From Octopus vulgaris (Eukaryota): a stretch of 64,000 nucleotides of DNA. The notes under the pieces were generated by a model that was given only the letters and a program-made list of their open reading frames with translations, did no database searches and was not told the origin of the DNA. Numbering within the stretch: the stretch's first letter is position 1; each line of letters starts with the position of its first letter. The stretch spans positions 34,410,001 to 34,474,000 of the forward strand of contig OX597819.1 in assembly GCA_951406725.2 (NCBI GenBank), given 5' to 3'. This document shows, piece after piece, positions 1 through 64,000 of the stretch. The position numbers were made by a program, and so were the translations under genes.

Positions 1-690
1 AGGCAATATACTTCTTTCTCAGTCCTTGAACCCCAACTCAAACAAAGCTCACAGAAAGCTGAAAAGGAAAGTGCAGACTGCTCTAAGGAAAATTAAACAG
101 GATGGTGGACTGATAGGGCAAAAGAAGCACAAGAAGCAGCTGATAGAAATGATGCCAAGGGTTTGTACTCTTATGTTAAGAAGGTATATGGCCCAAAATC
201 TTCATTAATAGCCCCAGTGAGAACAGCAAATGGACGTTTGCTTCTGACTGACACCACTTCTATTTATAAATGCTGGGTACAACATTTTTCTGCACTTTTG
301 AATAGACCATCATCTGCAGACATGAGTACAATAGAAAAACTCAAACACCTTTCAGTTATAGGAGAAATGGCATTTGAACCAACTCTAAATTACATTAATT
401 TAGCTGTGAATAAGCTGAATAGCAATAAGTCTCCAGGGTCTGATGGAATCTGTGCAGAAGTTTTGAAATATGGGGATGACAAAATGTTTGAACTCTTAAA
501 TATATTAATTTGTGACTGTTGGAGAATTGAGAAAGTACCTCAAGACTAGATTGATGCCATTTTAGTCTTCTTGTATAAATCAAGGCCAAAGGGTCTGTGT
601 GATACTTTTCATTGGATTTCGCTTGTGTCTGTCATTGGAAGGGTACTTGCCTGCATTTTATTTGGATGTTTAAATACCTTCATAGTTCCA
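1..690 (+). mobile_element. Degraded RTE-clade LINE ORF2 fragment (region preceding and entering the RT domain)
   Basis: ORFs 163-549 and 571-~690 translate to KKVYGP..WVQHFSALLNRPS..KSPGSDGICAEVLKYG..CWRIEKVPQD*..ISLVSVIGRVLACIL. These are typical non-LTR RT N-terminal motifs, broken by stops and frameshifts. Confidence 0.85.
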
Positions 691-780
691 AGTATATATA
701 TTTACATAAATACACACATGCATACATACATACATACATACATACATACATGCATACATGCATACATACATACATACATA

Positions 781-822
<42 letters not shown>

Positions 823-1026
823 TACATATATATGTATGCATATATACATACATATATATATATATACATATATATACATGTATGCTTATATATGTATATA
901 CATTCATATACGTGTGCATATGTGTGTGTGTGTGTAACCCATGCTAGTATGGAAAGCAGACGCTAAATGATGATGATGATGATGATGATATATATACATA
1001 TATAAATACATCTATATATGTATGTG

Positions 1027-1069
<43 letters not shown>

Positions 1070-1129
1070 TATATACATCTATATACGTGTATATACGCAC
1101 ACTTGTCTATCTATCTATATATATGTGTA

Positions 1130-1175
<46 letters not shown>
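691..1175. repeat. Compound (TACA)n/(TA)n/(TG)n microsatellite containing a short RTE 3' tail (~936-990, ending in (GAT)n)
   Basis: Directly visible. It represents dozens of similar arrays in the window, e.g. 4650-4732, 5900-5980, 8427-8660 and 37021-37145. Confidence 0.95.
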
Positions 1176-1180
<5 letters not shown>

Positions 1181-2330
1181 TTAAACAAAAGAAAAGTAAA
1201 AGAAAAAGAAAAGTGTTTTTTAAAAATCAATAACTGTTTTTTGATGGATGTGATTTTCAATAAGCCATCAACTAACTGCCAAAAGAAAGATCAATATTCA
1301 ATATTGTCTTGACACAGATGACAATCTCTAAAAACATTTGCGAACACCCGCTCCACTAAATCGGAACACCATAGATGATGTACTGACCAACAATCTTCTT
1401 ATATTTCTTCTTTGATGTTCAAGCAAGCACAGTAAGAGAACTTACACTTCCTGCAAAATTAATTTCAACATCATTGAGTTAAGTTAATCATCTTGAAGAT
1501 GGCATCGTTTTATCAGCACCTGTACAGAACTGATTTCTCAACTAAACACATTATCCAACAAAATCAAAATTACCAATAGGTTCTGTCAAGATTTTATATG
1601 ACCGCATTAATTACATTCTGGCCAAGGTGGCTGGATCTAGCAGAATGTACAACAGAGAACAGTACATAAAGGAACTATGAATGTAGCATGTGTTCGTGTG
1701 TGCGTGTGTGCGTGTGTGTGTGTGTGCATGCGCATGTGTATGCGTGTGTGTATGTGTGTGTGTGTGTGTGTGCACGTGTGCTCATATTTCGAGATGCATG
1801 TGTCAGTCCATGTTTATGTCTTTGACTGAATGTATGATTATGTGGGATTACATCAGCTTGTACACCAATATCGACAATATGTATGCATGTGAGAATAAAC
1901 ACAGCTCTGCATGAGTGTGTGTGTGTGTGTGTGTTTGTTTGTGTGTGTGCACATGCACATGCATGCATGTGTATGTCTGTGTGTGTAAGTGTATTGAAGT
2001 ATTAGTACATACATGGATGTGTTTGTGTGCATTTTCTCTTGGTGTAAAAATTTCCACTGGCTGAACACAACAATCAATGAAGCAGAACAAACACATAGTG
2101 AGAAATGATTCCCTTCAATCCTCAGCAATTCGCAAGTGATTTTCGAGCAATATTAACCGATATCCTGCAGAATCAGTTCACTATTGCAATACGTGCTCTT
2201 ATCATAAAGGAAAAGTGCTCATGCAGGTTTCCACACACACGTTCTCATATGCATGTGTACACACATATACATGTATATACATAAACACATACATGCATAA
2301 ATACATACAAATACACACACACACACACAC

Positions 2331-2368
<38 letters not shown>

Positions 2369-2562
2369 ACATACATAGGGTTTGAGAATGAGAAAAAGAG
2401 ATAGAGGGAGTCATACATTTTCAAAGGTTTCAATATTTGACTACCTTTGTCAGGGTTTAGATTTGTGTATATCAATATAAAATGTATGTATTTGTGATAT
2501 GTGTGTGCAGGCATGTTGTATATATACATACATACATACACACACACACAAACACACACACA

Positions 2563-2608
<46 letters not shown>

Positions 2609-2940
2609 CATATATATATATTCTTTAATTCTTTTACTTGTTTTAGTCACAAATAACTGCAGCCAAGCTGGAGCACTGCCTTAGAGGAATTTTAGTTAAA
2701 GAAATCAACACCAAGACTTATTCTTTGTAAGCACACCAACATTGGCTCACAAGCAATGGTGGGGGGGGGACAAACACAGACACAAAGACACACATGCATA
2801 CACACACACACACACACACATATATATATTATGTATATATATATATATATATAAACATTATATATTTCGTTTTTCTTGTCTCAGCTCAGAGCTGTAGCCA
2901 TGCTGATGCACCGCCGTATATATATATATATATATATATA

Positions 2941-2977
<37 letters not shown>

Positions 2978-3077
2978 GTAATATATGTGACAATTATATT
3001 ACAGATAAATTCCTCTCTTAACATAATATCGAGGTCTCATTCATTCTTTTGTTGTCATACTATTACTATTAATCATC

Positions 3078-3171
3078 CAGATAGTCTTGGCTGAAGAGCT
3101 ACAAATGGATTACTGTAAGTAATATTACATTTAATTCATTAATAGCGAAACAATTGTCCCAAAATAATCTG
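3078..3171 (+). ncRNA. Type I hammerhead ribozyme, copy 1
   Basis: Stem I TTGG/CCAA, extended by CAGAT/ATCTG. Core CTGAAGA at 3091-3097. Long stem II GCTA..AATGGATTA..TGTAA / TTACA..TAATTCATT..TAGC. GAAA at 3147-3150, palindromic stem III ACAATTGT, GUC site with cleavage after 3158. Confidence 0.9.
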
Positions 3172-3611
3172 TATTTTTGTTATTTTTTATTTGCCCTGTC
3201 CGTGTGAGCTAACAGTCGTACCGGCTTTCATGGGAAACATGTATTTTTCGTGGTTGAAACCTCTTGGATTAACTGGTGCTAGAGTGATCAATATAGTGAA
3301 CACTCTCTTATATTTATTTTATGAAAATATTATAATATGTTATAAAATATTATAATAATCCAGGTTTCTCGTAGCACTAGGCCACTTGGTGTGGAATAAA
3401 TATACTATTAAATTAGTATCTAATTCTCTCACCCTTATTAATTAATTATAATTATGCTGCATTTATTTCTAAATGCTGTATTTGTTTTCCGTGAGAGTTT
3501 GGCGCGCTGTTGGTTGGGGCATTTGAATTATAACGTCCGATGTAATCAATTGAACCGCACGCGTATTTATCGTTATGGTAAAATCTGGCGTGTGATTGAG
3601 TGGATTTCATC

Positions 3612-3705
3612 CAGATAGTCTTGGCTGAAGAGCTACAAATGGATTACTGTAAGTAATATTACATTTAATTCATTAATAGCGAAACAATTGTCCCAAAATA
3701 ATCTG
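3612..3705 (+). ncRNA. Type I hammerhead ribozyme, copy 2
   Basis: Same sequence as copy 1 shifted by 534. Predicted cleavage after 3692. Confidence 0.9.
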
Positions 3706-4145
3706 TATTTTTGTTATTTTTTATTTGCCCTGTCCGTGTGAGCTAACAGTCGTACCGGCTTTCATGGGAAACATGTATTTTTCGTGGTTGAAACCTCTTG
3801 GATTAACTGGTGCTAGAGTGATCAATATAGTGAACACTCTCTTATATTTATTTTATGAAAATATTATAATATGTTATAAAATATTATAATAATCCAGGTT
3901 TCTCGTAGCACTAGGCCACTTGGTGTGGAATAAATATACTATTAAATTAGTATCTAATTCTCTCACCCTTATTAATTAATTATAATTATGCTGCATTTAT
4001 TTCTAAATGCTGTATTTGTTTTCCGTGAGAGTTTGGCGCGCTGTTGGTTGGGGCATTTGAATTATAACGTCCGATGTAATCAATTGAACCGCACGCGTAT
4101 TTATCGTTATGGTAAAATCTGGCGTGTGATTGAGTGGATTTCATC

Positions 4146-4239
4146 CAGATAGTCTTGGCTGAAGAGCTACAAATGGATTACTGTAAGTAATATTACATTT
4201 AATTCATTAATAGCGAAACAATTGTCCCAAAATAATCTG
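4146..4239 (+). ncRNA. Type I hammerhead ribozyme, copy 3
   Basis: Same sequence as copy 1 shifted by 1068. Predicted cleavage after 4226. Confidence 0.9.
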
Positions 4240-4651
4240 TATTTTTGTTATTTTTTATTTGCCCTGTCCGTGTGAGCTAACAGTCGTACCGGCTTTCATG
4301 GGAAACATGTATTTTTCGTGGTTGAAACCTCTTGGATTAACTGGTGCTAGAGTGATCAATATAGTGAACACTCTCTTATATTTATTATATATATATATAT
4401 ATATATATATAAATATTATAAATGTATACATATATATATACATATAGGGAGAGTTTATAAAAAAAACAAAAGACGAAGACATGTGGTGTACAAAACAAAG
4501 AGATGTATTAGTATAACACTCAGGAATAGAAAAAGTCTTTTATGTTCTTAGCCTATGCTCTTCTATAGAAAGGGACACAGAAAAAACAAGCAGAGAAAAA
4601 AAATTGTGTGTAGTGGCTAACGATCTATGACCATCCCCGAATACAACAACA

Positions 4652-4735
<84 letters not shown>

Positions 4736-5896
4736 AACCCCTTTTTTCATTCTAAAGGTAAATTGATGTCTTTTAAAGATAGTGACACTAAAAATAAGGC
4801 AACTAATAGCAATACTATTTGGTTGATTATTCCTTATGGGAGGCAAATTAAATCTGATCTTCCTTTGCAGTTTCAGGAAGCTATTATTTGGAATTTTCCA
4901 AAGAATCCCAGGTATTACCCTATTATCAACTTGCACACGGTTAGGATTGGTTTTTCCAACACAAAAAACCTCTTACAAATTATCTCCTCACATAATATTA
5001 GTCTGTTGAATAACAATACATTTACCAATAATAACATTAATTTAGCTAATACCATCCATCCCCCCTAGAAATATTAATAACAAGGTTATTGTCTCTGAAG
5101 TCAATTCCAATAGAATTAAATTTATGTCAAGTAATTCTAAAATTAAAAACTCTATATACCAGTGTAAAATTACTTCAGTTACTGATGTCTTTTTTATATA
5201 GGTAGTTCTTCTTCTCAGTTATCTAAAATAATTTCTAATCATTACTCTACATTTAGGGATAGGAATAAACATAACAGTACAGGGCTTAGTAAATTAATTT
5301 GGTATCTAAAAGACAATAATAAACAATTTAATTTAATTTCATTCCTTTATGATAAAGGCGAGAAATTCTGTCTTCCCTGTAATTGTGAACTATTTTTTAT
5401 TCTTTTTTCTAAAAATCCCCTTGTAAGCACTGTTACAGAACGTGCTTACCGATGTAAACATTGGCAGAAACACGCCTTTAGTTCATATAGGTGATATCTA
5501 CCATTATATATAATTTAAAAATTGATTTTCTTCTTACATTTCACTTCCACTAGATATATCTTGTTCCAAGACTTTAGGGTTTTATTTAATTTACATATTG
5601 TTCTATACTTCTCATTTCTTTGGTTTCTGATTTTTTTCTTTCCTTTACCCTTCCTCTTTGACGTTATATCTTCTAATGTTCTTTTTTTTAAAAAAACTTA
5701 ATAACATTCAGTTCATCATTATACATATCCATCATATTCTGTTAAAATGTCTTATTGACGATATTTATTTCTCCATTTCCCTAAAGAGAAGATTACATTG
5801 CTTTACACCATTTTATTCCTTTGGAATGATACCAATGACATCTTTGAAACATGTGTTGGAAGTAAAAGAATTTGAATAACAAATGCGTTTAACTCC

Positions 5897-5900
<4 letters not shown>
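4736..5900 (+). mobile_element. Penelope-like element remnant (RT-EN linker, GIY-YIG endonuclease, 3' tail), frameshifted
   Basis: ORF 4763-5068 (IWLIIPYG..TVRIGFSNTKNLLQIISSHN). From ~5148: NSIYQCKIT..FF/YIGSSS..NHYSTF..STGLSKLIWYLKD..FCLPCNCE..RCKH, ending ~5495. Flanked by (TA)n. Confidence 0.8.
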
Positions 5901-5980
<80 letters not shown>

Positions 5981-5982
<2 letters not shown>

Positions 5983-6350
5983 TGGTTGTCTACTCCTTAT
6001 GCAGAGTTTGACCACCTTCTGTACCTACACCTTAGCACCATCATGGCATCTGATGTGGCTTTTTAAACCAGACAATGTTCTGAAAAGACACCCACATAGA
6101 TTGCACTCCTGATTTGGACCATCAAGAGCTGCCAATAAGTTCTGCTCTTTATGGATCTTGAAATGTTCATTGGTTTTGCAAAGCATTACATTCAAAGATG
6201 TGCACAGACATATAGACAGAATAGTTGGTAGAGGTTTGTTTTCCATGCATTCGCAGATAAGATTTGAAGCCAGTAAAAGACAGGCATGGTCTGTCACAGA
6301 CTGTGCACAAGAAAGGTCATTGTCATTCACCTCGATCGTTACATTCTTCC
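5981..6350 (-). mobile_element. LINE (RTE-type) 3' end encoding a C-terminal C2H2 zinc finger
   Basis: ORF 6025-6330 ends ECNLCGCLFRTLSGLKSHIRCH, resembling RTE ORF2 C-termini. It abuts (TA)n. Confidence 0.6.
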
Positions 6351-6429
6351 TAAAATCCCTCTAAGACAGTGCTCCAGCATGGCTGCATGGCTGCAGTCAT
6401 TTGTGACTGAAACATGTAAAAGAATAAAG

Positions 6430-6475
<46 letters not shown>

Positions 6476-6682
6476 ACATATATACATATATATATATATA
6501 CATATATTATATATATACATATATCATACATATATATATATATACAACGGGCTTCCTTCAGTTTCCGTCAACCAAATCTACTCACAAGGCCTGAGGCTAT
6601 AGTAGAAGTCACTTGCTTAAGGTGCCATGCAGTGGGAGTGAATCCAGAACCATGTGGCTGAGAAGCAAGCTTCTTACCACAC

Positions 6683-6731
<49 letters not shown>

Positions 6732-6732
6732 C

Positions 6733-6786
<54 letters not shown>

Positions 6787-6954
6787 CGGGCTTCTTTCAT
6801 TTCCATCTAACAAATCCACTCCCAAAGCCTTGGTCAACTCGAGACTATAGTAGAAGACACTTGCCCAAGTTGCCACACAGTGGGACTGAACCCAGAACCA
6901 TGTGGTTGGTAAGCAAGCTACTTACCACACAGGCACTCCTGCGCCTATATATAC

Positions 6955-6989
<35 letters not shown>

Positions 6990-7179
6990 CTCTAATATAA
7001 GGATAAAATATTATTCAAAAATTTTATCAGTGGCCAGCATATGAAAAATAGCTTTTAAGGTGAAAATTATACATACATAATTGTGTGTGTAAAAATATAT
7101 ATGTGTGTGTGTTTGTGTGTATAAATGTAAGTATGAATGTATATATAGATATAAGTATATAAATGTGTATATATATAAT

Positions 7180-7566
7180 TATTATTTGAGGGAATAAAAT
7201 CCAAACTTACAAGGAAAAAATTCAATTTAGAAATACTAAATCAAATTTCACACAATATAATATATATATAAAAAATTAGAAAAAATCCACCTTTTATCAA
7301 TTCAAAATGAACAATTAAATTACACCATCTAGAAAATTACGTATAATAGAAATATTAAAATTAAAATAACAATAAAATGTCAATGATTAAGTAAATTGCA
7401 AAAAATAATAATAAAAACGTATATAATAGGTAAGATAACGACACGTGTTTCATAGCTATATTTAAGAAATTATTATAGTAGTAGTAAAATCACTTCGATA
7501 TAAACATAGCCACTCATCAGGTTAAGAATAAACTAGAATAATAAAATAATTAATTAATAAATATAC

Positions 7567-7602
<36 letters not shown>

Positions 7603-7947
7603 ATACTAAATATACATAAGTGTAAAATAAAATAATACTTAAATTATTAAATACTTTAAAATTAAATAAAATACACAAAGCTAGTACAAGTCATTAAATT
7701 GTAATCAAAATAAGAAATGGTTCAAATATAGATAAGCTAACCATATAATAAATATACATGTGTAGTATCTATAGATTTAATATAACAATCTATAACAAAG
7801 TTGACTAAATATCAAATAATATAATACCTAATTAACTTAAAATTTAATATTACAAATACATAAGCCACCTAATAATAAAATAATATATTATCTGATGAAA
7901 TTAATTCTCAAATTAAATTAAATGTAATATGTTAGATCCCTTTATAA

Positions 7948-7993
<46 letters not shown>

Positions 7994-8423
7994 AAAAGAG
8001 AGAGAGAGATAAGAATTAATATCTATCGTAACTTATATCTCTCAATATATATAAAAAGATATAATAGTGAGAATAATATGTTAATGGAAAGTAAGAAAAC
8101 CTATCAACCCCAAAATTAAATTAAGGTGCAAAAATATTAGAACCAAAGAACAATACACTATGAAGATGTACAATCACAATCACCAGTCCTCTACAAAACC
8201 AGTCAACAACAATAACAATAATAACAATGATCAAACTCAAGATAATAACAAGATCTAACTAATATTGATAAACAAACTAAATTACTAAGTTCAACAATTA
8301 TGTTAATCTATCTTGATTTTTAATGTATTAATATGTTTTAGCGTCTAATTAATATACTCAATACGATTCCATTCATGAATAATACAATCAAAAATTTGAA
8401 ATAGTACAAATATACTCAAATCC

Positions 8424-8427
<4 letters not shown>
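7180..8427 (-). mobile_element. Very AT-rich Penelope-like terminal fragments between (TA)n tracts
   Basis: Contains the hammerhead at 7436-7524. Composition and (TA)n flanks resemble the other hammerhead-bearing pieces. Boundaries are approximate. Confidence 0.5.
7436..7524 (-). ncRNA. Type I hammerhead ribozyme
   Basis: Minus strand reads TAAC-CTGATGA-GTGGCTATGTTTA...TAAATATAGCTAT-GAAA-CACGT-GTC-GTTA. Stem I TAAC/GTTA, about 13-bp stem II, palindromic stem III ACACGTGT, GUC site. Confidence 0.85.
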
Positions 8428-8518
<91 letters not shown>

Positions 8519-8593
8519 CCTTCCTGTATATATATATATATATATATAACCTTCCTGTTATATATATATATATATATATATATAACCTTCCTG

Positions 8594-8631
<38 letters not shown>

Positions 8632-8699
8632 CCTTCCTGTTATATATATATATATATAAGATAAGAAAATAGTGAGATAATTTTAAAATTATCATTTAT

Positions 8700-8978
8700 T
8701 AATTTGGCAGTTTCCTGTGCTTGAGAAGACATGTCAAGACAAGTGAAATCATAGATGTGGCCAGTGCCAGTGACACATAAAAAGCCCCCATGCTGGTGAC
8801 ACATAAAAGGCACCCACTAGACTCTTGGAGTGGTTAGTGTTAGGAAGGGCATCCAGCCATGGAAACCAAGCCAAATCAGACTGGAGCGAGGTACAGCTCT
8901 CCAACTTACCAATCCCAGTCAAACTGTCTAGCCCATGGCAGTATTGAAAGCAGATGCTAAATGATGATGATGATGATA
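8700..8978 (+). mobile_element. 5'-truncated RTE 3' UTR ending in (GAT)n
   Basis: Matches the 3' UTRs of the long RTEs (AGGAAGGGCATCCAGC..CCCATG..AAAGCAGA..(GAT)n). Similar pieces at ~15770-15960(+), 16530-16800(+), 21385-21680(-), 57780-58092(+), 62316-62612(-) and 63688-64000(-). Confidence 0.8.
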
Positions 8979-9744
8979 GATAAATGACAATTATTTTCCA
9001 GCTTGTATCAAGGAAATCCACTTACAAGGGTTTGGTTAGGCTGAGGCTATTGTAAAAGACATTTGCCAAAAGTGCAATGTAATGAGATTGAACCTGGAAT
9101 GATGGAGTTGGAAAGCAAACTTCTTACCACACAGCCATATCTGTTTATATTTAAATTACAACCTCCCATCAGTCTTTTGTCAAGAGATTTTTTTGTTACC
9201 TATCCAACACCAGCTCAATAATGGATTTTAGTAAATTTCTTCAAATTCTTGATTATTTTCAAAATTAATCAAAACACAGTGCATTTCATTAAGAATATCA
9301 TTATGAAAATATTCATTTACCAAAAGAGAAATAAATGATGTTTATGGTATCACCTCTTTTACATCTGCGATTCCTGTTATTCTCTAGCACCAGTTCGTTA
9401 GTCAATTATAGCTGCTAGACACACACACACACACACACATAAAATGGTTAAAGGTGAATATACATGAATGAGTTATTTCATTTGCAACTAATACTAAAAG
9501 TTCCTCCTACATGCACACATACCTAATAAAACATCCATTGATTCTGAAAACTGTGTATGAAGCAGTAAAAGTGATTTATACAACCAATACAGTAAAGAGA
9601 ATTTTCAGTGGCACTACAGTAGACTTAGAACAACAATTAGTGGTTGAAACCAGGGAAAATAAAACACTTATATAGTAAACGTGAAAAACTAACTGAAGGC
9701 AAATGAAACTTGATAGCCATCATGTGATTTGTGTGTGTGTGTGC

Positions 9745-9775
<31 letters not shown>

Positions 9776-10244
9776 TGTGTGTGTGTGTGTGCATGTGTGT
9801 GTGTGGTATGTATTTGTGTATACATGTGCTTGTATATATGTGTGAGTGTACATACATGTACTTTTTTTTTCTTTTTTTTGCTTTTGTCCCACTTGATAAA
9901 CACATTTTCATGGTTTGTAGAAATTCATTGGAAATGAATTAAGTAAAACAGATTTTTTTTTTGTATAAAAATTCTGTTCTTGTAGTATCATGATATAATC
10001 TGACTAATTTGATTTCAAATTTAATAATACACCTTCAGAATATAGGAATAAATCAGATTGAACTAGCCACAAAGTCTGCATGTTTCTTTTTCAATCCTGT
10101 CTGTTTTCCTACTTACTAAAACTAGTCTTTGTCAATTTAACTTTGAGATCCTTTGATTCTGGTTTCTGCTTATTTGCATAAATGCCATTACAGATTCAGT
10201 TATGAGGTCGTCAGTATATAACACTTACTCCGGGTAAGTAGTTA

Positions 10245-11080
10245 TAAACTCCTCTGTAATGGTCAGGAAGACTATAATGAATAGGAGGCGAGCTGGCAGA
10301 AACGTTAGCACGCTGGGCGAAATGCGTAGCCGTATTTCGTCTGTCGTTACGTTCTGAGTTCAAATTCTGCCGAGGTCGACTTTGCCTTTCATCCTTTCGG
10401 GGTCGATAAATTAAGTACCAGTTACGCACTGGGGTCGATGTAATTGACTAAATTCCTTTGTCTGTCCTTGTTTGTCCCCTCTGTGTTTAGCCCCTTGTGG
10501 GTAGTAAAGAAATATATAATGAATAGGAGGATAGTGAGAACTAAGCCCTGATGAACTCCTATCTGCATGCTAAATTTGTCATTACTATCAGCTCTGTATA
10601 TGGCTTTCACAAGACATTCATCTGTCTCTAGCTTCCTCAGAAAACACCAAATCATAGAGTGAGGGTCACCAACAAAGGCTTTCTCCAGGTCACTGAATGC
10701 TAAGTGCAGTGGCTTACTTTTGGTTTAATATTATTACTGCAGTTACCTTAACAGAAAGAGAGCATCAGTTGTACGTTTCCTTGGCACAAAACCAAACTGC
10801 ATCTCATTTAGTCTAACACTCAACTCTCTCTCTAATTAAGTGAGCAATAATTCTTTCTGTAACTTTTATGACCTAGTCCAGCAATTTGATAGATCAGTAA
10901 TTTCCTCTCTCTAAGACTTCTTTACCTTTGCAACAGTTGACTATGGTGCTGCTACACCAGCCATTGGGTATGACACCTTGTACAACCTGAGCTAACGAAG
11001 CTGTATCCTCCGCTGCCAAAAATTTTATGCATCTCAACAGTAATACCTGAATGTCCAGGGCCTTTACTTGCATAAATTGT
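10245..11080 (-). mobile_element. Degraded RTE RT fragment interrupted by a SINE
   Basis: Similar to the 35672-37003 RT (QFGFVP.., GVHQGLVLTILLFII). The sequence resumes on the other side of the SINE. Confidence 0.8.
10287..10514 (+). mobile_element. SINE family B (GGCGAGCTGGCAGAAACGTTAG head) with target-site duplication
   Basis: TATAATGAATAGGAGG is duplicated at 10273-10288 and 10515-10530. B-box-like GAGTTCAAATTC. Central GCCTTTCATCCTTTCGGGGTCGATAAATTAAGTACC block. Confidence 0.9.
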
Positions 11081-11519
11081 TTAGGTTTAAGGTGTCATCT
11101 GATCCTTGGATGTCTTTAGTAGAGTTTACTATGTTCCAGACCTCTCAGTCCCCTCTTAGTCCTACACTTGCTGGCATTCACATTAAACAGGTGAACATTA
11201 AGCACCATATTGTGGGATGGCCTGCAGAAGTCACTAAGGTCCTGCAAAGGTCACCGAGATGAGAGAGTTTCAACGTAAGTCATGAGTACTTCCTCCTCTC
11301 CTGCAACTACCTTTATATTTTACTTGCTTCAGTCATTGGACTGCAGCCCATGCTGTAGCACTGCTTTGAAGGGTTTTAGTTGAAAAAGAAATCAACCCCA
11401 GTACTTATCTTTTTAAGTCTAGTACTTATTTTATTGGTCTCTTTTGTCAAACCACTAAGCTATGAGGACATAAACAAACTAAGATCAGTTATTAAGTAGT
11501 AGTGGGGAACAAACATGAA

Positions 11520-11562
<43 letters not shown>

Positions 11563-11682
11563 ACATACATGACAGAAACTCAATAATTCAAATTCCAAAA
11601 CCAAATGATCTGAGTTCCATTTAGTCCATGGCAAAGGCACATCACGGTCCTCCTAACATTAATAATACACATATGATAAAGC

Positions 11683-12046
11683 TGTTAACCCTGCATGCGT
11701 CAGCAAAGCTGAGTTATCGTAGTTGCTCGTCATAGTCTATTTGTCTGTGTGTTTGCAAAATCACTGGAAAACTGCTGAATGGATTTTCACCAAATTTGGT
11801 AGAAATACTCATTGGGTGAGCAGCTCAAACTCATTAAATTTTGGTTTGATTATCTTCAAAACTAGCTGACAGGTAAATCAAAACGGTTTTTTTTTTCTCT
11901 GTTACGTATACACAAATAAGCAGGGGAAATAACTCTTGATGTCATTTTGTTGAAATATGAATTCGTCTGAGAATGTATTTATTAAATTAAATTTTATCCT
12001 ATCCTTGTGTGTGCGCAAGGTATGCATCGCCCTGCCAATGCCTTTT
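11683..12046 (+). mobile_element. Helentron-associated (HINE/DINE-1-like) non-autonomous element, degraded
   Basis: 5' hairpin, short GTCT/GT microsatellite, core AACTGCTGAATGGATTTTCACCAAATTTGG and a 3' hairpin (GCATCG..AATGC). Related in layout to 48417-48783. Confidence 0.55.
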
Positions 12047-12858
12047 CCATTGTCATTGTTGTCTAATTAAGCAGACCTGTGATCCAAGATATTCCAGCAT
12101 GGGCCTTTCTATCTATTCTCTGGGTATTGTATATTTAGGAGTATACTTTTCGTTATTTCCTCTTTTATATAATAAAGTAGTGTGCAATTAGCAGAACAAT
12201 TAGCTGCTTTTTCTAACATACTTCTTCAGAGATATAGTTCAGCTAAATGCATTGGTAACACTGTGGAGTTAACTTTTACTTGTTTCAGTCATCAGATTGT
12301 GGCCATGCTGGGGCACCACCTTAAGGGGCTTTCGTTAAACAAATCTTACCAGTTCATACCTTTTAAGTCTGGTATTTATTTTATTGATCTCTCTTGTCAA
12401 CTTACTAAGTCATGGGGATGTAAACAAACCAACACCAGTTGTCAACCAGTAGGGGATTATGATGATTAACACAGATACATAGACAAAGACAAACATACAC
12501 ACATAATGCACTTCCACACACTTTCTATCTATCAAATTCACTCACAGGGAATTTGTTGCCCTGGGGCTATAGTAGAAGACACTTACCCAAGTTGTTGTGC
12601 AATGGGACTGAACTTGAAACCTCATGATTCCAAAGTCTGCTTCCTAACCACACAGCTATGCCTGCACCAATTAATTGTCCATTGATTGATAAATGTTTCA
12701 TTAATTTGTAGTGCTAAAACAAGTCCCTTCCAAAATTTAATTTAGTGAGAAAGACAGCACCATTCTCGGACATTCCCCAGTGTTACACCACATGACAAAG
12801 AAGTCTCCAGGAGCACTCTAAGAGAAAAACAGCAGCACTACCAGACTTTCCCACACTG

Positions 12859-13718
12859 TGAGGGGGTATCCAAAAGTAACTGGAAACATTCTCTGTAAGA
12901 CAAAACCCATGGTTGATCAGGCTTCTGCTGCTAGAAGTCACTTGATGAGACCCTCAGGCATCAGTCTGCTGACCAGCAATGTCTGGTTCTGTTGTACTGT
13001 AACATGGCGCATCTTTGTTTTGCAGTGCTTCTCCCCTGCTGAAACAAAGAGACAGCATGTCCATGAAATTGTTTTCTGCTGGGGAAAATGGCAGCTGAAA
13101 AATTTGTCATGCTTGAAACAGCTTACAAGGCACTACCATGAGCAATACACAAGTTTATAAATGGTCACTTGTCGCTTGGGGACCAACTTCATTCAGGACA
13201 ACTGTCAACCTCCTAAATAAATGAAAGCATCATGAAAATTCATGAACTGATCTAAGAGGACCGTCACCGAACAATTGATGAATTTCATATGACTGGTGTG
13301 TCCTGGAGCACCTGCCAACGAATTTTGAGCAAGAATTTGCAAATGAAAAGAGTTGCAGCAAAATTTGTGCTTCACTTGCTTACGGAAGAACAAAAGCAGT
13401 CACACCTGAATGCATGTCATGAACTGAAACAACAGTTGGAAGTTGATCCAGACCTTTTTCAAAGGTCATCACTGGTGACAAAAGCTGGTGCTATAGAATT
13501 TGCAGGTGTGGAAAAGGTGAAGAAAAAAACATGACAAAGGCATTAAAAGGCTTCACGTCACAAGAGTTCCAGCACTGCTTCAAATTGTGGAAAACACACC
13601 TGAACCAATGCATTGCTTCAAATGGAGAATACTTTGAAGACAATAAAAGTATGAACACGCAAAACTAAGTGAACGAAATAATATTGTAAAATTCCAGTTT
13701 CTTTTGGATACTTCCTCG
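12859..13718 (+). mobile_element. Internally deleted mariner transposon
   Basis: Imperfect TIRs GAGGGGGTATCCAAAAGTAACTGGAA / TTCCAGTTTCTTTTGGATACTTCCTCG+TA. Transposase remnant GVSWSTCQRILSKNLQMKRVAAKFVLHLLTEEQK. Confidence 0.9.
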
Positions 13719-14028
13719 TATATGACATACCATACTCTATCAACAACAGCCACCAAAAGAACAGAGACTCAGCTTGCTGGTATCTCACATTTACACTATA
13801 CTATGGTACTAACCGTTCTCATTATTGCCTATTTCTTCACAGCAGGTAAACAAATAGAAATGCGAAAGATTCAAAGACAACATTGCTTTTTTCATGGCAC
13901 ACAGCAACATCAGTCCATATACTTACTCTAATTAGATTGGAATGAAGAAAAATAAAAGTAAATTGGAAAATAAAATATAGAAAACTGAAAGAAAACTATT
14001 GGATTAAATAGTAATAAGAAACAAGAAA

Positions 14029-14115
<87 letters not shown>

Positions 14116-16019
14116 TATAGACAGATATATAAATACATATAGATAGATGTGTGTGTGTGTGCACGTGAATAGACAATATATACACACACATATATATATA
14201 TACATGGACATATGTATGTGGTGACTATACATACACACATCTATATGCTTGTGTATTGATGGGGAGTAAGTATGTATGTATGTATGTATGTATGTATGTA
14301 TGTATACATATTTATCCCTGTGTGTGTGTGTGTGCACGTGTGTGTGTGTGTGTGTGTGTAATCAAACAAGAATCTCCTAGTATCATATATTGGAAAAGAC
14401 TATGTTTTCTATATTTGTTTCTTGAGAATAAAACCCCCAAAATATATGGAAGTTCTTGGTGAGACTGTTTATCATAACAGCTGCTACAACAGCGAAACTA
14501 TAGCATCAGGTGAACTGAAGATATAACAACAATATTATTATTAAAAAATAGACTATGAAGAAACATTTCCATTTTTAAATGTTATTCTTTGATTCAATTG
14601 TTGTTGTTGTTGCTGCTGCTGATATCTCCTGTTTTCTATTTCAGCATCAAACCAGCCATCTATTCCTAGTTTCAGATACTACAAGAGAATTGTGGCATTA
14701 AATTTAATTTTACTCCTTTCTTCTTTCTTTCAATATTCTTGACTACTTATGCAGCAAAGTGAATAAATCTAATCTTTATATCACAGTTGTTCTACCATAC
14801 ATACTTGATATAAAATTGATGGAGCTTCTACATGGCTCCTTGATCTGCTAGAAATAGCAGCCAATCTCCATAAAATCATACAATACTTTCTTAAGTAAGG
14901 AATAATGGAGTGTTAAGATGCTCTTACAGAGACTCAGAAACACACTGACTCAGACAAACACAGGCTCAGAAATACATGGACTCAGATGCATATATACACA
15001 GAGGCTCTGACACACATTCAGAAACATACACACAAACTCTGACACACACACGGGTTTAGAAACACAAACAGACTCATACACCAGGACTCTGAAACAGTGA
15101 CCATTATCTCAAAAGGTTTGGTTGTGTAGTAAGAAGCTTGCTTCCCAACCACATGGTTCCCACTGGATGGCACCTTGGGCGGGTGCCTTCTACTATAGCC
15201 TAAGGCCCACCAGTGCCTTGGGAATAGATAAGGTGGATGGAAACTGAAAGAAATTCATCATGTGTGTGTGTGTGTGTGTGTGTGCCTGTGTGTGTGTGTC
15301 TGTCTGTCTGTTTGTTCGTCCCCACCACTGCTTGACAACGTCAACCAGTGTTGGTGTGTTTACACCCCTGTAACTTAGTGGCTAGGCAACAGATACTGAT
15401 AGAAGAAGTACAAGGCTTTAAAGAAAAATAAGTACTGGGATTGAGCCATTAGGTTATAAATTCTTCAAGGCGGTACCCCAGCACGGCCACAGTCTAAGGA
15501 CTGAATCGAATAACAGATAAAAGATAAAGATATACATATTTTCACTGTAGACACTCATGATGGTGAATGGCAGAATCAGTAGAGCATCAGAACAAATACT
15601 GTGTGTGGGTTTCATGGCTTCGTGCACTGAGTTTAAATTCTAACAACCAAAATTAGTAAAACCAGTGAAAGTCTAACATAATTCATATTCTGTTACATAC
15701 ATTCAATTTCTTTATCAGAAAATTGCTTCCTCAAGGTTCATAGTCTCACAAACTGTATGGTGGAATCACAAGAGTTGATAGCATCTAAAAAGCACCCACT
15801 ATCCACAGTAAAGTGGTTGGCATTATGAAGAATACCCAGTTGTAGAAACCATGCCAAAGAAGATAGTTGACCACAATGCAGCCCTTGGGCCCATCGGATC
15901 CAGATAGACTGTCCAAAGCATGCAAGCATGAAATATGGATGTTAAAGGATAATGATTATGAGACATACATGCATATGCAATATGCATCTGTGTGTGTGTG
16001 TGTGTGCATGTATAATTAT

Positions 16020-16327
16020 CACGTGATCACGTGACCGACCAGACCATCAGATGTTGCTACACATCGCTGGTCACAATGCGCTTCGCATTGTTTTAGCCTT
16101 AAATGATGCCACCTCGCTGGCTAAGCGAGCAGGCCAACAGAAGAAAGAGTGAGAGAAAGTTGTGGTAAAAGAGTACAGCAGGGATCACCACCATCCCCTG
16201 CCAGAGCCTTGTGGAGCTTTTAGGTGTTTTTGCTCAATAAACACTCACAATGCCCAGTCTGGGAATCGAAACCGCGATCCTACAACCGTAAGTCCACTGC
16301 CCTAACCACTAGGCCATTGCGCCTCCA
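16020..16327 (-). mobile_element. tRNA-derived SINE family C with 13-bp TSD
   Basis: CATGTATAATTAT at 16007-16019 and 16328-16340. Reverse complement of the 33395-33707 element. Confidence 0.9.
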
Positions 16328-16837
16328 CATGTATAATTATATATAACATAAATACACACATACAATATATGCATGTATAAACACATACAGATACCCAAGG
16401 GGTATTCCATTTTCCATCCAACAACTCTTTCCCCTACCTTTATTCTACCTTCCACCACCATCATATCCAATGTTTCCCCCACACACCCAGTAGTCAGTCA
16501 TCCACCACAATAGAATTAAAATTCTAAAACCAAGGTGCTATGTAAAAAGCATTGGTGTAGCTGTTGGTGCAACATAAAAAGCACCCAGTACATTCTGTAA
16601 AGTGGTTGGCATTAGGAAAGGCATCTAGCTGTAGAAGCCAAGCCAAAACAGACTATGGAATTCTGGTAAGGCCCTTGGCTTTGCCAGTTCCTGTCAAGCT
16701 GTCCAATCCATGCCAGCATGGAAAACGGATGTTAAATGATGATTAGGATTATGATGATGAAGATTATGATGATGATGATGATGATGATGATGATATGCTC
16801 ATACACAGCTACATGCACAAGCGGAAGAAAAATGATG

Positions 16838-17800
16838 CAGCTGTGGGGCATAGACTTCCTCTGGGGCACACAGAGACATAACACAAATTTATAAAGGGTT
16901 TTCACTGTAATTTTAACTTGAATAATAAATATTTCAGTTTTTACGTAAGAATATTAATTTTGGATATATTCCTGAAGAACTGCTGAAAGTTGGCAACTCA
17001 GGATAATATTAGGCAATGATTTACAATTGCTATTGGTTTAGATAACAATAAATGCAAAACGATCGTTAAAAATAGCACACAATATTGGTGTTAAATAGTT
17101 TAGTGACTTTTGGAATATGCAAGGGAAGTGAAGATAGATGTTTTTGGCAATTATAGTTTATATAATCAATAAATCTCTCCGTTTATATCCCTGGTGGCTA
17201 AACGGTTAAAAATCAATAATAAGTCATGTGTTAAGAGACCAAACTCAGGCAACATGAATGAAAGAGGTGTTACTCAGCTTGAACCTACAGTCAATTCATT
17301 TTCATGAAAGCAACAAGATGAACAAAGTAAGAAAATAGTAAATAATGAAACTTTTATTGCTTATGGTTTCACTTGGACAGGTGAGATGACTGCACCTAGA
17401 GGACTTTGTATTAAATGTGGAAACATTTAAAATAATTGCATATTAAATCCAGCTGAAGGAAAAGTGACATTTAGAAACTACGTTAAAAAAAAATGCTCCA
17501 GAATATTATGAAAGAAAGATTTTGAAATTTAATTTAACAAGCTACACGTTCATCATTTATGAAAAAAAAAAATTCTTTATTTTCATATTATATTGGCTAC
17601 CAACTTGCAAAAGCAGGTGGCGCAGATACAATTGTAGAAAATTTAAACTTTGTGCAATAGATTTGGTGGAATGCATGGCATGTAAAAAGCACAGCAAAAT
17701 ATAGATAATAAGTCGCTTTTTAATGACACAGATTCAAGATGCTTTTCTATGAAATGTGAAATTTCTGTGAAGTAAGATTGATTTAAAATGTGTTCAACAA
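16838..17800 (+). mobile_element. hAT (Buster/Charlie, ZBED5-like) transposon 5' remnant
   Basis: From ~17343 it translates NETFIAYGFTWTGEMTAPRGLCIKCGNI..NPA..HLET, later AKAGG..TIVENL..CAIDLVECM. This is the BED-finger region typical of Buster-type transposases, with many disruptions. Confidence 0.75.
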
Positions 17801-18794
17801 GTAAGGTTGTGAGGTTAAGGAGTTGGTTTGGCAACCACATGGTCTTGTGTTTAGTCTCACTTCATGGCACTGTGGGCAAGTGTCTTCTACTATATAGTCT
17901 CAGGTTGACTAATGCTTTGTGAGTGAATTCAGCAAATGAAAACTGTGTAGAATCCCATCATATGTGCATGAATGTGTTTATGTGTGTGTCTTTGTGTTTG
18001 TCCCTCACCATTGCTTGACAAGCGGTGTTGGTTTGTTTTTGTTCTTGTAATTTAGCAGTTTGACAAAAGAGACCAATAGAATAAGTACTGACATCAATTT
18101 GCTCGAGTAAGTTGTTCCATGTGATGCCCCAGTGTAGCCATAGACCAGTGAGTGAAACAAATAAAAGATAAACGACAAACGGTTGAGTCAATCAGATACT
18201 GCTGGCTTAATTACTTGGCTTGTTTTTGTTTGCTATAGTTGCAAAGATAGCATAGAAGAAACATTTAAATCTGGCAGCTTTTGGAGAGTTATGCCACAGG
18301 AGAAGCAATATTTAATTTAATTAATTCATTAATGGAAAACAATGAAATTTCAAGAAAACTCTTAAAAATGTAATTGTAGCTAAGGTAGGAAATTTTTCTA
18401 ATTGTTCCAAGAATAAAAAAGAAAATCTTCGTTGTTTCTGGAAGAAAAATAACATATCCCCAAAATTTTTATCTTTTGCCTTCATCATGAAGCACTACCA
18501 GGAAAGCATACATCTCAAGATTTGGAATTCATAGTAAATAACACACAAAGACAAATAAACACGCCATATACATACACATTAGATTCCCATACACTAACAA
18601 AATTCCATGCAAAAGATGTGGATCAATCCAAAATTATGGTAGAAGTCAATTACCCAAGGTGCAATATACTGACTTGGAACTTGAAACAATGTCGTTGCAA
18701 AACAAATTCCTTGACCACACAGTAATGTCTGGGTTTCATATTACATCATGCATTTCAAATATGTAGTATGGTTCCACCATGACACTATTATGTA

Positions 18795-18831
<37 letters not shown>

Positions 18832-19110
18832 GAGAGAGAGAGAGAGCGAGATAGGCAAGGACATTCAAGAGAGAATAGATTGCCCTTTGGCATTCATTTT
18901 GGCTTTCTCTGCTCCGAGTTCCAATATCCAAAACAGATCATTTGCCTTTCATCTTTTCAAGGCTGATAAAGTATCAATTCTTTATTTGTGCGACTTCTCT
19001 CTCTCTCTTTCTCTTTCTCCCTCTCAAAGAAATCAGCTGGGGTCAGAACAGGAGAGGGGTAGGCTCCATTACATCTAAAACTGCACAAGACACACTGTAT
19101 ATCATGATAG

Positions 19111-19340
19111 GCAGCGAGCTGGCAGAAATGTTAGCACGCCGGGCGACATGCTTAGCGGTATTTCGTCTGCCATTACGTTCTGAGTTCAAATTCCGCCGAG
19201 GTCGACTTTGCCTTTCATCCTTTCGGGGTCGATAAATTAAGTACCAATTATGCACTGGGGTCGATGTAATCGACTTAATCCCTTTGTCTGTCCTTGTTTG
19301 TCCCCTCTGTGTTTAGCCCCTTGTGGGTAGTAAAGAAATA
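19111..19340 (+). mobile_element. SINE family B, full length, 15-bp TSD
   Basis: TGTATATCATGATAG at 19096-19110 and 19341-19355. Near-identical to 10287-10514. Confidence 0.92.
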
Positions 19341-20571
19341 TGTATATCATGATAGTGCCTCTACAATTCCATCAGAATTTGAAGGCCAAAAATACACACA
19401 TAAGTACGTATAGACTATTTAACTTATTTCACTTACTGGACAACTACCACCCTCAGGCAGCACCTTTAAAGAGTTTTATTACATCAAAGTTTACCATTTT
19501 GGTACTTATTTTCAAAACTTTGTTGGAGGACAAACAACATCAACTGGATAAAACTGGAATCAACTGGGATAGAACTAAATATCATGCAGTATCCGCCACT
19601 GATATAAAGGGTAAAGACCACCTTTGGTCATGAATGACCATGGGATTGCACAGTCACCCATGCATACCAGCCTCCTCTCTCCATGCTACCAATGTTATCT
19701 AAGGAAAAGGCAAAGACTGTTAAAAATTGACACCAGTGACGTCGCAACTCATTTCTACAGCTGAGTGAACTGAAGTAATGGGAAATAAAGTGTCTTGTCC
19801 AAGAACACAACACAGAACCCAGTCTGGGAAATGAACTCACTACCCCATGACTGTGAGCCTGATGCTCTAACCACTGAGTGATATAGTAACAAAACATAGG
19901 TATTCTATAGGGAGATGTGCAAAGACTGGAAAGAAATGAAGTTATCATACTCCACTGGATCTTAATTACGATCATGCATGAATGATGGAGCACAGATGAG
20001 CTGAGAATGAGCATCAGAGAACCTAGTCTAGGTATACAAGAGAGAGTGTGATGGTAAATACATGTGATGTGTATGAAGTATAACAAACAGTTGGGAGGAA
20101 AATATCAAACAATTTAAGTAGAAGAGAGAGACAGAAGGAGCTGTGGCGAGGTTTGATTTTAAAATACTGGTCCTGGCCCTCACAAAGAAGATGACTAAAA
20201 ACTGCAAGAGACAACATGGAGATATGATGGAACAAAACACTATTTCATGTTGCTCCAGTCCATTCAGCAGGCAAAAATGAGTAAAGACCTGTAATTCAAA
20301 GGGCCAGCTTTGTTACTTTCTGTGTCATACTGAATCTCCCTCAGAACTATGTTAAGGGTTCACGTGTCAGAGAGGAGTGCTCAGCCACTTGCACTTGTTA
20401 ATTTCACAAGCACGCTGTTCTGTTGATTGGATCAACTAGAATCCTCATCATCATAACCAACAGAGTGCCAGTACCATGCTGGAACAGATCTCTCTAACCC
20501 ATGCTACCAAGAGTGAACATGCTGCTGCCACTGCTACTGCAGCTGTTGAAGACAACAACAATAGCAGTGAG

Positions 20572-21232
20572 CAGCGTTTCTCAACCATTTTTTAGCTGTG
20601 GACTCCTTCGTTTCCTATTTTATTCTACTGAACCCTCTTACACATTCATTGTTTTAAAAACATCCTATTATATTTTACGCTCTTTTATCTCTTTTACTTG
20701 TTTCAGTCATTTGACTGTGGCCAAGCTGGAGCACCACTTTTAGTCGAGCAAATTGATCCCAGGACTTATTCTTTTTATGCATAGTACTTATTCTATTGGT
20801 CTCTTTTGCTGAACCGCTAAGTTACGGGGATGTAAACACACCAGCATCGGTTGTCAAGCGATGTTGCGGGGACAAACACATATACACAAACATATGCACA
20901 AACACATACATATATACGACGGGCTTCTTTCAGTTTCCGTCTACCAAATCCACTCACAAGGCTTTGGTCAGCCTGAGGCTATGGTAGAAGACACTTGCCC
21001 ATGGTGTCACGCAGTGGGAATGAACCCAGAACCATGTGGTTGGTATGCAAGCTACTTACCACACAGCCACTCCTACACCTATATGATTAAATATTATTAG
21101 AAACTGTATTAAAAAATTGTTAAAATATTTTGTATATTGTGGAAATATAACCAATTTCTTACATAAAAACTTTAGCAACAAAACCTTATATGGAACCTCA
21201 AGTTTCATGTGGAATTTGTTTGAGAACCACTG
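20572..21232. mobile_element. hAT-type MITE interrupted by a family A SINE (~20680-21080, minus strand)
   Basis: Imperfect TIRs CAGCGTTTCTCAACC / TTTGAGAACCACTG. The nested SINE is the reverse complement of 43988-44450. Confidence 0.65.
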
Positions 21233-21943
21233 TCCTAGAGGCTTCCTACACAGTTTTCTGATTACTTAAAGTAAATCACAAACCTTTGGTCAACCTTGGC
21301 CTACAGTAGAGGTCACTTGCTCAAGGTGATGTACAGTGGGACTGAACTCCAAGCCATATCACTGCAAAGTAAATTCCTTAATCCCACATCATCATCATTT
21401 AACATCCACTCTCCATGCTGGCATGGGTTAGACGTTTTAACTGGGGCTGATAAGCTGGAGAGCTGCACATGGCTCCAGTCTGATTTGGCATGGTTTCTAT
21501 GGCTGGATGCCCTTCCAAATGCCATCCACTCCAGGAGAGTAATGGGTGCTTTTGATTGTCACCGGCACCAGTGCCATTTACATAACACCAGCAATGACCT
21601 TGACAATGATTCACGGCTGCTATTTACATGGTACCAGCAACAAGCACAACCACAACCATGATGCTGGCAGTGACCAAGGTTTGCTAAAATACAGACTTTT
21701 ATATTATTTTCTTATTTTTATCTAATTTCTTTGTTATTTTCAATCGCTACAGAAGAGTTCTTACTTAATTTCATACCTGCCTTCATTGAGGAAACCTATG
21801 ATCAAAGGTATTCCAGCCAAGACTTTCCATCTAAGATTTCATTGTCTAATGGTATCCTTTTTTTAAAACAGTAGGGTGTGCTTTGAGGGAGATTTGATTG
21901 CTATTTCCGGCAGACTAACTATATGGAGGTTCCCTTGTTGACT

Positions 21944-22160
21944 CCCTTTAGCATTTAAACTGGTCGTATCTGGCCAAAATATTCTGTCTGGATTATATTC
22001 AAAACCGGCCAGGTCTGATCTCTCACATCTACCCTACAATGTCATTCGGAATATAAACAATCACATCATCAAAATTTCAAAGCTACGAGATAATGCATGA
22101 TTAATTAAAAACAATGTAAATAAATATTACATTTGACAGAGTAATATGAACGCTAAAGAG
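21944..22160. mobile_element. piggyBac-like MITE, degraded
   Basis: Ends CCCTTTAGCATTT / GAACGCTAAAGAG are imperfect inverted repeats. A related fragment lies at ~24785-24910. Confidence 0.45.
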
Positions 22161-22609
22161 CTTGGAACACCAAAGAACAATGTTGACAATTATCATGTTG
22201 ATCCTTCCATGACATTCACCCCAATATTGGTAAACTAGCATGTTGCTAATAAAATTTGAGGAAGTAATCATCAGTTTTATGAAATATAAAAATACTCATT
22301 AAGAGCGAACAATAACTATGTGCACCTCTGTGTCACTACATGCATTTGTGTGCATTATGCATCTTTGTGCATTGTGCATCTATGTGTGAATGTGCAGCTT
22401 TGCTTATTAATGCATCTCGGTGTATGTGTGTGATTCTGTATGTGCATCTGTTTATGTGTATGGATGTAACAGTATGCAAACAAGTATATCTGTATGTGCA
22501 TATGTATGCATGTTCATTGATACATGTATGACTATATATCTATGTACATGTGTATATCTACCTGTGCATATGCAAGTGTCTATATGTGGGTGTATGTTTA
22601 TATGTGTGT

Positions 22610-22677
<68 letters not shown>

Positions 22678-22817
22678 TACAACTTAGGGTATCTACGAGA
22701 TACCACCATGCTGAAAATAGCAGCCAGTATGTGACTCTAAAACCACCTTAAGTGTTCATATAGCACAAGGAGAGAAGACAAAAAGACAAAATAAAACTAG
22801 TAAAAAATTACTGGATA

Positions 22818-22876
22818 ATTCCAGATCCCGGATTTCTGACTTTGCATTTAGAAATGCTTTGCCTCATCAGTGGAAT
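22818..22876 (-). ncRNA. Type I hammerhead ribozyme (AUC site) in a Penelope-like terminal fragment (~22676-22900)
   Basis: Minus strand reads ATTCCA-CTGATGA-GGC-AAA-GCATTT-CT-AAATGC-AAA-GTC-A-GAAA-TCCGGG-ATC-TGGAAT. Perfect 6-bp stem I, two-part stem II, near-palindromic stem III. Confidence 0.8.
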
Positions 22877-24341
22877 ATACGCAGAGAGAAACATAAATAC
22901 ATGCATATATATATATACAGCATACGAATACTTACATATACAAACTTATACATACATACATATGCATGTATGCAACATGACCAGTTTAAAATGCCCACTT
23001 CTTAATTCCATGTGCGAGATATATATATATGTGTGTGTGTGTGCATATATATATATATATCTGTGCATGCATATGTCTATCAGTGCTTGTGTGCATAGAT
23101 CTGTGTATGTAAGTATGTGAGTGTAATTATCCGTGCATGTGTTTGCATATCGAATCATGTGTGTTAATGTATGTACATATGCATGTCTATCTGTAAAAGT
23201 GTGCATGTGTGTGTATCTGTGTATATGTGTCTGTGTCTATATATGTGTGTACGCATCTGTTTACACGTGCATGTATCTATTTGTGTGTGTGTAAGTGTTT
23301 GTATATGAGTGTATCTATTTGTGCACTTCTGTGTGTTTGAATCAATATGTGCATGTGTGTAAGTATAGCTCATATATGTGTGTGTTTATTTATCTATGTC
23401 TACTTGTATTTATACATGTGTGTGTGTGAGTGCACCTGTGCCTGTATGTGTCTAATCTGCCCATGTATGTGTGTCTATCTGTATATATATATATATATAT
23501 CTATATGTATATATATCTGTTTGTACATGTGTATATGTCTGTTAGAGCACTGTGTGTGTGTGTGTGTGTGTATGTGTGTGTGCATTTATATGTATGTGCA
23601 TGTGCATGTACATGTATGTGCTTCTCCTTTCCTTCTTCTTCTTCTTCCTCTCCCTCTTACTGTAAAACAAATTTAACTGTTATGTCTAAAATAGTATTAA
23701 ATTACTTTCATTAATTTATTTATTCTCTATTTTATGGAAACCCTGATATCATCATTACTGTTATTATCGTTGTTGCTGTCATTCTATTACTATGACAACA
23801 AGGCACTAATGGTCCAAGAGGTGTTATTAATTAACCAACCACTCCCACCCTCTCTCACAAGATCAATACAATCAGTTAACTAAATTTAAAACTAACCACA
23901 AGCAACTACACTAACTATATTCACAGTTCCACACCCTCAGTCCTTGTTCTCATAAAAACTGACAAAGCACTCTTCTTTATATTTCTGTTAAACCACAGGC
24001 CAGTTCTGACTGGGAAAATCTAATCGCAGACACTCACCACTTTCATGGGTGTAAATAGCATTTCTACTATTCTTTTATTCTTTGACTGTTTCAGTCATTT
24101 GACTGCAGCCATGCTGGAGCACCACTTTAAAGGGTTTTAGTCAAAGATATTGACCCTAGGACTTTTTTTGTAAGCCTAGTACTTATTCTAACAGTCCCTT
24201 TTGCCAAATTGTTAAGTTATGGGGATGTAAACACACCAACATCAGTTGTCAAGTGATGGTAGAGGGAACAAAAACACAGACATACATAAATATATATACA
24301 TGCAAATATATGTATATATACATATATATACATATATATAC

Positions 24342-24399
<58 letters not shown>

Positions 24400-24563
24400 A
24401 GTTATAGGCACGACAACACATATATAGCGTGACACATAGAAACACCATCCGAGCGCGCTGCAGCCGCTGCACCTGTGTCGGTGGCACATATACCACACAT
24501 CGGATAAAGGGCATCCAGCTGTAGAACATCAACTGACGCGTAGCCGCTCCAGACTGAATCACA

Positions 24564-24624
<61 letters not shown>

Positions 24625-26609
24625 CAGGTTTCTTTCAGTTTCTGTTTACCAAATCGATTCACAAAGCTTTAGTTGACCCAAGGCTATAGTAAAAGGCACT
24701 TGCCTAAGGTGCCATGCAGTGGGACTGAACCCAGAACCATATAGCCGGGGAGCAAGCTTCTTGCCACACAAGACATATTGTCTTGAATTAATTATGCATT
24801 GTCATGTAGCTTCAAGATTTTGATGAATGACTGTTTTATTTTTAGAGCGACATTGTAGGGTAGGTGCAAGAGGTAGGATCTTGCTGGTTTGGACATAGAA
24901 CAGTTAGATCACATCAATCCTAGTGTTCAAATTGTATTTATTTTATCAACCCAGAAAGGAGGAATGGCAAAGTTGACCTCAGCAGAATTTGACTTCAGAA
25001 TGTAAAATCGGACAAAATGCTACTAAGCATTTTTCCAGCATGCTAACGATTCTGCTACACAAAACACGCGACATATAATAGACAGCCACTAAGATTCTCT
25101 TGAATTTGCAAAGTATTATTTGCAAAGTATACTTAAAGTATTATGTTGCTGGGCCCTAGAATAAATTTCCAATGACATAATGAAGAGGCCTTTATATGAT
25201 TGCTCAACCTATTAGTAATAACAACCAAATTTTATTCATATCACATTTTACCATCCAGTGAAAGGAAGGACACATTGGGTTTCAATGCAGAAAACATTTA
25301 TGCTGTTTTTGCAACCACTAGAAGTAACAACCAATTTTCTTCAAATTACTGGTTCTAAGTGCAGAAAATCTTTGTTGTTGTTCAAACCACTAGAAATAAC
25401 AGCCAAATTTTCTTCAAATCACATTTTACCATGTTATAAAAAGGAAGGACACATAGCATTTGAATGTAGACTTTCTGGAAAACAGAAAAGGGGATTGTCA
25501 TGCAAAGAATGCTTTTGATTATTGGTTTATTCAATCAGAGTTAAACAACAACAACACCTGTTATATTTGGAGTCTAATATGGCCCCTACTGCTATAGTCA
25601 TCTACCAGAATTTACAGACTTGGCTCAACAGGAGATTAGTTGCAAAATCAAAGAAAACATATCCATGCTGATATATTTAACGCTTTAGCATTCAAATTAT
25701 TTCATCAAATGTCAGATCAATTCAGGTGTGGGAGTATGCACCATCACTGAGTGTTGCTGCATTCACCATTTGTGGGTATATTCTCAGGTCCTCCTGAGCA
25801 TCCCATTGAGCAGAGTTTTAATCAGTCTCCATCTCATATGAGAAACTGCATAATCTGCCATGACCATGGCAACATATATACAACAACTTCTTTGAGTTTC
25901 TGTCTACCAAATCCACTCATAGGCTTTGGTCAGCCCGAGGCCATAGTAGAAGGTAATTTGCCCAAGGTGCCACACAGTGGGCCTGAACCCGGAACCATGT
26001 GGTTGGGAAGCAAGCTTCTTACCACACAGCCACTCCTGCATCTATCCACACATCCACTCTTATGCCTATCCACACATCCACTCCTGCACCTATGCCATAT
26101 ACATATATATGTGTGTGTGTGTGTGTGTGCATGTTTTGTTTTGTTTACTTAATTTTTGTATCTGGTTTGCAATATCCTTTAGGTGAATTCATGTGTTGAA
26201 GCAAATTATGCTGTCATTGGCAAAGTCATATTGTTTTAACACCTCGTATTTAACACACTCACCGTCTCAATTTCCACTCATTTATTATTTATATTTTTTC
26301 TTCCAAAATGTTGCAACCTTGTCAATGGATGTTGACTCTCTATGTATGTATGTATGTATTTATGTTTGTAATAATGTAATAATGTATGTAAATATGTATG
26401 TATGTAATAATTTTAAATTTGGGTATACACCTTGTAGTATGCAATTTAAAGCTTGTTCACAGTATTTGGCCACCTGATGTCATCAACAATACAGAGGTAT
26501 ATGCCACTGGATTCACTTCCGGAATTCTATTGTGTCCATAGAGTTTGAAAAATATGAGAAAAAGAAAATGGACTTCATGAGATTCTTTATCATTCACTAT
26601 GATCAACAT

Positions 26610-27140
26610 CATTGTTATTTACAGTCCACTTTCCATGCTGGCATGGGTTGGACGGTTTGACACGGAGCTGGTTAGCAGGAAGCTGTCCACACTACAACTG
26701 TCTGTTGTGACATGGTTTCTATGGCTGGGTGTCCTTCTTTATGCCAGCCACTTAACAGTGTGTGCTGAGTGCTTTTTATGTGTCATTGGTATGCTTTACA
26801 AGTGGCACTGCCACCTGAAAGAACAAGCCTGTATGTGTGGAAGACAGCGATTTTACTTAGCTTCATGCATCTTACCAAGTACTGCAAATCACCACATTTA
26901 CTAAATGTAGCGATATGAAACAAGATGTGGCAATATGAAACAATAAACCAATATGACTTTGCCAGAGACATCTACCAGTCCCTCATTTCCTCAGTGAGGC
27001 TCAGCATCTGAAGATCTTTGCTCACCACTTCATCCCACATCTTCCTGGGTCTACCTCATCCATAGGTTCCCTCCACAATTAATGCTCAGCACTTCTTTAT
27101 ACTGTCCTCATCCATGCACATCACATGACCAAACCATGCA
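26610..27140 (-). mobile_element. RTE 3' fragment (ORF2 C-terminus plus UTR)
   Basis: Minus strand encodes degraded WFGHV..GRPRKMWDEVVSKDL, homologous to the C-termini of the long RTEs. Confidence 0.8.
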
Positions 27141-27214
27141 ATGTGTATCATAGTGAATAATAAAGATTCTTGTGAATTCCGTTTTATCTATCTCATATTA
27201 TATATACGTATATA

Positions 27215-27269
<55 letters not shown>

Positions 27270-27389
27270 TATGTATGTATATACATATATGTGAGTGTAT
27301 ATATATATGTACATGTGTATGTATGGTATGATTTAGATGTCTAGAGTGATGAAGTAGACAACAATATACAGTATCAACTACATTCATAT

Positions 27390-27435
<46 letters not shown>

Positions 27436-28769
27436 ATACAGATATATACAGATATATATTTATAGATATATAGATATAGATATAGATACACACACACACA
27501 CACACATAGACACACACAGAGAAATAGTATAGTGTAATATAGTTGTCTAGAGTGAAGAACTAGACAACAATATACTATAAACTGTTTATCCAGGAAATTA
27601 ATCTTCACACTAACTCTAGTCAGTGAAGTTGCAACCAAATATAAACACTTTTATACTCCATTACTGAAAAACTTTTATTTATTTTTGGAATTTATTTTAT
27701 TTTATTTTCCCTTTAATTTATCTATTTTTTTTTTTATTAAGATATCTTTTTGTAGGTGCAGGTATGGCTATGTGGTTAAGAAGATTGGTTTGCAACCAAA
27801 TGGTTTCAGATTCAATCCTGCTGTATGGCATCTTGGCCAAGTGACTTCTACTATAGTTCAATGCCCAATGTAAGTGAATTTGGTAGAAGGGAACTGTGTT
27901 GAAGACTGTCGTGTGTGTATATATACACATATACATATCTGACATTGGCACTCCATCAGTTATGATGACAAATGTTCCGGTTGATCTGATCAATAGAACA
28001 GCCTGCTCATGAGATTAATATGCGAGTGGCTGAGCACTCCGCAGACAAGTGTACCCTGAACATAGTTCCCAGGAAGATTCAGCGTGATACAGGATTTGAC
28101 ACAGGTAGCACTTTGAATTACATGTAGAACTCATTGTTGCTACCTGAGTGGGCTGGAGCAATGTGAAATAAAGTGTCTAGCTCTGGGATACAAAATGTTG
28201 CCAGGAATTGAACTCATGACCTAACAATTGTGAACTGAATACTTTAACCACTAATTCATGCATTTTCACACACACACACACGCATGTGTGCATGTACACA
28301 CACACACATGCACATACACACACACAAGACAGGAGCTGGTGCAGTACTCTGGCTCACCAGCCCCTGTCAAACCATCCAAGCATGGAAAATAGATATGAAA
28401 CGATAATGATACATGCAATGGTTTTGTGTTCTTTGTGCCTGTCCCCAGCCACCAGTGTTGGTTTGTTTATATCCCCGTAATTTAGCAAGTCAGCAAAAAG
28501 AGACCTAGAATGAGTACCAAACAAAAAGATAAACAATAAGTACAGGGATCGATTTGTTCAGCTGAACACCCTATGGCAGTAACCCAGCATGGCTGTGCAG
28601 TCCAGTAACTGAAACAATATAAAAGATAAAAGAGTTCTATTCCATCCCATTATAGGGCTGTTACATGGAAGAAGATTACAGAAGTCTGATGGGATATTTT
28701 GAATAAACTTAATTTTATTCTTCCCACAACCAAAAAGCAAAGGTTGTCGTTACTACAAGCAACAAAACA

Positions 28770-29651
28770 TTGAGAGGGTTTGAGTGTTATTGTTCTTGGT
28801 GTAATTGTTATAGCAGTCAAAGAGGTAGCTTCTGCTTATCGCATTGCTGTCATCGATCATTCATTGTGGTTGTTGTCAGCTCAGATCAGCTGCTCTCTCT
28901 CATCTCAATTGGCTGCTTCCAGTGGTGTCTACCAATACTCTCGATCATGTAGTCAAAGTGTGGCAAGCCTGTTCGCTGTGTGCTTCTGTTTTCTTTTTTC
29001 GGGGTCACCAATTGTAATAGGATGGGAGTTCAGGAACACTGGAGAAGTGTCCGATCTGATCCTGTCACATACAATTTAAGTTGAATAAACAGAGACAAAG
29101 TCAGGCAGTCTTTGATCACAGTAAGTGGTGGTTTATTCTGCGGTTACAGGTAAGAACTAGTGCACGTGTATCTCTAGTAAGGAAGCTGGCAGCCGAATCC
29201 GCAGGACTTGTTGTGATGCTTTCTTGTTGCGAGTCAAGACGATTTGTTGGTTCACTCCCGCTTCATTGGGGTGAGGTTCTCTGAGTGTAGGGTTGTTCCC
29301 TGAGAGAAACTCAAGCCACGTCCGACCGCTAGCACTGCTCATGCCAGAAAGACCGATTTAGCAGTCAATCTTTTAGGTTCCATTTTCTGCACATGCGCAT
29401 GAGGAAAACTTCCGGTGGCCAACCGGAAGCAATCCAATTCTGTGCATGTGCGCTGAAACTTACACAGTAGCGTCACTACAAACTTATAGTGTTGGATAGG
29501 CTCAGAGAGAAAGGTGTGGAAAGATGGAATCACTGCTGGAGCCTGTTCTAGGCAAAGTTATGATTGGTTAGAATTTTTTATCACATGGGAAATATCCTTG
29601 CAAATCGCAACACCAGATGGAGTGATCTAACTGCAGAATATTCTCGCTACG
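28770..29651 (-). mobile_element. LTR retrotransposon 5' end: LTR ~29013-29651, tRNA-Trp PBS and degraded leader
   Basis: Minus strand reads ..TTACA-AT-TGGTGACCCCGA (PBS 28999-29010, complementary to the tRNA-Trp 3' end TCGGGGTCACCA). AATAAA at 29132-29137. Probable start CGTAGCG (mutated TG) at 29651. The block is GC-richer than its surroundings. Confidence 0.7.
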
Positions 29652-30300
29652 GGGGTGCATAGGTGGAGGATAGTTGTGTAGCATGAGGTGTGCAGAGCAC
29701 ACAGTTTGGTCATTTTACAAATGTGTGCTTGCTGTAGTAAAAGCTATGTTAAATTTAAAAAGTGTGGACAGTCAATTTGGCTGCCACACTGCAATGGGTA
29801 GCCAAAACCCACTCTTAGCCACTGGAGGAGGACAATGTCAAATAACCATTATTTTCTAACCTAACTTTATTTGTTGGTCTCTGATGCCTTTTTTTATTTT
29901 TAGCATATTTTATAGTTTTTGAAGATTTTTATTTCTCCAATTAAAAGTCAATATAAAACAACTTATAGGCAAAGTATTTCACACTCCACTACATATATAT
30001 GTCACAGAATTGTGATAATGGAATAACATAAACCAGTATTTCATCAACTGGAACTTTAGCCTTAGAATAGTTCTACAAATATATTAAATTTCAATGTGAT
30101 CTCAACCAAATGATTCCAGAAGACTTTATCAATTGATAATGACAGAATGCAGTTAAGAGTAAAGCTTTTCCTCCTTATTGTGTGTTTGTTTGTTAGTTAA
30201 TTTTGCTGGTGGTGTTGGTGATGTTGTCAAAGGAGAAGGTATCGTTAAGCTGTTGTATGTTGTAAGGAATAAATCACACAATAGAACAGAAGAATTAAAA

Positions 30301-30336
<36 letters not shown>

Positions 30337-30566
30337 TCATGTATATGCAAGCACAGAAGTGTGTTGTATGGGTGGGAGGGGTTAATATATAATGATGAAA
30401 TCCGAGATTTCTAAGAAGAAAATGGGAAGTTATGAGAATTATTCTTCCCCAAAAAGTATTAGTGGTATAAGTAAAATGAAATTGTTCTAACTCACAATCA
30501 CTAAGAAAAATTTTAATTTATAGCAATAACTTTATAAAGAACAAGAAGTAGACTAGAATATTAACA

Positions 30567-30611
<45 letters not shown>

Positions 30612-30624
30612 CATCAGTATTATT

Positions 30625-31570
30625 AAGGTGGTGAGCTGGCAGAATCACTATCATCCCAGACAAAATGTTTAGTGGCATTTCATCTGTCATTTATGTTCTC
30701 AGTTCAAATTCTGCCAAGTTTGACTTTGCCTTTCATCCTTTTGGGGCTGATAAAATAAGTACCAGTTGAGCACTGGGGTCGTTGCAATCGAAATTGCTGG
30801 CCTTGTGCCCAAATTTCAAATCATCTCAGTCAAGTACTGGGATCAATGTAATCAACTTCTCTTCCCCACAGAAACTGCTGGCCCTGGGCCAAAATTTAAG
30901 TACCAGTTAAGCAATGGGGTTGATGTAATTGATTATCCTCTTCCCCCAGACTTTTCAGGCCTTGTTCCTATGGTAGAAAGAATTACTATTATTTTGCAAG
31001 CTGACAAAATTGTTAGGACACTGGGTGAAAGGCTTAACAGCATTTCATACGTCTTCATATTCTGAATTCAAATTCCACCAAGGTCAGCTTTGCCTCTCAT
31101 CCTTTCAGGGTCAATAAAATAAATACTAGTTAAGCACAGGGGTTGACGTAATTGACTAATCAATCTTCTCTCCCAAAGAATTTTAGATCTTGTGCCATTA
31201 TTATTAGGTTGGTGAACTGGTAGAATCATAAGAGCATCAGACAAAATGCCTTCCAGTATTTACATTTCGAGTGCATACATTCTGAGTTCAAATTCTGCTA
31301 AGGTCGACTTTACCTTTTATCCTTTCAGGATCGATAAATTAAGTACCAGTTGCATACTGAAGTCGATCTAATCGACTACTGATACCCCCCAAAAGATTTC
31401 AGGCGTTGTGCCTAGAGTAGAAAAGAATACTGTGATGGTCAACTTCGCCATTCATCCTTTTAGGATTGTTAAAATAGAATATAAGTTAAATATGGGGGTG
31501 GGGGTCGATGGTATCAACTACTTCCTGTCTATCAAAGCTGTTGGCTTTGTGCCAAAATTTGAAAGAATTA
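30625..31570 (+). repeat. Cluster of 4-5 degraded head-to-tail family B SINE copies
   Basis: Repeated GTTCAAATTC..TTTGCCTTTCATCCTTT..GATAAA..AGTACCAGTT..GGGGTCGAT blocks following an (ATT)n tract. Confidence 0.8.
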
Positions 31571-32350
31571 GTTTTATTAGAAACAATTAAAGAAACCACT
31601 TGAAACAAGGGAGATAATTCCCTATTTACAAGCTAGTACATACTTTTTCTTCATTAATTTCTTTTTCTTTTCTTTCAAATTACTTTCAAACTCATTGGAA
31701 TAAATGTCAGATTAAAATGAAAGATGAAACAGTCACAAGAGATGTCATCTTGTAATAAAAAAAAAACATGGTTAAGAATTGTTGCATAAAATATTTGACA
31801 ACTGAATAGATACTTCACATTGATTCAATGTTAAGCTACACGGAAATGTTTCTGGTAATAGATTCTGGTATAGATATCAAGAATGAGACCAATTAAAAAC
31901 ACAATGCAATGCTAGCAGTTCAACTTCTGACCTTTACATCAATAATCCATCACCAAATCACTCAGCCAATCAGCAACAAATTACATTCTAAGACCAACTA
32001 TAAGAAAGGTGATGCCTTCTTGTGCATCTGAGGCCAGTGTGTAGAACATACTGGTCTATCTGGAAAAGAAAGTTGTTATATTATGAGAAATAAACTGACA
32101 AAAAATTTATGGATACTTTGGAAGTGATTATGGTAACTTGACCGGTGAACCAAAGTTTGTGAAGATCGTTTGACAATTCAGACAACTTGAAGAATATTGG
32201 CTGAAGTATCCCGTGGTTAGCCTCTAAGGTAGATGATGACCAATTTCACACTTCACTGTCTTTGTTGCTAATAAATGCCACAATATTGTACAAAGATATT
32301 TTGTATTGTATCTATGGTTGATGCATGCTTACATAGCACACACACATGTA

Positions 32351-32407
<57 letters not shown>

Positions 32408-33394
32408 GTGTACACTTCAATACCATAGTGTGTGTGTAACATAAAGATATATACACCATATTTCATTACTTTAGTATATACCTGTGTGTATGTATGTGTA
32501 TATGTATGTATCTGTGCATATATACATATATAATATACACACACACACACTCACACACACACACACATACAGACCCACATATACATACACATATACACAT
32601 ACATACATACATACATACACACACACATATATACATTTTTTTTTATTTTTATGATCAGTAGAGGTTATAGAGTGACTGAAAAACTAAGGGTTATGTGCAT
32701 TGGCATTTATCAAGCTGGCTTCCAATGAAAAGGGCTTACATTTATAAATCGGTGATAAAGGTATTTCCCTGGATTATTCTGGAAGAAATTATAAAAGCAA
32801 TTGCAAAGTCACATGGATACTCTTTCACTTGCTTCAGTCACTTGACTGCGGCCATGCTGGAGCACCGCCTTTAGTCGAGCAAATCGACCCCAGGACTTAT
32901 TCTTTGTAAGCCTAGTACTTATTCTATCGGCCTCTTTTGCCGAACCGCTAAGTTACAGGGACGTAAACACACCAGCATCGGTTGTCAAGTGATGTTGGAG
33001 GGACAAACACAGACACACAAACACACACACACATATATATATACATATATACGACCGGCTTCTTTCACTTTCCGTCTACCAAATCCACTCACAAGGCTTT
33101 GGTCTGTACAGAACTTGGTGTATGCATTCCTCGCTGAGTCCCTGGGACACAGTTTTATATTTTATATTTATACTTACATTTTATATTTATACATACATGT
33201 CTGTGCATGTGTGTATGAATGCATGAATATGTGTACATGAGTGGATATATCTACATGCATGTACCAGTTGAGTACTGATGTCAATATAATCGACTAGTCC
33301 CATCACTCCAAATTTCAGGCCTTGTGTTTATAGTAGAAAGGATTATTATTATTATTATTATGATTATTATAATTATTATTATTATTATAATTGT

Positions 33395-33707
33395 GGAGGC
33401 GCAATGGCCTAGTGGTTAGGGCAGTGGACTCGCGGTCGTAGGATCGCGGTTTCGATTCCCAGACCGGGCGTTGTGAGTGTTTATTGAGCGAAAACACCTA
33501 AAAGCTCCACAAGGCTCCGGCTGTACTCTTTCGCTGTACTCTTGCTGTACTCTTTCGCCACAACTTTCTCTCACTCTTTCTTCTGTTGGCCTGCTCGCTT
33601 AGCCAGCGGGGTGGTGTCATTTGAAGGTTAAAACAATGCGAAGCGCATTGTGACCAGCGATGTGTAACAACATCTGATGGCCTGGTAGGTCACGGTGATC
33701 ACGGTGA
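33395..33707 (+). mobile_element. tRNA-derived SINE family C in (ATT)n
   Basis: A box TGGCCTAGTGG and B box GGTTTCGATTCC. Other copies at 47190-47624 and ~61185-61490. Confidence 0.88.
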
Positions 33708-33721
33708 TTATTATAATTATA

Positions 33722-33759
<38 letters not shown>

Positions 33760-33796
33760 TACTATTATTATTATTACTATTATTATTATTAGTGAA

Positions 33797-34130
33797 GGCA
33801 CATGGCTCAGTGATTAGAGTGTCAAGCTTACAATCATGAGATTGTGAGTTCAATTCCCAAACTGGGCTGCGTGTTGTGTTCTTGAGCAATACACTTTATT
33901 TCACATTGCTCCAGTTCACTCAGCTGTAGAAATGAGTTGCGACATCACTGATGCCAAGCTGTATGGCCTTTGCCTTTCCCTTGGATAACATCAGTGGTGT
34001 GGAGAAGGGAGGCTGGTGTGCACGGGCGACTGCTGGCCTTCCATGGAAACAACCTTGCCCGGACTTGTGCCTTGGAGGGTAACTTTCTAGGTACAATCCC
34101 ATGGTCATTCATGACTGAAAGGGGTTTCCT
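33797..34130 (+). mobile_element. tRNA-derived SINE family D
   Basis: TGGCTCAGTGATTAGAG..GTTCAATTCCC head. Copies at 45432-45770, 51523-51862, 58300-58595 and 19605-19880(-). Confidence 0.85.
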
Positions 34131-34421
34131 CTTATTATCATTATTACCCCTCTTTTGACCAGGCTCCCGTGGCTTTTATGGGCTTTTCCATGAGTAACCT
34201 TTCGAAGTGCCTCCCCTATTGGGAGTTTTTACTTGTTATATTTTCATTGTTATCTTGCATTTTTACACAGACTTTTCAAACGGACAAAGCCTTTTTTGTA
34301 ACTTTTGTCTTGTATTTTGTCCTTACAGGTTTTATTTGATTTTTGTTAGCCCTTGTGGCCAATAAACGAACGAATTATTATTATCATTATACTATAATCA
34401 CAAGTTAACTTATACCTTGTC

Positions 34422-34463
<42 letters not shown>

Positions 34464-35040
34464 GTGTGTAAGTTTGCAATTCCTTTCATCTTCATGTGTC
34501 TTTGCTCTTTGCAAACAAAAGCATCACTCATTGCGCAGGTAGTGGTATTTGCTTACAGTCAACTATGAAAGCATGTCTAATGTTACCTTTGTAAACTAAA
34601 GCCACATCCAAACATCATTTGTTTCAAGCTCCCTGTGTAGCTACATCTAGGCTTTGTTGTTCACTAGTCAGAGTGACTGTTACCTTATTGGAAAACAGTT
34701 GAGGGTGAGCACCAGGAATATCATCCAGACATGCAAAAAAACCCAAAAAAACCCAATCAACCTCAATCCATGCAAACCAAGAAAAGTGGACTATAAAAGA
34801 ACGATGAGGATAATTATGATGATAATGTGTGTACACTTGTGCATTTGTATATATGGAGATCATCATCATCATCATCATCATCATTGTTTAACGTCTGCTT
34901 TCCATGCTAGCATGGGTTGGACGGTTCAACTGGGGTCTGGGGAGCCCGAAGGCTGCACCAGGCCAGTCAGATCTGGCAGTGTTTCTACAGCTGGATGCCC
35001 TTCCTAACGCCAACCACTCCGAGAGTGTAGTGGGTGATTT

Positions 35041-35412
35041 TATGTGCCACCGACACAGGTGCCAGACGAGGCTGGCGAACGGCCACGCTTGGATGGTGTT
35101 TTTATGTGCCACCGACACAGGTGCCAGATGAGGCTGGCAGCCGGCCACGCTCGGATGGTGTTTTTATGTGCCACCGACACAGGTGCCAGATGAGGCTGGC
35201 AGCCGGCCACGCTCGGATGGTGTTTTTATGTGCCACCGACACAGGTGCCAGACGAGGCTGGCAGACGGCCACGCTCGGATGGTGTTTTTATGTGCCACCG
35301 ACACAGGTGCCAGACGAGGCTGGCAGACGGCCACGCTCGGATGGTGTTTTTATGTGCCACCGACACAGGTGCCAGACGAGGCTGGCAGACGGCCACGCTC
35401 GGACGGTGTTTG
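35041..35412. repeat. 62-bp GC-rich minisatellite x6 inside the RTE 3' UTR
   Basis: TATGTGCCACCGACACAGGTGCCAGA starts at 35041, 35103, 35165, 35227, 35289 and 35351. Diverged units follow. Confidence 0.95.
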
Positions 35413-35671
35413 TTACGTGCCCACAGCACGGAGGCCAGTCGATGCGGTACTGGCTACGGTCCCGTTCGGATGGTTTTCTTATGTGCCACCGGCACTGGTA
35501 CCACAAGGATACAAATTCCATTGATGTTCATCTATTTTGATTTGGTTTGACTTGATTCGATTTGACTTTGATTTGATTTGCCTCAACAGGTCTTCACAAG
35601 TGTCACAAGCAGGAAGGTATGCACAGGCGGACTGACTACGTCCCAGGTAGGGGCCACGGGTTATGGCTTCA

Positions 35672-37003
35672 CTAGTCTTGCCAGGTCTTCTCACGCACAG
35701 CATACTTCCATAGGTCTCGGTCTCTAGTCATTTCCATGGTGAGACCTAACGTTCGAAGGTCGTGCTTCACCACCTCGTCCCAGGTTTTCCTGGGTCTACC
35801 TCTTCCACGGGTTCCCTCAACTGCTAGTGATTGGCATTTTCTCACACACCTATTTTCATCCATTCTCGCCACATGACCATACCAGCGCAATCGTCTCTCT
35901 TGCACGCAACAACTGATGCTTCTTATGTACAACATTTCTCTTAGAGAACTAACACTCTGTCGAGTAAGTACACTGACATTACACATCCATCGGAGCATAC
36001 TGGCTTCATTCCTCATGAGCTTACGCATGTCCTCAGCAGTCACGGCCCATGTTTCACTGCCATGTAGCATGGCAGTTCGAACACATGCATCATACAGTCT
36101 GCCCTTTACTCTGAGCGAGAGGCCTTTAGTCACCAGCAGAGGTAAGAGCTCCCTAAACTTTGCCCAGGCTATTCTTATTCTAGCAGTTACACTCTCAGCG
36201 CACCCACCCCCACTACTGACTTGGTCACCTAGATAACGGAAGCTATCAACTACTTCTAATTTTTCCCCCTGGAAAGTGACGGAAGTTGTTTTCTGCAGAT
36301 TTTCGGAGGTCAATGCTCCCGAGCATCTGCCACATATAAAAACTATCTTCCCAGTTAGCCTACCTTTGACATTGCTGCACCTCTTATGTGTCCATAGCTT
36401 ACACTGGGTACATCTTATAGAGTTTCTACCTACACCTTTTCTACAGATCGAGCAGGGCCATCTTCCTGAGGACATTTGTGGATTGCCTACCTTTCTACTT
36501 ATTAGTACTTTGGTTTTAGCTAGGTTGACTCTAAGGCCCCTCGATTCTAAACCCTCCTTCCACACCTGGAACTTCTCCTCCAGTTCTGATAGTGACTCAG
36601 CAATTAGAGCGAGGTCGTCAGCATAGAGGAGCTCCCAGGGGCAACCTGTCTTGAATTCCTCTGTTATTGCCTGGAGGACTATGATAAATAGGAGGGGGCT
36701 GAGTACTGAACCCTGGTGGACCCCAACCTCTACTTTGAATTCTTCTGTGTACATGTTGCCAACCCTAACCTTGCTTACGGCATCTCTGTACATGGCTTGC
36801 ACAGCCCTCACCAGCCATTCATCTATCCCTAGTTTCCTCATTGACCACCAGATGAGGGATCGGGGGACCCTATCAAAGGCTTTCTCCATGTCAACGAAAG
36901 CCAGGTACAGGGGCTTATCTTTGGCTAGGTATTTCTCCTGCAGCTGCCTTACCAGGAATATAGCATCAGTGGTGCTTTTCCCTGGCACAAACCCAAACTG
37001 CAT
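35672..37003 (-). CDS. RTE reverse transcriptase, C-terminal 443 aa (5'-truncated), with an internal PHD-type finger
   Basis: [51 protein letters not shown] and GRGRPRKTW. Confidence 0.9.
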
Positions 37004-37017
37004 CTCATCTAAACTAA

Positions 37018-37154
<137 letters not shown>

Positions 37155-37189
37155 TCTTGAAATACTAAAGAGTAAATTTATTCAATAAG

Positions 37190-37830
37190 ATCGCCATTGG
37201 TTTCTACCATAGCCTCCAGATGACTTTGGAATCTCATGCAACTCTTTTGGACAGTCTCCTTGTATAAGTTGATGAATGTTGCCATAATCCTTGCCTTCAG
37301 TTCATCTTTGGTGTTATGACAAGTTTTGTTAGTCTCTCACTCAACTGCACCCCATACATAATAATCAAAGGGGTTGCAATCTAGGGAGTAGGTGCCCAGG
37401 TTAGGGCTGATGTGGTTGCAGAAATTGTCTGACAGCCATGACTGCGTTTCCCTACTTCTACCAGGCACTTGATGTAGGCCACCGTGTTGAGCCTGAGGCT
37501 GTGTGAGAAGATGAATGGAGGCATAACATCACCATCATTAATGACCACTCAAAACACCATGATGTTGACTGGATGTTTGTTTTTTATCACTCTCGGCACA
37601 TGTCCTCAGATTGACACTCTGAAATTTTTATACTGGAGCTTCTGGTGCAAATGCCATGTAGTACAGCATGTTGTTTCCAAATTTCTGGCAGAATGAATTG
37701 CATCATTATGCTGTTTTTCTCACAGACGGTGCCCAACTGATCCTACTATATTGTTTAATTGACAAAATCAAAAATAAACAATGTACATGCCCAAAATTAA
37801 AAATATAAAATGGGGACAATTTACTCATTT
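37190..37830 (-). mobile_element. Tc1/mariner-superfamily relic (internally deleted)
   Basis: Minus strand LDCNPFDYYVWGAVE*ETNKT, a third-catalytic-D motif. A related relic on the plus strand at ~54815-55810 hosts a Helitron. Confidence 0.7.
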
Positions 37831-39339
37831 TATGGTTGGATACTCTTTCTGTTACCAACCTTCACGTGTTTCCAAGTTTGGTATTTTTAGTCTGTTGGTC
37901 AATATACACCAAAAGCAATAAAGCCATTGAAACTACAGGACTTTACTTACTGGGGAATGTAAAGAAAGACACTGACATTGTTCAGATGATCGCAATGTAT
38001 TCATATGGAAACAAATTCACACACACACTCACACACACATACACACGCACATACATATAACAGCAATTCATATCTATATAACACCTGCACCATACCTGCA
38101 CTCTAATTTCCATGGGAGTTGCAGTTAGCTTCCTCAGAGATGAAACATAGATAATCCACAACAGCTGGACTGAAGAATAGTTTTATCTCTCAACATCATC
38201 ATCTAATTAATCTTATACAACAGATTTACTCATTTTACAATAATGAGCCACAGATCTGAAAGAAGATTTGTTTACAAATAAAAATTTTATATACAATGAA
38301 GAAAGAATGTTTCTTAATTCCATATTGTGTATTGTAGTAATGTGTCTAAGAACTTCACTGTTAACTCAACAAAAAGAGGATTAAATTTAGAGCAAATATT
38401 TGAATTTTTACAATGAAAGAAGTATTCAGTTTATTGGCAAATGGATAATGTATTGTAAAAGAATTATTTTTCTTTAAGAAATTTGTGAGAAAATTTGAGA
38501 GATTTAACAACTTTCAGTTATTCATTGGTAAAATAAATTTACAGCCTCTCAACAACTTTCTGAGCACATAAGTATCAGCATCGGACTGTAAGCAGGGAGA
38601 GTATGCATGTATGTTTGTGCATGTGTGTGTGTATGTGTCTGTCTGGCATAGTGTGTGTGTGTGTGTGCCATTGTGTGTATGTAGTGTAGCACAATGTGTG
38701 TGCACATGTGTATGTATCTGGTATTATGAGTATGCATAGTGTACTGTGGTGTGTATATAACACAGTGTATGTGTGTGTTTGTGTATCTGTGTGTATATGA
38801 TTGTCTGGATAGGGTGTGAGTAATGAGATGGGATTGTTTATAGTGTGGTGTGTGTTTGTGAGTGTATGGGATCGTGTATGTGTGTGCATATGAGTATCGT
38901 GTGTGTGTGTATAATTCTAAAACGTTTTGTAAATGTAAACAAAAATTCTTTTAAAAAATAAAGTTCATTCTTCAGTGTCATTCAACAAGCAAAATACAGC
39001 AAATAGCATTTTTACCTTTTGTAAGGGAAAAATATTTTGGCAAAAAATCAACCCTTGTTCCTTCATATTTAGAAAGCAATCATTAAAATAATTTTAGAGA
39101 CGAAAAAATATTTCCCTTGATTATTTAATATCTTTTCTTCAATATTTTTAGAAGCAGTGTGGTAAAAAAAAATTGCTTTCTAACTACATGGTTCTGGGTT
39201 CAGTCCCATTACATAGCAGCTTGGACAAGTGTCTTCTACTATAACCCTAGGATGACCAAAGCCTTGTGAGTGGATTTGATAGACAGAAACTGAAAGAAGT
39301 GTTTTGTATGGGTGTATGTGTATGTATGTGTGTGTGTGC

Positions 39340-39370
<31 letters not shown>

Positions 39371-39473
39371 ACATCATTTTCTGTGGCTATACTATCGGGG
39401 CTATTTTTAGCACTAGAGTTATCCACATAGTGGTTAACTCTCTAATAATTTATATATATATATACATATACAT

Positions 39474-41312
39474 AGAAATACCTAGCCAAAGATAAACCTC
39501 TGTACCTGGCTTTTGTTGAGATGGAGAAAGTCTTTGACAGGGTCCCCCGATCCCTTATCTGGTGGTCAATGAGGAAACTAGGGATAGATGAATGGTTAGT
39601 GAGAGCTGTGTGAGCCATGTATAGGGATACTGTTAGTAAGGTGAGTGTTGGCAATGAGTGAAGAATTACGGGTAGAGGTAGGGGTCCACCAAGGTTCAGT
39701 TCTCAACCCCCTCCTATTTATCATAGTTCTCCAGGCAATAACAGAGGAATTCAAGACTGGATGCCCCTGGGAGCTCCTCTATGCTGATGACCTTACTCTA
39801 ATTGCTGAGTCACTATCAGAACTGGAGGAGAAGTTTCAGGTGTGGAAGCAAGGATTAGAATCGAAGGGCCTTAGAGTCAACCTAGCTAAAACAAAAGTCC
39901 TAATAAGTAGGAAGGTTGACAAACCACAAACGCCTTCAGGTAGATGGCCCTGCTCGATCTGTAGAAAAGGCGTAGGTAGAAACTCTGTAAGATGTACCCA
40001 GTGTAAGCTATGGACACATAAGAGGTGCAGCAATGTCAAAGGAAGGCTAACTAGGAAGATAGTTTTTGTATGTGGCAGATGCTCAGGAGCAATAGACACT
40101 GAAAATCTGCAGAGAGCAACTTCCAGCACTTTCCAGGGAGAAAAACTAGAAGTAGTTGATAGCTTCCGTTACTTAGGTGACCAAGTCAGTAGTGGGGGCA
40201 GGTGTGTTAAAAATGTAACTGCTAGAGTAAGAATAGCCTGGGCAAAGTTCAGAGAGCTCTTACCTCTGCTGGTGACAAAAGGCCTCTGGCTCAGAGTAAA
40301 AGGCAGACTGTATGACGCATGTGTACGACCAGCCATGCTACATGGCAGTGAAACATGGGCTGTGACTGCTGAGGACATGCGTAAGCTCACAAGGAATGAA
40401 GCCAGTATGCTCCAATGGATATGTAATGTACATACTCGACAGAGTGTAAGTACCTTGAGAGAAAAGTTAGACCTAAGAAGCATCAGTTGTGGTGTGCCAG
40501 AGAGACGATTGCGCTGGTATGGTCATGTGGCGAGAATGGATGACGATAGGTGTGTGAAAAAGTGCCACTCCCTAGCGGTTGAGGGAACCTGTCGAAGAGG
40601 TAGACCCAGGAAAACCTGGGACAAGGTGGTGAAGCACGACCTTCGAACATTAGGCCTCACCAAGGCAATGACTGGTGACCAAGACCTTTGGAAATATGCT
40701 GTGTGTGAGAAGACCTGGCAGGACAAGTGAGTCCATAACCCATGGCCTTTGTCAGGGATGTAGCCAGCCCACTTATGCATACCTTTCCTTCTTTGGACAC
40801 AAAACTCTGCTTGTGAAGACCTGTTGAAGCAAGTGAAATCGAAATTGAATTCAAAATCGAACCACATCTGACGACTGGCACCCATGCCAACCTCCCTTCA
40901 TTGGACACTAAACTCTGCTTGCGAAGACTTGTTGGGGCAAGTGAAATCGAAATTGAACCAAATCCTATGACTGGCACCTGGCCGTTGCCAGTGCTGCTGG
41001 ACTGACTCCTGTGCAGGTGGCAAGTAAAGAAACACCGTTTTGACCCTGTGCTTGAGGAGACCTATTGAGTCAAGTACATCAACATCAAAAATCAATGGAA
41101 ATTATAGTTGTGATCCCTGTGCCAGTAAAAAACACCCACTACACTCACGGAGTGGTTGGCATTAGGAAGGGCATCCAGCTGTAGAAACACTGCCAGATCA
41201 GACTGGAGCCTAGTGCAGCCTTCCGGCTTCCCAGACCCCGGTCGAACCGTCCAACCCATGCTAGCATGGAAAACGGACATTAAGCGATGATGATGATGTT
41301 GATGATGATGAT
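39474..41312 (+). mobile_element. 5'-truncated RTE-clade LINE, same family as 34860-37020, with (GAT)n tail
   Basis: Starts after (TA)n at [14 protein letters not shown]. Stop and frameshift near 39610-39660. UTR has an internal duplication (~40790-40980). Tail at 41285-41312. Confidence 0.95.
39645..40730 (+). pseudogene. RTE reverse transcriptase fragment (361-aa open frame) with PHD-type finger
   Basis: [40 protein letters not shown] and RGRPRKTW. The upstream part is disrupted. Confidence 0.88.
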
Positions 41313-43732
41313 ATATATACAAGTGAGTAAACATACAAAAGAAGGGCACTTACACATTTATTGGGAGTTACATGTGTAGATCAAAACAGATGGATTCAAA
41401 CTCCTTGGTACTCTGAGTTTCAAGTGTGTGTCAAGTCTTTTAGCCATTGGGGATTCAGACCCTAGTGGCCAAAGACTAACCACATGATTGAAACTCAGAG
41501 TATCAAGGTATCTGAATCAAACTGTTTTTGATTGATTGATTAATGTATATGTTTCTATATGTATATACATATGTATATATTTATGTGTGTCTTTGTTTCT
41601 TTGTTCCTCACCACTGCTTGATAACAGGTGTTGGTTCATTTATGTTCCTGTAATTTAGCAGCTTGTCATAAGAGTCGAATAGAATAAGTATCAGACTTAT
41701 AAAAAATGCATAAGTAATGGGGTCAATTCATTTAATTAAAACCCTTCGTGGTGCTGCCCCAGCATGGCCACAGTCAAATGACTAAAACGAGTAAAAAACA
41801 GAAAATAAGGGTGTCTGCAAATTTTTTTCCTAATATGCAACATTTTATATAATAACAATAAATGCTAGGAATAACAGAATCTCTGAATAAAGAATATAGC
41901 ACCAAAAGAAGACAAGAAAATTGGTCATCTATCAACCGGCAGTGTACTGTAGTAGACAACAATATTAAATTAACAAACTTGGGATTTGAGATGAAGAAAT
42001 GAAGACAAAGGAAATGAAAGTACAACATACCAGCAGAGTCTGGCACCTGAAGTCTGATATGTTTAGAGACAAGCAGAAGTAAATACTGTAATTTCAAAAT
42101 ATTTTCTAATGCATAGAAACACATGAATTTATGAAACCAGTGATAAAGGAGATTTAAATGGTAAAAGAATATGAAAGATTTAATAACACTGTATAATAAA
42201 ATAAAATTTTTTTTTTCTTTGGTCAGTAAGTGTTATTTTCTATTTACTTCTTTCTAGAAATAGAAGGAAATGACTACTATTCCCTTTACTCTTTACTTTT
42301 GTCACTCGGACATCCATGTTTTCAAACTGACCTATTTTTCATTACATTTGAGACAGATTCAGTGCTGATTTGCTGAAGCAGAAATATCGTTATAGCAAAT
42401 ATTCTGCTCAATATCATAGATTTTGTTTGTCAGTTGCTTGACCGTAACCTCTTGAACATGTCCCGTAGTGGCTAACAATATGTGCAACTCTCATCTCTAG
42501 TGATGAGCAGGAGTAGTGGGGAAGCATCATAGCCATGTGTAGAGAGGGATTCTTTGGGATTTGAATAAATGTAGCAAAAAGTAAAGTTTGAAGGAAATAT
42601 TAGCCATTTTTCATACTTCCCAGGGGTAAGCAAATAAGAAATAACAGTTGCTACCCAAGAACAAAAATTGTGTATATATATAAAGTAGGCGCGGGCATGG
42701 CTGTGTGGTTAGAGAGCTTGCTTCCTAGCTACATGGTTTCGGGTTCAGTCCCACTGCGTGGCACTTTGGGTAGGTGTCTTCCACTATAGCCCCGAGCCGA
42801 CCGGAGCTTTGTGATTGAATTCGGTAGGTGGAAGTTACTGCCATGTGTGTATGTGTGCGTATAGCTGCTCAGTGCCTCTCCGAAAGAGAGAGAGGGATAT
42901 AGTAAAATTTAAATATGTCATCAAATATATATATATCCATGCATCATTATTATTATTTTGAATGTCACTAACACTATTGTCAATTTATCACCATCATATT
43001 TGATGTCTATTTCTAATCACATTCTTATTAAAATGCTTCATGTCTATTGTTCTAAAGTTTAACATATCTACTTAATTACTTCACTTAAGCCTATGATCTT
43101 CATTATTATTTATTTCAGTAATAATCTCATAAATCACAACATAACTTACAAGTGTCTTAATTCTTTTAACTCAACTTCTATTCTTACTAATTAACACTAA
43201 TTACTCTAGCCAATAAGAACTTCTACATGGTCATTCAATCTGTTAGAAATAACAGTCAAATCACACCCTGCCATCTTCAAGAAAAAAGGATATGCTGGAT
43301 AATGTGATCCAGTACTCCCTGATTATATCAAAAAGACAAGATGGTCATGGCTGGAATGTCTTTAATCAAAGGCCTGATACAGTCAGAGTTCACTTGGAAC
43401 AATCAACAACAGCCAGTGCAACTGTTTCCTGTTATTCATCTTTATCAGGGCTCAGTTTTCAGCACCCTTTATATTTACAAAGATCCTCCAGGCCAAAACA
43501 GAGGAACCTAAGTGTGGTTATGACCTAGTTCTCAGAGACGAATTTGTAAAAGAATTTAGGGACAAAATTCCAAACTTGAAATCAAAACCTATAAATTGAA
43601 AGTCCTGAAGGTAAACCTCTTGAAGATTTATCAGGAAAGGAGACAGGCTTTGAGTCATATCGACATGATATACTTAATATCCCTAATGAGTGGATCTGGT
43701 AGACAGAGACTAAAAAAAAGCCCATCGTATTG

Positions 43733-43930
43733 TATATTCTCCCAAAGAGCCTGAGGAACCTGCACAAAGTCGATGTAGGCGTTTTTAAATCAAAGCTGGA
43801 TTTCTTCCTGTCGAGAGTCCCAGATGGACATACCTCATGGCAAGAGGTGCAAATGAGGGTAGCTACATCAAACTCCATTCTTCACCAAGGACCACATATT
43901 GGAGGAGGCTCTCAGTAATAATAACGGTGT
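43733..43930 (+). mobile_element. CR1/L2/Jockey-type LINE ORF2 C-terminal fragment
   Basis: ILPKSLRNLHKVDVGVFKSKLDFFLSRVPD resembles the conserved LP..FK..LD.FL C-terminal motif. Confidence 0.65.
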
Positions 43931-43987
43931 AGCAAAATGGTGATGCGTCAGCTGAAACTACAAATAAAAAATGCACATATACATATA

Positions 43988-44450
43988 GGCGTAGGAGTGG
44001 CTGTGTGGTAAGTAGCTTGCTTACCAACCACATGGTTCCAGGTTCAGTCCCACTGCGTAGCACCTTGGGCAAGTGCCTTCTACTATAGCATCGGGCTGAC
44101 CAAAGCCTTGTGAGTAGATTTGGTGGACAGAAACTGAAAGAAGCCTGTCGTATATATGTGTGTGTGTGTGTACGTGTGTGTACGTGTGCGTGCGTGTGTG
44201 TGTGTGTGTGTGCGTGTGTGTTAGTGTGTATACGTTTGTGTGTTCGTGTTTGTCCCCCCAACATTGCTTGACAACTGAAGCAGGTGTGTCTACGTCCTGT
44301 AACTTAGCAGTTCGGCAAAAGAGACCGATAGAATAAGTACTAGGCTTACAAAGAATAAGTCCTGGAGTCAATTTGCTCGACTGAAGACGGTGCTCCAACA
44401 TGGCCACAATCAAATGACTGAAGCAAGTAAAAGAGAGAGTAGTAAAAGAG
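43988..44450 (+). mobile_element. SINE family A (most abundant; tRNA-like head, internal (TG)n), best-preserved copy
   Basis: GTGGCTGTGTGGTAAG..GGTTCAGTCCCACTGCG..(TG)n..TGACTGAAGCAAGTAAAAGAG. About 20 other whole or partial copies, e.g. 6782-6946(-), 12272-12667(-), 15115-15530, 24072-24775(-), 32820-33105(-), 47880-48300(-), 49245-49728, 51928-52347, 55810-56080 and 60205-60350(-). Confidence 0.92.
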
Positions 44451-44578
44451 TATATATATATATATATAAATTTATATAAATAAGGATAGGATCGTTATTT
44501 AAATATCGAAATTATCAAGTGGCCAGCATGGAATAAAAGGCCTCAAAGATAATAACTATTATTAAAATTACAATTTAG

Positions 44579-44729
44579 GGTATCTAAGAGATACCACCAC
44601 GCTTGAAATAGCAGCCAAAACTTGACTCTAAAACCACATTAAAAGTTCTGGTGCTGTATGAACTTTTAAGGTGGCTTTAGAGTCAAGTTTTGGCTGCTAT
44701 TTCAATCGTGGTGGTATTTCTTAGATACC
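44579..44729. repeat. Fold-back inverted repeat (70-bp arms, 11-nt loop) of a Penelope-like terminal sequence
   Basis: Arms 44579-44648 and 44660-44729. The left arm is homologous to 22688-22750, which lies next to a hammerhead. Confidence 0.9.
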
Positions 44730-45345
44730 ATATATATATAGATAGATAGATAGATAGAGGGAGAGAGAGAGAGACACACACATACACATATATATATATA
44801 GGTATGTGCATGCATTAGTGTCTCCTTGTTCTCACATCAGGCAATTATTGTAAACAAGTGTCACATTTATGCATGTGGTGTCCTTCATTTCAAATCTTTC
44901 ATGTAAACATATTCAGTCATGGTGCAGGGGGAAATATTACCTTACTTTGAAAGAAGTGAGGGATAGCATCGGAGGGAAAAATCCATTAAAGATGCCAACT
45001 TATTAAAGGAATTTTCCCCTTTGCCAATCTCCCGCAACCAATGAGTACAGAAACAAATAGTATGTATGTGACATCAATAACGTCTATATATATATATATA
45101 TATATATTCCAATAAGAATTAGAAGCAGCACTAGAGTTGACCACACATACTCAATGTATGTACATTGCTTGTTTTCCCACAGGCTGCGATTTGGCATAGT
45201 GAGGATGACTCCCTTAAAGCATCAGGTGCTGGTGCAGTGGGGATGACTTCTTCAAAGTGCAGGGTGTTAAAACACCTGAGCATGCATCACAGCCTACCAG
45301 CAAACTAAAAGAGGTCACATACATGGGGTATGTGTGGTCAATGTT

Positions 45346-45433
<88 letters not shown>

Positions 45434-47139
45434 CACAGGGCTCAATGGTTAGAGCATTGAGCTTACGATCGTGAGGTTGTGAATTTGATTTCCAGACCAG
45501 GTCGGGTGTTGTGTTTTTGAGCAAGACACTTTATTTCACATTACTCCAGTTCACCCAGCTGTGGAAATGAGTTGCGACGTTACTGGTGCCAAGCTGTACT
45601 GGCCTTTGCCTTTCCCTTGGAGAACATTGGTGGCATAGAGAGGGGAGGCCAGTATGCATGGATGACTGCTGGTCTTCCAGAAAAACAACCCTAATTGTGC
45701 ATTTTCCGGTGAGGCAACTTTCCACCCAGACTTGTACCCCAGAGGTCATTTGTGACCAACAGAGTCATTTATTTTATATATGTATATATATATATATATA
45801 TGCACAATAGGGGGTGCATAGCTTTTTGATTAGGGTGTTGGACTCATCATCATAAGATTGTGGTTTCAATTCCTGAACTGGACAATATGTTGTGTTTTTG
45901 AGCAAAATGCTTGATTTCACGTTGCTCCAGTCCACTCAGCTAGTGAAAATGAGTAATCCTGCAACAGGCTGGTGTCTCTCTCTACCAGGTGGGGAACAGA
46001 TATGCCAGGGAAACTGGGAAGCCAGCCCTTATGAGTCAGTATGAGAAGGAAACTTAAAAAGCTTTTAAAATACACACACACAGCTTCATGCATATGAACA
46101 TGTGAATATATAGCATCATACATACAGACACATGTATATATACGCTTATGCACAGAGAAACATGTATCTATATATGTTCATACACACATACTTATAAAAC
46201 TGTCTCTACATTGTTACATATATTTATCATTATCAAATTTTCATTATCATGTCTTTATAGCTTAGAATCTAGAAACAATTTTAACCCTTTCTGAAGAGAG
46301 AAAGGGCATATTTCTCAATAGCTAATATTTTAGTGTAAAGACTTGCATACTAAGGGTGCTACTGTACCCCATCTTTCACTGCAGGTGCTGATGCCACATG
46401 AGGTAGAAGCAGCTCTGTAGGTGTTTTGGCCTCTTCCACAGCAACACCAGAGATACCAAGGATCCCCTACCAACATAGAAACAAAACTCTTGCACAACAA
46501 GAACAAACCTTAATGAGTCAGATGTTGCAACTTTGTACCAGATATTTCTGCCATCCTGGATACTCCTTTTTGCTGGACTATTCGTCCTCTCTCTTGAGCC
46601 ATTCTAGTATCTAATAGAGTATTCCATTATTTAGATACTTGTTACATACACACACACACACACAGAACCAATACAAGATTGTATAACCAACTCCTGTCAT
46701 CTTTCACGCTTTTACTGCATTCTTTAAATGGAATACCCTAAGATACTCCTAAGAGCAAAACTTCAACAAGAAATTCATTAAAAATGTTTCATTATTAGCA
46801 GAGAATAGCTCATTCGTCTTCATTCTGCAGATAATTTCAAAGGTCAAGTTTAATTCCTTGAATTTATCCAAAGGATAATCAGCAACTATTAAAATGTTCT
46901 AACTATAATTTTATTGATTTTTGTCTAACAAACCATTACATTTCCAATAACTGAATGCAACAAGGAAAGTAAGATTATTTTTGGTGCATACATGATCACA
47001 AAAGTACGTGACTTGTCATGGAAAAAAAACCATTTAAAGAAAAACTAGAAACATCTAATTGCAAAACAGTAAACTGATTTCTATCTTTTATATTTTCTGT
47101 GTTTCAGTCATTGGACTAAAGGCAAGCTGGGCACTACAT

Positions 47140-47782
47140 TAACCCTTTCAATACCAACCCAGTTGAAACCACCTCTGTAGTATAAATGTGAAAGGTGCAA
47201 TGACCCAGTGGTCAGGGCAGCAGACTCGCGGTCGTAGGATCGCGGTTTCGATTCCCAGACCGGGCGTTGTGAGTGTTTATTGAGCGAAAACACCTAAAGC
47301 TCCACGAGGCTCTGGCAGGGATGGTGGTGATCCCTGCTGTACTCTTTCACCACAACTTTCTCTCACTCTTACTTCCTGGTGATCCCTGCTGTACTCTTTC
47401 ACCACAACTTTCTCTCACTCTTACTTCCTGTTCCTGTTGTACCTGTATTTCAAGGGGCCAGCCTTGTCACTCTCTGTGTCACGCTGAATATCCCCAAGAA
47501 CTACGTCAAGGGTGCACGTGTCTGTGGAGTGCTCAGCCACTTACACGTTAATTTCACGAGCAGGCTGTTTCGTTGATTTGGATCAACTGGAACCCTCATC
47601 GTCGTAACCGACGGAGTGCTTCCCAGTATAAATGTCTTGTTTTCATAAGTTTTGAATGAAAATCTTCCACCAAACCTTAGTCCCTATTTAACTAAGTTAT
47701 TTTACTAAATTCTTTGTTATATTTAAAATTACTTGAAAGAAACACAGAGCATCTCAACAGAAATATGGTAATGAAAGGGTTC
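47140..47782. mobile_element. piggyBac-like MITE interrupted by a family C SINE (47190-47624)
   Basis: TTAA-CCCTTTCAATACCA / TGGTAATGAAAGGG-TTCA ends. SINE TSD AGTATAAATGT at 47179-47189 and 47625-47635. The SINE has an internal 52-bp duplication. Confidence 0.8.
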
Positions 47783-48416
47783 AAGAGCTTCATAAAATAA
47801 TTTGACACCAGTACTTAATTTTTTAAGGTTGGCACTTATTCTTTGGGACACTTTTGCCGAACTGCTAAGTTACAAGGATACTCTTTATTCTTTTACTTGT
47901 TTCAATCATTTGACTGCGGCTATGCTGGAACACCACCTTTAGTCGAGCATATCGAACCCAGGACTTATTCTTTGTAAGCTTAGCACTTATTCTATCAGTG
48001 TTTTTTGCCGAACTGCTAAGTTACGGTGACATAAACACACCAGCATCAGTTGTCAAGCAATGTTGGGGGGACAAACACAGACAAACAAACATACACACAC
48101 ACATATATATATATATATATACATACATATATAAAAATATATATGACGGGCTTCTTTCAGTTTCTGTCTACCAAATCCACTCACAAGGCTTTTGGTCGAC
48201 TTGAGGCTATAGTAGAAGGCACTTGCCCAAAGTGCCATGCACTGGGACTGAACTCAAAACTATGCAGTTGAGGAGCAAGCTTCTTACCACACAACTAAAC
48301 CTGATACCCAGATATTTTTGATATGAAATATTTTTCTGACTGATATATAGGTTGTTTGCATAAATTCTTTCTTAATCATATTTGTATGAACATTATCAAA
48401 AGATAAAATAAAATAC

Positions 48417-48783
48417 AACAAGCGCACTCAGAGAGCGCAAACCTCGCCAAGGCAACACCCAAGTCCTCTCAACGATTAGCTAGAGATGATTTTTAAAATG
48501 AGAATATCTGAAATAAACATGACTGCTCTCACAAACGAGAATACTGAAAATGAGCCTGACTGCTCTCAAAAATTAAGTAAAAAAAACAGGAAAAATAATC
48601 TAGAATTCTTGTCCAGTACTGGATCGATCCCAAAATCTAATTAGTTCATGCCAATTACAAGGCCAAATATCCCTGAAAGTTTCATCGAAATCCATCCAGC
48701 AGTTCTTGAGATATCTTGTCCATGGACAAACAAACAAACACAACTAAAATCAATACCTCTGCCTTCGCTAAGGCGGTGGTAAT
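48417..48783 (-). mobile_element. Helentron-associated (HINE/DINE-1-like) non-autonomous element
   Basis: Minus strand: 5' hairpin ACCACCGCCTTAGCGAAGGCAGAGGT, (GTTT)n, core GGATGGATTTCGATGAAACTTTCAG, subterminal repeat GCCTTGGCGAGGT and 3' hairpin GCGCTCTCTGAGTGCGC. Confidence 0.8.
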
Positions 48784-49954
48784 AAATAAATAAATAAAAG
48801 GTTGTAAAATTCTTGGGAATAACATTGCCAAGGAATATGTATGTGTGTCCAATTACTTTAATGAAATACAGTGACAAATGCTATAATGCCAATAATAAGC
48901 AGCCAATTAGTTGTTTTAATCAATGAATGAATGAACTTTCTTAAGTGTCAGTTTGAAATCTATGAAAGAAGGTAAACCAAGACTGGAGATTGATGCAGTG
49001 AAGATCTGTAATTAATATTACATGTTGTGTATTGATTATTGTCTTTTATCCCAATATTTCAGTTATGAATGATGTCAGATAAACAAGGCGATTGGATCCG
49101 ATATAAAGTGAAGCCGCAATTTTTTCTTTTTTCTTCTAGAAGTATTAACATACACAAACATACAAACACACACATGCACAAATCACACAGTTATATGAGC
49201 TTGCAAACATATTTGTGAATAAACAAATTTGAAAACAAACATAGAGGCACTGGCATGGCTGTGTGGTAAGAAGTTTGCTTCCCAGCCATATGGTTCTGGG
49301 TTCAGTCCCACTGCATGGCACCCCAGGCAAATGTCTTTTACTATAGCATCGGTCTGACCAAAGCCGTGTGAATGAATTTGGTAGACAGAAACTGAAAAAG
49401 GCTATCATGTGTATATGTGTATGTGTGTGTATGTGTGTGTGTATGTGTGTGTGTCTGTGTGTGTGTATGTGTGTGTGTATGTGTGTGTGTGTGTGCATGT
49501 GCATGTGTGTGTATTTGTGTGTGTGTTTCTGCGTTTGTCCCCCTACCATTGTTTGACAACCATTGCTGGTGTGTTTATGTCCCCATAACTTAACAGTTCA
49601 GCAAAAGAGACCGATAGAGTAAGTACTTGGCTTACAAAGAATAAATCTTGAAGTTGATTTATTCAACTAAAACCCTTTAAGGCCTTGATCCAGCATGGCC
49701 ATAATCAAAGGACTGAAACAAGTAAAAGCATACGTATACATACATATTCATGCACACATGTTAAAACATATGCACACATTGATATACGTAAATAGATTTA
49801 ATAAGTAGCATACACATACTCATACAGGTGTGCACACATTATATGCAGACACACATGTACACATACATATACAGACACATATACATTTGTGCATATGTAT
49901 AAACACACACACACACACATACATACACAAGCTTGCAAAACAAACATATGAGTA

Positions 49955-50340
49955 AATATATTAACAAATATATACATATTCATATATGCATACACAGACT
50001 CATAATATACTGACACACATCTACACATGCATACATGCACATACATACACTCTTGTGTACATATATATAAACAGGTATGTACACATCACATGCACATGTG
50101 GACACATGCACATCACACACACATCCATTGCAAACAAACACATGAATATATTTAAAAACAAATATATTAACAAATATATACATATTCATATATGCATACA
50201 CAGACTCATAATATACTGACACACATCTACACATGCATACATGCACATACATACACTCTTGTGTACATATATATAAACAGGTATGTACACATTACATGCA
50301 CATGTGGACACATGCACATCACACACACATCCATTGCAAA
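49955..50340. repeat. 206-bp local tandem duplication (~1.9 copies) in low-complexity CA/TA DNA
   Basis: AATATATTAACAAATATATACATATTCATATATGCATACACAGACTC at 49955 and 50161. Duplicate ORFs start at 49986 and 50192. Confidence 0.9.
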
Positions 50341-51863
50341 CCGACGTGCTAACGTTTCTGCCAGCTCGCCGCCTTATATATATATATACACCTGATATGC
50401 ATATACATGTTTATACATGCATACGCATACATGCTTGTGCACACATATGTCAACATGCACACAGATGTCACACGCACACATATATAAGCATGCAAGCATA
50501 CACATGAATAAACATTTTTAAAAAACCAAATGTATACGCATTCATATATGCATGCATGCATTATATGCAGACACATACACAAATGCATATACATTTGTGG
50601 AAACATGTTAATACACACACACGTGGATGTTCAAACATTACACACACACATGCACACACAATCACACACACAAACAAACACCACACACGCGCGCACACAC
50701 ACACAACATCATGCACACATATATAAACTTGCAAAACATACACATGAATAAATTGATTCAAAAATAGATATATACATTCTCGTACATGCTTATACACACC
50801 CATTATATGCAAGCAGATATGTACACATGCATAAAGAAACACATACACATACAAATTGTGCATGCATTTGTAAATATACACAGAAATGCATGTGTGTGTA
50901 TGCAAATCTTTTTCAAGATTTAACTATTTCTGACCTGGTTGTCATTAAAATCTATTGTACCTAAGTAATGAGCGGAGAAAGATTAAATTTCTCTGGCATT
51001 CAACGTTTGTATTTATTCTGTAATATAGCTGAAGTTATTTCACACCAAATTATCGTTTACACAGTTACTAAGCATTAACAAAAGTTTTCACAGTTGTACT
51101 TTTACATAATACAAATATGTTTCCCATGCTTGCTTTGTGACTGCCATAAAGTTGTATACATCTGCGAAAGTTAATTCGCAATGAAATATTATTCACATAA
51201 TAACATTTGGGAAAGAAATAGTCATTGAAATTTATGGCAGACATGAGATGACAGATACAAGAAAAGATTTCAAGAAAATTTCACCCTATTATTCACATGC
51301 ATGCACACACATACACACATGCACAATACATGTACACACATATATATATATATATGTATACACACACACATATATATTAAAGTGAGGTTATTATTATTTT
51401 AAAGTGAATTTAAGAACACAAAAAGAATAACTGATGTGATAACTCAATAGTGAAAGTAGGCTCTAATTTATTATAAAAATCAAACTGACAAGGACTTTAC
51501 AGTGTGTTGTGTGTGTGTGTATGCGCGTGGCTCAGTGGTTAGAGCATCAAGCTTACGATCGGGAGGTTGTGAGCTTGAATCCCGGACCGGGCTGCATGTT
51601 GTGTTCTTGAGCAAGAAACTTTATTTCACGTTGCTCCAGTTCACTCAGCTGTAGAAATGAGTTGCGACGTCACAGGTGCCAAGCTGTATCGGCCCTTGCC
51701 TTTCCCTTGGACAACATCGGTGACGTGAAGAGGAGAGACCGGTATGCTTGGGCGACTGCTGGTCTTCCATAAAAAAAAACAACCTTGCCCAGACTTGTGC
51801 CTCAGAGGGTAACTTTCTAGGTGCAAACCCATGGTCAGTGTCTGACCGAAGGGGGTCACCACC

Positions 51864-51898
<35 letters not shown>

Positions 51899-52352
51899 TG
51901 TATGTATGAATGTATGTATGTATATATTGCAGGTGTGGGTGCGTGGTAAAAAGCTTGCTTCCCAACCACATGGTTCCAGGTTCAGTCCCACTGCGTGGCA
52001 CCTTGGGCAAGTGTCTTCTACTATAGCTTTGGGTCAACCAAAGCCCTGTGAGTGGATTTCATAAACAGAAACCAATATATATATAAAATTGTGTGTGTGT
52101 GTGTATACATATATATAAATATATATGTGTGTGTGTGAGTGTTTATCCCCCCACCACTGCTTGACAACCTGTGTTAATATGTTTGCATCCCCATAACTTA
52201 CCAGTTCAGCAAAAGAGATCAATAGAATAAGAACCAGGCTTCAAAATTTATAAGTACTGGGGGTCGGTGCCTTTGACTAAAAATTCAAAGCAGTGCCCCA
52301 GCATGGACACAGTCTAATGACTGAAACAAGTCAAAGAATAAAAGAATATATA

Positions 52353-52569
52353 TGATGGTGTGCTGAAAAGTTCCTGGCTTTAAAGGTATTGGAAAAGGCC
52401 TGGTTGCATGCCCAACCTTCTGAGTTCTTTTAAAGGGTTTAGGAAAACTGAAGGACTGCTGTAATAAGTGTGTGGATCTGAGTGGGAAATATGCTGAATA
52501 AAATCACAATTAACTGATTCTCCTGTATTGTCTTTTACCCAAAGCCAGAAACTTTTCAGCACCCTCTTG
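52353..52569. mobile_element. Mariner-derived MITE, TA flanked
   Basis: TA-TGATGGTGTGCTGAAAAGTTCCTGGCTTT / AAAGCCAGAAACTTTTCAGCACCCTCTTG-TA. Confidence 0.85.
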
Positions 52570-52679
52570 TATATATATCAATTTTATTTAGATGTTAACC
52601 CTAGAGTTTACTCTTTTAAGCTCACCAATAATAGGTAGAGGCTATTAGATGTGTCTGTATGTCAAGGGTTGATTTTTTT

Positions 52680-53912
52680 AATACCATCTCATAAGTAATG
52701 CGGTTTTCTCAATTGCATGAACTAAAAGTCGGAGATAAACTACCTGCATCAACTTGCTATAAAAGCAGGTAGTAATTTTACCTTATCCATATACTTACTG
52801 GTAGGTTTGAAGAGTGCAGTTCGATTTTCACAGTTATTTTTCAAAGCTATGATGGAAGCGACAATAAAGACAACAACACAATGGAAAGTGTGAGGAACAT
52901 TAATGCAGTATATGGGGATTGGACTATAAGCGTAAGCCAGTGTCAACAGTGGTTTCAGAAATTCTGAGCTGGAAACTACAGCCTAAAAGACAAGCCTTGT
53001 CCTGGAAGATTTGTAGAGCTCAACAAGGACGTCTAACAAACCCTGGTGGAACAAAATTTCATCATATTTGCTGAGGAACTAGCAGAGAAAATTGGATATG
53101 GTCATTCAACCATTCATCAATACCTGCATGCCATCAGAAAAGTCAGCAAATTGGGTCATGGGTTCCTCACAAACTTTCTGAGTCTAATCATATGCAGAGA
53201 GTGAATGTGTGCTCTTCTTTGCTGTCATGTCTCACAAATTAACTTTTTATGGACCGAATAGTGACTGGTGATGAGAAATGGGTTCTCTATAAAAATGTCA
53301 AGTACCAAAGACAGTGAGTAGGGAAAGAAGAAACACCATCACTACAGGCTAAAGGTTTTCACCCACATAAGATGCTGTTATCTGTTTGGTGGGATATGAA
53401 AGGTTTAGTCCACTTTGAACTTTTAAACCTAAACCAAATGATAACAAAGGATATCTACTGCAAGCAGCTTGAGTGGCTTAAGTCAGCACTAGAAGAAAAA
53501 TGACCATCTTTGGTTTCAAGATAAAAGGTTTTCTTCCATCGGGATAATGTTTGGCCACATTCCAAAGATGATATTCCAAAGACTGGAGCAGTTTGAATGG
53601 GAAACAAATGCCCCACCTACCATATTTGCCAGAATTTGCCCATCTGATTATCATTTATTCCACAGGCTTCAAAATCATTTGGATGGAAAAAATATGAATT
53701 CTGTACACAAAGTCAGAAAAGTATTGGAGGAGTATTTTTCTTCATGAGCAAGTGAATTTTGGAAGAGGGGCCTTGCAAGTCTACCAGATAGAATGGAAGA
53801 GCATTGTAGAAAATGAAGGAGAGTATATTTTAGATTAAAAAAGAACTTTGTTTATCTTAATTTTGAAAAATAAATAAGTATAAAAAAACACATTATTTAT
53901 GGGATGACCCAA
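52680..53912 (+). mobile_element. Near full-length degenerate mariner (DD34D-type)
   Basis: WVPHKLSE, RIVTGDEKWVLYKN, MLLSVWWDMKG, HRDN and PSDYHLF motifs with stops. Right TIR CATTATTTATGGGATGACCCAA-TA. Eroded left TIR CATCTCATAAGTAATG. Confidence 0.92.
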
Positions 53913-53994
53913 TATATATATATAGAGAGACTCAAGGTGTATCATTATATTGATACAATTGAATGACAGCTCATAGAATCCTGTATATAATACA

Positions 53995-54395
53995 CTTGCA
54001 GTATCGCCCGGCGTTGCTCGGGTTTGTAAGGGAAATAACTATATAAGCATTTTTAGAGAGTTATAGCCAAAAAATAGCAAAAAAATGCATTGAAAATGGA
54101 AAAAAATTATGGTAAATTTTTTTTTAAATCGTTGATTCATCGTAGACATTTTTAGAGAGTTACTTCCCTTATATAATAGCGAAAAAATGCATTAAAATGG
54201 AAAAAAATGATGGTCAATTTTTTTTTAAATCGTAGACTCATCGTAGACGCACGCTAATACCCAGAAGGGCTCGATATGAATCACGACTATAAGATACCCG
54301 GTTTTTGGTTAAACTGCACCGCAAAATGTGGGAGTAGTTAGGAATCTAAATCGTAGGAGACAGACAGTACACAACCTCACTTTTATATATAAAGA
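53995..54395 (-). mobile_element. Non-autonomous Helitron
   Basis: Minus strand begins A|TCTTTATATATAAAAG and ends with hairpin CCCGAGCAACGCCGGG then CAAG|T (CTAG mutated). No TSD. Confidence 0.85.
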
Positions 54396-54927
54396 TTTCC
54401 TACAGAAAACTTGTATCATCATAAATTCATACCTACAGCCAGATCATGTATTTATGCGACACATTTGCATATCACAAGTAAAACAAAGAAAGAAAAAAGT
54501 AATAAATACAGGGTAAACTACTATTTAAACCCACTGGTCAATGCATATGATGAGAAATGCAGGAAAACACAGGCATAAAACAATAAGTCAGCAGGTATCG
54601 TTTTCTAAGCCTAGAAAATGTATAAACCAAATGGCTAGCTAATGATACTTTATGTGCTTTTAATTATTCTTTTATACAATAGACACTTGTGACATAGTTT
54701 TTATAAGTCTGTTAAATGTAAAAACAGCCTGTAAATTTGTTAACAGAGAGTTCAAGTGTCAACCAGCACTAAATCTAGCAACTGCACTTCCATGTGCACA
54801 AAGACACCTAGATATAGAGGGTGTTTGAGATAAATTCGACCATTTTTTATGTTTCTTTTTCAGGAATAGTTTGATGTACTGGTGAACAGTCAGTGGCAAT
54901 GGAAAGCATAATGATTATTATATGATA

Positions 54928-55454
54928 CTAGCAGTATCGCCCGGCGTTGCTCGGGTTTGTAAGGGAAATAACTATATAAGCATTTTTAGAGAGTTATAGC
55001 AAAAAAATGCATTAAAAATGGAATAAAAAATGATGATAATTTTTTTTTTAAATCGTTGACTCAGTGTCTTCAAGCCATGAAGTCGTTGTTCTAAAAGAAC
55101 GCTGGTTTCCTTAACAACGCATTACGACGTTGATTTCTTTACACTCCGTTCCCCACAGCTTCACGAGGGAGGGAAGGGGGAGAAGCAAACAGGTGCAGCT
55201 GTGAGCGTGGACGCCAACTCCGCCGCTATCGACACACGATGCATTTTATGCATTAAAATGGAATAAAAAATGATGTTAAATTATTTTTAAAATCGTAGAC
55301 TCATCGTTGACGCGCGCTAATAGTCAGACGGGCTCGATATGAATCACGACTATAAGATACCCGGTTTTGGTTAAACTGCACCGCAAAATGTGGGAGTAGT
55401 TAGGAATCTAAATCGTAGGAGACAGACACACAACTTCACTTTTATATATAAAGA
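54928..55454 (-). mobile_element. Non-autonomous Helitron, second copy with an extra internal segment
   Basis: A|TC ... hairpin ... CTAG|T termini. Inserted in a Tc1/mariner relic. Confidence 0.9.
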
Positions 55455-56899
55455 TTTGAGAAAAAGTTAACTGACATGGAGGACTGGAAGCCAACTGAAT
55501 ATTGGAAAATAGTTACCTGTATTATGAAAATTCCTGCCAGATATCAAGATGCCATCGTCATGACTAGCTCCCAAAGCTTTGTTAACGCCATAACGGCTGT
55601 AAGACATGACATGGACAGGTGCAATGGGGACTACAAAGCTGTAGTTAGCAAGATCAGACACAGCAAGTGTTCTGATTGCATCCCCACGACAGACTTCATC
55701 ATCCCCAACAACCTTGAGCAGGGCCTTAGGCTCAATTCAGACAGCTGTGTAAGGCTGTGGGAGATAGTGGTCAATCCCTGGCTGGAGAGGTTTGCTGGAA
55801 GGCCAAATGTGTGAGTGGATTTGGTAGATGGAAACTGAAAGAAGCCCGTCATATATATGTATATATATATATGTGTGTGTGTGTGTGTTTGTCCCTCCAA
55901 CATCACTTGACAACAGATGGTGGTGTGTTTAAGTCCCCGTAACTTAGCGGTTCAGCAAAAGAGACCGATAGAGTAAGTACTAGGCTTACAAAGAATAAGT
56001 CCTGGGGTCGATTTGCTCGACTAAAGGTGGTGCTCCAGCATGGCCACAGTCAAATGACTGAAACAAGTAAAAGAGTAAAATAGTAAGACTACAATAATGG
56101 TATAACAATGGCTATCACACAAGTATATAAACTCCAGCATAAACCACAACATAATTAATACAGTTAGACAACCAATATGAAACATGTACCATCACTGAAA
56201 TTTTATACATCACTATGAGATTCAGAATAATGTTATCATGCACACAAGGCAACATACATTTAGAGTGATGCAACAGAATGGTCATCCAATATGTCACTCT
56301 TTAGCACCACCACACTAAAATAAATGAAACCGTTTTGTGTTTTATAAGTTGCAATTTGAATCTTGCATTATTACACAGCTTCGTTGAATATAATGAGAAT
56401 ACAAAATTAACGTAGACTAATACTCACCACTTAAGATATTTTGTGAATTTAGATATTCATATCAACAAAGGAAGGCAAATAGATCTGGGCATGACCTTAA
56501 AACATACCTTCATTTCTCCTATGCCCATTCATTAAAACACATATTGCACAATACACCCTATACCCTATGTAAAAGTATCAATTCACTGTAGTAAATAATA
56601 CTGTGACTCCTTAGCAATCACTCTACATAATTATTATTCAGTGTCAGCAGATAAACAATAGCCAATTGAATAACAGGAGTGTCCACCCACGGTAAAAGAC
56701 TTTGACATTCATAAAAATCCAACCACAAAGTATGAATATGCAAGCACACGTACTTAAGTACACACCTAAGAGGAAGTATCTTAATCTGTTCAGAGCCAGG
56801 TAATATGCACTTACACAGTTCAGCCCAGTTACTGCAATACAGTGTATTGCCATAATATTTACCAACTATACACACACACTGTTTCAGTACATTCATGTG

Positions 56900-56937
<38 letters not shown>

Positions 56938-56939
<2 letters not shown>

Positions 56940-57331
56940 TTATAATACAAATAAGAAAATGGAGAAACAAATTAAGTTTCTTCATCAACTTTCGGATATT
57001 AGAATGTTGGATTATTTATTCATTTAACAAAATGAGAACCTCAATAGCATACATATATATCTTATAATTCAATACATATAAGATAAGAATACAAATTATG
57101 AAAATCATAATATAAATTATTGAAATCATTAAAATCACTTCTTACAGCTGTTTCAGCCTATGGCTAAAAGTAGTTATTTTAATTTTTATTGCCTATAGTT
57201 GTCAACATAATGAGGTTGTAGACATTTAAAAATATGGTAATTATATATATAACCATAGGCCTCGTCAGAGGTTATAAGGAACTTTTGAAATATTGATATT
57301 AATACATTAGACATGATACACGTATTATTTA

Positions 57332-57381
<50 letters not shown>

Positions 57382-57524
57382 TATATGTATTAAATTATAA
57401 GTTATATATGTATGATATTGAGATTCTCATTTTGTTGAATAAATAAATAATCCAACATTCTAATATCCGAAAGTTGATGAACAAACTAAATTTGTTTCTC
57501 CATTTTCTTATTTGTATTATAAAT
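56938..57524. mobile_element. Penelope-like insertion with ~143-bp inverted arms enclosing a hammerhead
   Basis: 56938-57080 is the reverse complement of 57382-57524 with few mismatches. Confidence 0.8.
57136..57275 (-). ncRNA. Type I hammerhead ribozyme with a very large stem II insert (GUA site)
   Basis: Minus strand reads CT-CTGACGA-GGCCTATGGTTA...(~80 nt)...TAGCCATAGGCT-GAAA-CAGCT-GTA-AG. 12-bp stem II and palindromic stem III ACAGCTGT. Stem I is weak. Confidence 0.7.
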
Positions 57525-58088
57525 TTATGGTAAAAATATTTCTTTACCTTTCCCCATTTAAAACAATAAATGAATTAATTGCATTGCAATTAAAAACATT
57601 TACGTATTAAGAATCTGGGTACTTTACCAACAGTATATTGGATAAATACTATCCCATAGTGGGTTGCACCCGTAACCCCTATCTTACTTTGTATTATATA
57701 TATATATATATATACCAAAGGATCTTTGCTTTCTTCCTCCAATGCTCCCTCTCCTCTCAAAGGATCTTTGTCTTGCAAGTCACTTGGTGAGCCTGCTAGT
57801 GTTGGGGTCATGCAAAATGCATCCAGTCCACCCTGTGTAAAGTGGTTGGTGTTTGGAAGGGCATCCAGCTGTAAAGAGCCATGCCAAAATTGACCTCGCC
57901 AATGCTTGTGCCATGTATGAAGCACTCTGTCTACTCTGCAGGGTGGTTGGTGTTAAGAACGACGTCCAGTTGTAAAAACCATGCCAAAACAGACACAGAA
58001 GTTTAGTGCAGGCTCCTGCCTGGCCAGCTCCTCTCAAACAGTCCAATTCATGCCAACATGGAAGGTGAACGTTAAACAATGATGATGA

Positions 58089-58134
<46 letters not shown>

Positions 58135-58719
58135 TATATCATCATCATCATTTAATATCCATTGTCCACGCTGATATGGGCTGGACATTGATTATATGAT
58201 TGTATGATTGGTTGTGTGGTTAAGAATAATTGCTTTGCAACTATCTAACTAGTATGTATGGCACCTTGGACTGACCAATGCCTTGTGAGTGAGTTTGGAA
58301 GTGAATTCAGTAGTGTGTTCAATTCCAGGACAGGGCTGTATTGTGTTCTTGAGCAAGACACTTTATTTCATGTTGCTCCAGTTCACTCAGCTGTAGAAAT
58401 GCATTGCAGTATCACTGGTGCCAAGCTGCATTGGCCTTTACCTTTCTCTTGGACAACATTGGTGACATGGGCAGGGAAAACTAGTACACATGGGTGTCTC
58501 TGGTCTTCCATAAACAACCTTGCCCAGACTTGTGCCTCAGAAGTTAACTTTCTAGGTCATTCATAACCAAATGGGGTTTTTACCCTTTACCCTTTTATAT
58601 ATATGTACAGAGAGAGAGAGAGTTTGACTAATATCACATTTGATAATGTAAAGTAACAGGTATCAGGTTATCCCATAAGTTCTGTCCGAATTTTGAATAA
58701 AGAAAACAAGTGATCAAAT

Positions 58720-59193
58720 AGCTTTAGTCTTATATTTATAGACTGCCATATTAGTATGGCGATAACTATTAATATCCAGTAACACTGCCGTAATCTCCTT
58801 TAGAGAGACTTAGTAATTTTAATATTTCTATTATTGAAAACAAGTGGATGTATTCCACTGTAACTAGGTAAATAAAATCTCTGAACAGACGGTCAGTAGC
58901 GACACCTGCTGGTTCTGACTACGCTGCATTGATAAAGGGCAACAACCCTGAAACATGTCTGCAGATGTCTGACTAGCAATGTGAAGCGGCTGACCTCCCC
59001 TGTTCGAAGGTTGTAATGGATGCAGGTTCATGTGTCATATAGCTAGCTAGAGGCAATGGCCTCTTGGAGCTAATCAGCGATACCTTTAGTCTTATATTTA
59101 TAGACTGCCATATTAGTATGGCGATAACTATTAATATCCAGTAACACTGCCATGATCTCCTTTAGAGAGACTTAGTAATTTTAATATTTCTAT
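58720..59193 (+). mobile_element. Retrozyme-like insertion: 1.3 copies of a 362-nt monomer, 12-bp TSD
   Basis: TSD AAGTGATCAAAT at 58708-58719 and 59194-59205. 110-bp direct repeats at 58722-58831 and 59084-59193 (2 differences seen). Central hammerhead. No ORF. Confidence 0.9.
58924..58964 (+). ncRNA. Minimal type I hammerhead ribozyme with U3:A8 core variant
   Basis: CTGCA-TTGATAA-AGGG-CAACAA-CCCT-GAAA-CAT-GTC-TGCAG. Perfect stem I and stem II, palindromic stem III ACATGT, GUC site with cleavage after 58959. Confidence 0.85.
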
Positions 59194-60509
59194 AAGTGAT
59201 CAAATGTTATATTTAATTGAAATTTAATCATCAATGTACTTTCCCTGATTATCTATGACTTCCTTCCATCTATTTACAAGCTTTTTAATTCCATCAATGT
59301 AAAACTTTTGGTTTCAAGGCGAAGGACTCTGAAATGTCAGTTTCAACCTCCTCCTGGCTTGCAAAAGTTATGCCCCTCAAATCATTTCTGTAAACTATGA
59401 AACAAATAGTAGTCTGAAGGAGCAAGGTTGAGAGAATAAGGTGGAAGAGGAATTTTTTCCCAACCAAGCTCTTCGATTTTCTGTGACATGATCTTTGAAG
59501 TGTGGGGTCATGCATTGTCCTGATGAAACATCACTCCTTTTCGATGTATTAAAGTGGGCTTTTTTCTTCAAAACTTGGTTCAAATGCTCTAATTGCTGAC
59601 AGTAGACTTGAGCATTGATTGTTGCATTAGGTGGTAATAATTCAAAGTGAATTACTCCTTTACAATCCCACCAGATAGAGAGAAGACCCTTTTTCCCATG
59701 AAGTTCCCTTCTTGGTTGTGGTTGAGTTTTATCCCTTTTACCAAGCCACTGTTTACGATGTTTAACACTTTGATAGAAGATCCATTTTTCGTCACCAGTC
59801 ACAAGTCTATCCAAAAAGGGTGAAATGAGTTTGTGAGACTGGAGAGAAGAGCAGATGTCAACTCAGGATTTGCGGTTGCATTTGGACAATTCATGAGGTA
59901 CCTATTTTCCAAGTTTAGGAACCTTTCCAAGTTGTTGAAGATGACAATGAACAGTTGCATGGTTTGAACTAAGCTTTATTGCCAATTCTTCAACTGATAA
60001 TGCAGGATTTCTTTCAAATAGTGCCTCAAGGAGCTTATCATCAAACTCAACTGGACGTTCTGTTCAATCTTCATCTTCAAGTTGAAATCTCCACTTCTGA
60101 ATTTTGGAAACCATCTTCAGCAAGTTCTATCATTCAAGCATTCTTTCCCATAAACTAAGTGTATGTTTCGAGTCACTTTGGCTGCAGAGTCGATGCCACA
60201 CGCACACAGTTTCTGTCTACCAAATCCACCTACAAGGCTTTGGTTGGCCCGAGACTCTAGTAGAAGACACTTACCCAAGGTGCCATGCAGTGGGACTGAA
60301 CCTGGAACCATGTGGTTGGGAAGCAAGCGTCTTACCACACAGTCATGCCTGAACCTATATAATTACATATATATAATATATATGCATATGTATGTTGCTT
60401 AATGTCAAATTACAGTGAAAGGAGTGCTCAATACATTTTGTAGAGGATATGATTGTGTTAATTAAAACTGAAATTTGAGTCACAAAACCAACTCACCACT
60501 TCAGTTTTG

Positions 60510-60579
<70 letters not shown>

Positions 60580-60678
60580 TAATAATAATAATAATAATAA
60601 TATTAACAACAACAATAACAATAATAATAATCCATTATTTACATTTGACAGATATTTGTCCTCATCTTGTTTGATGTT

Positions 60679-60724
60679 AACACAATGTTTCAGCTGATAT
60701 ACTTTCCAGCCTTCATCAGGTGTC
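60679..60724 (-). ncRNA. Minimal type I hammerhead ribozyme, probably mutated in stem III
   Basis: Minus strand reads GACAC-CTGATGA-A-GGCTGG-AAAGTATA-TCAGCT-GAAA-CATT-GTGTT. Stem I GACAC/GTGTT, 6-bp stem II. It lies between (AAT)n and (ATT)n tracts. Confidence 0.7.
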
Positions 60725-60779
60725 TTGGGGAAATTTCGAAACTAGGTTCTCATTCCTAAGGTATTTTTCGATATTATTA

Positions 60780-60832
<53 letters not shown>

Positions 60833-63032
60833 TTTCAGATCACTGCTTGGAATCAAACTGAATATAGCTCATTATGTGATTATGTATGGAAAAATGGAGA
60901 CCACATCCCCTTGTGGAGGAGGAAGAGAAGGAGGAGGAGGAGAAGGAGGAGGAGATATAGGTGCAAGTGTAGCTGTGTAGTAAAAAGCTTGCTTCCCAAC
61001 AACATGATTCTGTGTTCAGTCCCCAGAGAGTGACTCGAGGACAAAGTTTCATACACTGGAACCTTGCAAAGTGCTGAGTGCCAATGCACAAAATACTCAG
61101 CCTTTGATTTACTCTGAAACTTCTGTTGATTAAATATACGAAATACAGTTTACTTATTAATGATAAGTGTAACAACAATGTGCAGAGGCGCAATGGCCCA
61201 GTGGTTAGGGCAGCGGACTCGCGGTCGGAGGATCACGGTTTTGATTCTCAGACTGGGCATTGTGTGTGTTTATTGAGCGAAAACACCTAAAAGCTTCACG
61301 AGGCTCCAGCAGGGGGTGGTGGCGGCTACTGTTGTACTCTTTCGCCACAACTTTCTCTCACTCTCTCTTCCTGTTTCTTGAGTAACACTGTGATGGACTG
61401 GCTCCCGTCCAGCTGGAGGGAACACATACGCCACAGAAACTGGGAAACTGGGCCCATGAGCCTGGCTCGGCTTGAAGAGGGCAATGTTTATTGTTTTTTT
61501 TTATCATAACAACAATGTACTGTAACAACATGGAATCATGTAAATATGGAAAGAACACTCTAATTCAATAAAACAGAAATATATGTAACTTTAATTACTT
61601 ACAGAGAAAATTTAACTTCTATCACTAACAGTTCTACCCCTCACTGCCCTACCCAGCATTGCTAGGCTCCAATGAATATCTTCCAACATTTGAGGATCTT
61701 CACAGAAAATATTTGCAAAGCCAGTTTATTGAAGGTGGTAATAGCAATGTATGGAATTATTGAAGATCAGAAGAATGTGGTTGGCCAATCACACCAGAAA
61801 TCAAGGAATCTGATTGGTTAAACAGTGATTGCAACAAAAATACTAAAACAACAGCACTGAATTAATTATAATAATAAAAGAATTGTTAAACAAATATGGA
61901 TTATCAAATTAATCTGATAAAGCAAAAATGAGCCATCAATTTGAAGTGATGATAACATTGATTAAAGGATTCCACTGTAGAATAGTAATATTATTAACTG
62001 CGAGATTCTCTCAGATGATTAGTATTAGTGACTAATTAGATTGGATAACAAATAGGACTGGAATCTAGTTGAATGAGGATATCAAAGATATGGATTTGGT
62101 AAGGGTGATAAATAGCATATAAAAAAAGCAAAAGATGGGCTAATTGGTAATTTCAACAAAGATAAAAGAATTTCACTGGAAGATAATATTAATATCAGAA
62201 GAACATGGTTGGGTTAATTTAAAATACCACAGTTAGAATAATATTGACTAAAGGGCACAGGCGTGGCTATGTGGTAAGAAGTTGGTTTCCAAACTACATG
62301 GTTCCTTTGGTAAGTGATCATCATCATCATCATCATCGTTTAACGTCTGCTTTCCATGCTGGCATGGGTTGGACGGTTTGACTGAGGACTGGCGAGCCAG
62401 ATGGCTGCACCAGGCTCCAATCTTGATCTGACAGAGTTTCTACAGCTGGATGCCCTTCCTAACACCAACCACTCCGAGAGTGTAGTGGGTGCTATTAAAT
62501 GCCACCGGCACAAGGGCCAGTCAGGCGGTACTTGCGATGGCCACACTCAAATGGTGTTTTTTTATGTGCCACCTGCACAGGAGCCAGTCCAGCAGCATTG
62601 GCAACGACCTCGTAGACAACAAATTTCCAGCAATTTAATTTTTAGTAATTAAAAGAAATCAGAAGCAATGTTCTAAGCAAAAAGGTACAAAGCACATCTG
62701 AGAAGCAATTATATTGTGTACTCAAATCTTCAGTGTCTTCATTAATAGCCCTGTGTTGACCAAATCCTTGTGAGCAGAATTGGGAGATGAAAACTAAATG
62801 AAGCCTATCTTAAGTGTGTGTGTGTGTGTGTATTTATGTATGTATATGTGTATGTGTGTGTGTGTGTGTGTGTGTGCATGTGTGTGTGTGTATATCTATT
62901 ACTGTGTTTATCCCCTACCACTGCTTGACAACCGGTGTTGGTGTGTTTGCATCTCTAACTTTGCAGTTCAGCAAAAGAGACTGAAACAAGTAAAAGATAA
63001 AAGTTATATATAAATATATATATATATATATA

Positions 63033-63170
63033 TTTATTATATAGAAGGAGTTTACAGGACTTCTACAGGACTAGAACTGTTTCATTCAAGAGAAATCTTC
63101 AGAAATCTTCCTGAAGATTTCTCTTGAATGAAACAGTTCTAGTCCTGTAAAGCTCCTTCTATATAATAAA
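63033..63170. repeat. Fold-back palindrome containing a hammerhead-like core on each arm
   Basis: Arms TTTATTATATAGAAGGAG..TACAGGACTAGAACTGTTTCATTCAAGAGAAATCTTCAG / CTGAAGATTTCTCTTGAATGAAACAGTTCTAGTCCTGTA..CTCCTTCTATATAATAAA. Confidence 0.85.
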
Positions 63171-63235
63171 TTAATTTTACTCTGCTATGTATTGAGTACC
63201 TTATTTACTGTGGTTAACCCCGAATCAACCCGGGA

Positions 63236-63280
<45 letters not shown>

Positions 63281-64000
63281 TAGTGATTTGGCTGTAGCAC
63301 TTGCAATTGCTGGATCATGAGTTTGATTCCTGGACTGAGTGGTGTGTTGTGTCCTTGAGCGAAGCACTTCATTCCATGCTGCTATGCGCTTATTTCAATA
63401 TCTGATGAGTGGCACACTTGTCCACCTGCACAGGTAGTGTCAATTTGATGGAAGGAGTGAGCTAATGTACGGCACAAACTTTTGATCATTATAAACAAAT
63501 CATTTGTGCAGCTTGTTCAGCAAAAGCTGAACACTCATATGTCATCTTCAATGGGAGAGTCCATCATGTTTATACACACACACACATATATATATGTATA
63601 CACAAATATATATACATATATATATATACATATATATACACACACATATATATACATATATATACATATATATATACATACATATATATCATCATCATCA
63701 TCATCATCGTTTAACGTCCGTTCTCCATGCTAGCATGGGTTGGACGGTTCGACCGGGGATCTGGGAAGCCAGAAGGCTGCCCCAGGCTCCAGTCTTATCT
63801 GGCAATGTTTCTACAGCTGGATGCCCTTCCTAATGCCAACCACTCCGTGAGTGTAGTGGGTGCTTTTTACGTGCCACCTGCACAGATGCTAGGCGAGGCT
63901 GGCAACGGCCACAGTCGGATTGGTGGATTTTACGTGCCACCGGCCCGGAAGCCAGTCGAGGCGACGCTGGCATCGGCCACGAGTCGGATAGTGCTTTTTA

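Follow-up and report, generated by a model that had tools for sequence, protein, structure and literature searches.

A 362-nt hammerhead retrozyme family in octopus that carries the insertion footprint of Penelope-like elements

Metazoan non-LTR retrozymes were described in 2020 from coral, the mussel Mytilus galloprovincialis, and axolotl (PMC7229834; this and the other papers are cited here for the accessible portions of their text). These are AT-rich elements without LTRs, built of noncoding units of 150 to 450 bp (350 to 390 bp in the mussel) with one type I hammerhead per unit, which occur as monomers to multimers in thousands of copies, have target-site duplications (TSDs) longer than 4 bp when these are visible, and share their genomes with Penelope-like elements. 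The octopus family analyzed here resembles them in each feature that can be tested and so belongs to this known class; it differs in having a U3-A8 hammerhead core, and its circles are predicted only. Retrozymes have been tied to Penelope-like elements through shared hammerheads, tandem arrangement, co-occurrence, and pLTR homology (PMC7229834; bioRxiv 10.64898/2026.07.22.740005), and the second of these sources, a survey of vertebrate retrozymes, argues for a Penelope origin. Copying of circles for more than one unit has already been proposed (PMC7229834; PMC4209133). The entry of retrozymes into DNA, with Penelope copying of circles, stands as a hypothesis in these three sources, and one in vitro study found the hammerhead to be dispensable (PMC11167929). 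Two fixed start sites, inverted arm pairs, (TA)n targeting, and read-through statistics are not described in the accessible text of PMC7229834 or bioRxiv 10.64898/2026.07.22.740005. Plant LTR retrozymes are likewise nonautonomous, carry a hammerhead, and have a predicted circular RNA intermediate, but theirs are type III hammerheads located in LTRs, accompanied by PBS/PPT and 4-bp TSDs (PMC7229834; bioRxiv 10.64898/2026.07.22.740005), whereas the octopus element has a type I hammerhead, varying 5' ends, and a 12-bp TSD.

Penelope-like elements are marked by partial tandems, an inverted 5'-truncated arm, an optional tail at one end, and a bias toward (TA)n (PMC8557442), with TSDs of 8 to 10 bp when discernible (PMC3846280). 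In vitro, an anole Penelope-like element starts reverse transcription at two internal sites and both DNA strands are extended, which explains the tail; its protein requires RNA downstream of the start sites, mutation of its hammerhead does not impair insertion, and in vitro it acts chiefly on uncut RNA (PMC11167929). The octopus family shares with EN+ Penelope-like elements of the Neptune type 5' truncation, partial tandems, an inverted arm, an optional tail, (TA)n bias, a hammerhead in the repeat and, as in Cercyon, the U3-A8 core, the 8- to 10-bp TSDs being theirs (PMC8557442, PMC3846280, PMC11167929, PMC4209133). It differs from them in having a unit without an ORF, a tail of ~59 nt versus their 30 to 40 nt, and a whole repeat of 362 nt.

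The copy that led to this family lies in a 64-kb stretch of Octopus vulgaris DNA, referred to here as the window. Its features are given below in window coordinates; unit positions are counted from 58722, and sites 1 and 2 are the two fixed 3' ends found across the family.

58661..59862, minus strand: host mariner copy, with its end at about 58661 and a transposase remnant at 59395-59862; the element runs on rightward
58702..58712, plus strand: target-site 11-mer GAAAAC^AAGTG, identical to element positions 115-125 (58836-58846), just beyond site 2
58708..58719, plus strand: left TSD copy, 12 bp, AAGTGATCAAAT, single in 19/19 other mariner copies
58720..59193, plus strand: retrozyme insert, 474 bp (362+112), 1.31 units of the 362-nt monomer, subfamily A
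58720..58831, plus strand: overlap copy 1 (112 nt), its left edge being the variable 5' truncation point
58745..58760, plus strand: hairpin GCCATA-TTAG-TATGGC, immediately upstream of site 1
58771..58834, plus strand: "tail" bounded by the fixed 3' ends (site 1, unit positions 50-54; site 2, 110-113), which lie ~59 nt apart
58802..58858, plus strand: most conserved block, unit positions 81-137, straddling site 2
58844..58858, plus strand: hairpin GTGGA-TGTAT-TCCAC, downstream of site 2 and within the conserved block
58924..58964, plus strand: type I hammerhead, with stem I, core UUGAUAA, a 4-bp stem II, GAAA, and a palindromic CAUG stem III
59049..59064, plus strand: hairpin AGAGGC-AATG-GCCTCT
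59082..59193, plus strand: overlap copy 2 (112 nt), which stops at unit position 110, the family's fixed end 2 (110-114)
59194..59205, plus strand: right TSD copy, 12 bp, AAGTGATCAAAT

An earlier reading of this DNA, made from the sequence alone, had described a 474-bp insert that splits a mariner end between exact 12-bp TSDs and carries 110-bp terminal direct repeats with a period of 362. All of this was confirmed. The 12-mer occurs exactly twice in the 64-kb window, starting at 58708 and 59194; the repeats 58722-58831 and 59084-59193 differ by 2 mismatches in 110 nt, or 3 in 112 when the first two bases of the insert are added; and the right flank holds the mariner transposase remnant (PF01359, E 1.8e-25). 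The same reading had asked what other copies of this mariner look like. Among 39 others listed, 19 were fetched, and all 19 carry the site once and without the insert, with the 12-mer exact in 17 and changed at one base in 2, showing that the duplication arose at insertion. No ORF of at least 150 aa lies over the insert, which shares about 96% identity with its closest relatives. The proposed wealth of hairpins is also borne out: the hairpin motifs named there are present, and the circular fold of the monomer reaches -106.9 kcal/mol versus -81.9 +/- 5.0 for 60 shuffles (z -5.1), the minus strand giving z -2.4.

The hammerhead seen in the sequence-only reading stands as a motif with covarying stems, but its core is UUGAUAA rather than CUGAUGA, a rare variant in which U3-A8 replaces C3-G8. 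At the gathering score Rfam returned 0 matches for it, and at E<=10 none of the models returned was a hammerhead; since Rfam is blind to the motif, the assignment rests on the core and on covariation. Across 11 variants, hand-picked among the commonest sequences, pairing holds in 98.8% of cells and both sides have changed in 4 of 15 pairs; the shuffle control is inflated by related sequences. Subfamilies also differ in the palindrome of stem III, which goes from CATG to CGCG. From the motif, cleavage is predicted after 58959 (GUC), at unit position 238/239. Folding gives stem III a probability of 0 in the monomer circle and places a double hammerhead within 0.4 kcal/mol of the cofold optimum, and the hammerhead is predicted to act in this double form. 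The U3-A8 core has been reported in Schistosoma Cercyon elements, which are Penelope-like, and minimal Penelope hammerheads cleave poorly (PMC4209133); among Xenopus retrozyme dimers, 8 of 9 were without cleavage (bioRxiv 10.64898/2026.07.22.740005).

Searching the 2.8-Gb genome with the insert as query gave 2774 candidates, a 30-mer of the insert had 2141 exact matches genome-wide (control 0), and a hammerhead pattern blind to one subfamily had 621. The copy number of the family is well over a thousand, and its subfamilies are ~80% to 97% identical to the window copy. Related sequence is also listed for runs under other organism labels, X13 (B) and X16-X19 (C, D), and the family may predate the split of those organisms. 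Three sets of copies were compared. Set 1 comprised the 30 best matches. Set 2 comprised 67 insertions, obtained from the first 100 listed places of the 30-mer (a tail motif) with overlapping loci merged; of two duplicated regions in it, one was counted once and the other twice. Set 3 comprised 40 loci from the top of the hammerhead list that were not already sampled and were not chosen by their 3' end.

The 3' ends of the arms fall at two places. In set 2, 44/118 arms end at unit positions 43-58 and 56/118 at 108-116; in set 3, 25/61 end at 47-56 and 25/61 at 108-116, so that fixed ends account for 100/118 and 50/61 arms, respectively. A (TA)n tract follows these ends in 91/100 and 42/50 cases. 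The 5' ends, by contrast, can lie anywhere along the unit, and arms vary from 0.1 to 5.5 units in length. Arms also occur as head-to-head inverted pairs, which join site 1 with site 2 in 29/42 pairs of set 2 and 11/19 of set 3; same-site pairs number 1 and 0, and the remainder include a damaged or other end. The sequence-only reading had expected circularly permuted ends and a variable copy number, which is what the 5' ends and the unit number show but not the 3' ends, fixed as they are at two sites. By analogy with the anole element (PMC11167929), we infer that sites 1 and 2 are start sites of reverse transcription. Mild clusters of 5' truncation are seen near unit positions 73-84, 198-209, and 277-290, with 13 ends versus 5.7 expected at 61-80, and are possibly pauses of the reverse transcriptase at hairpins.

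From the window copy, with its 110-bp direct repeats and 12-bp TSD, one could imagine a mini-element of the TRIM/LTR type whose 110-bp repeats are fixed, a SINE mobilized by an RTE or L1 LINE, or tandems made by nested insertion. The window also contains LINE-type reverse-transcriptase fragments, at 35672-37177 (minus strand), 39645-40730 (plus), and 97-549 (plus), which we take to be RTE-like. Such an origin is very improbable, since it is contradicted by the scattered 5' ends and the varying unit number, the ends are not TG..CA, and nested insertion would give units of mixed variants, which are not seen. The two 3' ends, head-to-head arms, and (TA)n targets instead fit Penelope-like elements (PMC8557442; PMC3846280). 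A TRIM or plant LTR retrozyme was likewise rejected, as fixed terminal repeats, TG..CA ends, and a 4- to 5-bp TSD are all missing here; in denying such a nature to the insert the sequence-only reading was correct, the 5' ends being variable.

Unlike a typical member of its family, the window copy lies outside (TA)n, and its TSD is visible for this reason. Apart from it, the 30 best copies yielded as TSDs only (TA)n artefacts or chance matches of 5-8 nt. The target 11-mer that matches the element spans the left edge of the TSD. In a post hoc test, 0/3000 random window sites had an 11-nt match to that part of the element, and the match is 10 nt out of register for simple primer pairing. We take the match to mean that likeness to the element's own sequence may have guided the choice of target.

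The block at unit positions 81-137 is a candidate recognition element for a helper protein. In the first sample it held 1 informative site in 57 nt, partly by ascertainment, as the search motif biases conservation at positions 84-113; we therefore rechecked it in the hammerhead-picked set, where it holds 2 informative sites in 57 nt versus 0.12-0.22 per nt elsewhere. Two autonomous families resident in the genome were considered as sources of the helper. One, which is Neptune-like and adjoins one retrozyme copy (loci L129-L161, e.g., L159, G000:C9:10670500-10680400), has an intact 784-aa RT plus GIY-YIG frame with the Neptune-type cysteine linker, an upstream frame of ~410 aa, and a 4433-bp tandem unit. 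It shows a U3-A8 hammerhead, TA targets, inverted arms, and two ends ~38 nt apart (17, 13, and 3 other). It has 150 scored matches, those listed being 99-100% identical; the family is very young and active. The retrozyme has no significant homology to the 4433-bp unit (best E 0.12). The other is a second young, TA-targeting Penelope-like family (L163-L182, L099:3155-4000) with a minimal hammerhead-like motif of core UUGAAGA ~125 nt before its end, which our strict hammerhead scan overlooked. The retrozyme had no significant match in 20 loci of this family; a 13-nt antisense match between the family and the first hairpin, within TACTAATA-rich sequence, was judged to be chance.

Because neither of the two resident families examined shows significant sequence homology with the retrozyme, the putative helper is deduced from the footprint. 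The microsatellite (TA)n target is common to the retrozyme and both autonomous families. We regard it as very probable that the insert belongs to the animal non-LTR retrozymes and that this class is moved by Penelope-like machinery; by analogy, the retrozyme would correspond in function to a Neptune-type pLTR whose element has lost its ORF. This supports the earlier proposal of a mobile noncoding hammerhead element copied for more than one unit by target-primed reverse transcription. Of the two kinds of machinery that had been suggested, Penelope is the one that the footprint indicates, and nothing in it points to RTE.

On a cleaved linear monomer, copying would end at position 239; arms are seen to run past this point instead. 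The cleavage site is crossed by 57/100 arms; stops within 3, 5, and 8 nt of it number 1, 4, and 7 versus 1.6, 2.6, and 4.0 expected (75 passes); indels at the junction amount to 0-1 per 127-130 rows, without excess; and arm lengths measured from site 2 are consistent with an exponential distribution (n=56, KS p 0.40). Tandems could also form without a covalent circle if the reverse transcriptase copied a cleaved linear monomer and, on reaching its 5' end, jumped to the 3' end of that monomer or of a different one. End-to-end template jumping is known for the R2 enzyme, and jumping would account for the mixed arrays described below and keep a role for the hammerhead. We consider it improbable, since the cleavage junction has neither an excess of stops nor gained or lost bases, and successive units are nearly always of one variant though several variants of similar age exist.

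This likeness of successive units favors a circle. At non-CpG informative sites, neighboring units share the minor variant 711 times and differ 40 times (different loci, 0.17), and in an independent set they share it 57 times and differ 12 times (different loci, 0.15). Units of the 5.5-mer L127 are 0-0.9% apart, but its four complete rounds differ by 2.0-2.8% from every other locus sampled. In L109, the inverted arms differ at 2/256 positions with the nearest other locus at 4.3%, and those of L111 at 0/197 with the nearest other locus at 2.8%. Among older copies, distances within an insertion are not below those to the nearest copy (means 3.0% vs 2.2%), as is expected where later decay dominates. 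The sharing of variants requires each lineage to pass through a bottleneck of one unit, and a circle provides one. Unit identity can also stem from homogenized master arrays or from duplication after insertion. Also weighing against a circle are array L026, whose units are 8.5-9.7% apart, the surplus of stops within 8 nt of the cleavage site, the normal insertion of anole hammerhead mutants (PMC11167929), the Xenopus dimers that failed to cleave (bioRxiv 10.64898/2026.07.22.740005), and the poor cleavage by minimal Penelope hammerheads (PMC4209133).

The same element and a Penelope-like enzyme could also have worked from an uncut linear multimer transcribed from tandem master copies, with the hammerhead slow or conditional and the circle unneeded. 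The anole element uses unprocessed RNA in vitro (PMC11167929), and a linear multimer equally predicts junctions without a scar and copying that does not halt at the cleavage site; the mild clustering of 5' ends described above is also in its favor. So are mixed arrays: in L162 plain units precede a unit carrying cargo (an element described below), and L122 has two different cargo units. A single monomer circle cannot yield these arrays, and multi-unit templates or template switches must therefore occur as well. A lineage that was linear only, however, cannot spread a variant to all of its units, and many variants are shared (711 vs 40). Also speaking against the multimer are the 23 complete units, which show 20 variant patterns (a number inflated by private mutations), recurrent unit-position-specific differences that are mostly CpG decay in both directions, a longest array of 5.5 units among the first 100 listed places, and compensatory changes that preserve the stems. 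We therefore think a linear multimer rather unlikely as the template, and take the monomer circle to be probably the main one, judging from genomic copies. The circular template put forward in the sequence-only reading is accordingly favored by the copy statistics, with the qualification that mixed arrays point to multi-unit templates or switches too. Contigs from four runs guessed to be RNA (X1, X2, X3, X13; 4 of 24 listed, from four studies and two organism labels) cover 28/28 monomer bins and contain head-to-tail joints in 4/4, but tandem DNA gives the same joint and contigs cannot show strand, ends, level, or circularity, so these were not used as evidence.

Our preferred account, held with moderate confidence, is that the insert is a retrozyme copy probably put in place by the reverse transcriptase-endonuclease of a Penelope-like element that targets (TA)n, most likely from a 362-nt RNA circle whose copying went beyond a single round. 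Transcripts would come from copies that exceed one unit, and two hammerheads, paired via the palindromic stem III, would excise a monomer that a host ligase closes into a circle. A Neptune-type protein, presumed from the footprint that the copies display, would bind unit positions 81-137 and nick both strands of AT-rich DNA, and reverse transcription would start inside the RNA at ~54 and ~113, one start per strand. This would result in single arms or in head-to-head inverted pairs, with each site ending one arm. Copying, as seen in the arms, halts at variable points and passes the cleavage junction without pause or scar, leaving 0.1 to 5.5 units of one variant. The window copy would have begun at site 2 and run for 1.31 rounds, having landed off (TA)n at a mariner site that matches the 11 nt beyond site 2, with a 12-bp duplication as the result.

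The family is not a new kind of mobile element, as animal non-LTR retrozymes and a circle-templated model are already in print (PMC7229834; PMC4209133; bioRxiv 10.64898/2026.07.22.740005, in their accessible portions). No prior paper on the octopus family or its insertion footprint was found in the open literature, and the family may already be catalogued in Repbase/Dfam. What the family displays, copy by copy, is the Penelope two-site footprint on a 362-nt noncoding unit, together with read-through of the cleavage site and homogeneity of units. With predicted start sites, a short conserved block, and young intact ORFs of a candidate helper, the question becomes testable in vitro.

The window copy is otherwise an ordinary member of its family, and the least expected part of the analysis is a gene-bearing element that targets the units. 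This cargo is a 1.55-kb element with one frame of ~450 aa that contains a CCHC knuckle motif and that we take to be LINE ORF1-like; it has 265 candidates (L122:2828-6918, L162, L183-L212 in G000). The cargo protein itself has no Pfam match and no Atlas match, and PF00098 is found in its homologues. No ORF2 partner was seen in 30 loci, and no description of the element was found in the open literature. A hammerhead motif lies past the cargo 3' end in 20/30 best loci when a looser motif is used (12/30 by the strict scan), 19 of them at +35 to +40, compared with 39/4040 control windows; in most of the best copies, then, 35-40 bp separate the cargo from the hammerhead core downstream of it. Its hosts are the octopus retrozyme family and two distant relatives (alignment scores of 170-192 vs shuffled maxima of 125-131). 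These relatives are hammerhead retrozyme families with similar tails, located downstream of the cargo in L192-L211 and in L200 and L206, and one of them has a CCGAUGA core (U4C).

Duplications of 14-19 nt flank the cargo in 4 loci, and coordinates give overlaps of 11-18 nt in 4 more. Three cargo loci share one junction, and two of these end at site 2 in (TA)n, which indicates that the composite of cargo and retrozyme itself moved. One can tentatively imagine a three-tier system, possible but doubtful at present, in which a Neptune RT rolls 362-nt hammerhead circles into DNA from two fixed sites of one circle, and the cargo, with its zinc-knuckle gene alone, homes to one set place ahead of the hammerhead core in three related circle families and rides on them, giving protein-coding circles of ~1.9 kb. 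If true, a retrozyme would thereby have acquired a gene, and the cargo would be parasitic on a parasite of a retrotransposon.

A second, unrelated hammerhead motif is present in the window at 60640-60765 on the minus strand, with a CUGAUGA core at ~60719 and a long stem II. It lies between (ATA)n/(TTA)n tracts and is probably the 3' end of another Penelope-like family.
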